A DNA stretch of 63,885 nt, counting the filler, from Olpidium bornovanus S191 (taxonomy: Eukaryota; Fungi; Olpidiomycota), in the NCBI GenBank assembly GCA_017911155.1. It is 31 parts of 31 records of this genome, joined end to end, with 100 filler letters (N's around TTAATTAATTAA, not from the genome) between each part and the next. Parts side by side here need not be neighbours in the genome. Positions count along the whole stretch, not along the records: positions 20,947 to 22,375 come from JAEFCI010008897.1; positions 22,476 to 24,983 come from JAEFCI010000758.1; positions 25,084 to 27,319 come from JAEFCI010003470.1; 28 more parts are not named here. One strand, written 5' to 3'. Shown piece after piece: positions 1-63,885 of the stretch; position 1 is the stretch's first letter; each line of letters begins with the position of its first letter. The notes beneath the pieces were generated by a model. It was not told where the DNA came from. It ran no database searches and saw nothing but the letters and a program-made list of their open reading frames with translations. A program made the position numbers and the translations under genes.

Positions 1-150
<150 letters not shown>

Positions 151-202
151 GGGGACAAAGCACAGGCTGAGTTTGCCCGTGCCGCAGGCCCCCTACTGAA
201 CC

Positions 203-463
203 ATGCAGTCCGTCACCTCCCAGGCTGTCCTCTCGCAGCTGCAGGCCGCCGCGGCCTTGCACGGCGCCGCGGCCGCGGGGGGCCTGTCGGCCGCGCAGTT
301 CGTGGGCGGGGGAGGTTCGGGCGGAGGCGGGGCCGGCGGCAGCGCGGACGTGTTCGGGGCTTGGGGGAGGGCGGCAGCGGCGGGCGTGCCGAACGCGGCG
401 AGCGGGGCGGCGATCCTGCAGCAGCTGATGGGCGGGGCCGGCGTCGCCGGCGGCGCTGCCGCT

Positions 464-500
<37 letters not shown>

Positions 501-1976
501 TGGCGAATTCAACGGCCGCGACGGCGGCGGTGCAGCAGCTGGACGAGGAGAAGGTTTACACCCTCGTGGCCGACCTCCTCGAACCCGCGACGCGGGAGGC
601 GGCTCTTCTCGAGTTGAGCAAGAAGAGGGAGCAGTTCGAGGACCTTCCTTTGATCCTCTGGCACTCCTTCGGTGAGCGGCGGCCGCGTTTTTTGTTTGTT
701 TGTTTCTTTTTTGGGATCGCCTTGCGCCGCGCGGCGGACCACGGGAAAAACGGGGGAGAGCGCCCGGGTTCGCGCAACGCCGGCAATTCCCGTTTCTATA
801 ACGTTTTTTTGCATACCAAAAACGCTCCAGGGGTCATGTCCACGCTGCTCCAAGAGATTGTCTCCGTGTACCCGCTTCTCAGTCCCCCAACGCTGACCGC
901 CCAGGCGTCGAACCGCGTGTGCAACGCGTTGGCGCTCCTTCAATGCGTCGCCAGTCACGTCGAAACGCGCGGCCTGTTCCTTAACGGTAAAATTTCTGGC
1001 GTATTATCCCCGTTTTGAACGTGCTCGCCGAAATGAAACCGACGGCAAAGCCGGCGAGGAAGTTTCCGATAACGTTCCTGCCGACTACGCCGCACGATCT
1101 CGAATGTTCAAAGCGCACATTCCCTTATTTCTGTATCCGTTTTTGAGCTCCACGAGCAAAATCCGGCCGTTCGAGTATTTGCGTCTGACGAGTCTGGGGG
1201 TAATTGGTGCTCTGGTGAAAGTGCGTAACGGCGTCCGGTTTTGTTGCGCGGGCGCGCCCGGTCGGTAAGGGGAGAATTAATCCGGCAGACTTGTTTTTCT
1301 CGGCCGAGCAGAACGACAGCTCGGAAGTCGTCAATTTTCTGCTCTCCACGGAGATTATCCCGCTCTGCTTGCGCATCATGGAAACCGGCTCGGAGCTGTC
1401 CAAGACGGTGGCGATATTCATTGTCCAGAAGATGCTGATGGATGACAGCGGCCTAGCGTATATCTGCCAGACCTACGAGCGCTTCTACGCGGTCGGAACA
1501 ATTCTCTCGAACATGGTCAGCCAGCTAGTTGAGGTAAGTTGAGTTCGCCGGGTTCTCCGGGCGAGACTGGTCGCAGGAACGACAATCGCGTGCCTCGGTT
1601 ACCCTCCCTGACCGCGAGACGGTGGCGTCAATAACAGACACAGGCCGTCAGACTCCTGAAGCACGTTGTCCGCTGCTACCTCCGACTCTCTGACAACCCG
1701 CGGGCGAGAGAGGCCCTCCGCCAGTGCCTCCCGGAGCCACTGCGGGACGGCACGTTTTCGCAAGTGCTAAAAGACGATGTGGTCACAAAAAGATGCCTCA
1801 CGCAGGTACGCCTGAGCTTCGCCGACTGGACCGTTTTGGTCGTGCCGACGCGTTGCACCGCGCAGCGTGATTGTTCGAGATTTTGGTTTTCTTGACCGCG
1901 CGTGGAGATTCACTTGCTCACGAAGCCAAACGCGCGCGCACAGCTCCTTGTCAACCTGTCCGATAACCAGCTCTGA
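203..1976 (+). CDS. RCD1: CCR4-NOT subunit 9 (Rcd1/Caf40/CNOT9), 6 exons, apparently complete
   Basis: GT-AG spliced exons approx 203-671, 831-986, 1114-1220, 1312-1533, 1638-1805, 1944-1976. They encode [120 protein letters not shown] and [32 protein letters not shown], all hallmark Rcd1 motifs. Confidence 0.97.
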
Positions 1977-2991
1977 GACGGGATCTCGGCCGCTGGCGGA
2001 CTCCGCGTGGCGTTTTAAAGATTCACGCGGGGCCACTGTCGATCTGGTCACAACCCACTGGATCCGAATGCTGCGCACTGCCGGCCGACGTCGTACCGTC
2101 CTTCTCTCCTCTTCCCATACTTCACGTTGAACCTTCTCCAAGCCGACAAGCGAGGGGGAAAAAAAACAGCACAAAAAAGCAAAACAAAAAAGGAGGCGCT
2201 GTTGATAAACCCTTGTGCGCACGAGGGCCTTTAACCTCCTCCCCGTTTCTCATTTCCATAGGCGTCCATTAATCCCGTTCTCCCCGCGCATGCTATGTAC
2301 TGCCAAGTCCTTGCCCCCCCCCCCCCCCGTTTATCCATTTTCTTTTGGTTTCATCATACTCCGAAGGCAAACTCACGCGTCCCTTTTTTATTTAGAAGAG
2401 ATTCACGCGTGCGGGACCACAAACCTTATGAAAGATTCCCCCCTCTCCCCCCGCTTCGCGGCACTTCGATTTTTTTTTTTTTCTCTTTTCCCCGCCACTC
2501 TCTGCTCTCTCGCTCTCTCTTCTTCTCTCTTTCTCTCAAGCCTTGCCGCTCTGCGTTGGATTGCACCCAGATATTGTTTCGAGGCTCATTTCCGGGCCGT
2601 AACAAATGTACACTCTCCTCGTCACCGCGGGCAAATTCCCACAATGCATTTGCGTTCTCCGTTTTACAAGGGGGGGGCGGGGGGGAGGTGTCTACACCCG
2701 GCCAGCAAAAAAAAAAAATAAATAAAAAATAAAAAAAAAAAAAACAAAAAAAACAATATAACGCACGCCCCCCCTCCCACACTTTCTCGGAAACACACCC
2801 CGCCTGCATTCTTCCCCCGCGCAGCCATGCTCCCCGCCAACAGCGCCGCGCTTGCGGCCACGCTGCCGCGTTTTAGCCTTGGGTGGGTGGGAGGGAAAGG
2901 GGGGGGGGGAGATGGGGGGCTGCCGCTCCGGCAGAAAGCGCGCGCGCAGGGGAGAAGAGGGTCGGGGGGGGCGGCGGTGGTTTTTTTTTTT

Positions 2992-3091
2992 NNNNNNNNN
3001 NNNNNNNNNNNNNNNNNNNNNNNNNNNNNNNNNNNTTAATTAATTAANNNNNNNNNNNNNNNNNNNNNNNNNNNNNNNNNNNNNNNNNNNN
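2992..3091. other. Artificial contig linker N44-TTAATTAATTAA-N44 (first of 30)
   Basis: The same 100-bp spacer, whose 12-mer has stops in all six frames, starts at about 2992, 5414, 7863, 10153, 12946, 14199, 16658, 17975, 20847, 22376, 24984, 27320, 28579, 30657, 33062, 34859, 37585, 39221, 40561, 42916, 44712, 46775, 49540, 50933, 52171, 54767, 56336, 57449, 58583 and 62685. Confidence 0.98.
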
Positions 3092-3092
3092 C

Positions 3093-3947
3093 ATGCCGGA
3101 CTGCGATCAGCAGGGTGCCGGAGACGGGACCGAAGGACGGGAAGCCGCTTCGCTGGCGAAACGGCGGGCAAGCGCCACATCGGAATCCCCGAAGGCGACC
3201 TCCTCGCGGCGTTCGAACAAGCGCGCGCGGCAGTCGTCTTCGTGCGCCAAACGCCCGGCGTCTTCGAGCGCGTCGGCCATCTGCGCGAGGAAGACGTCCG
3301 TCTGTTCCGCGGCGGCGGCGCTTGCCGCCGGCCGCGGCAGAACTCCCGGGGGAGGAGGAGCGGCCGCGCCGCGCCGGCGGCACAAGTCTGCCGGCAGCGG
3401 CAAGCCCGCGAACGGAGAGACCGAGGGAGCGGCGGCGGCGGCGGCGGCGGCGGCGACGCCGTGGGCCGTAGCCGCCGCCGCCTCGGCCACGCTGGCCGCG
3501 GGTCTGGCGGCCGCCGGCGAGCCGTCGCTGAAGCCGTGCACCCCGGCCACGGTCATGGACGCCATGGCGGACGTGTTCGACGACCTGAAGCTCATAGATT
3601 CGGACCCCCCGCCGGGCCTCGTCGGCAAGTTCCCGCTCCCTCCTCCGGGAGACCCCAGCGGGCCCGGCTTCCGGATCCGCCCGGCCAGGCCGGCACAGGG
3701 CCCCGCGCCTCAGCGCCGGCGCGGGAGCGGGGGCGGCGTCAAAGTCAAGACGGAGAAAGCCGTGCTGCCCGCGCGGGCGATACAGCCGCAGCCGCAGCAG
3801 GCCCAGACTCCGGTCCACCATCACCAGCAACCGTACCACTGCCAGCAGCAGCAGCAGCAGCACCACTCCCACCAGCACCCGTACCCGCAGTTCGTCCCGG
3901 CGGCGGTCGTGGCGCACCCGGATGCGGCGGCGGCGGCTGCGGCGGCT

Positions 3948-3985
<38 letters not shown>

Positions 3986-4532
3986 CTGCCCGGCGGAGAG
4001 GTATCACCACCACCTGTGCACGCCGATGGACTGCACCACCGTCATCGTCCCGGCCGGGGCGCACGGGATGATGATGCCATACCCGGCGCACGCCCACCAC
4101 CACCACCACCACCACCCCCACGCTCGCCACCAGCACCCGCCGTCGTACGTGCACTACCCGGTCGTGCACTCGTACGCCGTGTACCCCGGGGCCGCGGCCG
4201 CGCCGCCGCCGCCTCCGCCGCCGCCCCCGCCTCCGCCGCCGCACTCGCTGTTCCACCACCACCCGTACGCGGTCCAGGGGTCTTACTACCTGCCTTACTC
4301 CCCGCCGCCGCCGCCGCCGCCGCCGCCGCCTCCGCCGTCGACTGCGCCGTCCGCCGCCCACATGCCCCCCCCCCCGCGGCGGCTGCAGCTGGAGGCGGGC
4401 CCGGCGCCGCCACCCAAAGAGCACGGACGCCAAGCTGCCGCTCCTCCTCCCACGCGGACGCGCCTGGTGGCGAGGGCCGCGGCGGCAGCGTCGGCCAAGG
4501 AGGCGAGGAGGAGCGGCGCCACGGGATCCTAA
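3093..4532 (+). CDS. Hypothetical low-complexity protein (Ala/His/Pro/Gln/Tyr tracts), possibly 5'-partial
   Basis: 479-codon uninterrupted ORF with poly-A, poly-H, poly-P and poly-Q runs and strong C/G third positions. No recognisable domain. Confidence 0.55.
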
Positions 4533-5298
4533 GGGAGCCCTCCCTCCCCCCGCCCCTCCCGGCCGCAAATCGGCGACGGGACCGGAGGAACGCGGGGCTT
4601 TTCTCAACAACGGCGGGCGCAGGTCGGCCGCCGTTCCCCCCCCCCCCACCCTTCCACCCCCCCTATCGACGAGAGAGAAAGAGAGAGCAAGAGAGAGGGA
4701 TTACGCGAAACGTGCACCAAGCGTGCGGGAGCGGAGCACCCCAGGCCCCTCTCCTCCCCACCCCCCACCCGCCGTTTACTCCCAACTCCTTCGGGGAGGA
4801 GAGGAGAAGGGTCGGGGGGCGGGGGGGGGGGGGGGGGGGGGGGGGTCAGCCGCGACGACAACTGCGCCGGATCGTCCTCGTCGCTTATATCTCTTCTTCT
4901 TTTTTTTTTTCTTTTGTTTTGTATATTGCTCGTTAGTTTTTTTTCTGTTTTCCCCCTTTATACCTTCCCGGACCAGTTGGACGAGATTTTACACAAAACC
5001 GCCAAAAACGGGGGACAAGGGGGGGGGCCCTCGGGAGGAAGCGCGCGGTCTATCCCCGCTTACCCTTTTTTTTTTTTTTTTTTTTTTCCGGGGGATTTTT
5101 TTTTTTTTTTTTTTTTTTCCCCCCCCCCCCCCCCCCCCCCCCGAATCCGAGGAGCTGGGAGTTAAATTCCCCCTCTTTCCCCTGGCGCCAAATACCAGAA
5201 TTTTTCCGCCCCTCCCGTGGTCCCCATTTTTTTTTTCTCTTACTTCCCCGTTCCTCTTTCCCCTCCCTCCCCATATCTGTCTCCGGTTTCATACCTCT

Positions 5299-5408
<110 letters not shown>

Positions 5409-5883
5409 GGCGGNNNNNNNNNNNNNNNNNNNNNNNNNNNNNNNNNNNNNNNNNNNNTTAATTAATTAANNNNNNNNNNNNNNNNNNNNNNNNNNNNNNN
5501 NNNNNNNNNNNNNCATGCGTCAGTTCTCTTCGTCGAAGAGATGCAGACACGTGATCGTGCAGAAACAATTGCGACGATGACTCCCTGGCGCCCTCAATTT
5601 TGCTTTTGTGATTTCATTTTTTTGTTTTTTTTTTTTCTGGTCACGCGGCGGAGGAAACCCCCGGCCCCGCAGTGTAAGAACGGCGCAACCGCGCGCGCGC
5701 GCTCCCGCCCTCACTTACCGCCAAACGCAACCTTGCCTGCGCCTGCGCCTGCCCCTCCTCCCCGCCGCCGCCTCTCCGCTCTCCGGTTCTCCACCCGGCC
5801 CCGGCGGCGCTCGTTCTGCTCTCGCCTCGGGCCCGTGCCGCGGACACTTCTTTGGCTCCCAGCGCCTGCTGGACAGCGCGGCT

Positions 5884-6854
5884 ATGGCGGCCCTCGCCGA
5901 CGCCCTGCAGCCGGCCGCGTCCGAAGGCCCCGTCGCGGGGAGGGCGCTGTGCGGAGATTTATCGACGTTCAAAGGTGCTTCCCTTCCCCTCCTCTCTCTC
6001 TCCGCGCTTTCTCTTCCCCTCTCTTTCCTTCCCTTCGCGCGAGGGATGCGATCACCCTCACCGTGGATTGTGACACCGCCTTCCCGAATTTTCGTCTGCC
6101 CCCGTTCCGGCCGTCAGCATACATGAAAGACCTCCGAAGACTCGACGACAATATCATGAAGTACGCAGGACCCCCGTTCTCCTCCCTCTCGTCGACAGTG
6201 CGGCATCCCCCTTGTCCTCCCGTCTTCCGACCGACGGGTTGCGCAAAAAAAAAAATCCGACGGCTCACCCCGGTTTGACCTGCCTCACTCCGCCTTTCCC
6301 ACCAGCAAGTTGAACACAACGAACACGACTTCCGATGCGGCGTGCGCCGACTTCTTCAAGCAGATCATCAACTCGTACGCCAGCCGATCAAAAGTTATCA
6401 AGGAGTGCCTGAAGGTGCGCCCCTCCCGCAAAGCCGCTTCTCGGTCCGGGGTTTGGAACGACGGACTTTGACTCGTCTGCTGACTGGCGTTTTCCCCCGA
6501 ACCCCCGGACAGTTGGCGGACGGCGACCTCTTGGAAACACGCAGTGAGTACGACGACGAGCCGGACAACCAAATACTGAGGTCCAAGCTCTGGAGCGCGG
6601 AGACCAAGGTGTGAACTGTGGCCCACGTCCCACTAGTGCCCCCCCCCCCCACTCCCTCCCATCCCCCGGGCCCGTCTCGCCCTCCTGACGGCTCGGTTAT
6701 CACTTTTATTTTTTGCCGCGCGGACCCGACGAAGCGGAACATGGTCGCAAACGAGTCCAAGGTCGAGGACATAATCCGCGGCCGGACGCTCAAGGCATTC
6801 CACGAGCGGTGTCGCCTGTTTCAAATTCCCGAAGAGTTCTATTCCAGCAGATGA
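5884..6854 (+). CDS. MIX23: Mitochondrial intermembrane-space protein Mix23 / CCDC58 (Cid2 family), 5 exons
   Basis: Spliced product CGDLSTFKAYMKDLRRLDDNIM-KLNTT..AACADFFKQIINSYASRSKVIKECLK..KLWSAETKRNMVANESKVEDIIRGRTLKAFHERCRLF parallels CCDC58 ([50 protein letters not shown]). Confidence 0.88.
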
Positions 6855-7962
6855 AAAAAAAAGTGCCCGGTTCGCGCGTGGGCCGCTCTGGTCGGAAGCG
6901 CTCGCGTTTCTTACACACCGCAACACTCTCTCGCGTTTATTTGCACACGCAACAATTCCCCCCTTCCCCGCCCAAGGCATTGTATCTAACGCCAATCGCA
7001 ACAATAGAGCGCGTTTCCCTTTTTTTGGAAAACGCGCCGGCGAAAAAAATCTACCCCGTCGGGGTATCGAGCGCCGGCTTGCGCTGCGCCCTTATCAACG
7101 GGACGTCATTAAACCCGGCTGTCCGATGGTGTCCCCCCCCCTCCGTTCCTTCCCCCGCGGACGTCTGCGCGCAGGGGGAAGGTGGCCGCCGAAAAAGCGA
7201 ACGCGCAACACGGAAACGCGGCGCGGCGTTGGTAAACCGTTTTCGCGGCCGGGAGCGCGCCGTCTGCATTCGCAGACGGCGTTGTTGTCCTGCGGCACCT
7301 GCTGGCGTGGAGGCAAGCGTCAGTTGGGGCGCAAATTCGAACCTTGAACTTCTGCCACAGCGGCAGATACAATTTGAGCATTTCTGTCCCCAGATTTAAC
7401 CGGTCTCCGCAGGTAGTCTGCGTTGAATGAAACGAGTCTTGCGGAGGATGGCACGTTTTGTTCGCGAGCGCTTTTCGTCGTCGGCAATTCCGACCGATAT
7501 CTTCGCGGCGGCGGCGCTTCATCGAATTTTCACGCTGGCCGGCTCTTCTCCCCCGCCCCTTGGTTCTAATTGGCTATGCTGCATCCGTTGCATGTTTTTG
7601 GTGCCGGAGGCCCGTGAGACTCGAGTCGGCTGGTTGCCGCTTGTAGCCGACACTCAGCTGCCACGTCCCTTTCCCTGGACGAAACCGGCACGTCCAGACC
7701 CATCCCGATGACCGCGGAGAGAGAGACCATGACACCCGTCGCATGCGCGGTGTTCGCCGAACGCCTCGCATCCCGATGCCCCCCCCCCGAGTTGCGATCG
7801 GGATGTTTACCGCAGCCGGGATGGGGCGTGCGGGGGTGCGGGGCAAGGGGATCTGGGCTCCGNNNNNNNNNNNNNNNNNNNNNNNNNNNNNNNNNNNNNN
7901 NNNNNNTTAATTAATTAANNNNNNNNNNNNNNNNNNNNNNNNNNNNNNNNNNNNNNNNNNNN

Positions 7963-9760
7963 CATGAATTCGAATAAAGAAAAAGCGAACAAAATTCGGC
8001 TTTTTTTTGTTTCGCGCGGGGTTTTGCGGGGCTTGGGGACGATGGGTTCGCAAAAAGTAAATGTGATGAAATTTCGGGCGGTCGGTGGGGTGGGTGTTTG
8101 CCCGTCATCGTCACAGGCGGCGACGCACATCGACCGTTGGCGGTTGCACCTGCAGTACCGCAAGCTTGCGGGTGCCAATCCGGCCGAGGGCACCGAGAGC
8201 AGTCCCCAGCAGGACAACCAGGGCCTTTACACCATGGACGAACTCGCGGCCAACGTTTCTGAGAACTGCGAGGGGAAGCGCACCAGGCAGTTTATACGCA
8301 CGTAAGGAGGCCCCCGCGCGCAGTTAAAAAAATAAATGTTGGGCTATATCCGGTTTCTTCACAGCAACCTTTTTTTTTTTTTTTTTTTTTTTTTTCTTTG
8401 CTGTTGTGGTGGCGTGTGTCCGTTTTTTCTCCCCAGCTCCCCGCCGTGCCTCCCGCCAAAGAAGATGGACCCCAGGAGCGCGGTGGAAGATTTAAGCTAC
8501 CTCATCGGCGAATATGCCGTGACCTCCTCGATCGACGCCGAGCACGGGCAGCGCTTCGCGTACGAGGTCGAAACCATATTCGAGCGGGGGTTCAAGTCGG
8601 GCCTGTTGTTCAATTTCGACCTTGCGAGCCTGCCGCAGGCGGACAAGGACGCTCAGCAGAGGGCGGCGGATCCCGCGAGCGAAAAGAAGGAGCCGCAAGT
8701 CGGTGAGTAAAAAGCAGAAATCGAAAAAAGGTTGCCTTGAGCAGGAAACTTTTTTGATTTTCCGCCCGCCCCTGTTGCTTCTCCCGTCAATCGACCGGTC
8801 GCCGTATCGGCGGCCACCGCGGTTTTTCTCGGGAAAATCCTCCGACGAACGGCCCTTTCCCCCCTTCCCCGGCCGCTTTGGCGGAGGTTGCACACAGGGT
8901 TTTCGCTCGTGGCCGCCGATTGGGTGGACGATTTGCCCGTCCGCGGACGCACGGAGGGCTGGCAGGATGAGCAGAAATACAAACTGAAAAAGGTGAGCGT
9001 CGACCACCCCCAATCTAATCATTAATAATTAAATAGCATTTAAGATCCCCCCCCCCTTCCCCCTCGTCGCGATCGTCGGAAAAACCGCCGTGCCGAGAAT
9101 ACCGATGCCGGTTCCCCGCTCCCCACCTCCTTTTTGTAGGAAATGATCGAGGTTGACTTCGAGCTGCGCTACGACCACGATCTGATGTGTTCGTTGGATC
9201 TGGAGAGCACCCGGTCGCGGCTGAAGGGCCGGGCAAGGAAGCTGTACGGGGAGCCTGCCGTGGAAGTCGCCGCAAAGCAGGCGCCGAAGCGGATGGGGAC
9301 GTCTCCGTTTTCGACCGCCCGGGCAGCGGAAGCCGGGCCAAAGACGGAAGCCGCGGAGACCACGTCGGAGAGCACCCGTTAGTGACCAACTCGATGCGGG
9401 CTTCTTTTTTTTTGTTTTCTTTTTTTGGTTTTGGTATTGGCGGAGGCGGTATAGTTGTCTGAGTGCCTGTTGTTATGCCAACGTCCGACTGACAACTGTT
9501 AAGGGAAATCCAGGAGGAAGAGAGGAACAACCCGTACCAGACGCATCGAGGTGTCCGGACGAAGGCTTGCATCAGCGTCTCAGGACGTTCGAAAACCTCC
9601 AGAAGAATTACGCTGCTTCGAAGGGGCGCACCGCCCCTAAGTCGACTGCGGCAAAAGAGGTGTCGTGGCGACAAAGCCCGTTGGCCCGGGCAGAGCGTTT
9701 GGGGCGTTTCCAACGGCGTTACCGCATCTTAAGCGGCGCTGAATTGACCCCGATCCGCTC

Positions 9761-9838
<78 letters not shown>

Positions 9839-10105
9839 ACCGGGCAACTTTCGCAGCCGGATTTCAGAGACGTCTTCAGCGAGCACGAAATGTGCGCGTT
9901 TTTCTTTTTGAGGTTCCTCAAAACTCGAGATCTTCGCGAGACGCTGGCGGGCCAGCTGAACTTCTGCCGCTCTGTTCAGAAGCGCCTGGCGGCAGAGGTA
10001 CGGAAAAAGAAAAACCCCCCTCGCAATAAAAACCGCAGCCCTTCGGCGCGCGCGTGCGATTCCGGGTTTTGCCGCCCTCTCCCTCACGAACAGATCGCAA
10101 ACTGA
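7963..10105 (+). CDS. Hypothetical multi-exon protein (5'-partial), no family recognised
   Basis: Several complex-sequence blocks are bounded by AG/GT and separated by homopolymer-rich introns (HIDRWRLHLQYRKL; AVEDLSYLIGEY..FAYEVETIFERGFKSGLLFNF; EMIEVDFELRYDHDLMCSLDL; FLKTRDLRETLAGQLNFCRSVQKRLAAE; terminal IAN*). Confidence 0.55.
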
Positions 10106-10252
10106 CCGTTGCCAAAAACTAGCTGCGACCTGACAAAAGGCTAAAAAACATGNNNNNNNNNNNNNNNNNNNNNNNNNNNNNNNNNNNNNNNNNNNNTTAA
10201 TTAATTAANNNNNNNNNNNNNNNNNNNNNNNNNNNNNNNNNNNNNNNNNNNN

Positions 10253-11238
10253 AACAGAACTCTTATTTGAAAACCCTGCTCTCGTGGCGTCATATTCACC
10301 GTAAATCATCCCGGTGGGGTTTTGCGGACTTTCGACCCAGAGGAGGTCGCCGGCGGCCAGCTGGTCATTCATGTCCAGAATTTCCTTGCGGTGACGAAAG
10401 GGGCAAGGGTAGGTGGAAGCGGGTGCGGCGAAGAGCGACGACATTAACCACTTTGCTGCGGTTTGCTCAAAAAAAAAGCAGGTGTGTGGGAAACGAAAGG
10501 GGAAAGGAGGGGAAAAAAAAAAAAAAAAAAAAAAAAAGAATCGATTTGCGGAGAGGACAAAAGCCACGCCCTTTTTGGAAACAACACGCATCGAAAAGAG
10601 AGAAAAAAAACGTCCCCGCTCACCACCGGCGACAATTTCGAGAACAGTTCGAGCGTAGCGTGGGTGCCGTGGTACCCGTCGCGTATGGCCACGCGCCGGG
10701 GGGCATAGTGGACCAGCGCGGCAAAGACGGCGGCGATCCCGTTCGAGTAGGTGACCGCGTAACCTAAAATTCCGCGGGGAAAGACGGCATCGCTTTATAA
10801 TTTTTATTTTTTTTTTTCAAGTTTGGCCCTTCTTGTCCTGAACGGGTGGGGAGGGGACGTGGACCACCGCCGCTGCCTTTTTGTGTTTTATTTTTTTTTT
10901 TTGTTGCTTTCCTAAGAAAACACTTCGGTTGCGCTGGATACGGGCGGGAAAAAACCCGCGCACGCCCGCGCAACACACGCTCACTCACCTCCGTCGATTT
11001 GGCCCAAAACGGCCTCGACGCGGTCCCGCACGGGCTGCTCTCCCCTGGAGTAGACGTAAGCCTTGCCCGTCGGCGGCGTCGGGCGCGGGGACCCCACAGC
11101 TTCCGCCGGGGCGTATTCGAAAGTCGTCGAGACGTGCAGCGGCACGGCGACGTCGGTGGCGGGGCAGCCCCTCCAGCCGTCGTCCGCGTGCAGGGCGGCG
11201 GTCGCCGGCATCAGCGAAACTGCGGGCGTTTGCTGCAT
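10253..11238 (-). CDS. Cys/Met metabolism PLP-dependent enzyme (cystathionine gamma-synthase/lyase family), 3'-partial
   Basis: TAALHADD..DVAVPLHVSTTF, YVYSRGEQPVRDRVEAVLG, AVTYSNGIAAVFAAL, GYHGT and LLWVESPQNPTG are family motifs, spread over GT-AG exons. Confidence 0.9.
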
Positions 11239-11587
11239 CTTAAAAGAGAGGCGGCGGGGTACGCCGTTGCACAAGGGAGTCCGGGGGAGGGTGGAATGCA
11301 AAGACCTGGACCCGCTATGTTTCTCTCAAAGCGGGCTGGCGCGAGTTACACGCCCGTTCGTTCTTCCTCGGCAGCAGCAGCAGCAGCAGCAGCGGGGCAA
11401 AGCGACAAAACCACACACACACACAACAATCCTCCTCCCCCCTCCTGCTTGCGCCTCCGCCCCGCGAGAGCGAAGAGTTTTGATTCTGGAGACCGGAAGG
11501 AAGGCGGATGTGCAGCGGGCCCGCGAGAGGAAGGACGGAAAAAAAAAGAATTTTATTAGGGGCGTAACGACGCGGTCTTTTTAGACC

Positions 11588-11803
11588 TGTTCTATATGAC
11601 GGGGAACTAGTATTACAAAGGGAATACAGAGGGTGGTGTGCACGGTGCACTCAAGCTTCGGTCCCCATTTATTTTACCCCTATGTTCCCTAAACCCCGCT
11701 TCGCCGAGTGCACCGAACGCCCATGGTACTCTTGAATCTACTCTATTTTCCTTTGGCATTGTGAGCACTCGGCGGTTTAAAGATTTGACTCTTGACCTGA
11801 ACA
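11588..11803. mobile_element. Candidate LTR (216 bp) adjoining the copia remnant
   Basis: Begins TGTTC (11588) and ends GAACA (11803), a 5-bp terminal inverted repeat with TG..CA ends, directly 3' of the minus-strand RNase H. No clear PPT or target-site duplication. Confidence 0.4.
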
Positions 11804-11849
11804 TCAGTCGCGTGTAATTGCAACGGGACGCACCTGAAGCATGCCCGTT

Positions 11850-12945
11850 GATTTGAGAATTAACGCAGATGATGATGCCTGATGTCTATGTGTTTGGACT
11901 GTCGTTACATCTTGGCGTCGGAAAAAATTGCAGTCCTAGTATTGTTGGTTCGGAGGGTAGTCGGTGCGACCATCGCCTGGGCCTCGAGGCAATGCAGTAC
12001 GGAACAAATCAATTGAATCTTTTGAGCAGCGGCTGATCCTAAAACGAATTTTGCCTCACATGAGGACGTGGTGATGCATCTCTGTCTGGCCGACTTCCAG
12101 GGAATCGTTTCTCCATGGTACATCAATACAAATCAGGCCTTGGATGTGCGTGTCTCGCTGCACCTAGCCCAATCAGTGTCATGTGTGATAACGCTGTCGC
12201 TTGCGCTCGCTGCACCTAGCCCAATCAGTGTCATAACGCGTGATAACGCTGTCGCTTGCGTCCGAAGGTCCTGCAAAGCGCATTCCATGGTTGCTCGTGC
12301 CCTTGAGGTAGTGCAGAATTCTTTTGGCGGCCGTGCCGATGCTTTTGCACGGGCGTTGCGCAGAACCGGTTATCTCGGTTACACACACCTCTTGGAGTGC
12401 CGCTCTGGTCGGGAACTTCCTGCTGTAGGAGAAAGGTCAGTTTGCATTCGCGCCTGTTGCTGCGCAAGGTGCGCGCGCAGCTCTCGAGTTTCTGAAAACT
12501 GGCTGTGGGTGCGCCTTGGCCTCGCAACCTCTGGATGGTGTTATGGTCACGCGTTTTAGTGCCGTTCGGCCTTTGGTGTTTTCGATAGGGAGACGGCATG
12601 TTTCTTTGTGCGCTGCGCATATCCAACAGGAAACATGGGAGGGGGTTCCCCAAATCACAACGCCTCGACCTTCCCGCCGTCAAAATGGCAACAGTGCGAC
12701 AAACTCCCTCGCACTCGGTCTAACTTGCTCGGTTGTGCATTCTGCAGATTTGGATGCGATGTCATCATTCCAGTTGCTTTAACGCCGCGGTGCGGTCGGG
12801 CAGAGTGGGGAGGGAAGGAAGGGGGGCATGTGGGGAGGTGGGTGTGGAGGACCCGGATAGAGACGCACAAATGGTATATCATACGAAAACTTGCGTGGGG
12901 ACGGCGAAAGCTCACGAAGAATGCGAGGGTGGAACGCGTCGAAAC
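11850..12945 (-). mobile_element. Degenerate Ty1/copia RT-RNase H remnant
   Basis: AAKRILHYLKGTSNHGMRF, YDTDWA and TIPWKSARQRCITTSSCEAKFV are copia RT-end/RNase H motifs, broken by stops and frameshifts. Confidence 0.88.
12154..12260. repeat. Tandem duplication, 52 bp + 55 bp
   Basis: ctcgctgcacctagcccaatcagtgtcat...tgataacgctgtcgcttgcg occurs twice head-to-tail (12154 and 12206). Confidence 0.92.
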
Positions 12946-13045
12946 NNNNNNNNNNNNNNNNNNNNNNNNNNNNNNNNNNNNNNNNNNNNTTAATTAATTA
13001 ANNNNNNNNNNNNNNNNNNNNNNNNNNNNNNNNNNNNNNNNNNNN

Positions 13046-13640
13046 CATGGGCATCGACCGCGTGACGACCTGCGCGGTGTGTCCCAACGAAGGAGACGGG
13101 ATCAGGATGGAACCCGCGCGGACGGCCGCCTGGACCCGCGTGGGCGCGAGGCCGAGGTCGTCTGAGGGTCCGCAGCGGCGCAAGAAACCAAATGGTTGCG
13201 TGCCGTGGCCAAGCAGATCGACGAAAATATCTTCGACAAGGCGAGCTGCCTCTGGATAGACAACGACGGGGCCGCGGAATTAGCCTCCAACGCAAAAATA
13301 TCTTCAACGTCCAAGCATATCGACGTAATGTATCACCACCTTCGGCAATGTGCCACGGAAGGCGCCATAAAGATCGAACGCGTCACTTTGGCAGAGAACG
13401 CGGCAAACATTTTCGCCAAACTTTTGGATAAGGTGAAATTCGTCAAGTTCCGAGGGATGGTCGGGGTAAGACCCGTCACGGCCATGGGCGAGCAGAATCA
13501 AACGTAAAACTGCCAAGGGGCAGCAGAGAGATTTCATAGTTTTTCGGGCAGGCGTGGGCAATGGCGCGCCCAGTGAGGCGGGGGATAGAATTAAAGGGGG
13601 GGGGGGGGGGGGGGGGCTGAGCAGTGGACGCACTGCCCGC
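13046..13640 (+). mobile_element. Ty1/copia RNase H C-terminus plus probable PPT and 3' LTR start
   Basis: AAQETKWLR..LWIDNDGAAELASNAKISSTSKHIDVMYHHLRQ..ENAANIFAKLL ends at 13507. It is followed by TTAAAG(n) and then TG at 13618. Confidence 0.88.
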
Positions 13641-14298
13641 ACCAGCCCGCGTTAGATTCCTTAGTCGCAGCCATATAAAATATGGCCAGGAAAAACCAGA
13701 AAACATACGCCCCGAATACAGTTCTCCTTTCTTTCTCGTCCTTTCGGGCTCGCGGTGTACGCTGCACCTTCGCCTTCTTCTTCGGCTCTGCTCCAACAGT
13801 CTACCCACCCTCTTCCCCCTTCTCTTCCTCCCCGTCAAAAAAAATCCGTTCGAATCTCCTCCGGCGGCCGTCGTGGGCGAAAAGTCCGGGCGAAGAAAAC
13901 AAAAAAAGTAACGGCGGTCTCCCTCTCTTCAGGCATCCTTTCACCCCGCCGTACGGCACAAACGTCGGGAGCGGGAGCAAGGAAGTGGAAAAAAAAAGAA
14001 TGGAGCGCCGTCAGAACCGCGCCGGTCGCGCCGACGCCGCCCCGCCTGCGAATCTTGATCCCCTCCCCCTCGCCTTTCAACCTCTCGGGGCGTCGCGAAG
14101 AAATAAAAAATGGTGACTTCGTCTGGCAAAAACCGCCAACGAGACGCGGCCGAGGAGAAAAGAAAAAAAAAAAAAAAAATAAAAAAAAAAACCCCCCCNN
14201 NNNNNNNNNNNNNNNNNNNNNNNNNNNNNNNNNNNNNNNNNNTTAATTAATTAANNNNNNNNNNNNNNNNNNNNNNNNNNNNNNNNNNNNNNNNNNNN

Positions 14299-16308
14299 CA
14301 TGCTTGACGGCGATATCCACCGTCATCGTTGGCTCCGCGTGAAGGCCGTTAGGAGCGCCGCTCAAGCGATTACCAGGTTGGCGCAAACGCCGCCGTGGTT
14401 CAGGCAGGCGATTGCATCCATTCTTTCCTGGATATCACCCCCTTCTCGACATCCATTACGCCACGGGTGGCGCAGGCTGCCATATCTTTGAGTGACGCGT
14501 CCCGCTTTTGCAGAACCACCATACCCGCCTCCGTGCGCTCGCGGAGCTCTTTTAGCTTTACCTGCAGAGAACTAAAACACCCGGCAGTCAGTCACCTTCA
14601 AAATGACGCGGCATAGTGTCCTTTTTGCTCTTGCAACACATACGTCCCAAACGACGCCACCATTCGCTCAAGCACTGTGTTGATACACTCCTTTTGCCCT
14701 AAAGACGAAATCTCCGGCATAAACAATTGGCAAAGACGTTCGAACGAGATATTTGCGGGTACGACCAAGCGCACCGTTGACAATGGCGACCATTTCTTCT
14801 AGAGAAGGGCCTGCCGGGGGATTCACCTGGTTGCGCCGGGGGATTACGGTTCCCTCCTTCGACCCGCGCGCACAATTTTTTTTGACTTCGTGTGTACTGT
14901 TCTCTTGCTCCGCGTGATCTTTGACCGAAAGGACGTCGACGTTAGTCCGGCCGAAGGAGCAGGTGCCGCGACGACCCGTGCTGGCCTGACATTTTCCGAC
15001 AATCACAAGCCCCGCATGAGCGTCAGGACTAGTGTCGCGCTGAACTAATTCTTGGCACGGCGTTTGTGACGTTAATGCTTTTGACGCGTATACCCCGTAA
15101 AGGCTGGTCGATACAGAGATGCATACCCCCCGCACCCCCTCCGGTGGAAGATCGTCGAAGACGTTGGTCGTTGGACACCTCGTCAAGGCCAGCGGGATCC
15201 GTCCCTGCCAAAACGCCATCAGCAACTTGGCGCTCGTCTGTACGATCTTGGCTGAAGGAGCGTCGCGCAGCCAGTCTCAGCGGGATCGAGGCTTGCGCCT
15301 GCACGTCGGAAAAGTAGGAATTGTAGAAATCATCCTCGAAGTAGTCGTCGCAGTAGTATTGGCTTTGAAAATCTAGGTCAATGTAGTCCTGGCTTTTTTC
15401 GGCGGACCCGGTTTTCCTCGCGGAACCCACCGCCAGGCTATCCTGGCCAACAACCACTAGCGAAGGAACGTCGTCTTCGCGAATTTTATCTCCCCTGAGG
15501 CCGACGGGCGATGGGACGGTTCTGCCGGCACTGCGCTGACGCTCGGAACTTGCCTTGCACCGGAAAAAACAAATGTTTGACCACAATTTATGCGCGTAGT
15601 TTAGCAGGGAAGGATGCGTCTGTCAGAGTTTTTGGCGAGAATCTTGGCTCCGCAACATACATCTTTGGCCAGCCCCGCTTCTTGAGCTCGTTTTTTGAGC
15701 TCAGCGACCTCCGATGGCGCGAGGCTCTGCCTAGGGGCGGACTTCACGTTGCCGAAGCTGGCGAATCCTCGTCGATTCAGCGGCTTGCGAGCGGTAGGCT
15801 GCTGTTGGGACGGGGCCCCGCTGCCGTCCTGCTTTCGGCCGCCCTGGGCGGACGGGCTGCGACGAGCCCCGCCAATCCCGTCCGCCAGGATCGCGTCTCC
15901 TCTGGTGTCGACAGTCGGCATATCCTCGTCGTCGCTCATCGCCCTGTGCCGCTTCCTGTTCTTAGGGGTGTAGAGAGGCGCCTCGAAGTCGTCGTCCTCA
16001 TTTGTGCCGGCAGCGCCAGCGCCGCCTTTGCCGTCGTCGCCGCGCCCGGTAGCGCCGCCCCGTTTTCCGCTGACGTCGCTGCGCATCGCTCTTGAACCGA
16101 GAGGCCTCTCCCGGGCGTCGGCGTCGCCTTTCTGTCCGCAAGAACTCGCGCCCTGCGCAGCGTCGGCAAAGCCGCCAGGATCGGAGAAAGGGGCCTTGAG
16201 AAACCCCTCTTCGTCGACGGCGGGCGTCGCGGGTCGCGCCCGGAACGGCGTGGGACCCGGTCGGGCAGCGCTGAATTTGGAAACCGCCGCGGCAGCTTTC
16301 GGCGGCAT
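14299..16308 (-). CDS. Hypothetical multi-exon protein with a disordered N-terminus, 3'-partial
   Basis: 235-aa first exon starting MPPKAAAAV, then further long open frames (185 aa each) with plausible splice sites. No family recognised. Confidence 0.5.
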
Positions 16309-16440
16309 CCCTCGAATTGCCGACTCAGGTGGCCCGTTGATCCTCTCGCCCTCGGCGCCCCTTCGCGCCCCGGTTTCAAAAAGCGGGTCCCCGGGGAGTT
16401 TGGTTAGTTCTCAGTAACCGGCACTGGCACACGCGCGCGC

Positions 16441-16461
16441 AAACACAAACACACACACACG

Positions 16462-16526
<65 letters not shown>

Positions 16527-16580
16527 GCGCATAAGCGCACCCACAAGCGCATAAGCGCACACACAAGCGCATAAGCGCGC
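16441..16580. repeat. (CA)n microsatellite followed by 3 x 20-bp tandem repeat
   Basis: (CA)n spans about 16441-16524. Units acacaagcgcataagcgcac start at 16521, 16541 and 16561. Confidence 0.93.
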
Positions 16581-16757
16581 ACTCAATCATTCTCACCCGC
16601 ACAGGCGGTCTCACACGTGCCCGCAACAGTTCACTTATCCCCAAACCGAGCGTCAAANNNNNNNNNNNNNNNNNNNNNNNNNNNNNNNNNNNNNNNNNNN
16701 NTTAATTAATTAANNNNNNNNNNNNNNNNNNNNNNNNNNNNNNNNNNNNNNNNNNNN

Positions 16758-17974
16758 CATGAGTATCAGCGCCGTGGAAGCAGTGAAGGAGTTTGAGCAG
16801 GAAGAAAAGCAGCGGCGTGCCGAGGCACTCCGGCGGATCGAAAGCGTCAAGGCCTTGGAAACAGTGAATACGTTTGAGCAGGAAGAAAACGAGAAGCGTG
16901 CTGAGGCGCTTCGGCAGATAGAGAGTATCCACGCTTTAGAAGCGCTAAAGGCGTTCGATCAGGAAGAAGACGAGAGGCGTGCCGCGAAACTTCAACGGAT
17001 TGAGAGTACTCGTGCCTTGGAGGCGGGGAAGGCGTTTGAGCAGGATAAAAGCGAGAGGTGCGCTGAGCTTCGGCGGAAGGAGAGCGTCCGCAGCTTGGGC
17101 AAGCCGAGTGTGGTTGACCAAGAGGAAAACGAGCGGCACGCCGAGGCTCTTCGGCGGGCCGAATGCGTCCGCGCCGCGGAAACGCCAAGGGCTTTGGAGT
17201 ACGGGGGAAACGAGAAGAGCGCGGCCGAAGCGTTGCGAAGAGCCGAGGAAGGATCTCCGCCGGAAAGCAAACTGGAACGCCGAGAGGCGGCGGAACGCCA
17301 AGCGGCGCTCGACTCCGCCCTGCAACGCGCGGAAACCGCGGCGGAGCTGCAGGCGCTTGGGGCGATTGGCTGCGACGGGGAACAGCGGATCGCCGGAGAA
17401 ATGGCGGATGATCTAAGGCGCGGGGAGAGCGTTTCTGCTTTCCAAGCTTTGACCGAGTACGAACAAGAGCAGGAGGACCTGGCGGCGGAGCGCGCGGCGG
17501 CCGAGAAGGCGGAAGCAGCAAGGAGAGCGGAGGAGGCGTTGAAGAGGGCGGCGAGCAGAGCGACCCTGGAAGCGCGGCAGAATTTTGAAAGAGAACGCCA
17601 AGAGGCGGCAGAGCGAGAGGCGCTTGCGGAGCAATTGGAGGGCGAGGAAAACGCCGCAGCGCTGCAAGCGTTAAAGGAATTTGAGCGTGAAGAGGAGCAG
17701 CGGCGCGCGACGGCGCTGGCAGAGGGCCTGGCCCGCACAGATACCGTCGCATCGCTTCAGGCATTAGCCCAGTTCGAAGCTGAGCAGGACGAGTTCGCAG
17801 CTAGGAACGCGGCCGCGGCGCTGAAAAGGGCCGCAAGCGAGGCGGCCGCACTTGCCCTTCAGGATCTCTTGCAAAAGCGTCCAGCTCCCGTCCCCGACGT
17901 TTCCGCTTTCGAAGGTAACGAAACGCTCAACGACCCCAACCTCAGCCCTGCCTTTTATTTTGCTGATCCCCATG
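16758..17974 (+). CDS. Orphan charged alpha-helical protein with ~27-aa tandem repeats (partial)
   Basis: The open frame spans the whole contig and contains repeated ALEAxKxFEQEExERRAEALRRIESxx units. Confidence 0.8.
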
Positions 17975-18074
17975 NNNNNNNNNNNNNNNNNNNNNNNNNN
18001 NNNNNNNNNNNNNNNNNNTTAATTAATTAANNNNNNNNNNNNNNNNNNNNNNNNNNNNNNNNNNNNNNNNNNNN

Positions 18075-20645
18075 AACCCGTGCGAACCGCCGGGCGGGCC
18101 GCACCAACCCCCCCCCCCCCCCCCCCCCCCCTCCCCCCCCCCCCCCCCCCTTCCCACCTCTCGCCTTCGAATTTTCGACGGGCGCGGCGTGGGCGGCGAA
18201 TGCTGGGCTGCGAGCAGGAGGGCCGCCCGGCCGGCGCTCGGCCGGAAAATCCGGCCCGTCCGTCGCCCACCGGCGCGATCGAGCGCCGGCTGCACCGGCT
18301 GCTGTTCGGCGTCGTCGCCGCCGCCGCCGTAGGTCCGTTTCGGCGCCCGTTCACAAAGGACGGAAAAAAAAAAAAAAAAAGCGCGCTCGGTTCCAGAAAT
18401 GCTCAAAAAAAAAGGCGGCGTCCCAAACGCAGCGCTGCAGGCGTACCGTCAGCACGCCTCCGGGATTCGCGTGCACAGCGTCGACGTTCGGCAGGCGAGC
18501 GTCGCCGCAGACGAAGGTTGGATCGAGGCAAAAAGGCTTTCCGCCGTCCGTCCGTCTTTTCTTGGTGTTTTTTTTTTTTCTTTTTCTGGAAGAGCGCGTG
18601 AGGGGAGAAGGTGGAGAGGAAACGGGTTTTCTGATGAAAGAAGGCGGGGTCGCAACGACTCGGTTGCCAGGCAGCCGCGAGGACGACGGGTTTGAGCACT
18701 TGGACCGGAATTTCATCGCGAGCGGTACGGCCCCGTCCCCGTTGTCGCCCGGGCTTGCGGAACGGCGCCGCCGGCCGGCGCGTCTGCGCAGACGCGGCTT
18801 GAGATTTTTCGTTCTCCGTTTTTTTCAGGTCCGGATGTCTACTTCGCTTGGATGTCCCCGGCGGAGGCGTTCGGGCCGCGGGAGTTCCGGGTGTTCGAGA
18901 GCTACCTGTACCACCACCCGGACGCCCGGGCGACGGTGTTCGCGAAGCACCTTCCGCCCGGGCATTTCCGGCGCTACGCGGACGCCGGGTACGACGTCCG
19001 GCTGCGGCGGGTCGACTCCGCGCTGCTGCGGAGGCTGGGCGAGGACGGCGGGTGCCGGCCCGGGCTCCGGGCCGAAGGCGGCGCGGGGCGGGACTCGGAC
19101 GCCCGGGCCGCGGCGTTCATCCGCTTCTGCATGCTGCACAGCCGCGGCGGCTTCCTCGGCGACTTCGACACGGTCTTGATCCGGCCGCTGCGCCGGTGGC
19201 CGGGCGCCGCCGGGTCGGTCGTCGCCCTGGCGCGGCGGCCGCCGGGCGACCGCTGCGGCTGGTGCCTGCCCGGCGGCAACTCGCACCTGACGGCGTCGCT
19301 GGCCGGGTCCGGGCGAGGCTCGGCGCTGAGCGGGAACGCCATGCGCCTCGTCGCCCTGGGCCCGGGCCCAGACCCTGGGGACCGGCCGCCTGGCGGTGCA
19401 GACGCCGTGGCCGCGGCGGCCCTGACGCGCGCCTACGCGCAGGATCCCAGGAACGTGACGGTCTGCGCGCGGCTGGTCGCGCAGCTCCCGCCCGCCGGAG
19501 ATCCGGGCCCGCGCGGTCATCCCGATCTCGAGCGGGTGAGGCGGACGTACCGCGCGCTCCGCCTTCCCGGCGGCCGGACGACGCCGGAAGCGGAAGCGGA
19601 AGCGGAAGCGGACCCGGAGCAGGGGGCGGCCGCGGAAGAGGCGCTGAGGGCTTTCGCCGTGCTCGCGGACGGCGGCGGCGGCGGCGGACCGGCGGCGGGC
19701 TCGGACGCCGCCGCGTCCGGCCGGATCAGAGGACCGGAATATCTCGGGGTGAACAAGCGGTTTTCCCTCGTCGGCGGGATCCGGCTGGTCCCTCCGCGGG
19801 AGCCCGAGCCGGGCCCGGCGGTGCTGAAATACAAGGTCACCGCGGTGGCGAAGCGCGGCCGGCTCCGCCTGCTGCAGGACCCGGAGCCGGCGTCGCGGAT
19901 GCTGACGTTCGAGGGCCCGTCGCCGCGGCACGTCAACCGGCAGCTGGCCGCGCTCGCCTACCGCGCGGGCGAGGGCGGCAGCGACTGCGTCCGCGTCGAA
20001 GCCTTCGCCGAGCTGCCCGGCGCCGTCCGGTCCCTCGGGACGCTCAGAACGAAGCTGTACCACGTGCAGGAGCTGGCGACCGTCGTCGTCCGCACCGCGG
20101 GTCGGATGGACAGGGTGTTCAGCGTCGCGGGCCGCGTGCAGGAACACTACCCGGGCGTGCGGGTCGTCGCGGCCGACTTTTCGCCGCCGGAACCGGCGGG
20201 CGCGGCGCGGCGGCTGCGGAACGGCCTGGTGCACCTGCCGCTGCCTCCGCGGCCGCCCGCCGCCGCCGCAAAGCTCCTGATGGCCGTGGTCGAGACGGAA
20301 TACGTGCTGTTCGTGAGCGACGCCGACGTCTCCATGGACGCGCGGGGCGACGTGCCCCGGCTGCTCCACGAGCTGGAGGCGCGCGGGCTAGACGCCGTGG
20401 CGGCCTGGTACGAGCGGACCGCCGGGAGCGGCGTCGGAGCCGGCGATCCGGACCCGCCGGACGGAGCCGAGCCCGACTTCTTCCTCGCCGGGGCCGCGCG
20501 CATGCGCGCGTTGGAGTACGCGGACGGCCGCGCCGCGTCGCAGGGACGGCGCCGTTACCCGCTGCAGCCGGCCGACGTCCTCGCCCAAGCGGAAGAGAAC
20601 GGTTGGAAGATAGGGAAAAGCCGCCTGCGCCCGTTTCTGGCCTAG
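18075..20645 (+). CDS. Two-domain glycosyltransferase: GT32-like (DXD) plus B4GALNT/GT12-like (GT-A), 5'-partial
   Basis: Main exon 18829-20645. N-terminal part: YFAW..FRVFESYLYHHPDARATVF..AFIRFCMLHSRGGFLGDFD. C-terminal part: [49 protein letters not shown] and RLLHELEARGLDAV. Confidence 0.8.
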
Positions 20646-20771
20646 CTCCTCGTTGGGTCCAGAGAGCGACGTGGTTTTTTTTTTCTCTCTCTTTCGTTTT
20701 TTTCTCCGTTTGCCGTTCTGGAAAAACGGCCCCCCTTCCCCTCCCAAATTCCGTCAGCCGTCGAGGTCAGC

Positions 20772-20836
<65 letters not shown>

Positions 20837-20946
20837 ACCCCCCAGCNNNNNNNNNNNNNNNNNNNNNNNNNNNNNNNNNNNNNNNNNNNNTTAATTAATT
20901 AANNNNNNNNNNNNNNNNNNNNNNNNNNNNNNNNNNNNNNNNNNNN

Positions 20947-21797
20947 CATGACAGCGAACGAGAACAGCATCAGAGGCGTAACCGTGCTGCCAAAAACCAC
21001 CTTCTCGCCGTAGGCGACCAGGATGATCGTCAGGTTCTGTAACAGCGCCAAATTGTTACCAACGTCAAAGTCACTAAATCGTTGGATTCGCCAGCTTCGA
21101 TAATTTCATCGTCCTCCTAGCGCACCTTGAAAATAGTGAACAGCGGAACCGTAAGGTACTGCAGACTACAGACACGAAGGTACGGCCTGTCAGCGCCAAG
21201 AAGTGCCCAGGGGTCGGAATCGCCGTGCCGACGCTAGTACCTCTTCCCGCCAGTATACAGCATGAGGGCCATTAGTGTACTGATAGGGAACCCTAGCAAG
21301 CAGACGAAAAAAGGTACACGCGTGAGCCTGTATCACGTAAATGCATAAGGATCGTTCGTTTCTCTTACATGTTTTTACATCCCTGAGATTTAACGACCTG
21401 CATTTGAGCATGCCAAGTGTGCCAAAGACCCGTATAAGCAAAACGCAAGCTGCTGCCTGTCATTTGGAGTGCACGTGTAAGTTAGGACAAGCTAGACAAA
21501 AAGGTCGGAGCCCAGCGTCTCCGCAACTCGATCTCGGCGTCACCATCAAAATAATTGTCTTTCAACCCGCCTGAATTGTCAACATGAGAAAGACTGGGTG
21601 ATGAGTGAAGCCTGAAAGGACGAATTTGTTGATCTACACAGTGTTGTTCAGGATGAGCGTCAGACAGGAGCATCCGAAAAAGGAAACCCCCCGGTGAGGG
21701 CAAAGCATACCAAAGTCATGAAGATGCTAGATACGCAGTAAGACAACAACGCCGGTATGCCCGCGTAGGGGCCCTTCTCGCTCGTGGTTGGTGACAT
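20947..21797 (-). CDS. VRG4: Golgi GDP-mannose transporter, 3'-partial
   Basis: LLSYCVSSIFMTL-INKFVLSG, LTVPLFTIFK and NLTIILVAYGEKVVFGSTVTPLMLFSFAVM match Vrg4/GONST motifs across GT-AG exons. Confidence 0.92.
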
Positions 21798-22559
21798 CGC
21801 GGTGAGATCTAGTAGTGCGTCGCGTGCGCTGTGACGCCCGAGGTTATCTGATTGAGAACAAGCGACTGTCGACTGTGAGGTCAGGACGATCTGTCTAGTA
21901 GCCGTTCCAAACGCAAACCTCCTTCTCCCTCCCTCCCTCCCTTCCTCCCTCCCTCCCTCTCTCCCTCTCTCTCTCTCTCTCTCCCCTCCAACTCTCTCAC
22001 TTTCGTTCTCTCTCTCCCGAAAGAGCTTTGAATGAAGTCCGCGTTCCCACAACTGGCAGCGACGGCCCTCGTTATCACAGCGGCCCAGCTATCACAAACT
22101 CAACTGTGGTGGGGGTTGCCCGCACTTGGATTTCGCACACCTCTTCCTCCACTGCCGGCAGTGTCCGTTGACGCTCCGCTCCGCGAGAGAGAGAAAGGGA
22201 GGGGGTTGGGCGTGGGGGAAGGAGGGGAAGATCTAATCCTCACCGTTGCGCGCAGCTTTTGTATCCCAAACACACAACGCCCCGACAGCGCTCCACGTTC
22301 CCTTTTTTTTTTTTTTTTTTTTTTTTTTCCGGGGGTCCCCCGGGGGCCCCCGCCCCCCCCCCCCCCCCACACACCNNNNNNNNNNNNNNNNNNNNNNNNN
22401 NNNNNNNNNNNNNNNNNNNTTAATTAATTAANNNNNNNNNNNNNNNNNNNNNNNNNNNNNNNNNNNNNNNNNNNNCGAGACTCTGGAGGTGGCGTTGGAA
22501 GTCGTGGGAAAGATATTCTCCTCCTCGATCGGAGCGGATGCTCTGCAGACGACGACCTG

Positions 22560-22964
22560 TCTGGCGTTCAGCAGCGGCCTGCATGGAAGGATGGCTGTAC
22601 GACAGATGAGCTTATTGCGTTGCGGCTCAGGCAGCTAGAAAGACGGGAAGTCGACCTTGAACGGGCTAAGGAGCGACTGGAGAAAGAACGGGAAATAGCA
22701 AAGGAGATGGTGGACTCAGCCCGAACGACACGAGAACAAACTATCGAACCCGGAGAATGGGTCTTAGTGCGGAATGATCGAATGTTCAAGGAGTTTCGGA
22801 CAGAGCAAAAACTCTTGCCTTGGTGTTTTGGGCCTTATGTTGTGGATGAAGTAAACCGAGACGCTCGAACTTACGTCCTTCGTGAGCTAGATGGAACCCG
22901 GTTAAAGACTCGATATTCGGGAACTCGGATCCGGCTGTTCCGCCGTCGAACGGGTGAGATGTGA
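22560..22964 (+). CDS. Gypsy pol integrase C-terminal (GPY/F-SH3-like) region, partial
   Basis: GEWVLVRNDR..KLLPWCFGPYVVDEV..TYVLRELDGTRL..RIRLF is typical of gypsy integrase tails. Confidence 0.85.
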   Translation, partial: SGVQQRPAWKDGCTTDELIALRLRQLERREVDLERAKERLEKEREIAKEMVDSARTTREQTIEPGEWVLVRNDRMFKEFRTEQKLLPWCFGPYVVDEVNRDARTYVLRELDGTRLKTRYSGTRIRLFRRRTGEM

Positions 22965-23508
22965 ACGGAACCGACGCAACTGGAGGCAAAGCTCAGCGAA
23001 GAAGACGAGTTGGGACGTGACGGAGAAGAAACAGACCTGCGCTCAAGAATGCACGACTAATACGTAACGAGCGTATTCGAACTACGACGCCCTGATTCCT
23101 TGTCGAGGATACGTAGGCAGTCTATGATCGTTGGATACCCATCGGGAGACGCGGGACAAATAAAAAAATCGTACAGCGTGGGACGTGGAAGATTGCCGGA
23201 GGACGCACTCGGGACCGGACCATACTCGCTCATCGACCACGTTTGCTGACAGTGCTATCTGCGGCGATATGGACGGTTAGGTCGATGAGAAGGAGTGTGG
23301 CGCCTCGAGGCTCCAATCGTCAGGTTGAAGGTGAGGAAGGGATGGCGGCGGTCTCGAATGAAGGAGGCAGGGTGACCAAGTTTCAACTACCAAATGCCAA
23401 GATCAAATTCCAAAACTTGAACTTGAAATTCCACCGTATTTACGTTTGATTTTTTTTTATTGTTTCGTTTCTCTCTGGAGGGAAGGAGAAAGGGGAGTGG
23501 CGTTGCGA

Positions 23509-24372
23509 CTATGGAACGGGCGGCATGTCAGCTGCTGCTGAGCCGGGAGCCGACGCGTTGCCACTGGAGGAAGACCCGCCAGGAGCAACGGTTGCCGAGG
23601 AAGACCCGCTGGCAGATGGCGTCGCGAGCGCGGCCACCGAGGAAGGCTCGCTGGTAGCAAGGGGCACGAGGACCGAAGAGGCGGAAGTCGACGACGGAAG
23701 AGCGACTGCGGCGGTTGTCCGCGACCGCGTGCTACGATGACTGCTGGGGGCGGTGGCGGTCGCGATCCTGCGACTTGTTGTAGAGGCGGAGGTGGAGCCG
23801 GATGTTGCCAGGGCAGGCGCGTGTCTGGTCGTCGACGTAGAGGCGTGGCTGGCGCGAGCTTGCGACCGTGTGACGCGATCCGACGGGGGAGGAGCACCCT
23901 CTTCCCTGCCGCCTCCCTCAGGATTGTCGTCGTCGTCGCGCGGAACGTCCCGCCAAATGTCTGAGAAGAGAAAATTTTGTGAGCATGTTTGGCCCTGGTC
24001 GACCCGGGACATGTCGAGGAGAGGATGCTCTCGTGCGACCGCGAGCCGACGGAGAAAATTATAGGATTCAGCGCTTTGATGGGGCTCCGGGAACCAAGAG
24101 TTCCGGGCGCGGGGAGAAAGGGCTGCAGGGGCATCGTCTGCGAGCTCGGCGTCTGGCTGCGGCAGAGAGACCGGGTGCATGAGGACGCGAACCTGAGTAT
24201 AACTGTCGTCGGCGACGGGAGGGAGGCGCGGATTGTAGTCGCGATCTTCAGGGCCGCCGGGGCCACAATACTGCGTGTCTGACGGCAAGAACAGGAATTC
24301 CAGATCGCGAGGATCTTCGGGAAGCCAAAAGGAGGCTGGCCAATTCATGACCTGGAGGAAGGCGTCAATCAT
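23509..24372 (-). CDS. Unknown-family protein (copy 1), antisense within the gypsy element
   Basis: 287-aa ORF. Its first ~150 aa align by eye with 49653-50771; the C-terminus is S/A/T/P-rich. Confidence 0.75.
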   Translation of the reverse strand: MIDAFLQVMNWPASFWLPEDPRDLEFLFLPSDTQYCGPGGPEDRDYNPRLPPVADDSYTQVRVLMHPVSLPQPDAELADDAPAALSPRARNSWFPEPHQSAESYNFLRRLAVAREHPLLDMSRVDQGQTCSQNFLFSDIWRDVPRDDDDNPEGGGREEGAPPPSDRVTRSQARASHASTSTTRHAPALATSGSTSASTTSRRIATATAPSSHRSTRSRTTAAVALPSSTSASSVLVPLATSEPSSVAALATPSASGSSSATVAPGGSSSSGNASAPGSAAADMPPVP

Positions 24373-24736
24373 CGATCGGCGAAATCTGCAAGTAGACGTG
24401 GAAGAGGCTATCTATCAAAGTGGAGTTACAGGACGAAGGAGGGACCAAAACTGACTGGAGGAGGGCGCCGCAGGCTTCGGTACTTCTGTCCTCGTGGACG
24501 GCGCGAAACCTCCATGCGTAATGGATAAAGCGGATCATCCGCCAGCGCAGAGTGCATTGACGTTCTGGCGTCGGTCGATCGGCAACGCACGCAGCTGCGG
24601 CCGCGAGCGAACTCCGGGAGTCTCGCAACCGGTGCGCCCAGAAGGCCGTGTATATCCGACGGGTGGTAGCGTCGAGACGCCTCTCGGTGAAGGCGGACGA
24701 GGTGGACGCAGGGGCAGCGGACCCAGAGGACGACAT
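24365..24736 (-). CDS. Upstream antisense ORF, probably the frameshifted N-terminus of the 23509-24372 protein
   Basis: Starts MSSSGSAAPAS and overlaps the downstream ORF by 8 nt. VHED..ALLQSVLV resembles VEHDD..ALHFSLVL, which is in frame in the second copy. Confidence 0.5.
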   Translation of the reverse strand: MSSSGSAAPASTSSAFTERRLDATTRRIYTAFWAHRLRDSRSSLAAAAACVADRPTPERQCTLRWRMIRFIHYAWRFRAVHEDRSTEACGALLQSVLVPPSSCNSTLIDSLFHVYLQISPIDD

Positions 24737-25245
24737 TGTGGCTGGGTGAACGGGTGGACGCGGCGGAGAGTGAAGTGCGGAGTAATGGTGCGGGGCGAGG
24801 GGCGTTGGTGGAGCCAAATCCGACTCGTTAAAACACAAAAGAGCTATCAGTCACGTGGCGGACCGTGACTTTCGAGACAAGCTCATCAATCACGGGGGGG
24901 CGTCTGTAGTGAAGGGAAACGAAGGGTGCGAGGGGCTAACGGAGGAAACTGTGAGGAAACCAAAAACCGCGCGTTAAATTCCANNNNNNNNNNNNNNNNN
25001 NNNNNNNNNNNNNNNNNNNNNNNNNNNTTAATTAATTAANNNNNNNNNNNNNNNNNNNNNNNNNNNNNNNNNNNNNNNNNNNNCAAAGGCATAATCTGAT
25101 GGCAGATTCTGAAGTAGAGGCAGAGACCCCGGCGCAATATCCGAGAGAACGAAGCTCACCGAGGCGTAGTAAAAACATCTGACAGGGCTTATATCCAGCG
25201 CATGTTTTCCGGTTTTTTGCCGTCCGCAGAAGAGCTGACTGCCCG

Positions 25246-25282
<37 letters not shown>

Positions 25283-25453
25283 AAATTTCCCCACACCCCC
25301 TTCCACCCCGCTCCTCCCTCTCCTCCCTCTCCTCTCTCACACGCACCACGCCGGGGCCCCCTTTTCCACCCGCGCGCGCCCACGACGGCGAAGACGCAGC
25401 AGCAGGATTCGCTGGTTTTCACCACTGCGGCCTGCGGAGCAGGGTCTCGTACA

Positions 25454-27319
25454 ATGGCCGGGCCCGCCGCACGTGGCCCGGAGGGACTCGACCGTGGTCA
25501 CCAGCAGCAGCAGCAGCAGCTGGACACGCGCAAGCCGGTCTTCATCATCCTCGGCAAACCTGGATGCGGAAGGACGACCCTGGCCGTGGGCCTGGCCAAG
25601 GCCATGGACATGGAACTGATCTCGCCGCAGGCGGTCCTCGAGACGGCCGGCCAGTACGACCCGGAGCTGGGAAGGGAGATCAGCGAGGCCGTTCTGAGCG
25701 GCAGGGAGGTGTCGACCCAGCTGGTGGTGAAAGCGATGCAGGCCAAGCTGAAAGCGGAGGAGACCGCGTTCAAAGGTGGGGCCGCCCCATTCCCGCCCTT
25801 CTTTTTATTTCTTTTATTTTTTTATTTTATTTTTTTTTATTTCTTTTTGTTCTCGCTGCCGATAATCGTCGCAGGCGGAAGAGTGGTGATCCCCTTCTAA
25901 TCAGCTGAGCGCCTCGCCCCCGCGCTCGCAAAAAGGTTACGTCCTGGAGGGAGTGCCAGCCTCCGGCCGCCCTTCGGGATCGGCGGTGTCCCCCGATTTG
26001 CAACTGCTGACGAGGGCAACGGTGGGCGAGCACAGGAACCAGAAGCCGGTCTTGATCCAGCTGCAAATCGACGATGCTGAGCTCAAGGCGCGGAGGACTC
26101 GCCAGCTAGTCGATCCGGTTACCGGGATCGTATACTCCAGCGCGCAGGTACATTATTCGGAGTCGGCGCTCGCGTTCGCTAAAGCTGCAGAAGAAGGCGG
26201 CGGCGAGGACGACGAGCACGCCGGAAGCACCCCAGACGTTAAGGCGTCGTCGGTGTCTCTTGCGGAGCTGGAACCCATCACGGATGTGAAAGAGTTGGTC
26301 TGGGACCCGACATTAGACGAAAACCTCGACCCGGAGCCGCCGGCAGACGCAGACGAGGACGAGCCGGAGGAAGAGGAGGAGGCCCCGGTGAACTTCGAAC
26401 GGCGCCAGATGCGACTGCGGCGCGCGGCTACGAGAAAGGCCGTTTTTTCTGGAAAATGCAATTGGGAGGAGTTGGACGAGGGTGTCCTGCAGCGGTGAGG
26501 CGTTCTCTCCGTTGTTCTCAGATCGGCCCCGTCCTCCCCTCCCCCCCTCCCACCACCGAATAAATGGGAAAGAAGAAAAAAAAAGAGAGAGAACGGAAAG
26601 AGCAAAAAAAAAAAAAAAAAAAATGGCGGCTGACAGCGCGCACGTCAGACTCGTTCGGCGCCCGGAAGACGAGATTGCGTCCGTGGAAAAATCGCTTGTC
26701 GAATACACGCAACACGCCGCCTACCTGAGGACGCTTGTCAACGCGCACTTCGACAACATTCGGCGGATCGTCGTCGACGCCACTCAGAATCCCGACGCCG
26801 TACTGCTGAACGTTCTGCAGCAGATTGACCAGAAGAGGCTGTTCGCGGCCGGTCGGAACGTAATGCCGAAGAGGATTGGGACGCCCGAGAAGGCGGTCGG
26901 CTTCAGATGTCAGTGTTTGGCCGAGGACGCTGCGGAAAGTTTGGGCGGCAAATAGGCGAAGGCTTTTGGAAGCTTGTCAGTGACATTTGTTCCGACAGCT
27001 CTTCCGGCGGACGACGTGATCAGGTACCTGAGCGAAGTGGATCTGGAACCGGGCCTGCCGCGGCGCGAACTCAGCGTCTGGGGCACCTACTGTCCGGTCA
27101 CGTACTACAACGACTCTTCGCTGGCCGAAGGACAATTCGCAACATCGGTCGCCTACAAGGTGGACAAAAAAAAAAACAACTTTTTCCGACGCCTTTTAAC
27201 GTTGTCCCCGCGAATTGAACGGCCGGATCAACGCGCCATTCCCCTCCCCCCTAACCTCGTCTTACGCGCAGGGCAAGCTTTACTTCCTCTTGTCGGAAAC
27301 CACGCTGAAGGCGTTCATG
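25454..27319 (+). CDS. AK9: Adenylate kinase 9-like protein (multi-AK, cilium/flagellum-associated), 3'-partial
   Basis: P-loop FIILGKPGCGRTT, KGYVLEGVP, LID-like RRTRQLVDPVTGIVY, LVRRPED, and WGTYCPVTYY..LAEG..SVAYKG (AK9 YHS-like CPV motif). Confidence 0.82.
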
Positions 27320-27419
27320 NNNNNNNNNNNNNNNNNNNNNNNNNNNNNNNNNNNNNNNNNNNNTTAATTAATTAANNNNNNNNNNNNNNNNNNNNNNNNN
27401 NNNNNNNNNNNNNNNNNNN

Positions 27420-28174
27420 GTTTCCTCCAAAAGCTCGCTGAAGAAGACGAAACGCCAATATGATACGAACAAGAGTATGAGCTTTGCTGACATTGAGCGC
27501 AACCCGTGCTGGACTCCTCACCGCGGCGGGATCGACATGAAAGCGGCGTATTCCCCGGAGAGAGAAGGAGAGACAGTCGCCAGGATCAGCGGGAGCTGGA
27601 AGGGCGAGATGACCATCCAACGGGGAAATTCTAAGGTGTGCGGATAGAGCGCGTGCTCATGGGCAAATTTTGCTGAGCGACGGCAGCTTTTTCTCTCGGC
27701 GTTGGATTCACCCGGACTGTTCACTCCCACCCTTCACCCCCTCCCGAAACACGTTCGAAACGCACCGCGCAGCCCGTGCCGTTTCTAGACATGCAGAATA
27801 TTGAATGCGCGCCCAAGGAGGTGCGGCCGATTTCGGAACAGCATCCGAAGGAGTCGCGAAGAATCTGGCACGAGGTGTCCGAGGCGATCCGGAACAAGGA
27901 GTTCTCCAAAGCCACGGCGCTGAAGCACGCGCTAGAGGAGGAAGAGCGTAATAAAGCTCGCCAGCGAAAGGAGTCCGGCGAGGAGTTCGTTCCGGTGCTG
28001 TTCCTACCCGAGGAGCTCTGGTGCCGGCCGGGAGTCCCTGTCATGAAGCGGGAAGTCACGGAAAGCCGCCCTTACCTCCCCAAGGCGGCCGTTGCGGGGC
28101 AGGCGCAGAAACTGGGAGATGCAAAATTTGTCATATCCCCGACAGGCGCAGTCGAGACCAGCGGGGAAGCCTAG
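27420..28174 (+). CDS. Oxysterol-binding protein (OSH/ORP) C-terminus, 5'-partial
   Basis: ISGSWKGEM, then VRPISEQHPKESRRIWHEVSEAIRNKEFSKATALKHALEEEERNKARQRKESGEEFVPVLF. Confidence 0.92.
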
Positions 28175-28702
28175 GTGCACTTTTCGGTCGAAACCGGCGT
28201 GGGGACTAGATACGATTTTTTCCCCCGTTCGTTCTCGATCGGAAAGTGGCCCCCTCCCCTCCCCTCCCCTCCCGCCACCGCTGCAGATTTTGCTTTCTCT
28301 CTCATCCGCATGCCACCCCTCTCTCTTTTTCTTCAATCCCAATTTTATTTGTGCTACCATCCAGAGCCGGCCAGGATCACTGGCGCCTATACAGATCGGA
28401 AATTACGACCGCTCACATTTTTTTTTTCTTTTCTTCCTTGTTTTTTGATACCAAGAGCATGGCTTGCGTACGTACCGTTCAATAAACACGAACCACTGAA
28501 ACGGGACGCAATGCAATGTGAGAGAGGGATAGGTCGTATACGTTGACGCCGTCCGATCTCTTGCTGGAAAGGAAGAAANNNNNNNNNNNNNNNNNNNNNN
28601 NNNNNNNNNNNNNNNNNNNNNNTTAATTAATTAANNNNNNNNNNNNNNNNNNNNNNNNNNNNNNNNNNNNNNNNNNNNAAAAGGGGGGGGGGGGGGGGGG
28701 GG

Positions 28703-28751
<49 letters not shown>

Positions 28752-29600
28752 GTCTCGATTCTTCAATTCCTTGCACTGTCGCAACGAAGTATGGCGAGTT
28801 ACAACGTCTGCGGACGCCCTTGGGAGAAAACAAAGAGGATAGTGGGAAGGAGGGAAGGGGCGTCGCCTCGACCGCTACTCTGCTTTCGTAGGTCACCGGA
28901 CAGTTCAGCTTATGGACTTGGTCGCCGTACAGTTCAGCATATGGACATCAGGAAGGGAAAAAAAAAAACTCCCCCTGCTATGGTGGCGGGGCTCCCCGCT
29001 CCTCCGTCGTGCGCGGGCGGCTGTCGCAAAACGTTTTGCCCCCGACGGAGTTGCTTGGAGCGGCCCCCCCCCCCTCATTTTGGCCCCCCCCCCCTGCCCG
29101 ATTTCGAAGAACCAATGTTCTAAGACAGATTAAATCACGATCCGGGTAGACCTCGCGGTACGTATCACGGTGGTCGTACCTTAAGCCAGTGGAACCACGA
29201 CGATAGAGAGTGGCTCGAAAGCCCAGATCACAGTCGCAGAGATGTACAAAGATTATCATCCATGCGGATCTCCAGGGTAACGTGCCGCCGGAAAGGCGCT
29301 CGGGGGTCAGGATGGCGAACGTTCAACTGCGGTACGGTCGGAGCACGAAGTCCGCAATACGTTTCCGTTGACATCACGCCCACAAAGAAAAAAAAAAAAA
29401 TAAATAAAAAAAGTAAAGAGGACGTAACGACGGTGCAAAGGTGCGAACAGGCTTCCCGCCTTCAGACGGCCGGTTTTTTTATTTTTATTTTTATTTTTAT
29501 TTTTTTTTCCCGCACCCCGCGGCGTTTATCGCTCAAAATCTAGTAAATACACGAACAGAAAAAAAAAGGTCACGGGCATCCGGCGTTAAAAAGTTTTACT

Positions 29601-30656
29601 TTATTGTATTGATGGGGCCTGCTCGGCCACCGGTGGAGCGGACGGAACCGCTGCGTCCGGTGTCCCGCGTTGGCCGGCTGAGGTTGCGCTTGTTTGCGGA
29701 CTCGCTTGGTCCGTGGCCTCGGCAGTCGGGCTCCCCAAGTTAATGGCAGGTTGGCCCGCTGCCGAGGTGTCAGCCGCCGGCTCCGACGTAGGAGGTTTTG
29801 GAACGTCCGGTTCTGGCTCTGGCTCTGCCGCCGGCGGGAAAAGCTCGTCCTAACCGGAACGTGGGGGGAAAAACGACGACTTGGGCTCGATTTAAGTTGC
29901 TTTGACATATCCGCGCGGGGAGGGGAGGGGGAAGAGGGGGGGGGGATAATGACCGCGGCTTTTCCAGAAAAGCGGGCCGGCTAAGCGCACCTTCAAATCT
30001 GGTAAGAATTTTCCAACCTCTTTCCACGTTATTTCCCAGAGCACCTTCCGCTGCTGGCGGAGGCGTTCGGTATGTGACGGCACGCCCCGGGCGCCAAAAA
30101 CTTCCGGCTCTTGCTGGTCATTTGGATCAAGGAAGACGCCCGATGTCGACATGACCAGAAGCATGTTCTTCAAGGATTCTGGGACTGCTTCCCGCTGATT
30201 CCGCGAGCGCGAACGGAGGCCGAGTCAATTAAAGCATGACACACTCTCATGTCTCGGGAGAAAAAAAAAAAACAAAACCGCGGCGAGCCCTCTCACACAC
30301 GCACCAAGGAGTCGCCGTTCTCGGCAAGCATGTACGCCCGCATAAACCGGAGGATCTTCGCCCACAAATCCGCCAACCCGGGCCAACCCAGCAGCCGATT
30401 AAGGTGATGCAGGAAGATCTTGCACAACAGACCGGAAAGTCTCATACGCGTCTCGTCCATGCCGTAGGGGTCAAGGCTCCACACCTCCCTTTTCAACAAC
30501 TCTTCCAACAGGGGAAAAAGCACATGATCAAACGACATGACCCAATCCTCCGTGTTCTCAGTCAGAATGTCCGGCAGCAGCAGCGCTCGTTGGAGATACG
30601 TCAAAGCGTGCTGTCGGACGTCTCGGCACGGGTGGTAGCACTGTTGCGACAACCCC
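29601..30656 (-). CDS. GBF1/Gea-type large Sec7 ARF-GEF C-terminus, 5'-partial
   Basis: QQCYHPCRDVRQHALTYLQRALL, FDHVLFPLLEELL, ETRMRLSGLLCKIFLHHL, AVPESLKNMLLVM and LWEITW..FLPDLK. Confidence 0.92.
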
Positions 30657-31255
30657 NNNNNNNNNNNNNNNNNNNNNNNNNNNNNNNNNNNNNNNNNNNN
30701 TTAATTAATTAANNNNNNNNNNNNNNNNNNNNNNNNNNNNNNNNNNNNNNNNNNNNCAGTGCTTCAGCCCCGCCGCTGCCGCCCCCGCAACCTCCGCCGG
30801 TCCACAGCGAAGTCGGCCACATTCCACCGGCGACATCGTACGCGAGTATCGCACGCGCCTGGCCGTGGAGAAGCATGATCCAGCAGAAAGAGGCAACGCA
30901 AGACAGAACAACAGCATTTGCGATCACTGAACCAATTACTGATCTCGACCTTTTACCCGAAAAATAACCACCGCACTTCCCCCGCCAGGAGTAAATGAGA
31001 CCATGTTATGTGGCGACATTAAGAGAAAGCTGCAACGCTTCAGCAAGGACCGTGTGTCTGCATGAGGAGGTTTATCTAGATCTCCAAAATGCATGCACGA
31101 AAATGCATTAAGCCAACAAAGGGGAGAAGGCAGAATGGAAAAAAAAAACAACCAACAAAACGTTCGACATGAAGAGCGCGCGCGCAGCAGAACAACTAGA
31201 TGACGGGTGGATAACGAGAAAACCAGCTGCCCGTAACTCCGTTTGGACGGCAAAT

Positions 31256-32689
31256 TCACGACTGTCGCCTTTTCGGCGACGCGGCGTCCACTTCCGCGTC
31301 ATCCTCGTCCTTCTCGTCCTCCTCGTCCTCGTCGCCGCCGTCGCCGTCGCCACCGGCGTCGCCCAAAGCCCTGCCCTCGCGCATTTCCGCCTTGACCTCC
31401 TCGTCATCCTCGACCTCGCCTCCGGCCCGCTCCTGCACTTTGACCTCACCATTGTCCTGCTGCTCGTCGTCGCCGCCGGCGGGGGGTGACTGCGCTTTCT
31501 CGTTTTTCTCCCTCGCCGCCTCCTGTTCGCGAAGAAACTCCTCTTTCTCCTTCTCCTCCTCGGCGGCGATCCGCGCGAACTCGACCACCAGTTCGCGCTT
31601 CCGCTCCGCGAGCATCGCCTGGGTGCTTTCGACGTGACGAGAAGGCAAGTAGTACAGCGGGGGCGACGTACGTGTAATTAAAAAATTGGACGCATCCCTC
31701 AGCTGTGACCGTTTCGCTTCCCTCTGGATTTGAGGTGAATCGTTAGCGACGGAGGGAGCTCGTGCGCAGCAGCTCCGTCATTTGACCGTGACTCACAGCA
31801 TCGGCAGCACTTCGGATTCTCATTTCCTCGCGTTCCTTTTCGATGCGCGCGATTCGAGCCTCCTTCTCCTCCTTGATTTTCTGTGCAATCTCCTCTTTTT
31901 CGCGCGCTAGCCGCTCTTGAAGCCGGCGCTCCGTCTCCGCGCGCTTTTCGGACTGCCAAAAAAAGGAAATAACATTGTAGTCGTCGCCAGTCTCGATAAT
32001 ATTCTTGAGCAAACAGCCAACTCCAAACCCGCGAATTCGGCAGCCTCACCATTTTGCTCTTCTTGGCGTTGTCGGCTTCGGTGCGGTGTAGGGTGCCGAG
32101 GATCAGGCCAAACAGGCGCTGGCCGCGCTTCTTGAACTCCGGGTTGTCATCAAGCGCGAGGCGCGGTCTCTTGGGCTCGTTGGGCACCTAACGGAACCGC
32201 GACGCCACATGTTGACACGGCCGGCGGCGACCAGCGCGAACCCAAGATGAGCATCAACCGCGGGGATTCCAAACATTTCAGGCAAAAGGAGAGCGCGCCG
32301 TTTTCCCTGACCCCGCCACGTACCTCTCCGGGTGTGTCGGGGAACTGGCCAGACCTGCGCCGTTTCGCCGCATCACTCCTGCGGGCCTCCCTTTCGGCAT
32401 CGGACTCTCTCGGGACGACCAGGCTCTGTTGGGGAATGACCACGCTCGACGTGACAATCACAGGGCTTTTCTCGCGCAAAAATAGGCAAAAGGACGAGGG
32501 AAGGAGGGGGCAGGCGCGCGCGTCGGTCAAAAAAAAAAAAAAGCGGAAGACGGGAAAAAGCAACTCGGTATCAGTTTTCGGCCGGCCCGCGCAGCCTTTC
32601 GGCTGAGGCGCAAATACGGTCGGTTCCGGAGCAGGCAAAGACTCGGAAACCGACAGGGAGGCCGTCACCAACGTCCGCAGGGCCTGCAA
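31256..32689 (-). CDS. Pinin/SDK/memA domain protein (start uncertain)
   Basis: KKRGQRLFGLILGTL, KRAETERRLQERL and PPLYYLPSR, followed by an acidic tail, over several exons. Confidence 0.85.
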
Positions 32690-32944
32690 GGTCTTTAGGT
32701 CGCTCGCTGTGCTGCACCGGCCATCTTCCCTCCCCCTCCCCCCCCCTACCCTCTCCTCCCTCCCTCAGCCCTCCCCCCTCCGCGCGCACACTGCGGCCGG
32801 GACATTGACCGCGCCAACGTTTTGTCCCTGGCCCGTCACTATCTTCGGTTCGTCCACCCTCCGAAGGTAAGAAAGAGCGGGGGGGATCTCTCTCTCATGT
32901 CAATCTCTTTCTCTTTCTTTTCTGTTTCGTGTCTCTCTCTTTCC

Positions 32945-33061
<117 letters not shown>

Positions 33062-33167
33062 NNNNNNNNNNNNNNNNNNNNNNNNNNNNNNNNNNNNNNN
33101 NNNNNTTAATTAATTAANNNNNNNNNNNNNNNNNNNNNNNNNNNNNNNNNNNNNNNNNNNNCCAGCC

Positions 33168-33200
<33 letters not shown>

Positions 33201-33427
33201 CTTTTGCGTGGGGGACTCGCTCGATTCCCCCTTTTATTTTGGGAGGACGGCGCCGAAAGAAAGCGAAAGGGAGGCTTTTTTTTTTTTTTTTTTTTTTTTT
33301 CCCTTTTGCTCTCCAACGTCCCCTTCCCCCTTCCCCTCCCGACGACGACGTTCCCGAGCGGAAACCACCCCGAAACAGCCGCGATCCATCGCGACGGAGG
33401 CAGCAGCAGCCATCCGTAAAAAAAAGA

Positions 33428-34858
33428 ATGCGCGTCGTCCTTATCCGGGCTTTGCCCAGCGCCGTGCTTCCATTGGTGCATTTGCCGCGACCCGATTTCG
33501 CCACGCGAGCGACCACGGTCGACCGCGTCGGCATCCTCCAACGGCCCGTGTCCGCGGCGGAAGCCTCTTCCCTCCGCGACGTGGCGCGTCGTCCTAGCCG
33601 GGCGCCGCCCGAGCCCCCACAGGAGGCGGTGCGGAAGGGGACGCTCGCGGTTCCAGTGCTGGGTACAGACCGGCGTCGAAGGACCGCTCGGCGATGGTCG
33701 AAGGAAGAGGTCGTGAAGTTGCGGAACATGGCCGAAGCGGCAACGGCGAAAGGGAAAGTTTCCGGCTGGTCACTAATTGCTCAAGCGCTAGGGAGGTCCA
33801 CCTTATCTTGCCGGAGAAAGCTAGCTGCTGTGCGTCGATCACCTGCTCGACCCAGAATGTGGACTGATGAACAGGTGGCCAAGCTCCGAGGGCTGGTCTC
33901 TGCTGCGCTGGCAGAAGAGAACCGTCACTTCGACTGGAAACCGATATCTCAGGAGCTCGGGAGGACCGTCACGGCATGCGCGCTAAAGGCGAGACGTGTT
34001 GGAGGCTTCTCATCCACGCCTAAACGGTCTACGAAAGCTGGGAGCTCGGTCTTGGCGGCAAATGCCGAGTGGGAACCGTTGGTTCGAGCGGTCGCGAAAA
34101 AACATCCCAGGAAAAAGGCGGTGAATCCTGCGCGACGCCGTGTGCCACACCGTGCACCATACATTTACTGGACGGAAAGCGACCTGTCCTTGCTTCGTAC
34201 GCATGTCGAAACGGCGCGATCAGCGGGCTGGACGCGGAGGCAAACGTTCGACGCAGCAAGCAAGTTGCTCGGAAGGGGCTTTTCATCTTGCGTTGTTAAA
34301 GCGTCGTCGCTCGGGCTGACTTCAAGGAAACAACAGGCCGCCGGCGGCCATCTGCCGGATCTGCAGGATCTGCGGAACTTATGCCTGGAGAGGAGGCGGA
34401 TTTTGCAAGAATCTTGGCGCGAGATCGGGCAGGAGGTTGGGAGTCATTGGTGGTCCGAGATTGTTGCAGAATCCCGCGGGCTTGGTGACGGTGGGCGGAC
34501 TTCGGTACATATTCTAACGAAGGTAGATATTCCGACGGCGATGACCCAAAGCGAATTCGAGCGTTTTAGTTGGCCTCGCACTTGGGAGGCTTCGGACGGC
34601 CTCGTGGAAGATGCTCCAGACGGGACCCGGCGGCGCCAGGCAGAGCACCATCGCGGTTACCTGATGCCTTACCGACTTTCCAGCTGCAGATGCTGCAGGA
34701 CTTGTGTTTTGCGATCGCCAAGGACGGGAGTAAACCTTCATGGAAATCAATCGCACGGCAGGTCGGGATGAGCTATCAGTGGTGTGCTTCCAAAGCAAAG
34801 TCTCTCGGGTTCTGCGATGACTGGAGTCCGAACCTTTCGGAAGATGCATTGTCGGTAA
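33428..34858 (+). CDS. Multi-Myb/SANT-repeat protein, 3'-partial
   Basis: RWSKEEVVKL..WSLIAQALGRSTLSCRRK; MWTDEQVAKL..DWKPISQELGRTVTAC; YWTESDLSLL..LLGRGFSSC; and a later exon with SWKSIARQVGMSYQWC. Confidence 0.82.
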
Positions 34859-34958
34859 NNNNNNNNNNNNNNNNNNNNNNNNNNNNNNNNNNNNNNNNNN
34901 NNTTAATTAATTAANNNNNNNNNNNNNNNNNNNNNNNNNNNNNNNNNNNNNNNNNNNN

Positions 34959-37584
34959 CCCACTCCGCTCCCGCGTTTTCCTACACGTCGCGCACTTAGA
35001 TGTCAGCCTCTCGTTCGCGCCCGGGAATTGGCCGAGCCCTTTGCACAAGCAGGAACTCCATCCTGCTCGGCGCGTCATGCTCCAGAACATTTGCAGTTCT
35101 CTTAAAGCCGATCTCGACATAGACGCTTTCTTCCGTTTGCCGTTTTTGTTCCTGCTCTCGCACGCGTCTGCCTTGGGCCAGTGACGGATTACGGTGTTTG
35201 GAGTGAGCTCACCTAAACTAAACCGTGCATTTTTCTGTTAAAGCCCCGCCACCCTCCCCCCTCCACCCCCCCTTTCCCGGCAAGGAGTGCAAACTGCGAT
35301 GACGACGTTCCGCACCCGACCGTCTGCATCAGAGTTGAATGGCCCAACCCGACGGAGGGCGCAGAGAACACTTTCAAGAAGCCTGTGCAGAGCGCCGCGG
35401 AGGGAGAAGGCGTCCGTCAACATTAAGAAGAGCCGCCCCTCCCCCCTCCCCCTCTTCCCCTTTCCCCACCCTCCCCCTTTCCGGCCGCCGTCGAGGAAAA
35501 CCCCGGGAAAATTTGACCTTCAACCTCCTCTTCCTCCATCGCGTTCCACAGGGCGATTCTTCGTCTCGACAGCACTTCGTCCCGGGCGGCTTGCATTTCG
35601 TATCCCGCTAATGACTTCGGCAGCTGCGGGCTGTTTTTTTCATTAATGTACCTGTCCCTGACCACGACTTCGCCCATTTCTTCCTCAAGGTGCGTTACCA
35701 CGCTTGCCACAATGCAGAGGCCGGATCTTGTGGTTAATTGGGAGACGAAGGACAGCAAACGCGGGTACGCCGGCGCGTGCAAGTCGACGTTCATCGCGGA
35801 AGACGATCCCGGGATGTTGGGCGGAGCCGCGGACGGCGTGACCCCCGCGACGTGGTCCCCGAGCCCCGCGCCGAGCCCGAGGATCCCGAGTTCGGGGATG
35901 TCCATCTCCTGCGGCGCGGCGGAAGCGCCTCGTCCGCCAGGAGTTTTTGACGACGCACACTTTGCCCTCCAACGCTTCGTTCCTTTGACCGTTATGAGCG
36001 CAAGAACCTGAGGTCGCCAGATGCGGGTGTATATCATGTCGGCGGGCGGCATGGCGAGAAGCTGCGCGCCGGTGGCTGACGCCCTGGAAAGTTGGGCAAG
36101 CGACGGCGCCCTCGGAGGTTTGGCAGCCAGCGCGGCGACTTCGACCGCTTTTTGGTACATTTCTTTTTCCGTGAACCGCAGATGCAGCAACGCGAGGTGA
36201 AGAAGCAGGCCGTGGACCCCTGCCAGATCCAAGTTTGTTTAATCGAGATGCGGGAAATAGCGCGCGTCTAACTTCGGCGCTTACCGTGGCCGTACGTCCT
36301 GTTTTCCGCGTGAATCTGGACTGCAGCCGAAGAAATTTCAGTTGATCTCCAAACAAAGTAAAACATTTACGGCCGTGGATCAACGTACCCGAGTAGGCAA
36401 TCATCGCGAGAACACATAACGAAAGGACGGTCGCGATCCAGCTGACGTAAAGCATGACAATCATGCAAAGCCAAGTTCCAAACAGCGACGTGGTGCTTTG
36501 GTACCTGAAGCGGAACGCCGGCCGCCAGTTATGGCGAGACTGGGACGCAGGTTCAAAGTCAGCTGCTATGCATCGGACCGGGCTCCAATAAGTTTGAGCC
36601 GACTCACAAAACTACTCAGCAGGTAACAGGCAAGGTTCGTCTGCAGTTTATCTTGTTAGCACCGTTGAAGCCGTCGTCGCAGGAAAAATACAACGGGAAC
36701 CGGCTGCGCACCAACGTATAGCAAAGCAGGAAGGCAAGGCTGACAACCCGAGCCAGGATTTCCAGGTCCGGCAGCAGCACCAAGGGAAGCACCAGCAGAA
36801 CTGTAAACAGCAGCGCCCTCGACGAGGGGTCCACCTTGGATTTGCTGGCGTTTCGCTGCGCGCCCACGCCAAAATTTTGATTTCTGTTAGAGACCAGGAA
36901 CCTCTGGATCCAAGGGACGCAAACCCCTTCCGCCGCGAGGTTCGCCAGGACGGTGCTTGCAGACGAGAGGCAGTGTATTGCGGCGCCGACTCCGACGACG
37001 AACACTCCGATGCGCGGGACGGAAGGAAACGGCCAGGCGATTGACAGTACTATGGTCGTGTCGTTCTGCAGAAGCGGCCAACGAATCGACGCTGCGATCA
37101 GCCCGGTGAGAGCAAGATACAGGGCGAGAGAAAGCGAAACAGCGTAGAGGCCCCCGCGTGGAATTGCCTCGAACGGCTTTTTCAGGTTTCGTGCAAGGTT
37201 GATCCCTGGTTAGGACACGGCCGTTTCTACAATATTAGCCAGATCGACAGCACAAAAACGTCCGGTACGCGCGCGCGGCAGACTCCTACCGGTATATATG
37301 CCGACGAAACAAGGGAATATGAGAACTAGGATGTCTTTGAATCCGTAAATGCCGTGGCTACCTGCACCCTCCGCAAACTTCGGATACAAATTTTCGAGCA
37401 GCGTCGCCGTGCGCGTTCCAGTCACCTCGCCGCCCGCGTGGGACGCCGCAAGAAGTCCAAGAAACATGAAAAAGCAGCAGACTTGGCGGTCGCGGAACGC
37501 TTCTGGCTGTCCCAGCTAGCCGCGAAGTGCCGGTTTGTTTGCCGATGGTGTACCAAGCCTCTCTCCAGTCGCCGCAGCGCCGCG
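34959..37584 (-). CDS. SLC12-type cation-chloride cotransporter (partial at both ends)
   Basis: LLENLYPKF, LIFPCFVGIYTG, AIPRG, PNWRPAFR, RIWRPQVLAL and LLSFVSQLTTRSGLCIVASVV follow the SLC12 motif order. Confidence 0.88.
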
Positions 37585-37684
37585 NNNNNNNNNNNNNNNN
37601 NNNNNNNNNNNNNNNNNNNNNNNNNNNNTTAATTAATTAANNNNNNNNNNNNNNNNNNNNNNNNNNNNNNNNNNNNNNNNNNNN

Positions 37685-37705
37685 CCCCCCCCCCTCTTTT
37701 TTTTT

Positions 37706-37750
<45 letters not shown>

Positions 37751-39220
37751 GGGTTCCCCGCAGACCTCAGTTTCGGCCAAAAGCGCCTCGTCAAGAGCCA
37801 CAGCGGCTCGTCCATGCACAACCTCGCGGGCCCCGCGGCGCCGGTCGCCGCCTTCGGACAGGTGCCGGACGTCGTTCCCGCGGGGTTCTCGGCCAAAGGC
37901 CAGCCGTATTTCCCGCCGCCAGTGTGAGCGCACTCTCCCCGCCTTGATTTTTTTTTTATAACTAGACCGGGGGCGGCTCATTACAAAACACATTTTCTTT
38001 CGCGCGCGCAAACAAAAATCTGTTTACTCTATTTTTTCTTAGAAACCTGCCGCCGGTTCCGGCGGGGTACACCCCGCAATCGACGCCGTACTTCGGCAAG
38101 TCCGCGTCCATCAAACCCGCGCCAGCAGCTCTGACCAACAGGGGCGAGCGGCTGTATTCGGCGGCGGCCGGCGGGGGCAGCAGACCGGCGACGGCGGTCG
38201 AGAGCGACGGCGGCACGTAGTTTTTTTTGGGGAAAGGGGGAAGGAAAATCGCCGGTGGCACATCCATTTTTTATTTTATTTTTTTTTGGGAGCTGGGGTG
38301 GCCGCACTTTAGTTTTCGCGCCGGTCGCTTTTGACATCCCACGCGCGTGTTTCGTCGTCTCCATCATCAGGCCGCTCCGCCGCGCCGTGTACCCCCGCCA
38401 CCGGGTGGGAAGGGGGGGGGGGGGTTGGGATGTCTAAAAGAAAAAAATAAAGCCCTGTTCTTTGTCCGGGAGCGGGGAAGAGACAAACCAAGAAAAAGAG
38501 ATGGCCAGGGTTGTTCGGGCCTCCTCCCCCCCCCCCTTCTTCCCCCCCCCCCCCCCTTTTTGCCTTTTCTTTCCCTCTTCGCCTGCGTGACGGTTTTCGC
38601 GCGACACCGCCGTCCGTCCCCGTTTGCCCTGCGCGGCCGCGGACGCGCAAAGAATCAAAAAATGGCCGGAACTCACGCGGTCCGTCCGGCTCCCAACATT
38701 CCCCCCTGGGACAACGGCCAGGCGGCCTTTGAAGGGGCTGCGGTCAATCCCCCCTCCCCCGATGTTGCACACCTTCGTGACCACGCTCCCCGTGACGCCG
38801 ATTGCTCTACGTCGGGCGCCCGTCGTGCTCAAAAGCCCCGCCGAAAACGAACGCCGAGAAACGCCCCGCGGTGCGCGGCAGGAAGACGTTCCGCAGACTA
38901 CGCTCCTCCGCGGCGAAAAAAAAAAAAAATAAAATCGCGGCGGCGCGACCATGGTGAACGGCCCCCTCCCAAGCACCCCATTCCTCCCCCCCCCACCTGT
39001 TAGAAATAAAGAACCGAGCCACTGTGGCACTGCGCGCACCGGCCCGGAGATTTTCCTTCTATGTAAAACTCGGCAGATCGGCGGAATACAGAAGCTCTTT
39101 GAGCTCCTCTCAAAACTCATATTCTACAGGTTATGAGCCCAAACCGTTGACCCCCCGTCCAACCATCACCACTCGCCGCTCGCCGTCCGTCGGCGCTTGC
39201 GAAGAAAAGCCGTCCGTCGG
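37685..39220 (+). CDS. Possible multi-exon hypothetical protein fragment
   Basis: Complex-sequence blocks between homopolymer tracts with AG/GT edges. No family; strand and frames uncertain. Confidence 0.25.
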
Positions 39221-39454
39221 NNNNNNNNNNNNNNNNNNNNNNNNNNNNNNNNNNNNNNNNNNNNTTAATTAATTAANNNNNNNNNNNNNNNNNNNNNNNN
39301 NNNNNNNNNNNNNNNNNNNNAAAAAAAAAACGAAAAAAAGAAAAAAAACCAAAAAAACGAAATATAAAACGAAAAAATAAAAAGTAAAAAAAAAAGCCAA
39401 AAGCAGAAAATCGCAAACGAAAAACACACAAAAATTAAAAACAAAAAAAAATTA

Positions 39455-40348
<894 letters not shown>

Positions 40349-40468
40349 TTAGAAAGACGGGGGAGAAAAAACGGAGGGAGAGAAGCGGAAGGGGGGGGGG
40401 AAGCGGCGAAAAAGGCGCGGGCGGGCGCGTCTCTCTTTCTTTCTTTCTTTCTCTCTCTGCTCTCTCTG

Positions 40469-40560
<92 letters not shown>

Positions 40561-41230
40561 NNNNNNNNNNNNNNNNNNNNNNNNNNNNNNNNNNNNNNNN
40601 NNNNTTAATTAATTAANNNNNNNNNNNNNNNNNNNNNNNNNNNNNNNNNNNNNNNNNNNNCATGGGGCAAGCCTAGTTCAGATCCTGGTGACGGAAAAAG
40701 ATTGGGTTGCGTTTCCGCTCGACGCCAAGGAAGAAGCGCGGATGTCGCACGATTGCGCGGTGTTTGCGCAGTGGGAAGAGGTCGCGTGCGAATACAGGGC
40801 AGGTGCATTCGCAACCTTTGGGGGGTCTGTAACGTAGCCTCCGGTGCTACATCCCTCCGGTTGGCTGACTTGGCCCTTGCCCCGGCTCCGCCGCGCCCAC
40901 CTAAACCAGAAAAGGTGCACACGTTGTACGCGGCTCTTCCCGGATTTGCTCTCTGAACAGCAACGGGTGATCTGAGGCGGCGCGTGTCCGCATGACCGCA
41001 CACATATCGCAGATCGGCGATAATCCCGTGTCCGTTATCACAAACACAAATCCGCCTCCTTTTTGTCACCTCTTCTGGGCTCAGTCTCCGGAAACTCCGA
41101 CGTGGAAAGGAGACAAGCTTCGTTGCCATGCAGCAGATCCCGAAAAGTTACAGCAAATGCGTGTTGAGACAGTACAGAGAACTTATATGAGTGGAGGGCT
41201 TTATACAATGCGTACCGAGGAACTTGTCCA

Positions 41231-42485
41231 TCACGTCGACGCTATAGGTTCGATCGGCATAGGCTCTAACGACTCTGCACGCCCTTCCCTAGCCGCGGGT
41301 GCATCCTCTCTCCGAAGGCGTGTCATCGGTATGTTGTCGAGGTAGTTCAGGTCGCCCTGCCACCCTCGAAACAGGGCCAGCACTTTTGGAATCGTCACGT
41401 CCGGAAGCTCTGGATCACCGAAATGAGGGTGCAAGTCAGGCGAAAGGCAAAGGACTGTGGCGGGGTCGACAAGCCACGCCAGAGGGCAAACCCTCGCCGT
41501 GACAAAGCATTTAAAAAATTGCCACTCACCAAATCCGCCGGCGTACTCGGCCCTCTCGGCTGACTGCACGATCTGTATTGCGTCCTCCCGCGCCGCCTTC
41601 GGCCGCGGCCGGCCCACCCGGTGCGAGAGTCGGAGGGTCCGAAGTTCTTCATCAAACCGAGCAAGATATCTGAAAAATGTGGACCAAAACCGGGAGTTGG
41701 TTAGCCCACGGCCGGCTTCCAGGCGTACGCGAGGGAAAGTGGGGGCAAGGGGGGGAGGGATTTGAGCAAGTCCACTGAAAGCCCCTACCGTTCAACGAGC
41801 TCATGTATCTGCGCCCTGGTGAGGAACGGCGAAGAAGCGCCAATCGCATCTTTGAACCAGAGCAGCCTCTCCACTGTTGCGATTTGCGGACCAAATCGCG
41901 TGCGGGACGCAACGACGACAATCGGGAAAATGAAATTCGGTCAGTGACAAAGCAGAAACCCCGTCCCCGCCCCCTTCATTCCTCTTCCGGCGGCCCGACC
42001 TCCCTCGGCGCCCGCCAGCCGCGGTTGCGCGAGCCGGATTTCACGCGCAAAAAAGGGTGAGGTAAAGGAAAGGCGAGAGAGAGGAAGCTCGTGAACGCAC
42101 CGCGCGGCGTCTTCGCCTCCGTCTTGCGCGCCGCGTTCCGCTTCAGCCGGTCCGACCGCGCCACGGACCGAGTCAGCTGCCTCGCCTTCCTCGAGCTGGG
42201 GTGCACGGCGTCGCCGAGCTTGATGTTTTTCGCATTAATCTTGCGGTTATTCGGCTGCGAAACGCACGGAACAAAAAAAAAAAGAATAACGGGGTGAGCG
42301 CGGGCGGGGCGGTGAGAGCGACAGGACAGGAAGGGAGAAGGGGGTTGGGGCCGGCGGGCATTTTTTTTCTTTTTTACAAAAAGGAAATGCAGAGCGGCCG
42401 CCGCGCGCAACCGCCACCTCGAGCGAGCGCACAGGCCGGGGGTGAGAGAGGGGTCTGGTGTCGGCGGCGCCCTGAGGCGTACCAT
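41231..42485 (-). CDS. TMA16: Translation machinery-associated protein 16
   Basis: VHPSSRKARQLTR, RLLWFKDAI, ARFDEELRTL..GRPRP..REDAI, EYAGGF-ELPDVT..FRGWQGDLNYL. The first coding exon appears to be ATG alone (42485-42483). Confidence 0.88.
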
Positions 42486-43015
42486 GGTTTCCCGCAGAAG
42501 ACGCTTCCTGTGGTGGAACAATTCGAGGGTGGCGTTCAGGGGGCGACGGCTCGCGAGCCCTCCGCCCGTTTTGCCGCCACGCCGGGCTGTCTCGTGGTTG
42601 CACGTGACTAACGATTGGGCGGGAAAAAGCGCCGCCCTCACCATCATAGCACTGCCACATTTGACCTCAACTCAGCCCAGCACGACAACTGTCGAGGGCA
42701 TCCCAGCTTCTACTCCGCGCCATCCAATTTTGGGAGGACAATCTCGAGACAGTTCGGAACGCGGCAGGAAAAAGACGATGAGCTGCTGAAGCTTCACGGA
42801 AACTTGCCTAACGCATCCGAGACGTCTTGATGCAAGCATAGGGTCTTGAGACTAACATAGATGTTGAAGGGGCTCGGCTGTGTACAAAAAAGGCAGGCAC
42901 GCCTCGCGCTACATGNNNNNNNNNNNNNNNNNNNNNNNNNNNNNNNNNNNNNNNNNNNNTTAATTAATTAANNNNNNNNNNNNNNNNNNNNNNNNNNNNN
43001 NNNNNNNNNNNNNNN

Positions 43016-44090
43016 CAGTTGATACGCCATAGAGTCGTCGTCGTCGAGGTCAACGTCTTCCGCGTACGCAGCGTCCGCAACATCCGCGTTGCTGTCCCGC
43101 AACGTTTGCGGACCGGAGGGTCGCCGTTGGTGCATGCCGTGCTGCTGCTGTGGCTTCTTGGACCTGGACGCCCCGGGCGGCCCGAACGAGGACGACGCCG
43201 CTGCTCCGCTGCGGCGGCCAGCGGCATCGGACTCGGCGGGGCCGGGGGTTTTCGCCGGACTGAGGTGGGCCGGTCCGCAAGCTGCCGACGACTTCCGGAA
43301 GCCGTTCTGCACCTTGGAGAGAGGTTTCCGCTTCGGTGACGGGGGCGAAGCACGCGCTTTGCGGGCGCTATGATTGTCGTCCGCGTGGGATTCGCCGGCC
43401 TTCGCGTGGTGCGCGTCGGGAAGAGGTTTGGCTTCGTGGTTTTTGGCGTGAGGGCCGGCGTCGCGGTCTTCCTCCGCGTCCTTTTCGTCGTCGCCGGGAA
43501 GGTCCGCGTCTTCCCTTTTTTTCCGGCGCTGGAGCTCGAAGGCCTTCTTTACGTCCAGCGGTCGGGGCAGGCAGCGCTCGCACAGGTATACGTTTGGGAC
43601 CGACTCTACGGCCACGCCCACGCACTGGCCATGCTGCCAGACGTAACATCTCTCGCACTGGATGGTGAAGCCGTCGTCGTGGTCAAAGCCGCAGATGCAA
43701 CGGATGACCGAGTCCTCTTCGTCGGTCGTCGTTGTCGCGTTCCCGTCATCGTGAGTGCGGCCGGGGGGCTGTTGTCGGTGCTGCTGCTGGTGTTGCCGCT
43801 GCCCGCAGGACGGGTTTGCCGCGGTGTCCAGCCGGCTGCCTGCACCCGCGAAGGACGACCGCTGCAGTTCCAAAACGCGCGCCTGCTGATAATGTCGCTG
43901 GTGCTGTTGCGGCTGCTGCGGCGGCGGCGCCCGCGGCAGCTCCTTCGGGTAAGAGTCGTGTTCGCTCCCGGCAGTGACGTACCCCTTCGGAGGAGGCGTT
44001 TTCAGCACCAGCCCCGGCGGGTCGCCGATACCCGGTGTGGAGGATTGCAGCCTTGCTTCGCGCGCCAAAACCGCGACCTCGTCGAGCTGC
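43016..44090 (-). CDS. Set3/Set4/MLL5-type PHD-finger protein, 3'-partial (start uncertain)
   Basis: SVIRCICGFDHDDGFTIQCERCYVWQHGQCVG..YLCERCLPRPLD is the Set3-type PHD finger. The SET domain is not within the contig. Confidence 0.9.
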
Positions 44091-44877
44091 GGAGAGGGAA
44101 GGAAAGCAGAAAAGGAGGGGAAGGGGGGACACCAGAGCGAGGCCGTCGCGTCACCGAAAACGCCCCGTGCCGGATTCCAGCGGCAACGGAACAAAGCAAG
44201 ATAAGGGCGCACGGCAGAAAGTGCCCGCGCGTCAGCGCCTGGCCTTCCCGCCCTCCCCGGATTTCCCGCGCGCAAAGGGAAAGCAGCAAAATGAGGTTCC
44301 GCCCTCCGGACGGGAAACAGAAAGAGAGAGACGGCGGAAAAAGGGGGCTCGCGCGGGGAACGGGCCGGGAAGAAGCGTGCTGCGGGTGCAGGGGGGCGCG
44401 CGCGGTTGGGGGGTTTTTTTTTTCCTTTCTTCTTCTTCTTCTTTCTTCTTCTTTTCGCCACGCACCTTCGGGCTTGGGCTCGTCAGCATGTACGCGCCGG
44501 CGTTTGCCTTCAGCGGGGCAGCCTTCCCCCCGCGGCCGTCTCCTTCCGTCCTTTCGTTCCCGTGCGGCGGCTGCCCCTCGCGGGCCTCGGAGAGCGAGCC
44601 TCGAGGCGGGGCTCCCGAACGTCCCGACAGGGTGGGGGAAGGGGGGGTGAGAACGCGGACGATGAGGGAAGAGCGAGAAGTGGGAAAAGCGCGCAGAGGG
44701 ACCCCGGGGGGNNNNNNNNNNNNNNNNNNNNNNNNNNNNNNNNNNNNNNNNNNNNTTAATTAATTAANNNNNNNNNNNNNNNNNNNNNNNNNNNNNNNNN
44801 NNNNNNNNNNNGCATGTACTAAAGAAAAAAAGCAAATTACGAATAAATATGAGCAGAAGTAAAATTCAATAGATCTA

Positions 44878-45009
44878 CGCGCCGGGTACGGGTATGGGTA
44901 CGGGTTTCGCTGAAGCTGCTCGGGTACGGGTACGGGTTCTTCAAACCGCCACGGGTGCGGGTTACGGTTTAGGCAAAACCTGTACCCGCCCCCGCGGGTA
45001 GGAACCCTA
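44878..45009. mobile_element. Probable terminus of a hAT-like DNA transposon/MITE
   Basis: Clustered CGGGTA/CGGGT(T) motifs end in GGAACCCTA, whose reverse complement TAGGGTTCC resembles the Ac-type TAGGGATG terminus. The other end is not in the contig. Confidence 0.5.
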
Positions 45010-45965
45010 GTTGTGATGCGACTGATTCCCAAAACAGCTATAATTTTGTGATTTTTTTTTTGGTTTTTTTCTTTTTTTGAAAAAAAAAAAACACGAAACA
45101 AAAAAGGGCGGGCTGGGGGAACAAAATTTTTTTCTGGTTTTCTAATTATATAGTTTTTATGGTTTTTTTTTAAGAAAAAGAGCACGTAACAAGAAAGGGA
45201 AGGGGGGGGGGGGCATATATCTTTTTATGTTTTTCTGATTTTATGACTTTTTTGGTTTTTTTTTTTATAAAACAAAGAACAAAAGGCACAGAATAAGCAG
45301 AAGGGGGTCACTGAAAAAAGGTTGATTGGATATGCCGCACCGTTCTTGGCGAGTTTGTTGAGTATGGCAAACTTCGAACTCCGGCTAAGCGACACCGAGG
45401 GCGAGGACTAAGGATCCGCGGCGGGGCTGAAAAAAAAAAAGGAAAAAAAAAGGCGCGGAAGGAGGAGTGTTCACGCCTTTAATGCCTGCGGGGGAGGGGG
45501 ACGGGGACGGGGGGACAAACCGGCGGCGTCCGCGCAATGAATTGCGGATGATGTTGGACGCACCAACGTGACAAAGAAAAACAGAAAAGAAAAGGCCCCC
45601 CCGCCAGAAAACTCCCCCCCCCCCCCTTCACCCCCGCTCGGGGGAGGGGGGTTTTTTTTTATTACCTGTTTGTCGGCGCCGCTGCCCTTCATCACAGGCG
45701 CCGCACGCTCCGGGAGCAGCGGCGTTAACCCCGGCACGCGGGACCTGGCAGAACCGGGCGACGCCGAGCGACAGCGCAAAGTGCCGCCGCCCGACGGCCC
45801 GCGCCGCAGCGCGTCGAGTGACTGCGCGCGGGAGCGCTTAAAACGCAAAAAAAACCAGCAAAAAAAGAAACACAGGGAGAGACGATCAGCGCAGTTCGAA
45901 ACGACCCCGGAAACCACCCGTTATCCGCCGGCGGGACTTGTGCGGAATGATGGGGGAAGGAGGGA

Positions 45966-46002
<37 letters not shown>

Positions 46003-46692
46003 GGGACGCACGCCGGACCGGGAAGAGTTGTTTTTTTTTTTCGTCAACGAGACAAAACGTTAGCGCTGTTTGTCCCCTCCCCGGCCGCCGGTTATTTTTT
46101 TCCTTTTTTTTTTTCGAAACAAAAAAAACTTCGACGAGGCGGGGGTTTTTTTCGTCTTTTCGGAAAACGGCGTTCTCGCACCACCTCCTCCCCCACTCCA
46201 CCCTATCCCCCCCCCCACACCGCGAACTGCCTTTACCGTCGCGGGCCGGATAACTTTGACTCCGCCCTTGAAAAAGGGGGGGGGGAAGGAAAATAATAGG
46301 TCAGGATCGCGCTGCCGTTCTCGTTTAGCCGGAAAATGGAGTTGGGGGAAGGGGGGGGAGGGAAGGGGGAAAAAGGAGCGAGTCGGCGATTTACACTTAC
46401 CGTACAAAGCCCCTTCAGATCCGGAGACTGAAAGTTGCACCGGCCGAACAAGAGCGCTTAGTAAACCGCCCTCTCTGCCCGCCCGTATTCCACTCCCCAC
46501 TTCCCTTCCCCCCCCACCCGGCACCCCCCGGGCCCCTCCCCCCCGATGACAATTCGATTGACTTTACAAACACCCCGTCCCGCAAAAAAAACCCTCTCTT
46601 TCGCCGAAAACCACGTCCAGTCGCTTACATCGCCCGCGATCACGCTTTTGTTGCCGACGACGGCCTGGGCGCGCGGTCCAAACATCGAGGTT

Positions 46693-46732
<40 letters not shown>

Positions 46733-46967
46733 CCGCGGAGCACAACAGGGGGTTGCGTGTTTTCACAAAAATGANNNNNNNNNNNNNNNNNNNNNNNNNN
46801 NNNNNNNNNNNNNNNNNNTTAATTAATTAANNNNNNNNNNNNNNNNNNNNNNNNNNNNNNNNNNNNNNNNNNNNAAGCCTTCCGAAGACACACCCGCTAC
46901 CCCACATTTTTCTTCCAATTGGCAAGTATCATTGTGGGAGTGGTGCGGGGGAAAGGGCCGACGTTCG

Positions 46968-49200
46968 CTAACGAACGCGATTGATGCCGGACATGTTGTC
47001 CAGACAGATCAGATAGACGCGCGGTTTCAGTCTTTTTACCGTACGAAACTTCTTTCCGAAACTGACGCAAAACATTCAGACCCTGCCCCGTCCACCGCCC
47101 GGATTGTCCGCCGGACGGCAACCGAGCGCGCGCGCAGGACCCGTTCTCGGGCCGACGGCGGAGGACGGGGAAGAGAGGGAGAGAGGAGGGGGAAGGGGGA
47201 AAGGAAATTGCATTTGGCCATGTCATACAAAAAGGAAAGGAATTGCGGGGCATTACGGCGGACTGCGGAGAGGAAGGGAAAAGGGGGGGGGGTTTGGGCG
47301 CGGGGTGGATCGTTGCGGTGGCTTTCTCCGTGCCGTACACGTTCGCGACCAGCCCACGACGCACCCGCCCTCACGTTCATTTTAACACTTGACCTCCCCC
47401 CCCCCCCCCCCCCCCTTCCTTCCCCCGGGGTGGGAAAAAGAAAGTCAGTTCTTGCCCTTGAACGACCCCTCGTTGCTCCGGAGGTACGCCGGCACGGTGA
47501 CGGGGACGCGGCCGGTGATGTCGCGGACGTCGTTCGTGACCACGTCCATCTGGTGTTCCTGGGCTAGCTCGAAGCGGTTCAGCATGATCTCCCGCTCGAC
47601 CTTGGACGTGTACTTGACGTCGATCCCGCCGGCGCCGGCCGACGACGGCCGCCCGGCCGCGGGACGGTCGCCGGGGGCCCGGCCGAAATTCGAGGCCAGG
47701 AAACGGGCCCACCAGCCGCCGCCGTCGCCGCCGCCGCGGTCCGGAGCCGCCGCCTTCTTGCTCCTGTCGATCTCCCGCTGGACGATCCCGCGCGCCTCGT
47801 CCGTCGTGATCGCCGCGAACTTGACGCCTCGCTCGTCGAACGCCACCCCCGTCATCTGCGCCAGCGATATGCCGTTGATCGCCCCGCCCCCCGTGAGCGT
47901 GTACACCCGGTCGGCGTGCGCCCTGTCCATCGTCTTCGGCGTCATGATGACGGCGGAGGCTGCGACGCGGGCGGGGGGGAGGGGGGGGGGGAGAAAAGTA
48001 CATAAAAACCAAAAAAGATTCGGCCCCCCCCCCTTCCCCCCCTCTCCCCCCCCCCGCGGCCCAAGCCGGTTCACACGCCGAAAGTCAAAAGCCGAGGGCC
48101 GGAGGTGGGGAAGGGGTTCATCTTTTCCCGTTTTTTTTTTGCTTTGTTTTTGCTTACCGAAAACCACGTCCTCCTTGAATGAGACGGGGGCGAAACTCCC
48201 GTCTCCGGTCGGGAGCCTCCAGGTTTTCTCATGCCGGACGGCGCGGCCAAAATAGTCCAAGTCTTCCATCGGGACCTGCACGCGCAGGACGCAGTTCATC
48301 GTGGGGAACTGCGTGCGCACCTGCAAAAAAAAAAAAAAAAAAAGGGGGGGGGGCCCCGCGCGTATAAAAAAGGGTGTCGACTCGGACGCGTTAAAAAAAA
48401 AAAAACAATCCCGCGTCTTCTCTATCTTTCCCTCCCTCTCACTCTCGACGGAGATTACGGACAAAAAGAAGGAAAGCCCGAGGGGGAGAGGGGGAAGGGG
48501 CAAACAAACCGACCGCGTCTTCGCACGCCTTCAGGTCGGAGAGCGGGACCTTCGGGCTGTCGGCGCCGACCGACGACAGCAGCAGGACGTTCCGGCCGCG
48601 GTTCTCCTTGTAGGACTTGAGGAAGACCGTCACCTCGTCGGGCCGGTGGAAGGTGTTCCCAAACGGGACGAGGCACATCCAGTCGATGCGGTAGTCGCGG
48701 ATGACGCGCGCCAGCTCCTCGTCGGTCTCCGTGTAGATGCGGTGGAAGTCCACGTACTCGACCTTGCAGTTGTCAGGCAGCTCGGAAGACGGTTCCTCCC
48801 CCTCATCATCCTCCTCCGTCTCCGACGACGCCGCCGCCGCTTCCCCGCCTTCCGCGCGCCGCCCCGGCGCCGCGCCGGAGGTGCCCGAAGCCGATTCTCT
48901 GTACCGGTCGTCGACCAGCCCGACTATCGTGTCAAAGTTCCTCGTGTGCATCTGGCAAAGAAACCGTTCCAGCATGCTGCCTGTGCGATGCGTGCGGCGT
49001 TTGCGAAAGGGGTGCGGGGACAAAGAAAAAGTAAAGAAAACCAGACCCGCCCGGTTCATCCGCCCCTCCTTCTCCCGCGTTCAAAAAAAAAAACCGCGGG
49101 ATCATGGGCCGTGAACGTACCGTAACGTCCGTCGCCCATCACAATAAGCACGCGGGACTTCTCGGCCGGTTCCTCCTCGTCTGCGGCGGCTCCGCCCCGC
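46968..49200 (-). CDS. NmrA-like / atypical SDR NAD(P)-binding protein (start uncertain)
   Basis: RVLIVMGDGRYG Rossmann-like start, VLLLSSVGAD, GDGSFAPVSFKEDVVAASAVIM, VYTLTGG and VTNDVRDITGRVPVTVPAYLRSN follow the NmrA-like layout. Confidence 0.72.
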
Positions 49201-49430
49201 GAATTGTCAATCGCCCCCCTTTTTCTTCCCGCCGGACCAGAACGGAATGAAAGAAGAAAACGACGCGGGAACGGGGCCTGGTTCCCGCGGCAAGACGGGC
49301 TCTCCGCCCCACCAAACGGCCCACCCCAATTTATGTATCTTAACGACGGGGCCCCGGCAGGCCGTTTTTTTCCCCTTCTTCTTCCCGTTCTTCTGCTATA
49401 ATTGGTGTTTGGACCCCGCGAAAAGGCCTC

Positions 49431-49533
<103 letters not shown>

Positions 49534-49652
49534 TCTCGTNNNNNNNNNNNNNNNNNNNNNNNNNNNNNNNNNNNNNNNNNNNNTTAATTAATTAANNNNN
49601 NNNNNNNNNNNNNNNNNNNNNNNNNNNNNNNNNNNNNNNCGGGCCATGGGAG

Positions 49653-50771
49653 ATGGCGGCGACATCGAAGTTTGCGTCGCCTTACTGCAGTATGCCGGTT
49701 GAGCATGACGACAAGTTCGCACTGCATTTCTCTCTGGTTCTGACTGCTTCTCTTCTCTGCAGACTGCGTCGGTCTATGATGGTGTCGTTCTGCCAAGTGA
49801 TGCAGTGGCCTCCGTCAGTATTTCTCCCTGCAGACCCTCGCGAGCTCGAGTTCCTCTTCCTTCCGTCCGATTTCCAATACTGCGGTCCTGACGGCCCGTT
49901 CGATCGCGATTACGACCCGCGACCCGACCCCGTCGTCGACGATTTTTATATCCAGTGTCACTTTTTGGTGGACGAGGTCTCGGCCCCCTTCCCCGATGCC
50001 GAACTCCCAGACGACTACATCCCTCCGGTCCTTGGGCGCGCCCGTTCCTGCTGGTTTCCCTCATCCCGTTTGACCGCCTCCTCCTATAACGTCATACTTG
50101 AGTGGGCGCGCCGTCGAGAATCCTTCCCAGCACTAACGTCACGGATCGCCGACAGCCAAGTGCGTACGCGGAGCTTCCTCTTCGCTGACCTTTGGCGAAA
50201 CGATACAGGAAACGAAAGTGACAGCGGCGAAGGTGGAGGTCGCAACTCGGCCAATCCCAGAGAAGTCGATGACGGCGATCAACCTCCTCCGGCTCGTCGC
50301 CACCGTCTTACCCGGTCTTCTGCCGCGTCGGCTGCTCCTTCCGTGTCGGTTTCTGCCCTCGCACCGCCATCTGGTTCCTCGATCGCTACCCCTGATAATC
50401 CGTCCTCCGCTGGACGCATGACCCGCTCTCGCACTGCGGCGGCTTCAACGCTAACGGTTGTTGAATCTAGTTCTGCGTTCGTTGCACAACCCGGGCAACT
50501 CGCTGCCTCCGTTCCGGAAACGGTAGGTACCCCCAGCTCCGAATCCTCCCAACCGTCGGTAGCTCGAGCCCCAGCCAGCTCGTCGTTCAGCGCGGCTCCC
50601 GGCAGAACGTCTGCATCTAGAACCGGCGTGACTGTTCCAGCAACGACTTCGCCTCCGACTGCGCCTTCAACCACACTGCCCGATCCTGCCACCGGCAGTT
50701 CGCTGCTTGTCCCGCCCATTCCCAGGCACCTCCCATCTTCCGCGAGGGAAGATCCTCCTACTAGTTCGTAG
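49653..50771 (+). CDS. Unknown-family protein (copy 2), paralog of 23509-24372; 5' end may be truncated
   Basis: Intronless 372-aa ORF containing QVMQWPPSVFLPADPRELEFLFLPSDFQYCGPDGPFDRDYDPR..PDAEL..RARSCWFP..FLFADLWR. Confidence 0.78.
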   Translation: MAATSKFASPYCSMPVEHDDKFALHFSLVLTASLLCRLRRSMMVSFCQVMQWPPSVFLPADPRELEFLFLPSDFQYCGPDGPFDRDYDPRPDPVVDDFYIQCHFLVDEVSAPFPDAELPDDYIPPVLGRARSCWFPSSRLTASSYNVILEWARRRESFPALTSRIADSQVRTRSFLFADLWRNDTGNESDSGEGGGRNSANPREVDDGDQPPPARRHRLTRSSAASAAPSVSVSALAPPSGSSIATPDNPSSAGRMTRSRTAAASTLTVVESSSAFVAQPGQLAASVPETVGTPSSESSQPSVARAPASSSFSAAPGRTSASRTGVTVPATTSPPTAPSTTLPDPATGSSLLVPPIPRHLPSSAREDPPTSS

Positions 50772-51032
50772 ATGCCGTCCTCTTCCCTTGCATACGGCGG
50801 TTCTCCCGTCACATGTCCACCCCTTCAGCCGGCGTTTCCTTAGCAGCGCTCGCCCTCCGGTCGGCCAGCGTCGCTGTCAAAAATCCGGGTCTGAAGTCAA
50901 AGACTCCTCAATTTCACTCTCAACAGTATCTANNNNNNNNNNNNNNNNNNNNNNNNNNNNNNNNNNNNNNNNNNNNTTAATTAATTAANNNNNNNNNNNN
51001 NNNNNNNNNNNNNNNNNNNNNNNNNNNNNNNN

Positions 51033-51345
51033 CATGCAAATGGTGCCAGCTCAAACCGTCGCATCAACGTCCCAAGTCACCTTGGGATCCGGAATATGCG
51101 CAAACTCGCTCGGATCAATGGGATCGCTTTGCGGCGTCCCGCTGACGACGACTTTCCCTTTCGATGCTTGTGCATTGGGGAAGTCGCGCCGTCTCCCCAT
51201 TTCCTACGTCGAATACCACATACGCCGTCGGAGAACGTTTCGATGCCGGCATCTGTGGCTCCATTTCTCCTCTCTTTTGGATGGGCACAAGTATGCCATC
51301 ATCTTCGCTGACTCGGGAAGTCGTCGGGCGGCATCCTGGTTTTCT
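51033..51345 (+). mobile_element. Degenerate Ty1/copia GAG-pre-integrase and integrase-core remnant
   Basis: HLGIRNMRKLARING, DACALGKSRRLP, ICG and LDGHKYAIIFADSGSR..WF occur in shifting frames. Confidence 0.75.
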
Positions 51346-52095
51346 TTTTTCCACCCTTTCCTTCTTTTTTGCCCCCGTCGAGTGCGGGCCTGCTCGCCCC
51401 GCCGCAAACGCCCGGCACACGCGCGCAGGCTTGAACAGACAAAAAAAGAAAAAAAAGGAAAAAAACGTGCCGGGCAAAGGGAGGAATGGACCTTTTGGAG
51501 AAAGAAAAAAGCGGCAAAACAGCGGGCAGCGTCCGCGGGGATTCTCTCTCTCCCTGTCTGTTGATTCCGAATTGCCATCCGGTGCTCTCTGGCCTCGGAA
51601 GACACCCCCCAAAAAAAAACCAAAAACCCCCCAAAAAAACATTAAGAAAGGGGCCTGCCCGCGTACTGTACATCAGGGGGGGGGGGTCCGGGGGGTGGGC
51701 AGCGGCGGCGCCTCCGCCGCACGCGTTGCCGCCGTCGTTTCTCCTCGGCGCCCTCCGGCTCCCGCAGACGACCGACCGCCCGCCCGCCCGCCGCCCCCGC
51801 CGGCCCCCCGTCTCCCCGCCGCCGTTCCCCGTTTTCCTTCCGTGGCCTTCCTTTCTTTCGGCTTTTCGCGCCTTCCGGGCCCCCGCCGCGGCTCCCCCGC
51901 CCTGTCCCGTTCCGGTCTTTCTCCTCCTCCGCGCCGCCCCCAATTCTCGCGCGGCGGCGCGTCGCCCGCTCGCTCCCCTCACTCGCGGGGCGCGTCGCCC
52001 CCGCCGCCGACGCCCGACTCGCGCTCCTCCGCCGCGAGAAACTCGAACAGCTCTCGCTGCCTGGGTGTGAGTTTCCTGCCCGCCGCGGCGAAAGG

Positions 52096-52161
<66 letters not shown>

Positions 52162-52356
52162 GGGCCCCCCNNNNNNNNNNNNNNNNNNNNNNNNNNNNNN
52201 NNNNNNNNNNNNNNTTAATTAATTAANNNNNNNNNNNNNNNNNNNNNNNNNNNNNNNNNNNNNNNNNNNNAAAACCCCGCCCCCCTCCCCCCCCCCCCCT
52301 CCTCCCCCCCCCCCCCCCCCCACCCACCCCACCCCCGCGCAGAAGAAGAAAAAAAA

Positions 52357-54766
52357 ATGTCCGCCCGCCCGCCGCTCCCAGGCGCAGGTCCGCCGCCGGG
52401 AGGAGGAGGAGACGACGGCGCCCGAGACCCTGCTGCCGGGGGGGGCCCAGGTGAACGGCCGCCGTCGGAGCCCGATGCACCAGGAGCAGGAGGAGGAGGA
52501 GGAGGAGGAGGAGGTGCAGGAGGAGCAGGACAAGGAGCAGGACAAGGAGCAGGAGGAGGAGCAGGCGAACGGACAGACGGGGAGGACGTGCCGGGGTTCG
52601 CGGTTCAAAGGACCGCTGCCGTCCCGCCGTCGTCGAACTGGTCCGACGGCGGGGCCCGGGCCCCGGCTTCCGCCGGCTTCCATCTGCTGAGGCCGGCGCC
52701 GCTCATGTCGATATACGCGGACGATGAACAGCGCCACAACCCGTTCGCGGACGAGGAGCAGAGCCACAACCCGTTCGCGGACGCGGTGAGCCCGCACTCC
52801 AAAACCCCCTTCGACGACGTGGCTTCCCGGCCTGCGTCGGCGGGCGCGCGGAGGAAGGACAAATTCCGGAGGAGCGCCGCCGACGACGACGACAACGACG
52901 ACGACGACCGAGAGGACGAAAAGGAGGCGGAACGGGAGAAGGAGGCTCGGGCGCAGGAGGACGGCGAGGGCCGGGCGGCCTCCCGTTCGATCGCCGCGGG
53001 GACGGCGGCGCCCCCGTCGGACGGCGCCGGCGGCGGGCCTGGCGGCGACCCCGCGTCCGCGGCAGACAAACGGCTTCCGTCGCTGCCGCAAACCGCTCCT
53101 TCTCCGGCTTCGCCGGCGGCGTCGGGCGTCCCGCCGGACTCCTACGGCCCCTCGGCCTTCAGGCCGCGCGCGTGGGACGAGTCCTCCGCATCGGGCGCGA
53201 ACCCCCTCGCCGGCCCGCCCGACCAGAAAGACGACTTCGCCGCCACGGTGGCCGTCTCCTTGAACAACGACAACGACGCGGAAAACGATGTGAGGGCCCC
53301 CGGGAAGTATAAGTACCAGTCTGCGGCAATCGTCCCGGCTGCGGCGGCGCCGCCGGGTTGCGCGAGGGGAGTTTGGCTCACGCGGCGGCCGCAAATATTT
53401 TTTTTTGTTTTTTTTTTTTTTTTGGGGGGCACGAATCCGCAGCGCGTCCTTGCGTCGCAATCGCATTCGACGCCGGCGTTCCAAATCACCGTTGGCGAGC
53501 CGGTGAAGATGGGCGACAACCTTAACCCCTATATCGCCTATAAAGTCCGCACTCGGGTAAGCTGCACGGCGACCCGGCGATGAAACGCGCGCGCTCCTCT
53601 GAGCGGGCTGCTCAAGTCCCCGAATTTGCGGTGCCAATGTCCCGCCGCCCGCGAGGCCAGACGTCGATGAGCTCCTTCAGGAAGCGGGAATTCACCGTCA
53701 TAAGGAGGTACCGGGACTTCCTCTGGCTGTACAACCAGCTCACCAACGGAAACCCCGGCGTCATCGTGCCGCCGCCCCCGGAAAAGCAATCACTGGGTAC
53801 ATCGGGGTTCAACTCCCGACTTTGAGCGCGTCGCTAGCCGTCTCCACGCGTTTGAATTGGCGGAAAAACGCTGACTCGAACCGCCGGGGTGGGGGGGGGC
53901 ATATCAATAAGGCCGTTTCGCAGAAAACTTCATAGAGAACAGGCGCGTCGCGCTGGAGCGATGTCTGAATAAGATCGCCAATCACCCGCTCCTGTACAGC
54001 GATCCCGACTTCAAGACTTTTTTGGAAAGCGAAGCTTTCAGCGTAAGTCCGGAGGCCGCGCACTGCGCGCCCCCAAGTTTGGCGTCTTTGCGGACGGTGC
54101 AGTTTTTTTGATTTCTATTTTTTTTCTTCTTTTTTTGCTTTTCTAGCCGCTGACGCCGGCGGATTTGCTTTTTTCCTATTCGGTAGGCAAAGGAAAAGAA
54201 GGAAACCAAGCCGGGACTTATCAGAGCGTTTAATGAAGTGATGTCAAACGCCGCCGGTGGCTTTGTGAAATTTAATGAAAACGATGAGGTGAGATCTGCG
54301 AAGGTGAAATGGATCGTAGCCCGTGGGGCCCGTATCATCCTAATCGTGATGAATCCTTTTGCGGGCGGGGGAGGGAAGTGGTTTGATAGCAAGCGAAGCC
54401 AGCTCGACGTCTTGGAGAGCCAGCTGAAGGCCCTGCATAAGACCATCGAGGGCCTGGTCAAACAGCGAAAAGGTCCTAGGATCTCCAGAAATGCTCGCAC
54501 CGTTGGCGTATAATATCTGTCCAAGAAAATGCTGATATCGCGTTGATATGCAGAGATCGGGGCGGCTTCTGCCGATCTTGGGGAAGCAATGCTCAACCTG
54601 GCTTCCGTGGAAACGAACAAGCCGATATCCGCGAGCCTCTCCCGGCTGGCGAAGTTGCAGCGGCGGCTCCAAGGACTGTACGACAAGCAGGTGACAGTTT
54701 TCTTCGCGAGGATTATTTCACTTTTTTTTCCCTTGAGCTCCGGTACGCCCGTTTCATTAAAACATG
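52357..54766 (+). CDS. VPS5: Retromer sorting nexin Vps5/SNX1-2 (PX-BAR), 3'-partial; start at 52357 or 52705
   Basis: FQITVGEPVKMGD..YIAYKVRTR, VIRRYRDFLWLYNQL..PGVIVPPPPEKQSLG, FIENRRVALERCLNKIANHPLL..DPDFKTFLES and WFDSKRSQLDVLESQLKALHK. Confidence 0.95.
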
Positions 54767-56435
54767 NNNNNNNNNNNNNNNNNNNNNNNNNNNNNNNNNN
54801 NNNNNNNNNNTTAATTAATTAANNNNNNNNNNNNNNNNNNNNNNNNNNNNNNNNNNNNNNNNNNNNCGCCCCCTCCCCCCTTCCCCCCCCCCCCCCCCCC
54901 CCCCCCGTTGCGAACGGCAAACTCCGCCACCGCCCCCCAAAATCGAATTGGAGCGGAACAAGGGGAGGAGACGCTCCGCCGCGCTCTTTCCCCCCTCCCT
55001 CTGCTTCAGGAAACCCCTGGGGAACCCTTTGCGCCCGTTTGTTGCGCGGTCTTCCCTCCCCGCAAACACACGCACACGCACACGCCACACTCGCCACCTT
55101 TCCCCACCCTGGGACGGGGTGGGGGAAAATGAGCCTTTTTTATTCTTGTGTGTGTGCTTGCGTGTTCGGGGGAAAGTTGGGAGAAGGCGGCATTTGGCAG
55201 GGTTTACCGGTTCTACCGTGCTTACTGGTATAGGGAGCGCGGCGTGTATGGCTTGCAGCTCAGGATGATATTTCGTATGGCGTGTATGGCAGCCTAGGTT
55301 CTGTTGGGGCCGCTCCCCACGCCAAACCAAAACAAAAGCAAAAAAGAAAAGCCAGAAGTCTAGGCCGTCTCTAACACGAAGACCTTCATCAGCAACCAAC
55401 AACAAATCCTCCCGGCATTTTTTGGAAATGTCCCTCACGTTACCTTTTTGTATGTCCCACGTGAGAAGATCTGTCCTGTGCCTACAGCTTGGTGGTCTAG
55501 CGTGCCGTCCTGGTTAGATGCAGTTCCTGCGATTAATTTACGTTTTCGCCTGTTCGCCGAGATCAGGCGCGCCTTACCAGCGGAGCAGCTTTTGAAAATT
55601 TGCAACCATCACGCTGCCAATTCCAAAGTCTGTCAATCACGATGAACAGTCGGGTGCTCAACATCCAATAATGTCGACCTGCCGCGATAGCTCTGGATTC
55701 AAATTCGTGATTTTGTTATCGAATCCCGGATCCGGTCTATTTAAATCGCACACAGGAGTGTAAGCGAAGCCTCGCCAGGAGAGCCAGCGTCGAAGTGTTG
55801 AAGTAGTTGGTTCGATTATCGACCCCGCCATAGTGCGCTCACTGTTGCTACGTGGTCGCACTGCACGTGGATAGTGTTGTTCTCTAACTTTCCCGGGGTG
55901 TGGCTTGTTGAACGCCCGCAGTGAGTTTTTATGAGCAAGAACCTCCAATAACGAGATGTGGATCACCGCAGTTAGTTCCCGGAACATCGTGCTTTCGCGA
56001 AGGGTGCTGACCGGAAATCTGAGCAGAGAGTGGGTCGAATTGTCCGCGGGCTCAGGAACATTGCTCCCGATTTCGGCTGGGAAATGTTGCCGCCCCCCCC
56101 CCCCCCCCCCCCCCCCCCCGCCCCCGCCCCCCCCGCCGCCCAACCCCCGCCGCGCCCCCCGGCTGCCTGACGCTGCGGTCGGCGCTGGCCAATTCGTTCG
56201 TCCATAGAGCACATTTCTTTTCGCAATCGACAACCTCTGGAGGAACTTAATTCGCTTCTTTCCTCCGCTGGCACCGAGCCGATCATTTTCAATCCGACTC
56301 GTGGGCCGATTGCGATTGCTTCTTTGACGAACGAGNNNNNNNNNNNNNNNNNNNNNNNNNNNNNNNNNNNNNNNNNNNNTTAATTAATTAANNNNNNNNN
56401 NNNNNNNNNNNNNNNNNNNNNNNNNNNNNNNNNNN

Positions 56436-56471
<36 letters not shown>

Positions 56472-57665
56472 AAAGTGGGAGAAACGGGGTGGCCGGGGGA
56501 CGGGAAGAGGGACAGGACCGGATGGCAAACAGCCCGCGGCGTGCAATTTGCTTTTTCCTGCGCAGCAGCTAATTGGGGGGCTTTCAGCTGCTTTTTCTGG
56601 TCGCGGCGGGGTTTCTTCCACAACGGCGCACGGGGCGGGGGGGCTGGGGAGGGGGTGGTTGCGGGGCGGGGGAAGGGAGGGGGGTGGGGGGCGTAAAGCG
56701 GGCGAACCCGGCGCACAGTGCAGAAACGCGCTGTTCGCGCGCAAACCAACCCACGCACCCCGCATCGCCCGCGCGTGTTTGCAACGTTTTGGGGCGACAG
56801 CAGCAGCAGCAAACTGCGCCCAACCTAGCGTCCTCCCTCCTACTCCTCGGCCTCCTGGCCAAACGCGCGCGGATCTTAGCTCCCGGAATCCCCCCGGGGC
56901 GGGTGAACAGGGTGAAAGATTTTGGAGTTGAGTCAGGAGCAGCGGCACTTTTTGCACTGTGTCCCGCGTTGTCACCGTTAACCGTGGTCTCAAACTCGAC
57001 CCCGCTTGGGGCTTGTGGCTCAACACGACAGCGCGCTGAATACAGTATAAACAGCACATCATTTTTTATTCCTCCTGGTTTTCCCGAAGGGAGCGTGCCA
57101 GAAACAGCCAGGGAACCGCAAAAAAAATCCGTTGGTCGAATAATTAGGTCCACCACTTTTTCCGGGACGTGCGTTCCGCCATTTTTCTATCTTTTTTTTT
57201 AATTGGTGGAAAAAAAAAATGCGGCCGCGGGATGGGGTCAGATATTCAGCGTGAGATTGACCACTCGGAATTTTCCGGGCTGTTTGCCTTCGTTTCGCAG
57301 CCCCGCCAGGTATCGCTGCTGCCGGGGCATTGAGGTCCCGCTCTCCTTCGTCGTCTGGGTCCCTTGTTCCCTGTTTCGGGACGAGGGTGGAAAATCTCAG
57401 CCGCGAAAAACTTTCCGACGACGCGCGGCGCGTCCCGTCGCGGGGAGGNNNNNNNNNNNNNNNNNNNNNNNNNNNNNNNNNNNNNNNNNNNNTTAATTAA
57501 TTAANNNNNNNNNNNNNNNNNNNNNNNNNNNNNNNNNNNNNNNNNNNNAATTAGCGGTGCACGAGTTGGCGCCTGCCAGATACCGTGGGGCAAGTGGTCG
57601 GCGCACGCTGAATTTTTTTTCCCCATTCCTCCCCTTCCCCCGCCAAACCCACCATCCGGCAGCCC

Positions 57666-58022
57666 ATGCCCCTGCAGCCCATGGAGCAGCCGCCCGTGGC
57701 CCAGCCGCCGATCGCCGAGCTGCCTCCCGCTCCGCCGGTTCCCATCATGAACAGCGGCTACATCTCGGGCTATTTCCCCGGGTCGTTCGTCACCGGCGTT
57801 CGCGGCGAGCGCCAGATGATCGGCCTGGCGCGCCCGTCCGCCAACATCCTGTCCCCCGGCCGTATTTACAGGGCCGGACGCAGCGTCGTGGCTCCAGAGA
57901 GGCTCGTCGGCCTCCGCTTTGCCTCCCCGGGGTCCGAGCACCGCGGCCAGACGATCCACGAAGCGGTCGCGGCCACCGACCCGCGTTTGGAAATGAGCGT
58001 GCGCCCGGTCCGTTTTTACTGA
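57666..58022 (+). CDS. Hypothetical protein fragment
   Basis: Coding-like codon pattern (Pro-rich, then complex sequence). No family. Confidence 0.35.
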   Translation: MPLQPMEQPPVAQPPIAELPPAPPVPIMNSGYISGYFPGSFVTGVRGERQMIGLARPSANILSPGRIYRAGRSVVAPERLVGLRFASPGSEHRGQTIHEAVAATDPRLEMSVRPVRFY

Positions 58023-58351
58023 GAGAGGGGAAAGGAGGGTGCCGAAGGTGAAAGCGGCGGCGGGGGCAAAGAGGGGGTCCTTTTTTGATCCACGCCGGCG
58101 GGCTTAGGAAGGGGTTTTGGCCATAGGATTTCCCATTTTTTGCATTCAAGTAGCAGCATCAGCATTAGCTGAAATACGGACACCAGCCTGGGTTTCGAAT
58201 GACAAAAGTTTGTCTCCCAGACCGCCGTGGCAGTATGCGGGTTGAATTGGGCGTTTTGGCAGTGAGTGGACTCCATTTATTGCATGTTCCCGAAAGCATG
58301 AAAATCCCTTCTGCACATACAGCACCACAATAACGATTCCGTCGCAAAATT

Positions 58352-58420
58352 ATGCGCAATCGGAGAAGTCCAGAAATTCCCATTGTTTTTGTCGATTTCG
58401 ACGGGACGATCCTGCGGAAT
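58352..58420 (+). CDS. Possible first exon of a HAD-superfamily phosphatase
   Basis: IVFVDFDGTIL matches HAD motif I (DxDGT) and is followed by a GTAA donor-like site. The rest is beyond the contig. Confidence 0.45.
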
Positions 58421-58861
58421 CAGAGTAAACTAAAATGCCTGTTCCATGTCCCCCATGCAACCCATGCCTGTGACCAAATAGTAGTAAATTCTCAATCTAT
58501 CAATATCGTGGAGATTAAAAATACGCTAAAAGTACGCCGCCAGGTCGCGGTACATCCAGTTTGCCACCCATCCGTTCCTTCCNNNNNNNNNNNNNNNNNN
58601 NNNNNNNNNNNNNNNNNNNNNNNNNNTTAATTAATTAANNNNNNNNNNNNNNNNNNNNNNNNNNNNNNNNNNNNNNNNNNNNTGCTCCAAGAAAATAAAA
58701 AAGAGCGCGGGCCTTGCATCATGTTGTTTTATTTTTGTTTTGTTTTTTTTTTTTTTTTTTTTTTTGCGCGACAGGTTTTTCTGTGGGAGCGCGCGCGCGC
58801 GCTCGCGCGTCCAAAAGCGCGTTTGTCGGCAAAAAAAAAAAAAAAAAAAGTAAAAAAAAAC

Positions 58862-59417
58862 CTTGTGGAAGGTCAGGTTTTTGTCGAACGGGATAATCCT
58901 GTTCAGCGGCGTGTTCCTTAGCACGGTTATCAACGTCCGGCAGACCGGGAACAGGATGATGCCGGTGTTGACGTGGATGACGAGGGCGGCGCCGCGGGCC
59001 GTGGGGTAGGTCTCTCCGAGGACGGTGTTCATGAGCACCTGGTTGTCCGAGAACTTGAAGTTGACGAACGCGAGGGAGAACATAAGGATCTGGGCAATGA
59101 CCCAGACGGTGAAGAATATGACCTTGTACCCTGCGGGAAAAGGAGCGGAGCGGAGCCGCCGGCCACCACGCGAGAAGAGGTTTCAGCTCCCCGGTGGGTG
59201 GGTGGTGGGAAAAAAGGGGGGGGGGGGGGGGGGGGGGGAAAAAGGGGGGGGGGGGGGTATGGGTGGGAAAGAAGGCGAGCGTGGGGCGGAGCGCGCGGCC
59301 ACCTTCGTTGATCATCCAGGTGTCGAACCGCTCGCCCCACGTCATTGTCGGCCCCGCTCCCAGTTCGTCGGCGTGGGGGACGACCTTGCCCCCGTAGGGC
59401 TGGACCTTGTTCAACAT
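58862..59417 (-). CDS. noxB: NADPH oxidase, fungal NoxB/Nox2 type, 3'-partial
   Basis: WGERFDTWMINEGGR, then ARGAALVIHVNTGIILFPVCRTLITVLRNTPLNRIIPFDKNLTFHK. The N-terminal extension and WMxNEG are characteristic of NoxB. Confidence 0.92.
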
Positions 59418-61383
59418 CGTTCGCCGCGCGCGTGACGGGGGAAAAGGAGAGCCGGGTGGGCCTGCCACGGGCGCGAGCGGAAGGCGGAAGGGCTGCCGGG
59501 GGGTTGCGCGACGCGCTTCACTCTCTCTGTGTGTGTCTCTCGCTCGCTGTCTATCTCACCGGCGGCGGGGCGGCGGGGACGCACGACGGAGACGCGCGCT
59601 GCGCATGTGTTTTTTGCTGCGCGAAACGGGAAACGACCAGGCGACGATCGGCGCAGGGGAGGACGAGAAAGCAGAGGGAGGCGAAGGGAGGCCGAGAGAG
59701 AGCGGGACGGCCCCGGGGCGGAAATGGGGAGCGGGTAAGGGGGCAGGACAAGACAGGAAAGGTTGCTTGCTTCTGCAGCTCTCTTCCACGTGGTCCGCCG
59801 CGCTCCGCTCTCTCTCACTCCTGTCTCTCTCTCTCTCTCTCTGGCTCTCGCTATCACTCTCCCTCCCCCTTCCCGCCCGACTCGCCCGCTAAACGGCGTT
59901 TCGCCGCGGGGAAGCCAGAGAGCCATTTTCTGCCGCCTTCCAGGCCAATCGCGGCGGCCCTTCGGCGTTTCTGTCCCTCTCGCTCTCTCCGGCTCTCTCT
60001 CCACCCGTCGAACCATTCGTCGACCGAGAGTCCTTTTAACGCGTCCAAATATTCCCCGCGACGCGGCCCCCCCCCACAACCAACGTGCGCGCCGCCAAAC
60101 ACGCGCAACCCGGCTTCCTTCGGGGATTGTCATTTTACCCCCAACGCCCGAAAGGGATTTTTTTATTGTTGCCGCCCCGAGGGGGAAGGAGGACGCGTTT
60201 TTTTTTTTTTTTTTTTTTTGTTTTGCGCTAGTTTTGAAGTTGCAGTAGAAAACAAGTATTCAGATAAATGAATCCGCGGTTGAGATCTTTTCCTCCAGAG
60301 CCGCAGGAAAAACCCGGCGACAAAACCAAAATAAAAAATCCAAAAATGCAAGAAAATGCGGGAAAACAACACAACTCACATCGTAACCCCGCGTTCTGTC
60401 GGGTCCTCGGGTCAAAGAGCAACCCCTCTTCCCCTTTCCCCGAACGCCCCTGCCTCCGTCGGCCTCGACACTCCTCCTCTCCCCCCTCTACCTCACTTCC
60501 CTTAACCTCCTCGGGGAGTTTATATTAGGTCCTTTCACCGTCGGTGCACCGTGACGGGGGGAAGCGCCGCAAGGCGGGAAAAGGAGGGGAGGGGAAGGAG
60601 GGGAGGGGGAAGAGGGGGGAGGGGAGGGGGAAGAGGTGTTGGTTTGCAAAGGAGTGGTGTCGTTCGCCAGGCACCCGGGAGAAAAAAATTAAAATGCGGA
60701 GAAGCTTTGACTTGATTACATTAAGATGGAGGCGGTGCGGGCGGGTAAGGCGATGTTAATTGGTGGGATTTGTTGTTCGACCGGCCGGCCGTCGGCTCGA
60801 TCAGAAAAAGAAAGAATGGGAAACATCTTAAAAACCGGGGGGGGGGGGAATTAAAATATGTGTGTGTCTGTTTGCGGCCTTGATTTGGGGGGGAAGGGAA
60901 TGGTGGCGATGGTGGCGGTGAAAGCGGTGATTATGGGGAGGATTGGAGAGCGAGCGGAGGTGACGAACAAACAAAAAAAACACGTGAAGTTGCGACGGAG
61001 AGGGATAGCGCTTTCGAAAGCAGGGGGGAAAGCCGCCCCTTTGGCTGCGGGCGCGAGGGAACGAGCGAAAGAGGGGCGGAAAGCGTAAGGTGGATAAGGA
61101 TATGGGAACAAGTGCGTGCAGGGAGGAGGAGGGGAAGGAGGGGGGTGGGGGGAGAGCGAGGTGCTGTGAGTGAGTGAAATGTGCGTTGTGTGGCGTGTGT
61201 GTTGTGTGTGCGCCATTCGTGAACAGCGAGAAAAATTTCGGTTGAGCCGAGGGAGGGGATACGGGGTGGAAGTGCGGGGGGGAGGCCTGAGAGAAAAAAC
61301 CCCTCTCTCTCTCCCTCCCTTCCTCTCCTCAAAGCCGCACCCCGGCGCCGCAGGGAAGAGAACGGCGGGCCGCGCCGCCGGCG

Positions 61384-62684
61384 TTAAGCCGCCGGGTCGG
61401 GCAGGCCTTTCTCGACCTTTCCCTCCACCACCGCGCCCGGGGCCGCGACTCTATTTCCGCGGTCCGAACTCGGCAGCCGCGGCAGCTGCGGCTTTGCCCG
61501 CGGCGGCGCGCGGTGCGGGCCCGTGACGTCACCGTTGCTTTTCTCGGTCGGCCGCGACGGGCAGCGCCGCTGCGACGGGCGCCGCTGCCTCGGGCTTTCG
61601 GCACCTGGCCGGCCGCCGCCGACCTCGCCGTGCTCCGCCGGCGCGGCGCTGAAGCCGTTGTTGACCGTGACGACGACGGATATATCCAGCCAGTTCCGCT
61701 GCGTCCGGGTTTTCTTCCGGCGCCAGAACCAGCTCCGCGGCTCGCAGGGCACGGCGGCGGCGGTCGACGCCGTCGTCTCGGGATCGGCGGCGCAGACCGC
61801 GCCGCCCTCCTTGCTGACGGTCGACAGCCGGGGTCCGCCGCGCGTTGACATGAAATACGTGTATCCGGTGGCGTCTTTGACGGCGGACTTGATGTTTCTG
61901 TCGAAGAGAAACATGAACGGGTTGCACATGCTGTGGAACAGAGCTCCCGTCGCGCCAAAGGCGTCCAGGACTGGGCTCGCTGGCCGCCGCGCATGGCAGG
62001 GGGGCGGGAAAAAAAAGAGGTGGGAGAAGGACAGCAAAAGTACCGGCGCCCGGCAGCGGTCAGCGGCGCCGAAAAAGCAAATTTGACCTCGGGAGCCCCG
62101 CAGGACGGGGGAGAACAAGAATTGGCGCAAGAACGGTTCCGGAGGACGAACGTGGTGGACTCACACTCGCGCTGCGTGAACATCTCCAGCAGAAACATCA
62201 TGTTGTAAACGCCCCAGCACCCGAAGAAGGTGGCGACGACGATGAGCGTGATGCGGGCGATGGCCCGCTCGCTGCGCAGGGCGCGGCCGGTGGCGCCGGC
62301 GTTCGCCCTCCCGGCGGCGGCCACGACCAGCCCCGTCTGGCCGGAGTTCGCCGAGACGTTTGCGTCGTCGGCGTCGGGGCTGGCGTTCCCGCTCGCGTTT
62401 GCGCCAGACTCGGCGAGGCGCAGCGAGAAGGCTGCGCCGTTGCGCGCCCCCCTCGCGCCCGGGTGCGCGCCGCCCGGCGGGCGCGGCGACCCGTCCAGGG
62501 TCTGTCTGCCCGCGGACAGCAGCCGGCGCGTGTTTTCCCGGATCGTCTCGAATATCCTCCGGTACATGACCGTGATCCCGCAGAGTCCCGTCGTGATCAC
62601 GCAGCAGCAGAGCACTGTGAATACGACTTCGTTGGGGCCCGAGAAGTACCAGCCGCCTGCCGAGGAGAACCAAACACACACACA
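61384..62684 (-). CDS. Class A (rhodopsin-like) GPCR, TM5-TM7 and C-tail, 5'-partial
   Basis: TM5 ..ITVMYRRIF, long ICL3, TM6 SERAIARITLIVVATFFGCWGVY and TM7 ALFHSMCNPFMF..IKSAV (helix 8). One intron at about 62165-61985. Confidence 0.82.
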
Positions 62685-62784
62685 NNNNNNNNNNNNNNNN
62701 NNNNNNNNNNNNNNNNNNNNNNNNNNNNTTAATTAATTAANNNNNNNNNNNNNNNNNNNNNNNNNNNNNNNNNNNNNNNNNNNN

Positions 62785-63885
62785 CAACCAACGCTGGGTC
62801 ACCACCGTTTGCGAAGCCGAAAAGTCCGTTCTCCTCTCAGCAGCAGGTGAACCTCCCGATGTCCAATCGAACCAGCCCACAAACATCGCAGGGAAACCTG
62901 CATGGTTCCGTGCTTAGTAAACGGACGAGCCCGCATGCTTCGCAGGCGTCTGTCACCTCTCCGACGTCGCTGCTCTCCAAGCCTGTTGGCGACATCGGCG
63001 CCGCTTCCGCTTTCGCCGCTATTTCACGCGGCTCGGAGGAGGACCTCCTCGACATAGCGCGCAACAAGTCTGCTTTGCTCAACAAGCGAACCTCATCCGG
63101 CAGCGTCCGTTTCACGCCTGAGGCGGCTCATACGGGTGGGGAACAGCGGCGACTGCGCGAGCAGCAGGAGCGCGAAGAGCGTGAGCGGGAGGAGCGCGCA
63201 TTCCGGGAGCGCGAGGAGGCGTCGTCGCGTCGCGATGACGGAGAACGCCGAAGGCTTGAGGCGGAGAAGGAGAAAATTGCCGCGCAAAGGAGGGAGGCGG
63301 AGGAGCGTGAGAGGGTTCGTGCCGTGGAGGTATTACGGAAACGGGAGGAGGAAGAGGAGAGGGAGCGCGTAGCTTTCCGGGAGCGGCAGGCCGAGGAAAT
63401 ACGCAAGGCGCAGGAGGACGAGGATCGCAGATGCGAAGCGCGAGAGGACGAACAGCGGAGGCGGAGGCAGGCTGAGCAAGAGCGGAGCCGAAACGAGACA
63501 GTGGCGGCAAAGGTTGTCGACACCGCCTCGGCCGCGGTTTCCAGAGTTGCGCACGCTCTTCAAGAAACCGCCGCGGCCGCGGCGGCGATGGCTTCGCAGT
63601 CTGTTCACCCCGACTCGGGACATTCCGGAAAAAAATGCGCCAGGGTCGTGTACGACTTCGACGCTGGTAAGTTTAAAGAAGGTGGCGTGGGTCTCTGAAG
63701 TCCCCGTTTCAGTTCTTTCCGAGCTGCGACCTCTTCCAGACTGAGCGCGCTCGCTGGGATTCTTTAGGGGAGGACAACGAGATGAGCCTAACTGAGGGCG
63801 AGATCATTACGGACATCGATCAGATCGACGAAGGGTGGTGGACTGGCGTTGGTTTGGGAGGGGCAAAGTCCGGGATGTTTCCATG
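62785..63885 (+). CDS. ABP1: Abp1/drebrin-like actin-binding protein, charged middle region plus C-terminal SH3 (partial)
   Basis: E/R-rich coil, then ARVVYDFDA-intron-GEDNEMSLTEGEIITDIDQIDEGWWTG..KSGMFP. Confidence 0.8.

What the first reader, a model, noticed from the sequence alone, without database searches (positions are those of the whole stretch)
18075..20645. Fungal glycosyltransferase fusing a GT32-like domain to an animal B4GALNT1 (GT12)-like module
Seen: one exon (18829-20645) encodes an N-terminal GT32-type domain (ES...HHP, IRF..L..RGGFLGDFD with DXD at 19161-19169). The second half matches my recollection of vertebrate GM2/GD2 synthase B4GALNT1 in motif order: YKVTAVAKRG~[30 protein letters not shown]~[46 protein letters not shown]~[40 protein letters not shown]~VTTKYVLWVDDDF, RLLHELEARGLDAV~RLVDVLERTPLDLV. 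Knowledge: GT32 enzymes (A4GALT, Och1/Sur1 types) and GT12 enzymes extend glycolipids or glycans, and GT12 is mainly known from animals. Inference: a bifunctional enzyme building an unusual HexNAc-containing glycolipid or wall glycan in a basal fungus, a fusion I do not recognise from described families.
Basis: partly seen in the sequence, partly recalled or inferred. Interest (0 to 1): 0.8.

Follow-up and report, generated by a model that had tools for sequence, protein, structure and literature searches.

The report
Degenerate fungal GT32–GT12 fusion glycosyltransferase
This Olpidium gene does join an A4GALT-like (GT32) domain to a B4GALNT1-like (GT12) module, but the fusion is a family shared by many zoosporic fungi, and the Olpidium copy is a fast-evolving, shortened member that has probably lost catalysis.

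Summary
The piece is a whole 2772-bp Olpidium bornovanus contig with one gene, annotated as the 725-aa protein BJ554DRAFT_8336. Its main exon, 18829-20645, encodes a GT32-like domain (DFD at 19161-19169) followed by a B4GALNT1-like module. That module has both the non-catalytic "lower" domain and the GT-A domain.

The fusion is not unique. About 40 relatives carry it, including at least 15 named Chytridiomycota and Paramicrosporidium. Several are auto-named "Beta-1,4 N-acetylgalactosaminyltransferase 1/2". The family profile hits human B4GALNT1 at E 1.3e-46, while ordinary GT2 enzymes reach only about 1e-6. An intact relative superposes on B4GALNT1 residues 140-533 (Z 26).

The Olpidium copy is the outlier:
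- It keeps 36 of 95 family-conserved positions; most relatives keep 85-100%.
- Its end branch is 5.8 against a median of 0.78.
- Ala, Gly, Arg and Pro make up 49% of its residues.
- It stops at about B4GALNT1 residue 480, so it lacks the His483, Tyr501 and Arg505 equivalents.
- It has lost the GT32 Asp and Tyr of the D-x-x-R...Y-x-D-x-D motif.

Contigs from runs whose library type the tool could only guess as RNA show that it is spliced. They correct two annotated introns and run through the stop codon. It is most likely a decaying gene or a pseudoenzyme, not a working bifunctional enzyme. Interest is moderate to low.

The parts
18200..18545 (+). Putative first coding exon. It starts at ATG 18200 and has a weak hydrophobic, signal-anchor-like stretch at about 18290-18340, followed by a very basic stretch that includes an A17 run.
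   Evidence: With the two contig-supported splices, the main frame is open back to ATG 18200 without the annotated intron 1. Kyte-Doolittle mean is 1.57 over LHRLLFGVVAAAAVGPF; full-length chytrid relatives have a clearer membrane helix upstream of the GT32 domain. A contig of run X1 reads 18405-18545. The start codon and this exon are inferred, not shown.
18546..18670 (+). Intron (GT..AG). It differs from the annotated intron 18555-18675.
   Evidence: Record 1 of run X1 joins 18545 to 18671 (table 8; only 30 letters on one side). The ends were read.
18671..18724 (+). Short coding exon.
   Evidence: It is in frame with both neighbours after splicing. Contigs cover it.
18725..18828 (+). Intron (GT..AG). 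It replaces the annotated intron 18784-18830 and removes about 19 annotated residues.
   Evidence: Joint 18723/4 to 18828/9 in runs X1 and X2, at depths 14 and 7. Unspliced contigs are also present.
18829..20645 (+). Main exon, carrying both glycosyltransferase modules and the TAG stop at 20643-20645.
   Evidence: ORF. Contigs 18828-20207 and 20178-20684 overlap and run through the stop with no differing letters in that stretch. GC1/2/3 are 0.79/0.57/0.91.
18831..19697 (+). GT32-like retaining GT-A domain of A4GALT/Och1 type (P0001 residues 122-410).
   Evidence: Och1 9n3s at E 0.005. Relatives carry PF04488 and PF04572 here. VIA Z 16.1 to YeGT over model 12-262. A4GALT residues 72-352 match at TM 0.52 by the hit.
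19161..19169 (+). DFD, the DXD motif of the GT32-like domain, retained.
   Evidence: Sequence. It aligns to the Och1 DMD and to the family's invariant DFD.
19560..19718 (+). Low-complexity linker between the modules, with a (CGGAAG)4.7 Glu-Ala repeat at 19585-19612 and a GCG/Gly run at 19665-19698.
   Evidence: TRF. pLDDT is below 50 at model residues 294-307. Spurious depth peaks and joints occur here.
19719..20063 (+). Counterpart of the non-catalytic 'lower' domain of B4GALNT1 (P0001 residues about 418-532).
   Evidence: The family profile aligns to B4GALNT1 from chain position 128, which is residue 162. VIA aligns model 301-611 with B4GALNT1 135-478. Domain limits of B4GALNT1 are from PMC12217166.
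20064..20642 (+). Shortened GT12-like GT-A domain (P0001 residues 533-725). It ends at about the B4GALNT1 residue 480 equivalent.
   Evidence: phmmer to 9h6j at E 2.2e-5. Pfam FKRP_N at 27.5 bits. VIA ranges contrast with an intact relative that aligns to residue 533. No similarity to relatives after 20402 in any frame.
20316..20327 (+). SDAD, in place of the family's near-invariant DDD (B4GALNT1 D356-D358).
   Evidence: Alignments; conserved-column table.

Best explanation
The gene encodes a probable type II membrane protein. It is a highly diverged, C-terminally shortened member of a family conserved in zoosporic fungi (Chytridiomycota, Paramicrosporidium, Olpidium).

The family joins two modules. 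The first is a retaining GT32 domain of the A4GALT/Och1 kind. The second is a complete B4GALNT1-type (GT12) module, made of the non-catalytic lower domain plus an inverting GT-A domain. In chytrids, fibronectin-III domains often follow.

By inference, intact members add two sugars in succession in the secretory pathway: an alpha-linked hexose by the GT32 half and a beta-1,4-linked HexNAc by the GT12 half. The product would be either a two-step cap or an alternating polymer.

The Olpidium copy is still transcribed and spliced, and it is predicted to keep both folds and both Asp-x-Asp triplets. However, under extreme GC pressure and relaxed constraint it has replaced most family-invariant residues. 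It has also lost the 3' end that encodes the His483, Tyr501 and Arg505 equivalents.

I therefore read it as catalytically dead in the GT12 half (probability about 0.75) and probably impaired in the GT32 half (about 0.6). That makes it either a decaying gene or a pseudoenzyme kept for a non-catalytic role.

Shown: architecture, family membership, degeneracy, truncation and splicing. Inferred: topology, donor and acceptor chemistry, and loss of activity.
For: Family and fusion:
- HMMER over 1.8 billion representatives gave 109 hits, of which about 45 cover both halves.
- The hits carry PF04488, PF04572 and PF00535, with or without fn3.
- Named members are chytrids and Paramicrosporidium.

GT12 identity:
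- The family profile hits B4GALNT1 at E 1.3e-46; the next hit, a GT2 enzyme, is at 1.4e-6.
- The intact relative P0003 (model pLDDT 91) aligns with B4GALNT1 140-533 at Z 26.4, against Z 18.6 for the next fold.
- The Olpidium model (pLDDT 82.9) has B4GALNT1 as its top Foldseek hit at E 2e-17.

Degeneracy:
- 36 of 95 conserved positions are kept; most relatives keep 85-100%.
- Lost motifs are the TD of TDxxRF, the Y of GGxYxDxD, SLHL, DxGLSAGRN, LKLGEHE, and Asn to Asp at the N437 equivalent.
- The end branch is 5.76 against a median of 0.78, and the amino-acid make-up is aberrant.
- Ala+Gly+Arg+Pro is 49%, against 20-29% in relatives.

Truncation:
- The VIA alignment ends at B4GALNT1 residues 478-480.
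- No homology in any frame after 20402, and GC falls after the stop.
- Contigs from two studies read through the stop with no differing letters there.

Functional weight of the lost residues:
- B4GALNT1 R505H has under 2% activity, and K284, R288, D356, D358, R457, Y501 and R505 bind UDP-GalNAc (PMC12217166).
- TcdB Asp270 and Tyr284 are essential for UDP-glucose binding (PMC4690124). I equate these with the lost Asp and Tyr through the shared D-x-x-R...Y-x-D-x-D motif, which is an inference.
Against: - Both DXD-like triplets survive, as do R219, the GG pair, C-x-W-C, R546 (the R288 equivalent) and an Asp at the family HED position.
- GC3 of 0.91 shows a strong coding signature.
- The gene is transcribed and spliced, and AlphaFold models both domains confidently. 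That confidence leans on the relatives' alignment.
- Olpidium proteins may be generally fast-evolving, so divergence alone does not prove loss of function.
- The contig ends 200 bp after the stop, and the 3' end was not mapped. A further exon beyond an unrecognised intron cannot be excluded.
- No constraint test (dN/dS) was possible; only two polymorphisms were seen, both nonsynonymous.
Confidence: 0.72

Rival explanations
1. One reading: this copy is a working bifunctional enzyme. Both domains are active and build a HexNAc-containing glycolipid or wall or zoospore glycan, with the divergence reflecting altered specificity.
For: Both Asp-x-Asp triplets are retained. Both folds are predicted with high confidence. 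The gene is expressed and spliced. The coding periodicity is strong.
Against: - About 60% of family-invariant positions are lost, including donor-binding residues in both halves.
- There is no counterpart of B4GALNT1 481-533, the stretch that holds His483, Tyr501 and Arg505.
- R505H alone inactivates B4GALNT1.
Confidence: 0.13
2. The truncation is only apparent. The rest of the GT12 domain, and perhaps fn3 domains, lies in exons beyond the end of this 2772-bp contig, after an intron that starts near the apparent stop. The true protein would then be full-length, though still very diverged.
For: - The contig ends about 200 bp after the stop, in an A65 run.
- The sequence after the stop is T-rich and lower in GC, like the two confirmed introns.
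- Unspliced contigs coexist with spliced ones at the confirmed intron, so read-through contigs do not prove an exon.
Against: - The listed tables show no joint or loose end near 20600-20684, although 40 loose ends were not shown.
- Contigs of depth 12-20 run through the stop.
- No donor resembling the two confirmed ones (GTACGG, GTCCGT) sits just before the stop.
- Even if this were true, the upstream motif losses remain.
Confidence: 0.12
3. The contig is not from Olpidium, or the GT12-like part came from an animal by horizontal transfer or contamination of the non-axenic sample.
For: The assembly was binned from non-axenic zoospores grown on cucumber roots (PMC7865070). GT12 is best known from animals.
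Against: - The nearest relatives are all zoosporic fungi carrying the same two-module order.
- Within the chytrids the tree forms a well-supported clade, consistent with vertical descent.
- The gene has spliceosomal introns, and it recurs in runs from three studies under one organism label.
- Identity to human B4GALNT1 is only about 25%.
Confidence: 0.03

Closest known systems
Human B4GALNT1 (GM2/GD2 synthase, CAZy GT12; PDB 9h6j/9h6k/9h6l)
   Same: Both have a non-catalytic lower domain followed by an inverting GT-A domain. Shared motifs are the VKT-x-GR (K284/R288) region, the DDD region, the PN-F-ART strand and the H-E-D-FF helix. The family profile scores E 1.3e-46, and an intact relative superposes on residues 140-533 at Z 26.4 with 27% identity.
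   Different: The fungal proteins carry a GT32 domain in front and often fn3 domains behind. The R457 position is not conserved in the family. The Olpidium copy has K284 changed to Arg, SDAD in place of DDD, N437 changed to Asp and the GLSAGRN loop lost, and it ends at about residue 480 without His483, Tyr501 or Arg505. Acceptor and donor are unknown.
GT32 enzymes: lactosylceramide 4-alpha-galactosyltransferase A4GALT and yeast Och1 (PDB 9n3s)
   Same: The N-terminal domain has the retaining GT-A fold. Relatives match Pfam Gly_transf_sug plus Gb3_synth. The R-F-x-x-L...GG...D-x-D core is shared. A4GALT residues 72-352 align at TM 0.52 by the hit.
   Different: The Olpidium domain scores below the Pfam cut-off (15.7 against 23 bits). 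It has Ala for the Asp of D-x-x-R, Leu for the Tyr before DXD, and no detectable Gb3_synth region.
Two-domain bifunctional glycosyltransferases that pair a retaining with an inverting GT-A (LARGE1, chondroitin synthases CHSY/CHPF, PmHS2)
   Same: They have two GT-A domains in one type II polypeptide. These are the next-best whole-length structural matches (Foldseek E 1e-11 to 1e-6; VIA Z about 14 over model 9-611).
   Different: The CAZy families differ (GT8+GT49, GT31+GT7, GT2+GT45). Sequence identity is only 9-12% and the domain packing superposes poorly (rmsd above 20 A). Polymerase activity is only a hypothesis for the fungal family and is unlikely for the Olpidium copy.
FKRP stem domain (Pfam FKRP_N; PDB 6kal and others)
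   Same: It is a GT-A-like domain without glycosyltransferase motifs that serves oligomerisation and acceptor recognition (PMC6965139). It is the best Pfam match of the Olpidium C-terminal domain (27.5 bits), with VIA Z 13.6 and 23% identity over FKRP 48-239.
   Different: In FKRP the domain precedes a nucleotidyltransferase-fold catalytic domain. The Olpidium domain still has an Asp-x-Asp triplet. No evidence here shows a scaffold role.

Membership tests
CAZy GT12 (B4GALNT1/2 type) | Significant sequence similarity to B4GALNT1 across the lower and catalytic domains, better than to generic GT2 enzymes | tested here: met
   Olpidium alone reaches E 2.2e-5, over the N-half of the catalytic domain only. 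The family profile reaches E 1.3e-46 over chain positions 128-452, against 1.4e-6 for the best GT2.
CAZy GT12 (B4GALNT1/2 type) | Two-domain lumenal fold: non-catalytic lower domain plus GT-A domain | tested here: met
   VIA aligns model 301-611 with B4GALNT1 135-478 at Z 14.8 and 25% identity. B4GALNT1/2 are the top Swiss-Prot model hits.
CAZy GT12 (B4GALNT1/2 type) | DxD (D356, D358) binding UDP and Mn | tested here: inconclusive
   Olpidium has S-D-A-D where the 45 relatives have D-D-D. Two Asp remain, but with a changed first position and a one-residue insertion.
CAZy GT12 (B4GALNT1/2 type) | UDP-GalNAc-binding residues K284 and R288 | tested here: inconclusive
   K284 is changed to Arg and R288 is kept. 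Residue roles are from PMC12217166.
CAZy GT12 (B4GALNT1/2 type) | GT12-specific N437, and the C-terminal His483 and lid residues Tyr501/Arg505 | tested here: not met
   The N437 equivalent is Asp. The protein ends at about residue 480, so the His, Tyr and Arg have no counterpart. Relatives keep N, H, Y and R.
CAZy GT12 (B4GALNT1/2 type) | Beta-1,4-GalNAc transferase activity | not testable with these tools
   Needs an enzyme assay.
CAZy GT32 (Pfam Gly_transf_sug PF04488, with or without Gb3_synth PF04572) | Pfam model matched above the gathering score | tested here: not met
   Olpidium scores 13.7-15.7 bits against a cut-off of 23, with no PF04572 hit. Relatives score 23-41 bits and also match PF04572.
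CAZy GT32 (Pfam Gly_transf_sug PF04488, with or without Gb3_synth PF04572) | Motif D-x-x-R...GG-x-Y-x-D-x-D | tested here: inconclusive
   R, GG and D-F-D are kept. The first Asp is Ala and the Tyr is Leu, shown both against solved Och1 and against the family.
CAZy GT32 (Pfam Gly_transf_sug PF04488, with or without Gb3_synth PF04572) | Retaining GT-A fold like A4GALT/Och1 and relatives | tested here: met
   VIA Z 16.1 to YeGT over model 12-262, and Z 13-14 to LgtC and UGGT. A4GALT matches at TM 0.52 by the hit.
Zoosporic-fungal GT32-GT12 fusion family (uncharacterised) | Same domain order, collinear homology over both halves | tested here: met
   A single HMMER stretch of query 114-639 matches P0002 184-704 at E 8e-47; about 45 hits cover both halves.
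Zoosporic-fungal GT32-GT12 fusion family (uncharacterised) | Retention of the family's roughly 100 conserved positions | tested here: not met
   38% are kept; most relatives keep 85-100%.
Bifunctional alternating-polymer glycosyltransferases (LARGE/CHSY/EXT-like, by analogy) | Two intact active sites, one retaining and one inverting | tested here: not met
   The architecture is analogous, but both Olpidium sites have lost conserved residues. Intact relatives could qualify; polymer formation was not tested.

The most novel reading that the evidence does not exclude
The conserved GT32-GT12(-fn3) proteins of zoosporic fungi may be dual-activity enzymes of the LARGE or chondroitin-synthase type. 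They would build an alternating alpha-hexose/beta-1,4-HexNAc glycan on the zoospore surface or on glycolipids. This would be an opisthokont-ancestral GT12 function that terrestrial fungi lost. [quoted passage not shown]
Probability: 0.15. Interest if true: 0.6.

Novelty: new variant of a known kind. Interest (0 to 1): 0.36.

Why it matters
GT12 is usually treated as an animal ganglioside and Sda-antigen family. These results place a complete B4GALNT1-type module, including its odd non-catalytic lower domain, in a vertically inherited family of early-diverging fungi, always fused behind an A4GALT-like GT32 domain. That points to an older, opisthokont-wide origin for GT12. It also points to an unstudied two-step glycan pathway in chytrids, a group that includes amphibian and algal pathogens.

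The Olpidium locus mainly shows that pathway eroding in the lineage nearest the flagellum-less fungi. It also gives two cautions for very GC-rich genomes. Three of the six frames are open or nearly open over more than 500 codons here, so a long open frame says little about constraint. Ab initio intron calls can also be wrong: two of the three annotated introns are contradicted by spliced contigs.

Tried and rejected
- Word-indexed protein searches with the Olpidium protein and with alignment A1 returned only the query itself, because its low-complexity words swamped the candidate list. The exhaustive HMMER search and a search seeded with relative P0003 were needed.
- tblastn of 16 relatives against all six frames of the piece looked for a frameshifted remainder of the GT12 domain after 20402 and found none. 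A simple frameshift or assembly error was therefore rejected.
- Two exact-pattern scans of metagenome contigs, meant to extend the 3' end, found nothing.
- Four literature searches for GT12 or B4GALNT in chytrids or zoosporic fungi found no description of the fusion.
- A profile of only the C-terminal part of the family still did not align the Tyr501/Arg505 lid to B4GALNT1 by sequence. The equivalence in intact relatives rests on the structural alignment to residue 533 and on motif resemblance.
- A processed pseudogene, suggested by the A65 run about 130 nt after the stop, was rejected because the locus has two spliced introns.
Full report
**What the piece is.** Positions 18075-20846 are one complete 2772-bp contig of the Olpidium bornovanus metagenome-assembled genome. 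They carry one annotated gene, whose product is a 725-aa "hypothetical protein BJ554DRAFT_8336" (P0001). GC is 73-80% across the coding part and falls to 57-66% in the flanks. The assembly came from non-axenic zoospores raised on cucumber roots and was binned by composition and by similarity to fungal proteins (PMC7865070).

**Check of the observation.** The long + strand frame is real: ORF 18852-20645, with similarity to relatives starting at 18831.
- For the Olpidium protein alone the statistics are modest:
  - phmmer against the PDB gives B4GALNT1 at E 2.2e-5 and Och1 (GT32) at E 0.005.
  - Pfam gives FKRP_N at 27.5 bits (cut-off 27), Gly_transf_sug at 15.7 bits (cut-off 23) and Glycos_transf_2 at 11.7 bits.

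**Gene structure and transcription.** Contigs from runs of three studies under one coded organism label hold up to 94% of the sampled words. The tool could only guess these runs' library type as RNA; their spliced joints show that RNA is in them. Laid on the piece, they show four things.
- A spliced joint 18724|18829 with GT..AG ends appears in two runs.
- A second joint 18545|18671 (GT..AG, one contig, 30 letters on one side) contradicts the annotated intron 18555-18675.
- Overlapping contigs 18828-20207 and 20178-20684 put both enzyme halves and the TAG stop at 20643-20645 on continuous contigs. They show no differing letters over the 3' stretch.
- Unspliced contigs are also present.

With these two splices the main frame is open back to the ATG at 18200 without the annotated first intron, giving a 738-residue product. 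That 5' part contains a weakly hydrophobic LHRLLFGVVAAAAVGPF stretch. Full-length chytrid relatives have a clear membrane helix in the corresponding place. The type II topology is therefore inferred, not shown.

Two variants occur in all three RNA-type runs, 18847 C>T and 19408 T>A. Both are nonsynonymous.

**The fusion is a family, not a one-off.** An exhaustive HMMER search of 1.8 billion cluster representatives gave 109 hits. About 45 of them match both halves in the same order; the best is a single stretch of query 114-639 at E 8e-47.
- These hits carry Gly_transf_sug, Gb3_synth and Glycos_transf_2, and several add fn3 domains.
- Named members are Quaeritorhiza, Blyttiomyces, two Phlyctochytrium species, Chytriomyces, Clydaea, Irineochytrium, Zopfochytrium, Entophlyctis, Obelidium, two Cladochytrium species, Chytridiales sp. 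JEL 0842, a Lobulomycetales MAG and Paramicrosporidium.
- Several are already auto-named "Beta-1,4 N-acetylgalactosaminyltransferase 1" or "2".
- I found no paper describing the fusion.

**Is the C-terminal module GT12 or ordinary GT2?** It is GT12.
- A profile of 46 family members hits B4GALNT1 at E 1.3e-46 over chain positions 128-452. That covers the non-catalytic lower domain and the catalytic domain. The next hits, generic GT2 enzymes, reach only about 1e-6.
- An AlphaFold model of the intact relative P0003 (pLDDT 91.3) superposes on B4GALNT1 residues 140-533 with Z 26.4 and 27% identity, well above the next fold (ppGalNAc-T2, Z 18.6).
- The Olpidium model (pLDDT 82.9, pTM 0.87) has B4GALNT1 and B4GALNT2 as its top hits in the PDB and in Swiss-Prot models.
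- The N-terminal domain matches retaining GT-A enzymes: YeGT at Z 16.1, and A4GALT at TM 0.52 by the hit.
- After B4GALNT1, the best whole-length matches are the two-domain polymerases (CHSY3-CHPF, LARGE1, PmHS2). These have poor superposition and 9-12% identity.

**The Olpidium copy is the degenerate one.**
- At the roughly 100 alignment columns where relatives agree at 85% or more, Olpidium keeps 36 of 95. Most relatives keep 85-100%, and the next-lowest keeps 58%.
- GT32 half, lost: the Asp of T-D-x-x-R-F is now Ala and the Tyr before DXD is now Leu. Both changes also show in the direct alignment to solved Och1. The YLAPG, FN-VGP and SLHL motifs are gone as well.
- GT32 half, kept: R-F, GG, D-F-D and C-x-W-C.
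- GT12 half:
  - K284 is changed to Arg and R288 is kept.
  - The D-x-GLSAGRN loop is replaced by a Pro/Ala run.
  - DDD has become S-D-A-D.
  - The N437 equivalent is Asp.
  - LKLGEHE is gone, apart from one Asp.
- The chain ends at about B4GALNT1 residue 480. The VIA alignment stops at 478-480, whereas the intact relative reaches 533.
- The missing part holds His483 and the 486-510 lid with Tyr501 and Arg505. In the human enzyme R505H leaves under 2% activity, the same as the dead D358A mutant (PMC12217166).
- The lost GT32 Asp and Tyr correspond, through the shared motif, to TcdB Asp270 and Tyr284, which are listed as essential for UDP-glucose binding (PMC4690124). That equivalence is my inference from the motif, not a structural test made here.

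**How the truncation arose.** No frame after 20402 resembles any relative, and GC drops after the stop. The 3' coding part therefore seems to have been deleted or replaced, not merely cut short by a point nonsense mutation.

The contig ends about 200 bp later in an A65 run. An unrecognised intron leading off the contig remains possible. I give that about 0.12.

**Rate and composition.**
- In a maximum-likelihood tree of 32 members, the Olpidium end branch is 5.76 changes per site against a median of 0.78. It falls outside the well-supported chytrid clade, and its make-up is flagged as aberrant.
- Ala+Gly+Arg+Pro is 49% of residues, against 20-29% in relatives. GC3 is 0.91.
- Over the main exon, two + frames have no stop and one - frame has a single stop. 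The open frame is therefore no evidence of constraint.

**Mechanism.** Intact family members have one retaining GT32 domain and one inverting GT12 domain behind a membrane anchor. This suggests two successive transfers in the secretory pathway: an alpha-linked hexose and a beta-1,4-HexNAc, by analogy with A4GALT and B4GALNT1. The product could be a disaccharide cap or an alternating polymer, as in LARGE or the chondroitin synthases. All of this is inference from homology.

For the Olpidium copy I conclude that the GT12 half is catalytically dead (about 0.75) and the GT32 half probably impaired (about 0.6). The gene is either decaying or kept as a pseudoenzyme. The FKRP stem domain is a documented precedent for a non-catalytic GT-A domain that serves oligomerisation and acceptor recognition (PMC6965139). 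It is also the best Pfam match of this domain.

**Verdict.** The claims of uniqueness and of bifunctional activity for this copy are not supported.
- The architecture is an uncharacterised variant built from two known CAZy families. It is widespread in zoosporic fungi and partly recognised by automatic annotation.
- Interest is moderate at the family level, for a pre-metazoan GT12 and a possible new glycan pathway in chytrids. It is low for this particular locus.

Noticed in passing
window 18301-18447: One contig (run X2) joins 18301 to 18447 with CT..AC ends, which is GT..AG on the minus strand. This may be a spliced antisense or divergent transcript over the gene's 5' region, or an assembly artefact. 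On the + strand it would break the reading frame.
   Followed up: partly
window 18332-18431, 18555-18675, 18784-18830: Two of the three introns in the deposited gene model are contradicted by spliced contigs. The real joints are 18545|18671 and 18724|18829. The third annotated intron is partly read through by a contig of run X1 that starts at 18405.
   Followed up: yes
window 18108-18150, 18364-18380, 18569-18587, 20773-20837: There are long homopolymer tracts: C43 near the contig start, A17 (which would encode a Lys run if exon 1 is unspliced), a T-rich run, and A65 about 130 nt after the stop codon. The contigs of the laid runs break at these tracts. The A65 run looks like a poly(A) tail, but the locus has introns, so it is not a processed copy.
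   Followed up: partly
window 18831-20642, all frames: In this 75-80% GC sequence, two + frames have no stop and one - frame has a single stop over about 600 codons. ORF lists alone would suggest several overlapping 'genes'.
   Followed up: yes
window 19585-19698: The inter-domain linker is built from a (CGGAAG) Glu-Ala repeat and a GCG/Gly run. These attract cross-mapping contigs, giving depth spikes and false joints to 18385 and 19403.
   Followed up: partly
P0148 (hit, not in the window): This 704-aa protein from a public run assembly (Logan) combines LicD (PF04991), Glyco_transf_25 (PF01755) and Glycos_transf_2. It is another multi-module glycosyltransferase, distantly related through the GT2-like part.
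   Followed up: no
(FKRP 46-290): The Pfam FKRP_N 'stem' model and the solved FKRP stem domain match the GT12-like domain of this family (23% identity for Olpidium). This hints that the FKRP stem is itself a decayed GT12-type domain.
   Followed up: partly

What the first reader, a model, noticed from the sequence alone, without database searches (positions are those of the whole stretch)
22476..24983. Gypsy retrotransposon carrying an unknown antisense gene between integrase and the PPT/3' LTR
Seen: pol ends at 22964 on +, and about 1.9 kb separates it from the PPT/TG at 24892-24905. That space holds intronless minus-strand ORFs (24736-24365 and 24372-23509) reading away from the 3' LTR. The larger ORF has a globular, aromatic/acidic/Pro-rich N-domain (WPASFWLPEDPRDLEFLFLPSDTQYCGPGGPEDRDY) and a disordered S/A/T tail. 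Knowledge: extra antisense ORFs in this position are known in some plant gypsy lineages (Retand/Grande/RIRE2), mostly of unknown function. Inference: an accessory protein driven by antisense promoter activity of the 3' LTR, possibly an anti-silencing or particle factor, in a fungal element family.
Basis: partly seen in the sequence, partly recalled or inferred. Interest (0 to 1): 0.75.

Follow-up and report, generated by a model that had tools for sequence, protein, structure and literature searches.

The report
Antisense two-exon gene beside gypsy integrase
A short fungal contig, closest to Olpidium bornovanus, carries the decayed tail of a gypsy-type retrotransposon integrase and, facing it, an intact two-exon gene of a small unnamed protein family; it is probably an antisense accessory gene of that element, a kind already known in plants and in Botrytis.

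Summary
They are two exons of one minus-strand gene: ATG 24736, a 70-nt GT..AG intron at 24455-24386, stop at 23509, and AATAAA about 50 nt further on.

Homologues read straight across the splice junction, and both exons are conserved. The family is tiny. A search of 1.84 billion protein representatives found 10 relatives and a word search added one more. Three are from Olpidium bornovanus and the rest from unnamed metagenome contigs. No Pfam, PDB or fold match was found.

The plus-strand ORF is the C-terminus of a Ty3/gypsy-type integrase, 86-87% identical to O. bornovanus proteins. In this copy it is damaged. It has a premature stop (relatives read on to 23060), and its homology is cut at about 22580, where a copia-like integrase fragment begins on the other strand.

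Evidence that the gene belongs to the element:
- the adjacency seen in this piece;
- a diverged integrase relative and a diverged gene relative that both come from a JGI contig of exactly 1411 nt;
- copies that show the decay typical of transposable elements.

The PPT and LTR could not be verified. Homology to the one other close copy ends about 95 nt upstream of the ATG.

Antisense genes in this position are known (Grande, RIRE2, Retand, and Boty brtn in fungi). This is a new member of a known kind, of moderate interest.

The parts
22476..22584 (-). 36-codon fragment of a retroelement integrase core (…IRSDRGGEY…, copia-like). It is cut by the piece's edge, and it is not part of the gypsy-type element.
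   Evidence: Pfam rve PF00665, E 0.0022, profile positions 56-88. No similarity to the Olpidium gypsy-type integrase P0018. The plus-frame homology to P0012 is lost here.
22578..23060 (+). C-terminal remnant of a Ty3/gypsy-type integrase (SH3-like GPY/F module, acidic tail, no chromodomain). It has an in-frame premature stop at 22962-22964, and its homology is cut on the 5' side at about 22580.
   Evidence: 86-87% identity to O. bornovanus P0012, P0014 and P0018, and 66% to JGI P0013. P0014 and P0015 read through to '…SRMHD' at 23057. The profile of these proteins hits PFV integrase (E 1.5e-6) and Ty3 Gag-Pol 7q5b (E 7e-6). Weak SH3_Tf2-1 match.
23061..23508 (.). Spacer of 448 nt (449 nt stop to stop) between the two convergent genes. 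It is lower in GC and carries AATAAA on the plus strand at 23159-23164 and AATAAA on the minus strand at 23461-23456, 48-53 nt after the antisense gene's stop.
   Evidence: Sequence reading. GC 0.455-0.48 in the 200-nt windows spanning 23276-23575, against 0.6-0.7 in the gene. No repeat or Rfam match.
23509..24385 (-). Exon 2 of the antisense gene (291 codons plus the TAG stop). It holds the conserved acidic core with FLFLPSDxQYCGPxGPxD, WFP…YN and SRVD motifs (about 150 aa), then an S/T/A-rich tail of about 140 aa carrying a TRSQAR motif.
   Evidence: Translation. Relatives P0001-P0011 and P0019 at 37-89% identity. Invariant columns. Tail conserved only in the close copy P0002.
24386..24455 (-). 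70-nt intron, phase 2: GTCAGT donor, TGTAAC branch-like site, TTGCAG acceptor. It carries stops in both exon frames.
   Evidence: Removing it puts exon 1 and exon 2 in one frame. P0019, P0008 and P0010 are contiguous across the junction. Copy P0002 lacks 44 nt of it, as inferred from its read-through translation.
24456..24736 (-). Exon 1 (ATG at 24736; 93 codons plus 2 nt). Basic (pI about 11) and predicted helical, with the motif R.R+IRF…WR+R.
   Evidence: Pairwise match to exon 1 of L001 (E 7e-5) and to the N-terminus of P0019 (E 1e-5). pI. Helices in the P0019 model at moderate confidence.
24737..24832 (-). 5' leader and proximal promoter region, shared with the P0002 copy.
   Evidence: The P0002 read-through translation matches the window up to 24827 at 77% identity. 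Nothing matches beyond that in any frame.
24833..24983 (.). Upstream region not shared with the P0002 copy.
   Evidence: Sequence reading. No homology to P0002 residues 1-117. LTR status untestable within the piece.

Best explanation
The minus strand carries one real protein-coding gene of two exons (about 385 codons; the exons were never joined in any tool). It has its own start, a 70-nt intron and a poly(A) signal, and it converges on the 3' end of a Ty3/gypsy-type integrase gene.

The most likely reading is that it is an antisense additional ORF of the 'aORF-3R' type, carried in the pol-to-3'-LTR region of a non-chromoviral gypsy-type retrotransposon family of Olpidium-like zoosporic fungi. 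Because the gene lies antisense to the element's genomic RNA, its intron is not spliced out of that RNA and so survives retrotransposition. The gene is presumably transcribed from a promoter in the 100-250 nt upstream of its ATG.

The protein has three parts:
- a basic helical N-terminus;
- a conserved acidic core rich in Pro, Gly and aromatic residues (FLFLPSDxQYCGPxGPxD);
- a disordered S/T/A-rich tail with basic TRSxxR-type motifs.

By analogy with Grande gene23 and with retroviral antisense proteins, I infer a nuclear regulatory or nucleic-acid- or chromatin-associated role for the element. That step is inference only.

The copy in this piece has an intact antisense gene, but its integrase is dead: it has a premature stop and is truncated and joined to a fragment of another element.

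Shown: gene structure, conservation, integrase identity, adjacency. Inferred: membership of the element, the promoter, the function.
For: Gene model:
- ORFs and intron.
- Exon 1 matches P0019 residues 5-61 (E 1e-5) and exon 2 matches P0019 residues 75-192 (E 1e-16), with matching spacing across the junction.
- P0008 'LLQLRRSAIEVY' and P0010 'LLEMRRRAIIAF' are contiguous where the window reads 'ALLQ|FRRSMIDAF'.
- L001 carries the same gene with two clear GT..AG introns and a TATAAA box.

Family:
- 10 relatives among 1.84e9 representatives, plus P0019, with invariant FLF-PSD-G-G-D columns.

Integrase:
-.

Linkage:
- Adjacency in this piece.
- P0013 (integrase C-terminus, 66% identity) and P0003 (gene relative, 49% identity) are both JGI proteins from a contig of exactly 1411 nt.
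- Gene and integrase show the same divergence from other Olpidium copies (87-90% against 86-87%).
- Copies decay as transposable elements do. P0002 has lost 44 nt of the intron, including the donor, and carries CpG-type changes in the conserved RR motif.
- Two subfamilies exist within Olpidium (P0002; P0009/P0019).
- Among named organisms, only O. bornovanus holds relatives.

Precedent:
- Antisense aORFs between pol and the 3' LTR in plants, and brtn in Botrytis Boty (PMC7264820, PMC8365987, PMC11963269).
Against: - No LTR, PBS or verified PPT lies in the piece.
- Homology between the window and the only other close copy (P0002) stops about 95 nt upstream of the ATG. The supposed PPT/LTR start is therefore not shared, although fast-diverging LTRs or a rearranged contig could explain that.
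- The gypsy fragment is truncated and abuts an unrelated, inverted copia-like integrase fragment. The piece may be a pile of transposon remnants or a chimeric contig from a binned metagenome assembly (PMC7865070).
- None of the annotated Olpidium integrase fragments has a locus tag next to a family member.
- L001 has a TATA-box promoter and introns at other positions, like an ordinary cellular gene.
- No evidence of function: both AlphaFold models have pLDDT of about 50.
Confidence: 0.6

Rival explanations
1. The gene is an independent, lineage-specific multicopy cellular gene (or a domesticated one) that here happens to lie next to a dead gypsy integrase remnant. It is not carried by the retroelement.
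For: The gene has its own promoter-like upstream region, an intron and a poly(A) signal. Intron positions differ between the window and L001, as in ordinary gene families. The upstream flank is not shared with the P0002 copy. The integrase is truncated and fused to another element's fragment. The gene is intact while pol is broken.
Against: Relatives of both neighbours come from a JGI contig of identical length, 1411 nt, at 49-66% identity. That is hard to explain without physical linkage kept over long divergence. Divergence from the Olpidium copies is equal for both features. A decayed copy exists (P0002). Among named organisms in the searched collections the family is found only in Olpidium.
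Confidence: 0.25
2. The gene belongs to a different mobile element (a nested or adjacent insertion, or a non-LTR carrier that uses a gypsy-like integrase), and not to the gypsy-type retrotransposon's internal region.
For: The piece already holds fragments of two different elements. Homology to P0002 has a sharp boundary near 24830, which could be an element end. GPY/F integrases also occur outside LTR retrotransposons (my own knowledge of Ginger-type transposons; not tested here).
Against: No transposase, terminal repeat or other element signature was found in the gene or its flanks. The spacer between pol and the gene shows no junction. The closest integrase relatives outside Olpidium (P0016, P0017) show the C-terminal pattern that I know from fungal gypsy polyproteins; that last point rests on my own knowledge and was not tested.
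Confidence: 0.1
3. The adjacency is an assembly artefact: a chimeric short-read contig from a non-axenic, binned metagenome joined unrelated repeats.
For: The assembly is highly fragmented, with 13,695 contigs in 29 Mb, binned by composition (PMC7865070). The head-to-head joint of two 5'-truncated integrase fragments at about 22580 looks unnatural.
Against: No break is visible between 22584 and 24830. The probable second instance on the JGI contig argues against it. The gene itself is independently supported by 11 relatives.
Confidence: 0.05

Closest known systems
brtn, the antisense gene of Boty-like Ty3/gypsy retrotransposons of Botrytis cinerea and Sclerotinia (Zhao et al. 2011, as cited in PMC7264820, PMC8365987, PMC4227169)
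   Same: A fungal Ty3/gypsy element with an extra protein-coding gene between pol and the 3' LTR, on the opposite strand, of unknown function.
   Different: A different fungal phylum (Ascomycota, against an Olpidium-like zoosporic fungus). Boty pol carries a chromodomain (PMC4227169), whereas this integrase ends in an acidic tail without one. No Botrytis or Sclerotinia protein appeared among the relatives, so there is no detectable homology; the brtn sequence itself was not on hand for a direct test.
aORF-3R of the plant Tat/Retand lineage (maize Grande gene23, rice RIRE2, Silene Retand; TRP28 domain PF04195)
   Same: An antisense ORF in the pol-to-3'-LTR region with its own promoter (Grande) and conserved across copies. 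The proposed role is nuclear or regulatory (PMC7264820, PMC11963269).
   Different: No PF04195 or any other Pfam match, even at E up to 10. The pol-to-gene region is much shorter here (about 1.8 kb against 2.9-6.6 kb). There are no tandem-repeat arrays. The host is a fungus.
Retroviral antisense proteins (HTLV-1 HBZ, HTLV-2 APH-2, HIV-1 ASP)
   Same: A protein encoded on the minus strand of the 3' part of a reverse-transcribing element. HBZ is spliced and is transcribed from the 3' LTR (as summarised in PMC7264820 and PMC11963269).
   Different: No sequence or domain similarity and no bZIP. Promoter location is unknown here. The carrier is a retrotransposon of a fungus, not an infectious retrovirus.

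Membership tests
Antisense additional ORF (aORF-3R) of Ty3/gypsy LTR retrotransposons | A coding region downstream of pol/integrase on the opposite strand | tested here: met
   The integrase C-terminus lies on the plus strand and ends at 23060. The gene lies on the minus strand at 24736-23509, convergent with it.
Antisense additional ORF (aORF-3R) of Ty3/gypsy LTR retrotransposons | The gene lies inside the element, upstream of the PPT and 3' LTR | tested here: inconclusive
   A G7 run followed by TG at 24894-24906 is the only candidate. No second LTR is available. The region beyond about 24830 is not shared with the P0002 copy.
Antisense additional ORF (aORF-3R) of Ty3/gypsy LTR retrotransposons | Present in most copies of the element family (linkage conserved) | tested here: inconclusive
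   There is one probable second instance: P0003 and P0013 both come from a JGI contig of 1411 nt. The contigs could not be fetched. No adjacent locus tags were found among the Olpidium proteins.
Antisense additional ORF (aORF-3R) of Ty3/gypsy LTR retrotransposons | The protein sequence is conserved among copies and relatives | tested here: met
   11 relatives at 37-89% identity with invariant motif columns. dN/dS was not computable, because no DNA of the close copies was available.
Ty3/gypsy (Metaviridae-type) integrase | Homology to Ty3/retroviral integrase, including the C-terminal GPY/F SH3-like module | tested here: met
   The profile of the window plus its relatives hits PFV integrase (E 1.5e-6) and Ty3 Gag-Pol 7q5b residues 1246-1424 (E 7e-6). 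'FGPYVV' is present. SH3_Tf2-1 matches are weak.
Ty3/gypsy LTR retrotransposon (whole element) | RT-RNase H-IN gene order and flanking LTRs | not testable with these tools
   The piece starts inside the integrase. No longer contig could be fetched.
Retand/Grande TRP28 antisense proteins | Transposase_28 domain (PF04195) | tested here: not met
   No Pfam hit for either exon or for seven relatives, at E up to 1-10.
brtn of Boty | Sequence similarity to brtn | not testable with these tools
   No brtn sequence was on hand, and the paper is not held. Indirectly, no Botrytis or Sclerotinia hits appeared.

The most novel reading that the evidence does not exclude
The gene defines a previously undescribed accessory-protein family (FLFLPSDxQYCGPxGPxD core). 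It would be an obligatory, intron-bearing antisense component of a non-chromoviral Ty3/gypsy lineage in Olpidium-like early-diverging fungi, kept under selection even where pol has died. That would make it a retroelement-encoded regulator, or a gene on its way to domestication.
Probability: 0.3. Interest if true: 0.55.

Novelty: new member of a known kind. Interest (0 to 1): 0.4.

Why it matters
Antisense accessory genes of LTR retrotransposons are widespread in plants, yet none has a known function. In fungi only brtn of Boty has been described. A second, unrelated fungal example, from a lineage near the base of the terrestrial fungi and with a retained intron, would show that this gene arrangement arose repeatedly. 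It would also give a compact protein (about 385 aa) with a sharply conserved motif to test for a role in retrotransposition or silencing. The claim is limited by very fragmentary sequence, so for now it is a lead rather than a result.

Tried and rejected
**Family and structure searches that found nothing**
- Pfam, NCBIfam and PDB-sequence profile searches of both exons and of relatives.
- ESM Atlas, twice.
- AlphaFold on two alignments gave mean pLDDT of 48.6 and 50.4. I ran no fold search, because matches to such models are meaningless.

**Searches for more copies and their context**
- Locus scans: the first metagenome scan was blank. The second found only L001, 1019 bp. The bacterial/archaeal genome collection and the viral contigs were blank.
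The contigs of P0002, P0003, P0013 and P0019 could therefore not be read.

**Other scans**
- Rfam, the repeat scan and the bacterial-type promoter/terminator scan gave nothing relevant.

**Readings rejected**
- The minus-strand gene as the gag of a minus-strand copia element. It has an intron and a poly(A) signal, no gag or zinc-knuckle match, and the intervening 0.9 kb encodes the gypsy integrase on the other strand.
- The plus-frame upstream of 22578 as integrase. Identity to P0012 is only about 18% there.
- The 269-aa overlapping ORF (23457-24266, minus strand) and the plus-strand ORFs inside the gene. These are GC-rich shadow frames with no homologues.

- The joined exon 1 + exon 2 protein was never built or searched.
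Full report
**What is in the piece.** The piece is window 22476-24983 (2508 nt), with 46-70% GC in 200-nt windows.
- a plus-strand ORF ending with a stop at 22962-22964;
- minus-strand ORFs at 24838-24365 (first ATG at 24736) and at 24372-23509.

The quoted peptide is present. ORF length is weak evidence in this composition, because a 269-aa ORF overlaps in another minus frame. I therefore relied on homologues.

**The minus-strand gene has two exons.** The two minus ORFs overlap by 8 nt in different frames. Reading the minus strand shows a 70-nt interval at 24455-24386 that starts GTCAGT, holds a TGTAAC branch-like site and ends TTGCAG. Removing it places exon 1 (24736-24456) and exon 2 (24385-23509) in one frame of 386 codons including the stop. 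I did not build or search the joined protein. The exons were handled apart, by reference.

Support for the splice:
- O. bornovanus protein P0019 (272 aa) matches exon 1 residues 21-78 with its residues 5-61 (E 1e-5). It matches exon 2 residues 1-115 with its residues 75-192 (E 1e-16). The spacing between the two matches is right.
- P0008 and P0010 read LLQLRRSAIEVY and LLEMRRRAIIAF without a break where the window reads ALLQ|FRRSMIDAF.
- The metagenome locus L001 carries the same gene. It has a TATAAA box and two clear introns, 419-485 and 668-735 (GTATGG…TACAG and GTGAGT…CTCAG), and its exon 1 matches the window's exon 1 (E 7e-5). Its first intron lies about six codons upstream of the window's, and the window has no second intron.

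An AATAAA lies on the minus strand at 23461-23456, 48-53 nt after the TAG stop.

**The protein family.**
- The word-based search found one relative.
- The exhaustive search of 1.84 billion representatives found ten.
- A profile word search added P0019.
- Three relatives are from Olpidium bornovanus: KAG5462423.1 (BJ554DRAFT_5244), 89% identical; KAG5462209.1 (BJ554DRAFT_5490); and BJ554DRAFT_3430. The rest come from unnamed Logan, ENA or JGI contigs of 0.7-3.5 kb.
- Invariant positions form the motif FLF-PSD…G..G..D, within FLFLPSDxQYCGPxGPxD..DPR..P. Further conserved elements are RR.+I.F, WFP…YN.L and SRV.G.
- The S/T/A-rich tail is conserved only in the close copy (87%). It is conserved poorly elsewhere (29-45%, low scores), while the core keeps 42-59%.
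- Exon 1 is basic (pI 10.95), the core is acidic (pI 4.67), and the tail is 72% S/T/A/P/G.
- No Pfam, NCBIfam, PDB-sequence or Atlas match was found.
- AlphaFold models are of low confidence, with mean pLDDT of 48.6 and 50.4. Only the N-terminal helices reach moderate confidence. I ran no fold search for that reason.

**The plus-strand ORF.** From about 22578 it is 86-87% identical to O. bornovanus integrase fragments P0012, P0014 and P0018, and 66% identical to JGI protein P0013. It carries the FGPYVV (GPY/F) module. A profile of these proteins matches PFV integrase (E 1.5e-6) and Ty3 Gag-Pol 7q5b residues 1246-1424 (E 7e-6). It is therefore the C-terminus of a Ty3/gypsy-type integrase.

Three corrections apply:
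- Relatives P0014 and P0015 continue 32 residues past the window's stop, to …SRMHD, which is 23057 in the window, followed by a stop at 23058-23060. The window's stop at 22962-22964 is premature, and the spacer to the antisense gene is 449 nt.
- There is no chromodomain. The protein ends in an acidic tail.
- Homology starts abruptly at 22578-22584. Left of that point the minus strand encodes a 36-codon integrase-core fragment of copia type (…IRSDRGGEY…; PF00665, E 0.0022) that is unrelated to P0018. Two 5'-truncated integrase fragments thus meet head to head. This is either a rearranged pile of transposon remnants or a chimeric joint.

**Is the gene part of the element?**

For:
- The adjacency in this piece shows no visible break.
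- The best non-Olpidium integrase relative (P0013, 146 aa) and a non-Olpidium gene relative (P0003, 223 aa) are both JGI proteins from a contig of exactly 1411 nt. The two ORFs together take 1113 nt, so they fit on one such contig. I take this as a probable second instance of linkage at 49-66% identity.
- Gene and integrase are equally diverged from other Olpidium copies.
- Copy P0002 is decayed. Its read-through translation implies a 44-nt loss in the intron, including the donor, and CpG-type changes that turn FRRS into LHQL in a conserved motif.
- Two subfamilies exist within Olpidium.
- Among named organisms, only Olpidium holds relatives.
- An antisense gene keeps its intron through retrotransposition, which fits the structure seen here (inference).

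Against:
- No LTR or PBS lies in the piece.
- The candidate PPT (G7 run, then CGTC, then TG) is not canonical.
- P0002's 117 residues of upstream read-through match nothing in 24828-24983 in any frame. The two close copies therefore share only about 95 nt upstream of the ATG.
- No adjacent locus tags were found among the annotated Olpidium proteins.
- L001 looks like an ordinary TATA-driven, intron-bearing gene.

I put the accessory-gene reading at 0.6, an independent neighbouring gene at 0.25, another mobile element at 0.1 and an assembly artefact at 0.05.

**Source organism.** The closest proteins are all from the O. bornovanus assembly. That assembly is a binned metagenome from non-axenic zoospores raised on cucumber roots, with 13,695 contigs in 29 Mb (PMC7865070). 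This fits a 2.5-kb piece. The piece is either another copy in that genome or comes from a close relative.

**Comparison with what is known.**
- Antisense additional ORFs between pol and the 3' LTR are well described in plant Ty3/gypsy lineages (Grande, RIRE2, Retand, PvRetro13). Their function is unknown; Grande gene23 is nuclear and has its own promoter (PMC7264820).
- Retand ORFs carry the TRP28 domain PF04195 (PMC11963269). That domain is absent here.
- A fungal precedent exists: brtn of Boty in Botrytis and Sclerotinia (Zhao et al. 2011, cited in PMC7264820 and PMC8365987). Boty has a chromodomain (PMC4227169).
- The arrangement is therefore not new, even for fungi. What is new is the protein family, the host lineage and the documented intron.

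**Mechanism.** The following steps are inferred, not shown. Transcription starts in the 100-250 nt upstream of 24736, a region that includes a CACGTG-centred inverted repeat at 24849-24870. The transcript is spliced and polyadenylated after 23461-23456. The product is a protein with a basic helical head, a conserved acidic core and a disordered basic S/T-rich tail. By analogy, it acts in the nucleus on the element's expression or on its silencing. An effect of the antisense RNA itself cannot be excluded, but conservation at the protein level shows that the protein matters.

**Verdict.** This is a real, conserved two-exon gene of unknown family. It is probably the antisense accessory gene of a gypsy-type element, seen here in a broken copy. 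It is a new member of a known kind, of moderate interest, limited by fragmentary data.

Noticed in passing
window 22476-22584 (minus strand): A 36-codon copia-like integrase core fragment (…IRSDRGGEYLSHDF…; rve E 0.0022) abuts, head to head, the 5'-truncated gypsy-type integrase C-terminus at about 22580. It is either a genomic rearrangement among dead elements or a chimeric assembly joint.
   Followed up: partly
window 22962-22964: An in-frame premature stop in the integrase. Olpidium relatives P0014 and P0015 read on for 32 more residues, to the stop at 23058-23060.
   Followed up: yes
P0002 (KAG5462423.1, O. bornovanus), against window 24455-24412 and 24384-24373: The annotated 541-aa 'partial' protein is a wrong-frame read-through of the 5' leader, exon 1 and an intron remnant. 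This copy appears to lack 44 nt of the intron, including the donor, and shows CpG-type changes in the conserved RR motif. It is a decayed copy and a mis-modelled gene.
   Followed up: partly
P0009 against P0019 (both O. bornovanus): The two paralogues are near-identical, except that P0009 lacks 21 residues (…SWRFQNAGSLDQTHSILSLRR…) that are conserved in the family. The P0009 gene model probably removed coding sequence as an intron.
   Followed up: no
window 24849-24870: An inverted repeat AGTCACG…CGTGACT containing an E-box-like CACGTG, 113-134 nt upstream of the antisense gene's ATG. It is a candidate promoter element and lies in the part not shared with the P0002 copy.
   Followed up: no
window exon 1 (about 24553-24503) and exon 2 (24384-24340); L001 exons 1 and 2; P0019 residues 45-62 and 74-88: The motif RR.+I.F….(W)R+ occurs twice in tandem in the N-terminal helical region of family members, once on each side of the window's intron. 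This suggests an internal duplication.
   Followed up: no
window 23159-23164 (plus strand): An AATAAA on the plus strand about 100 nt after the true pol stop. If it were used, it would end sense transcripts before any 3' LTR; its significance is unknown.
   Followed up: no
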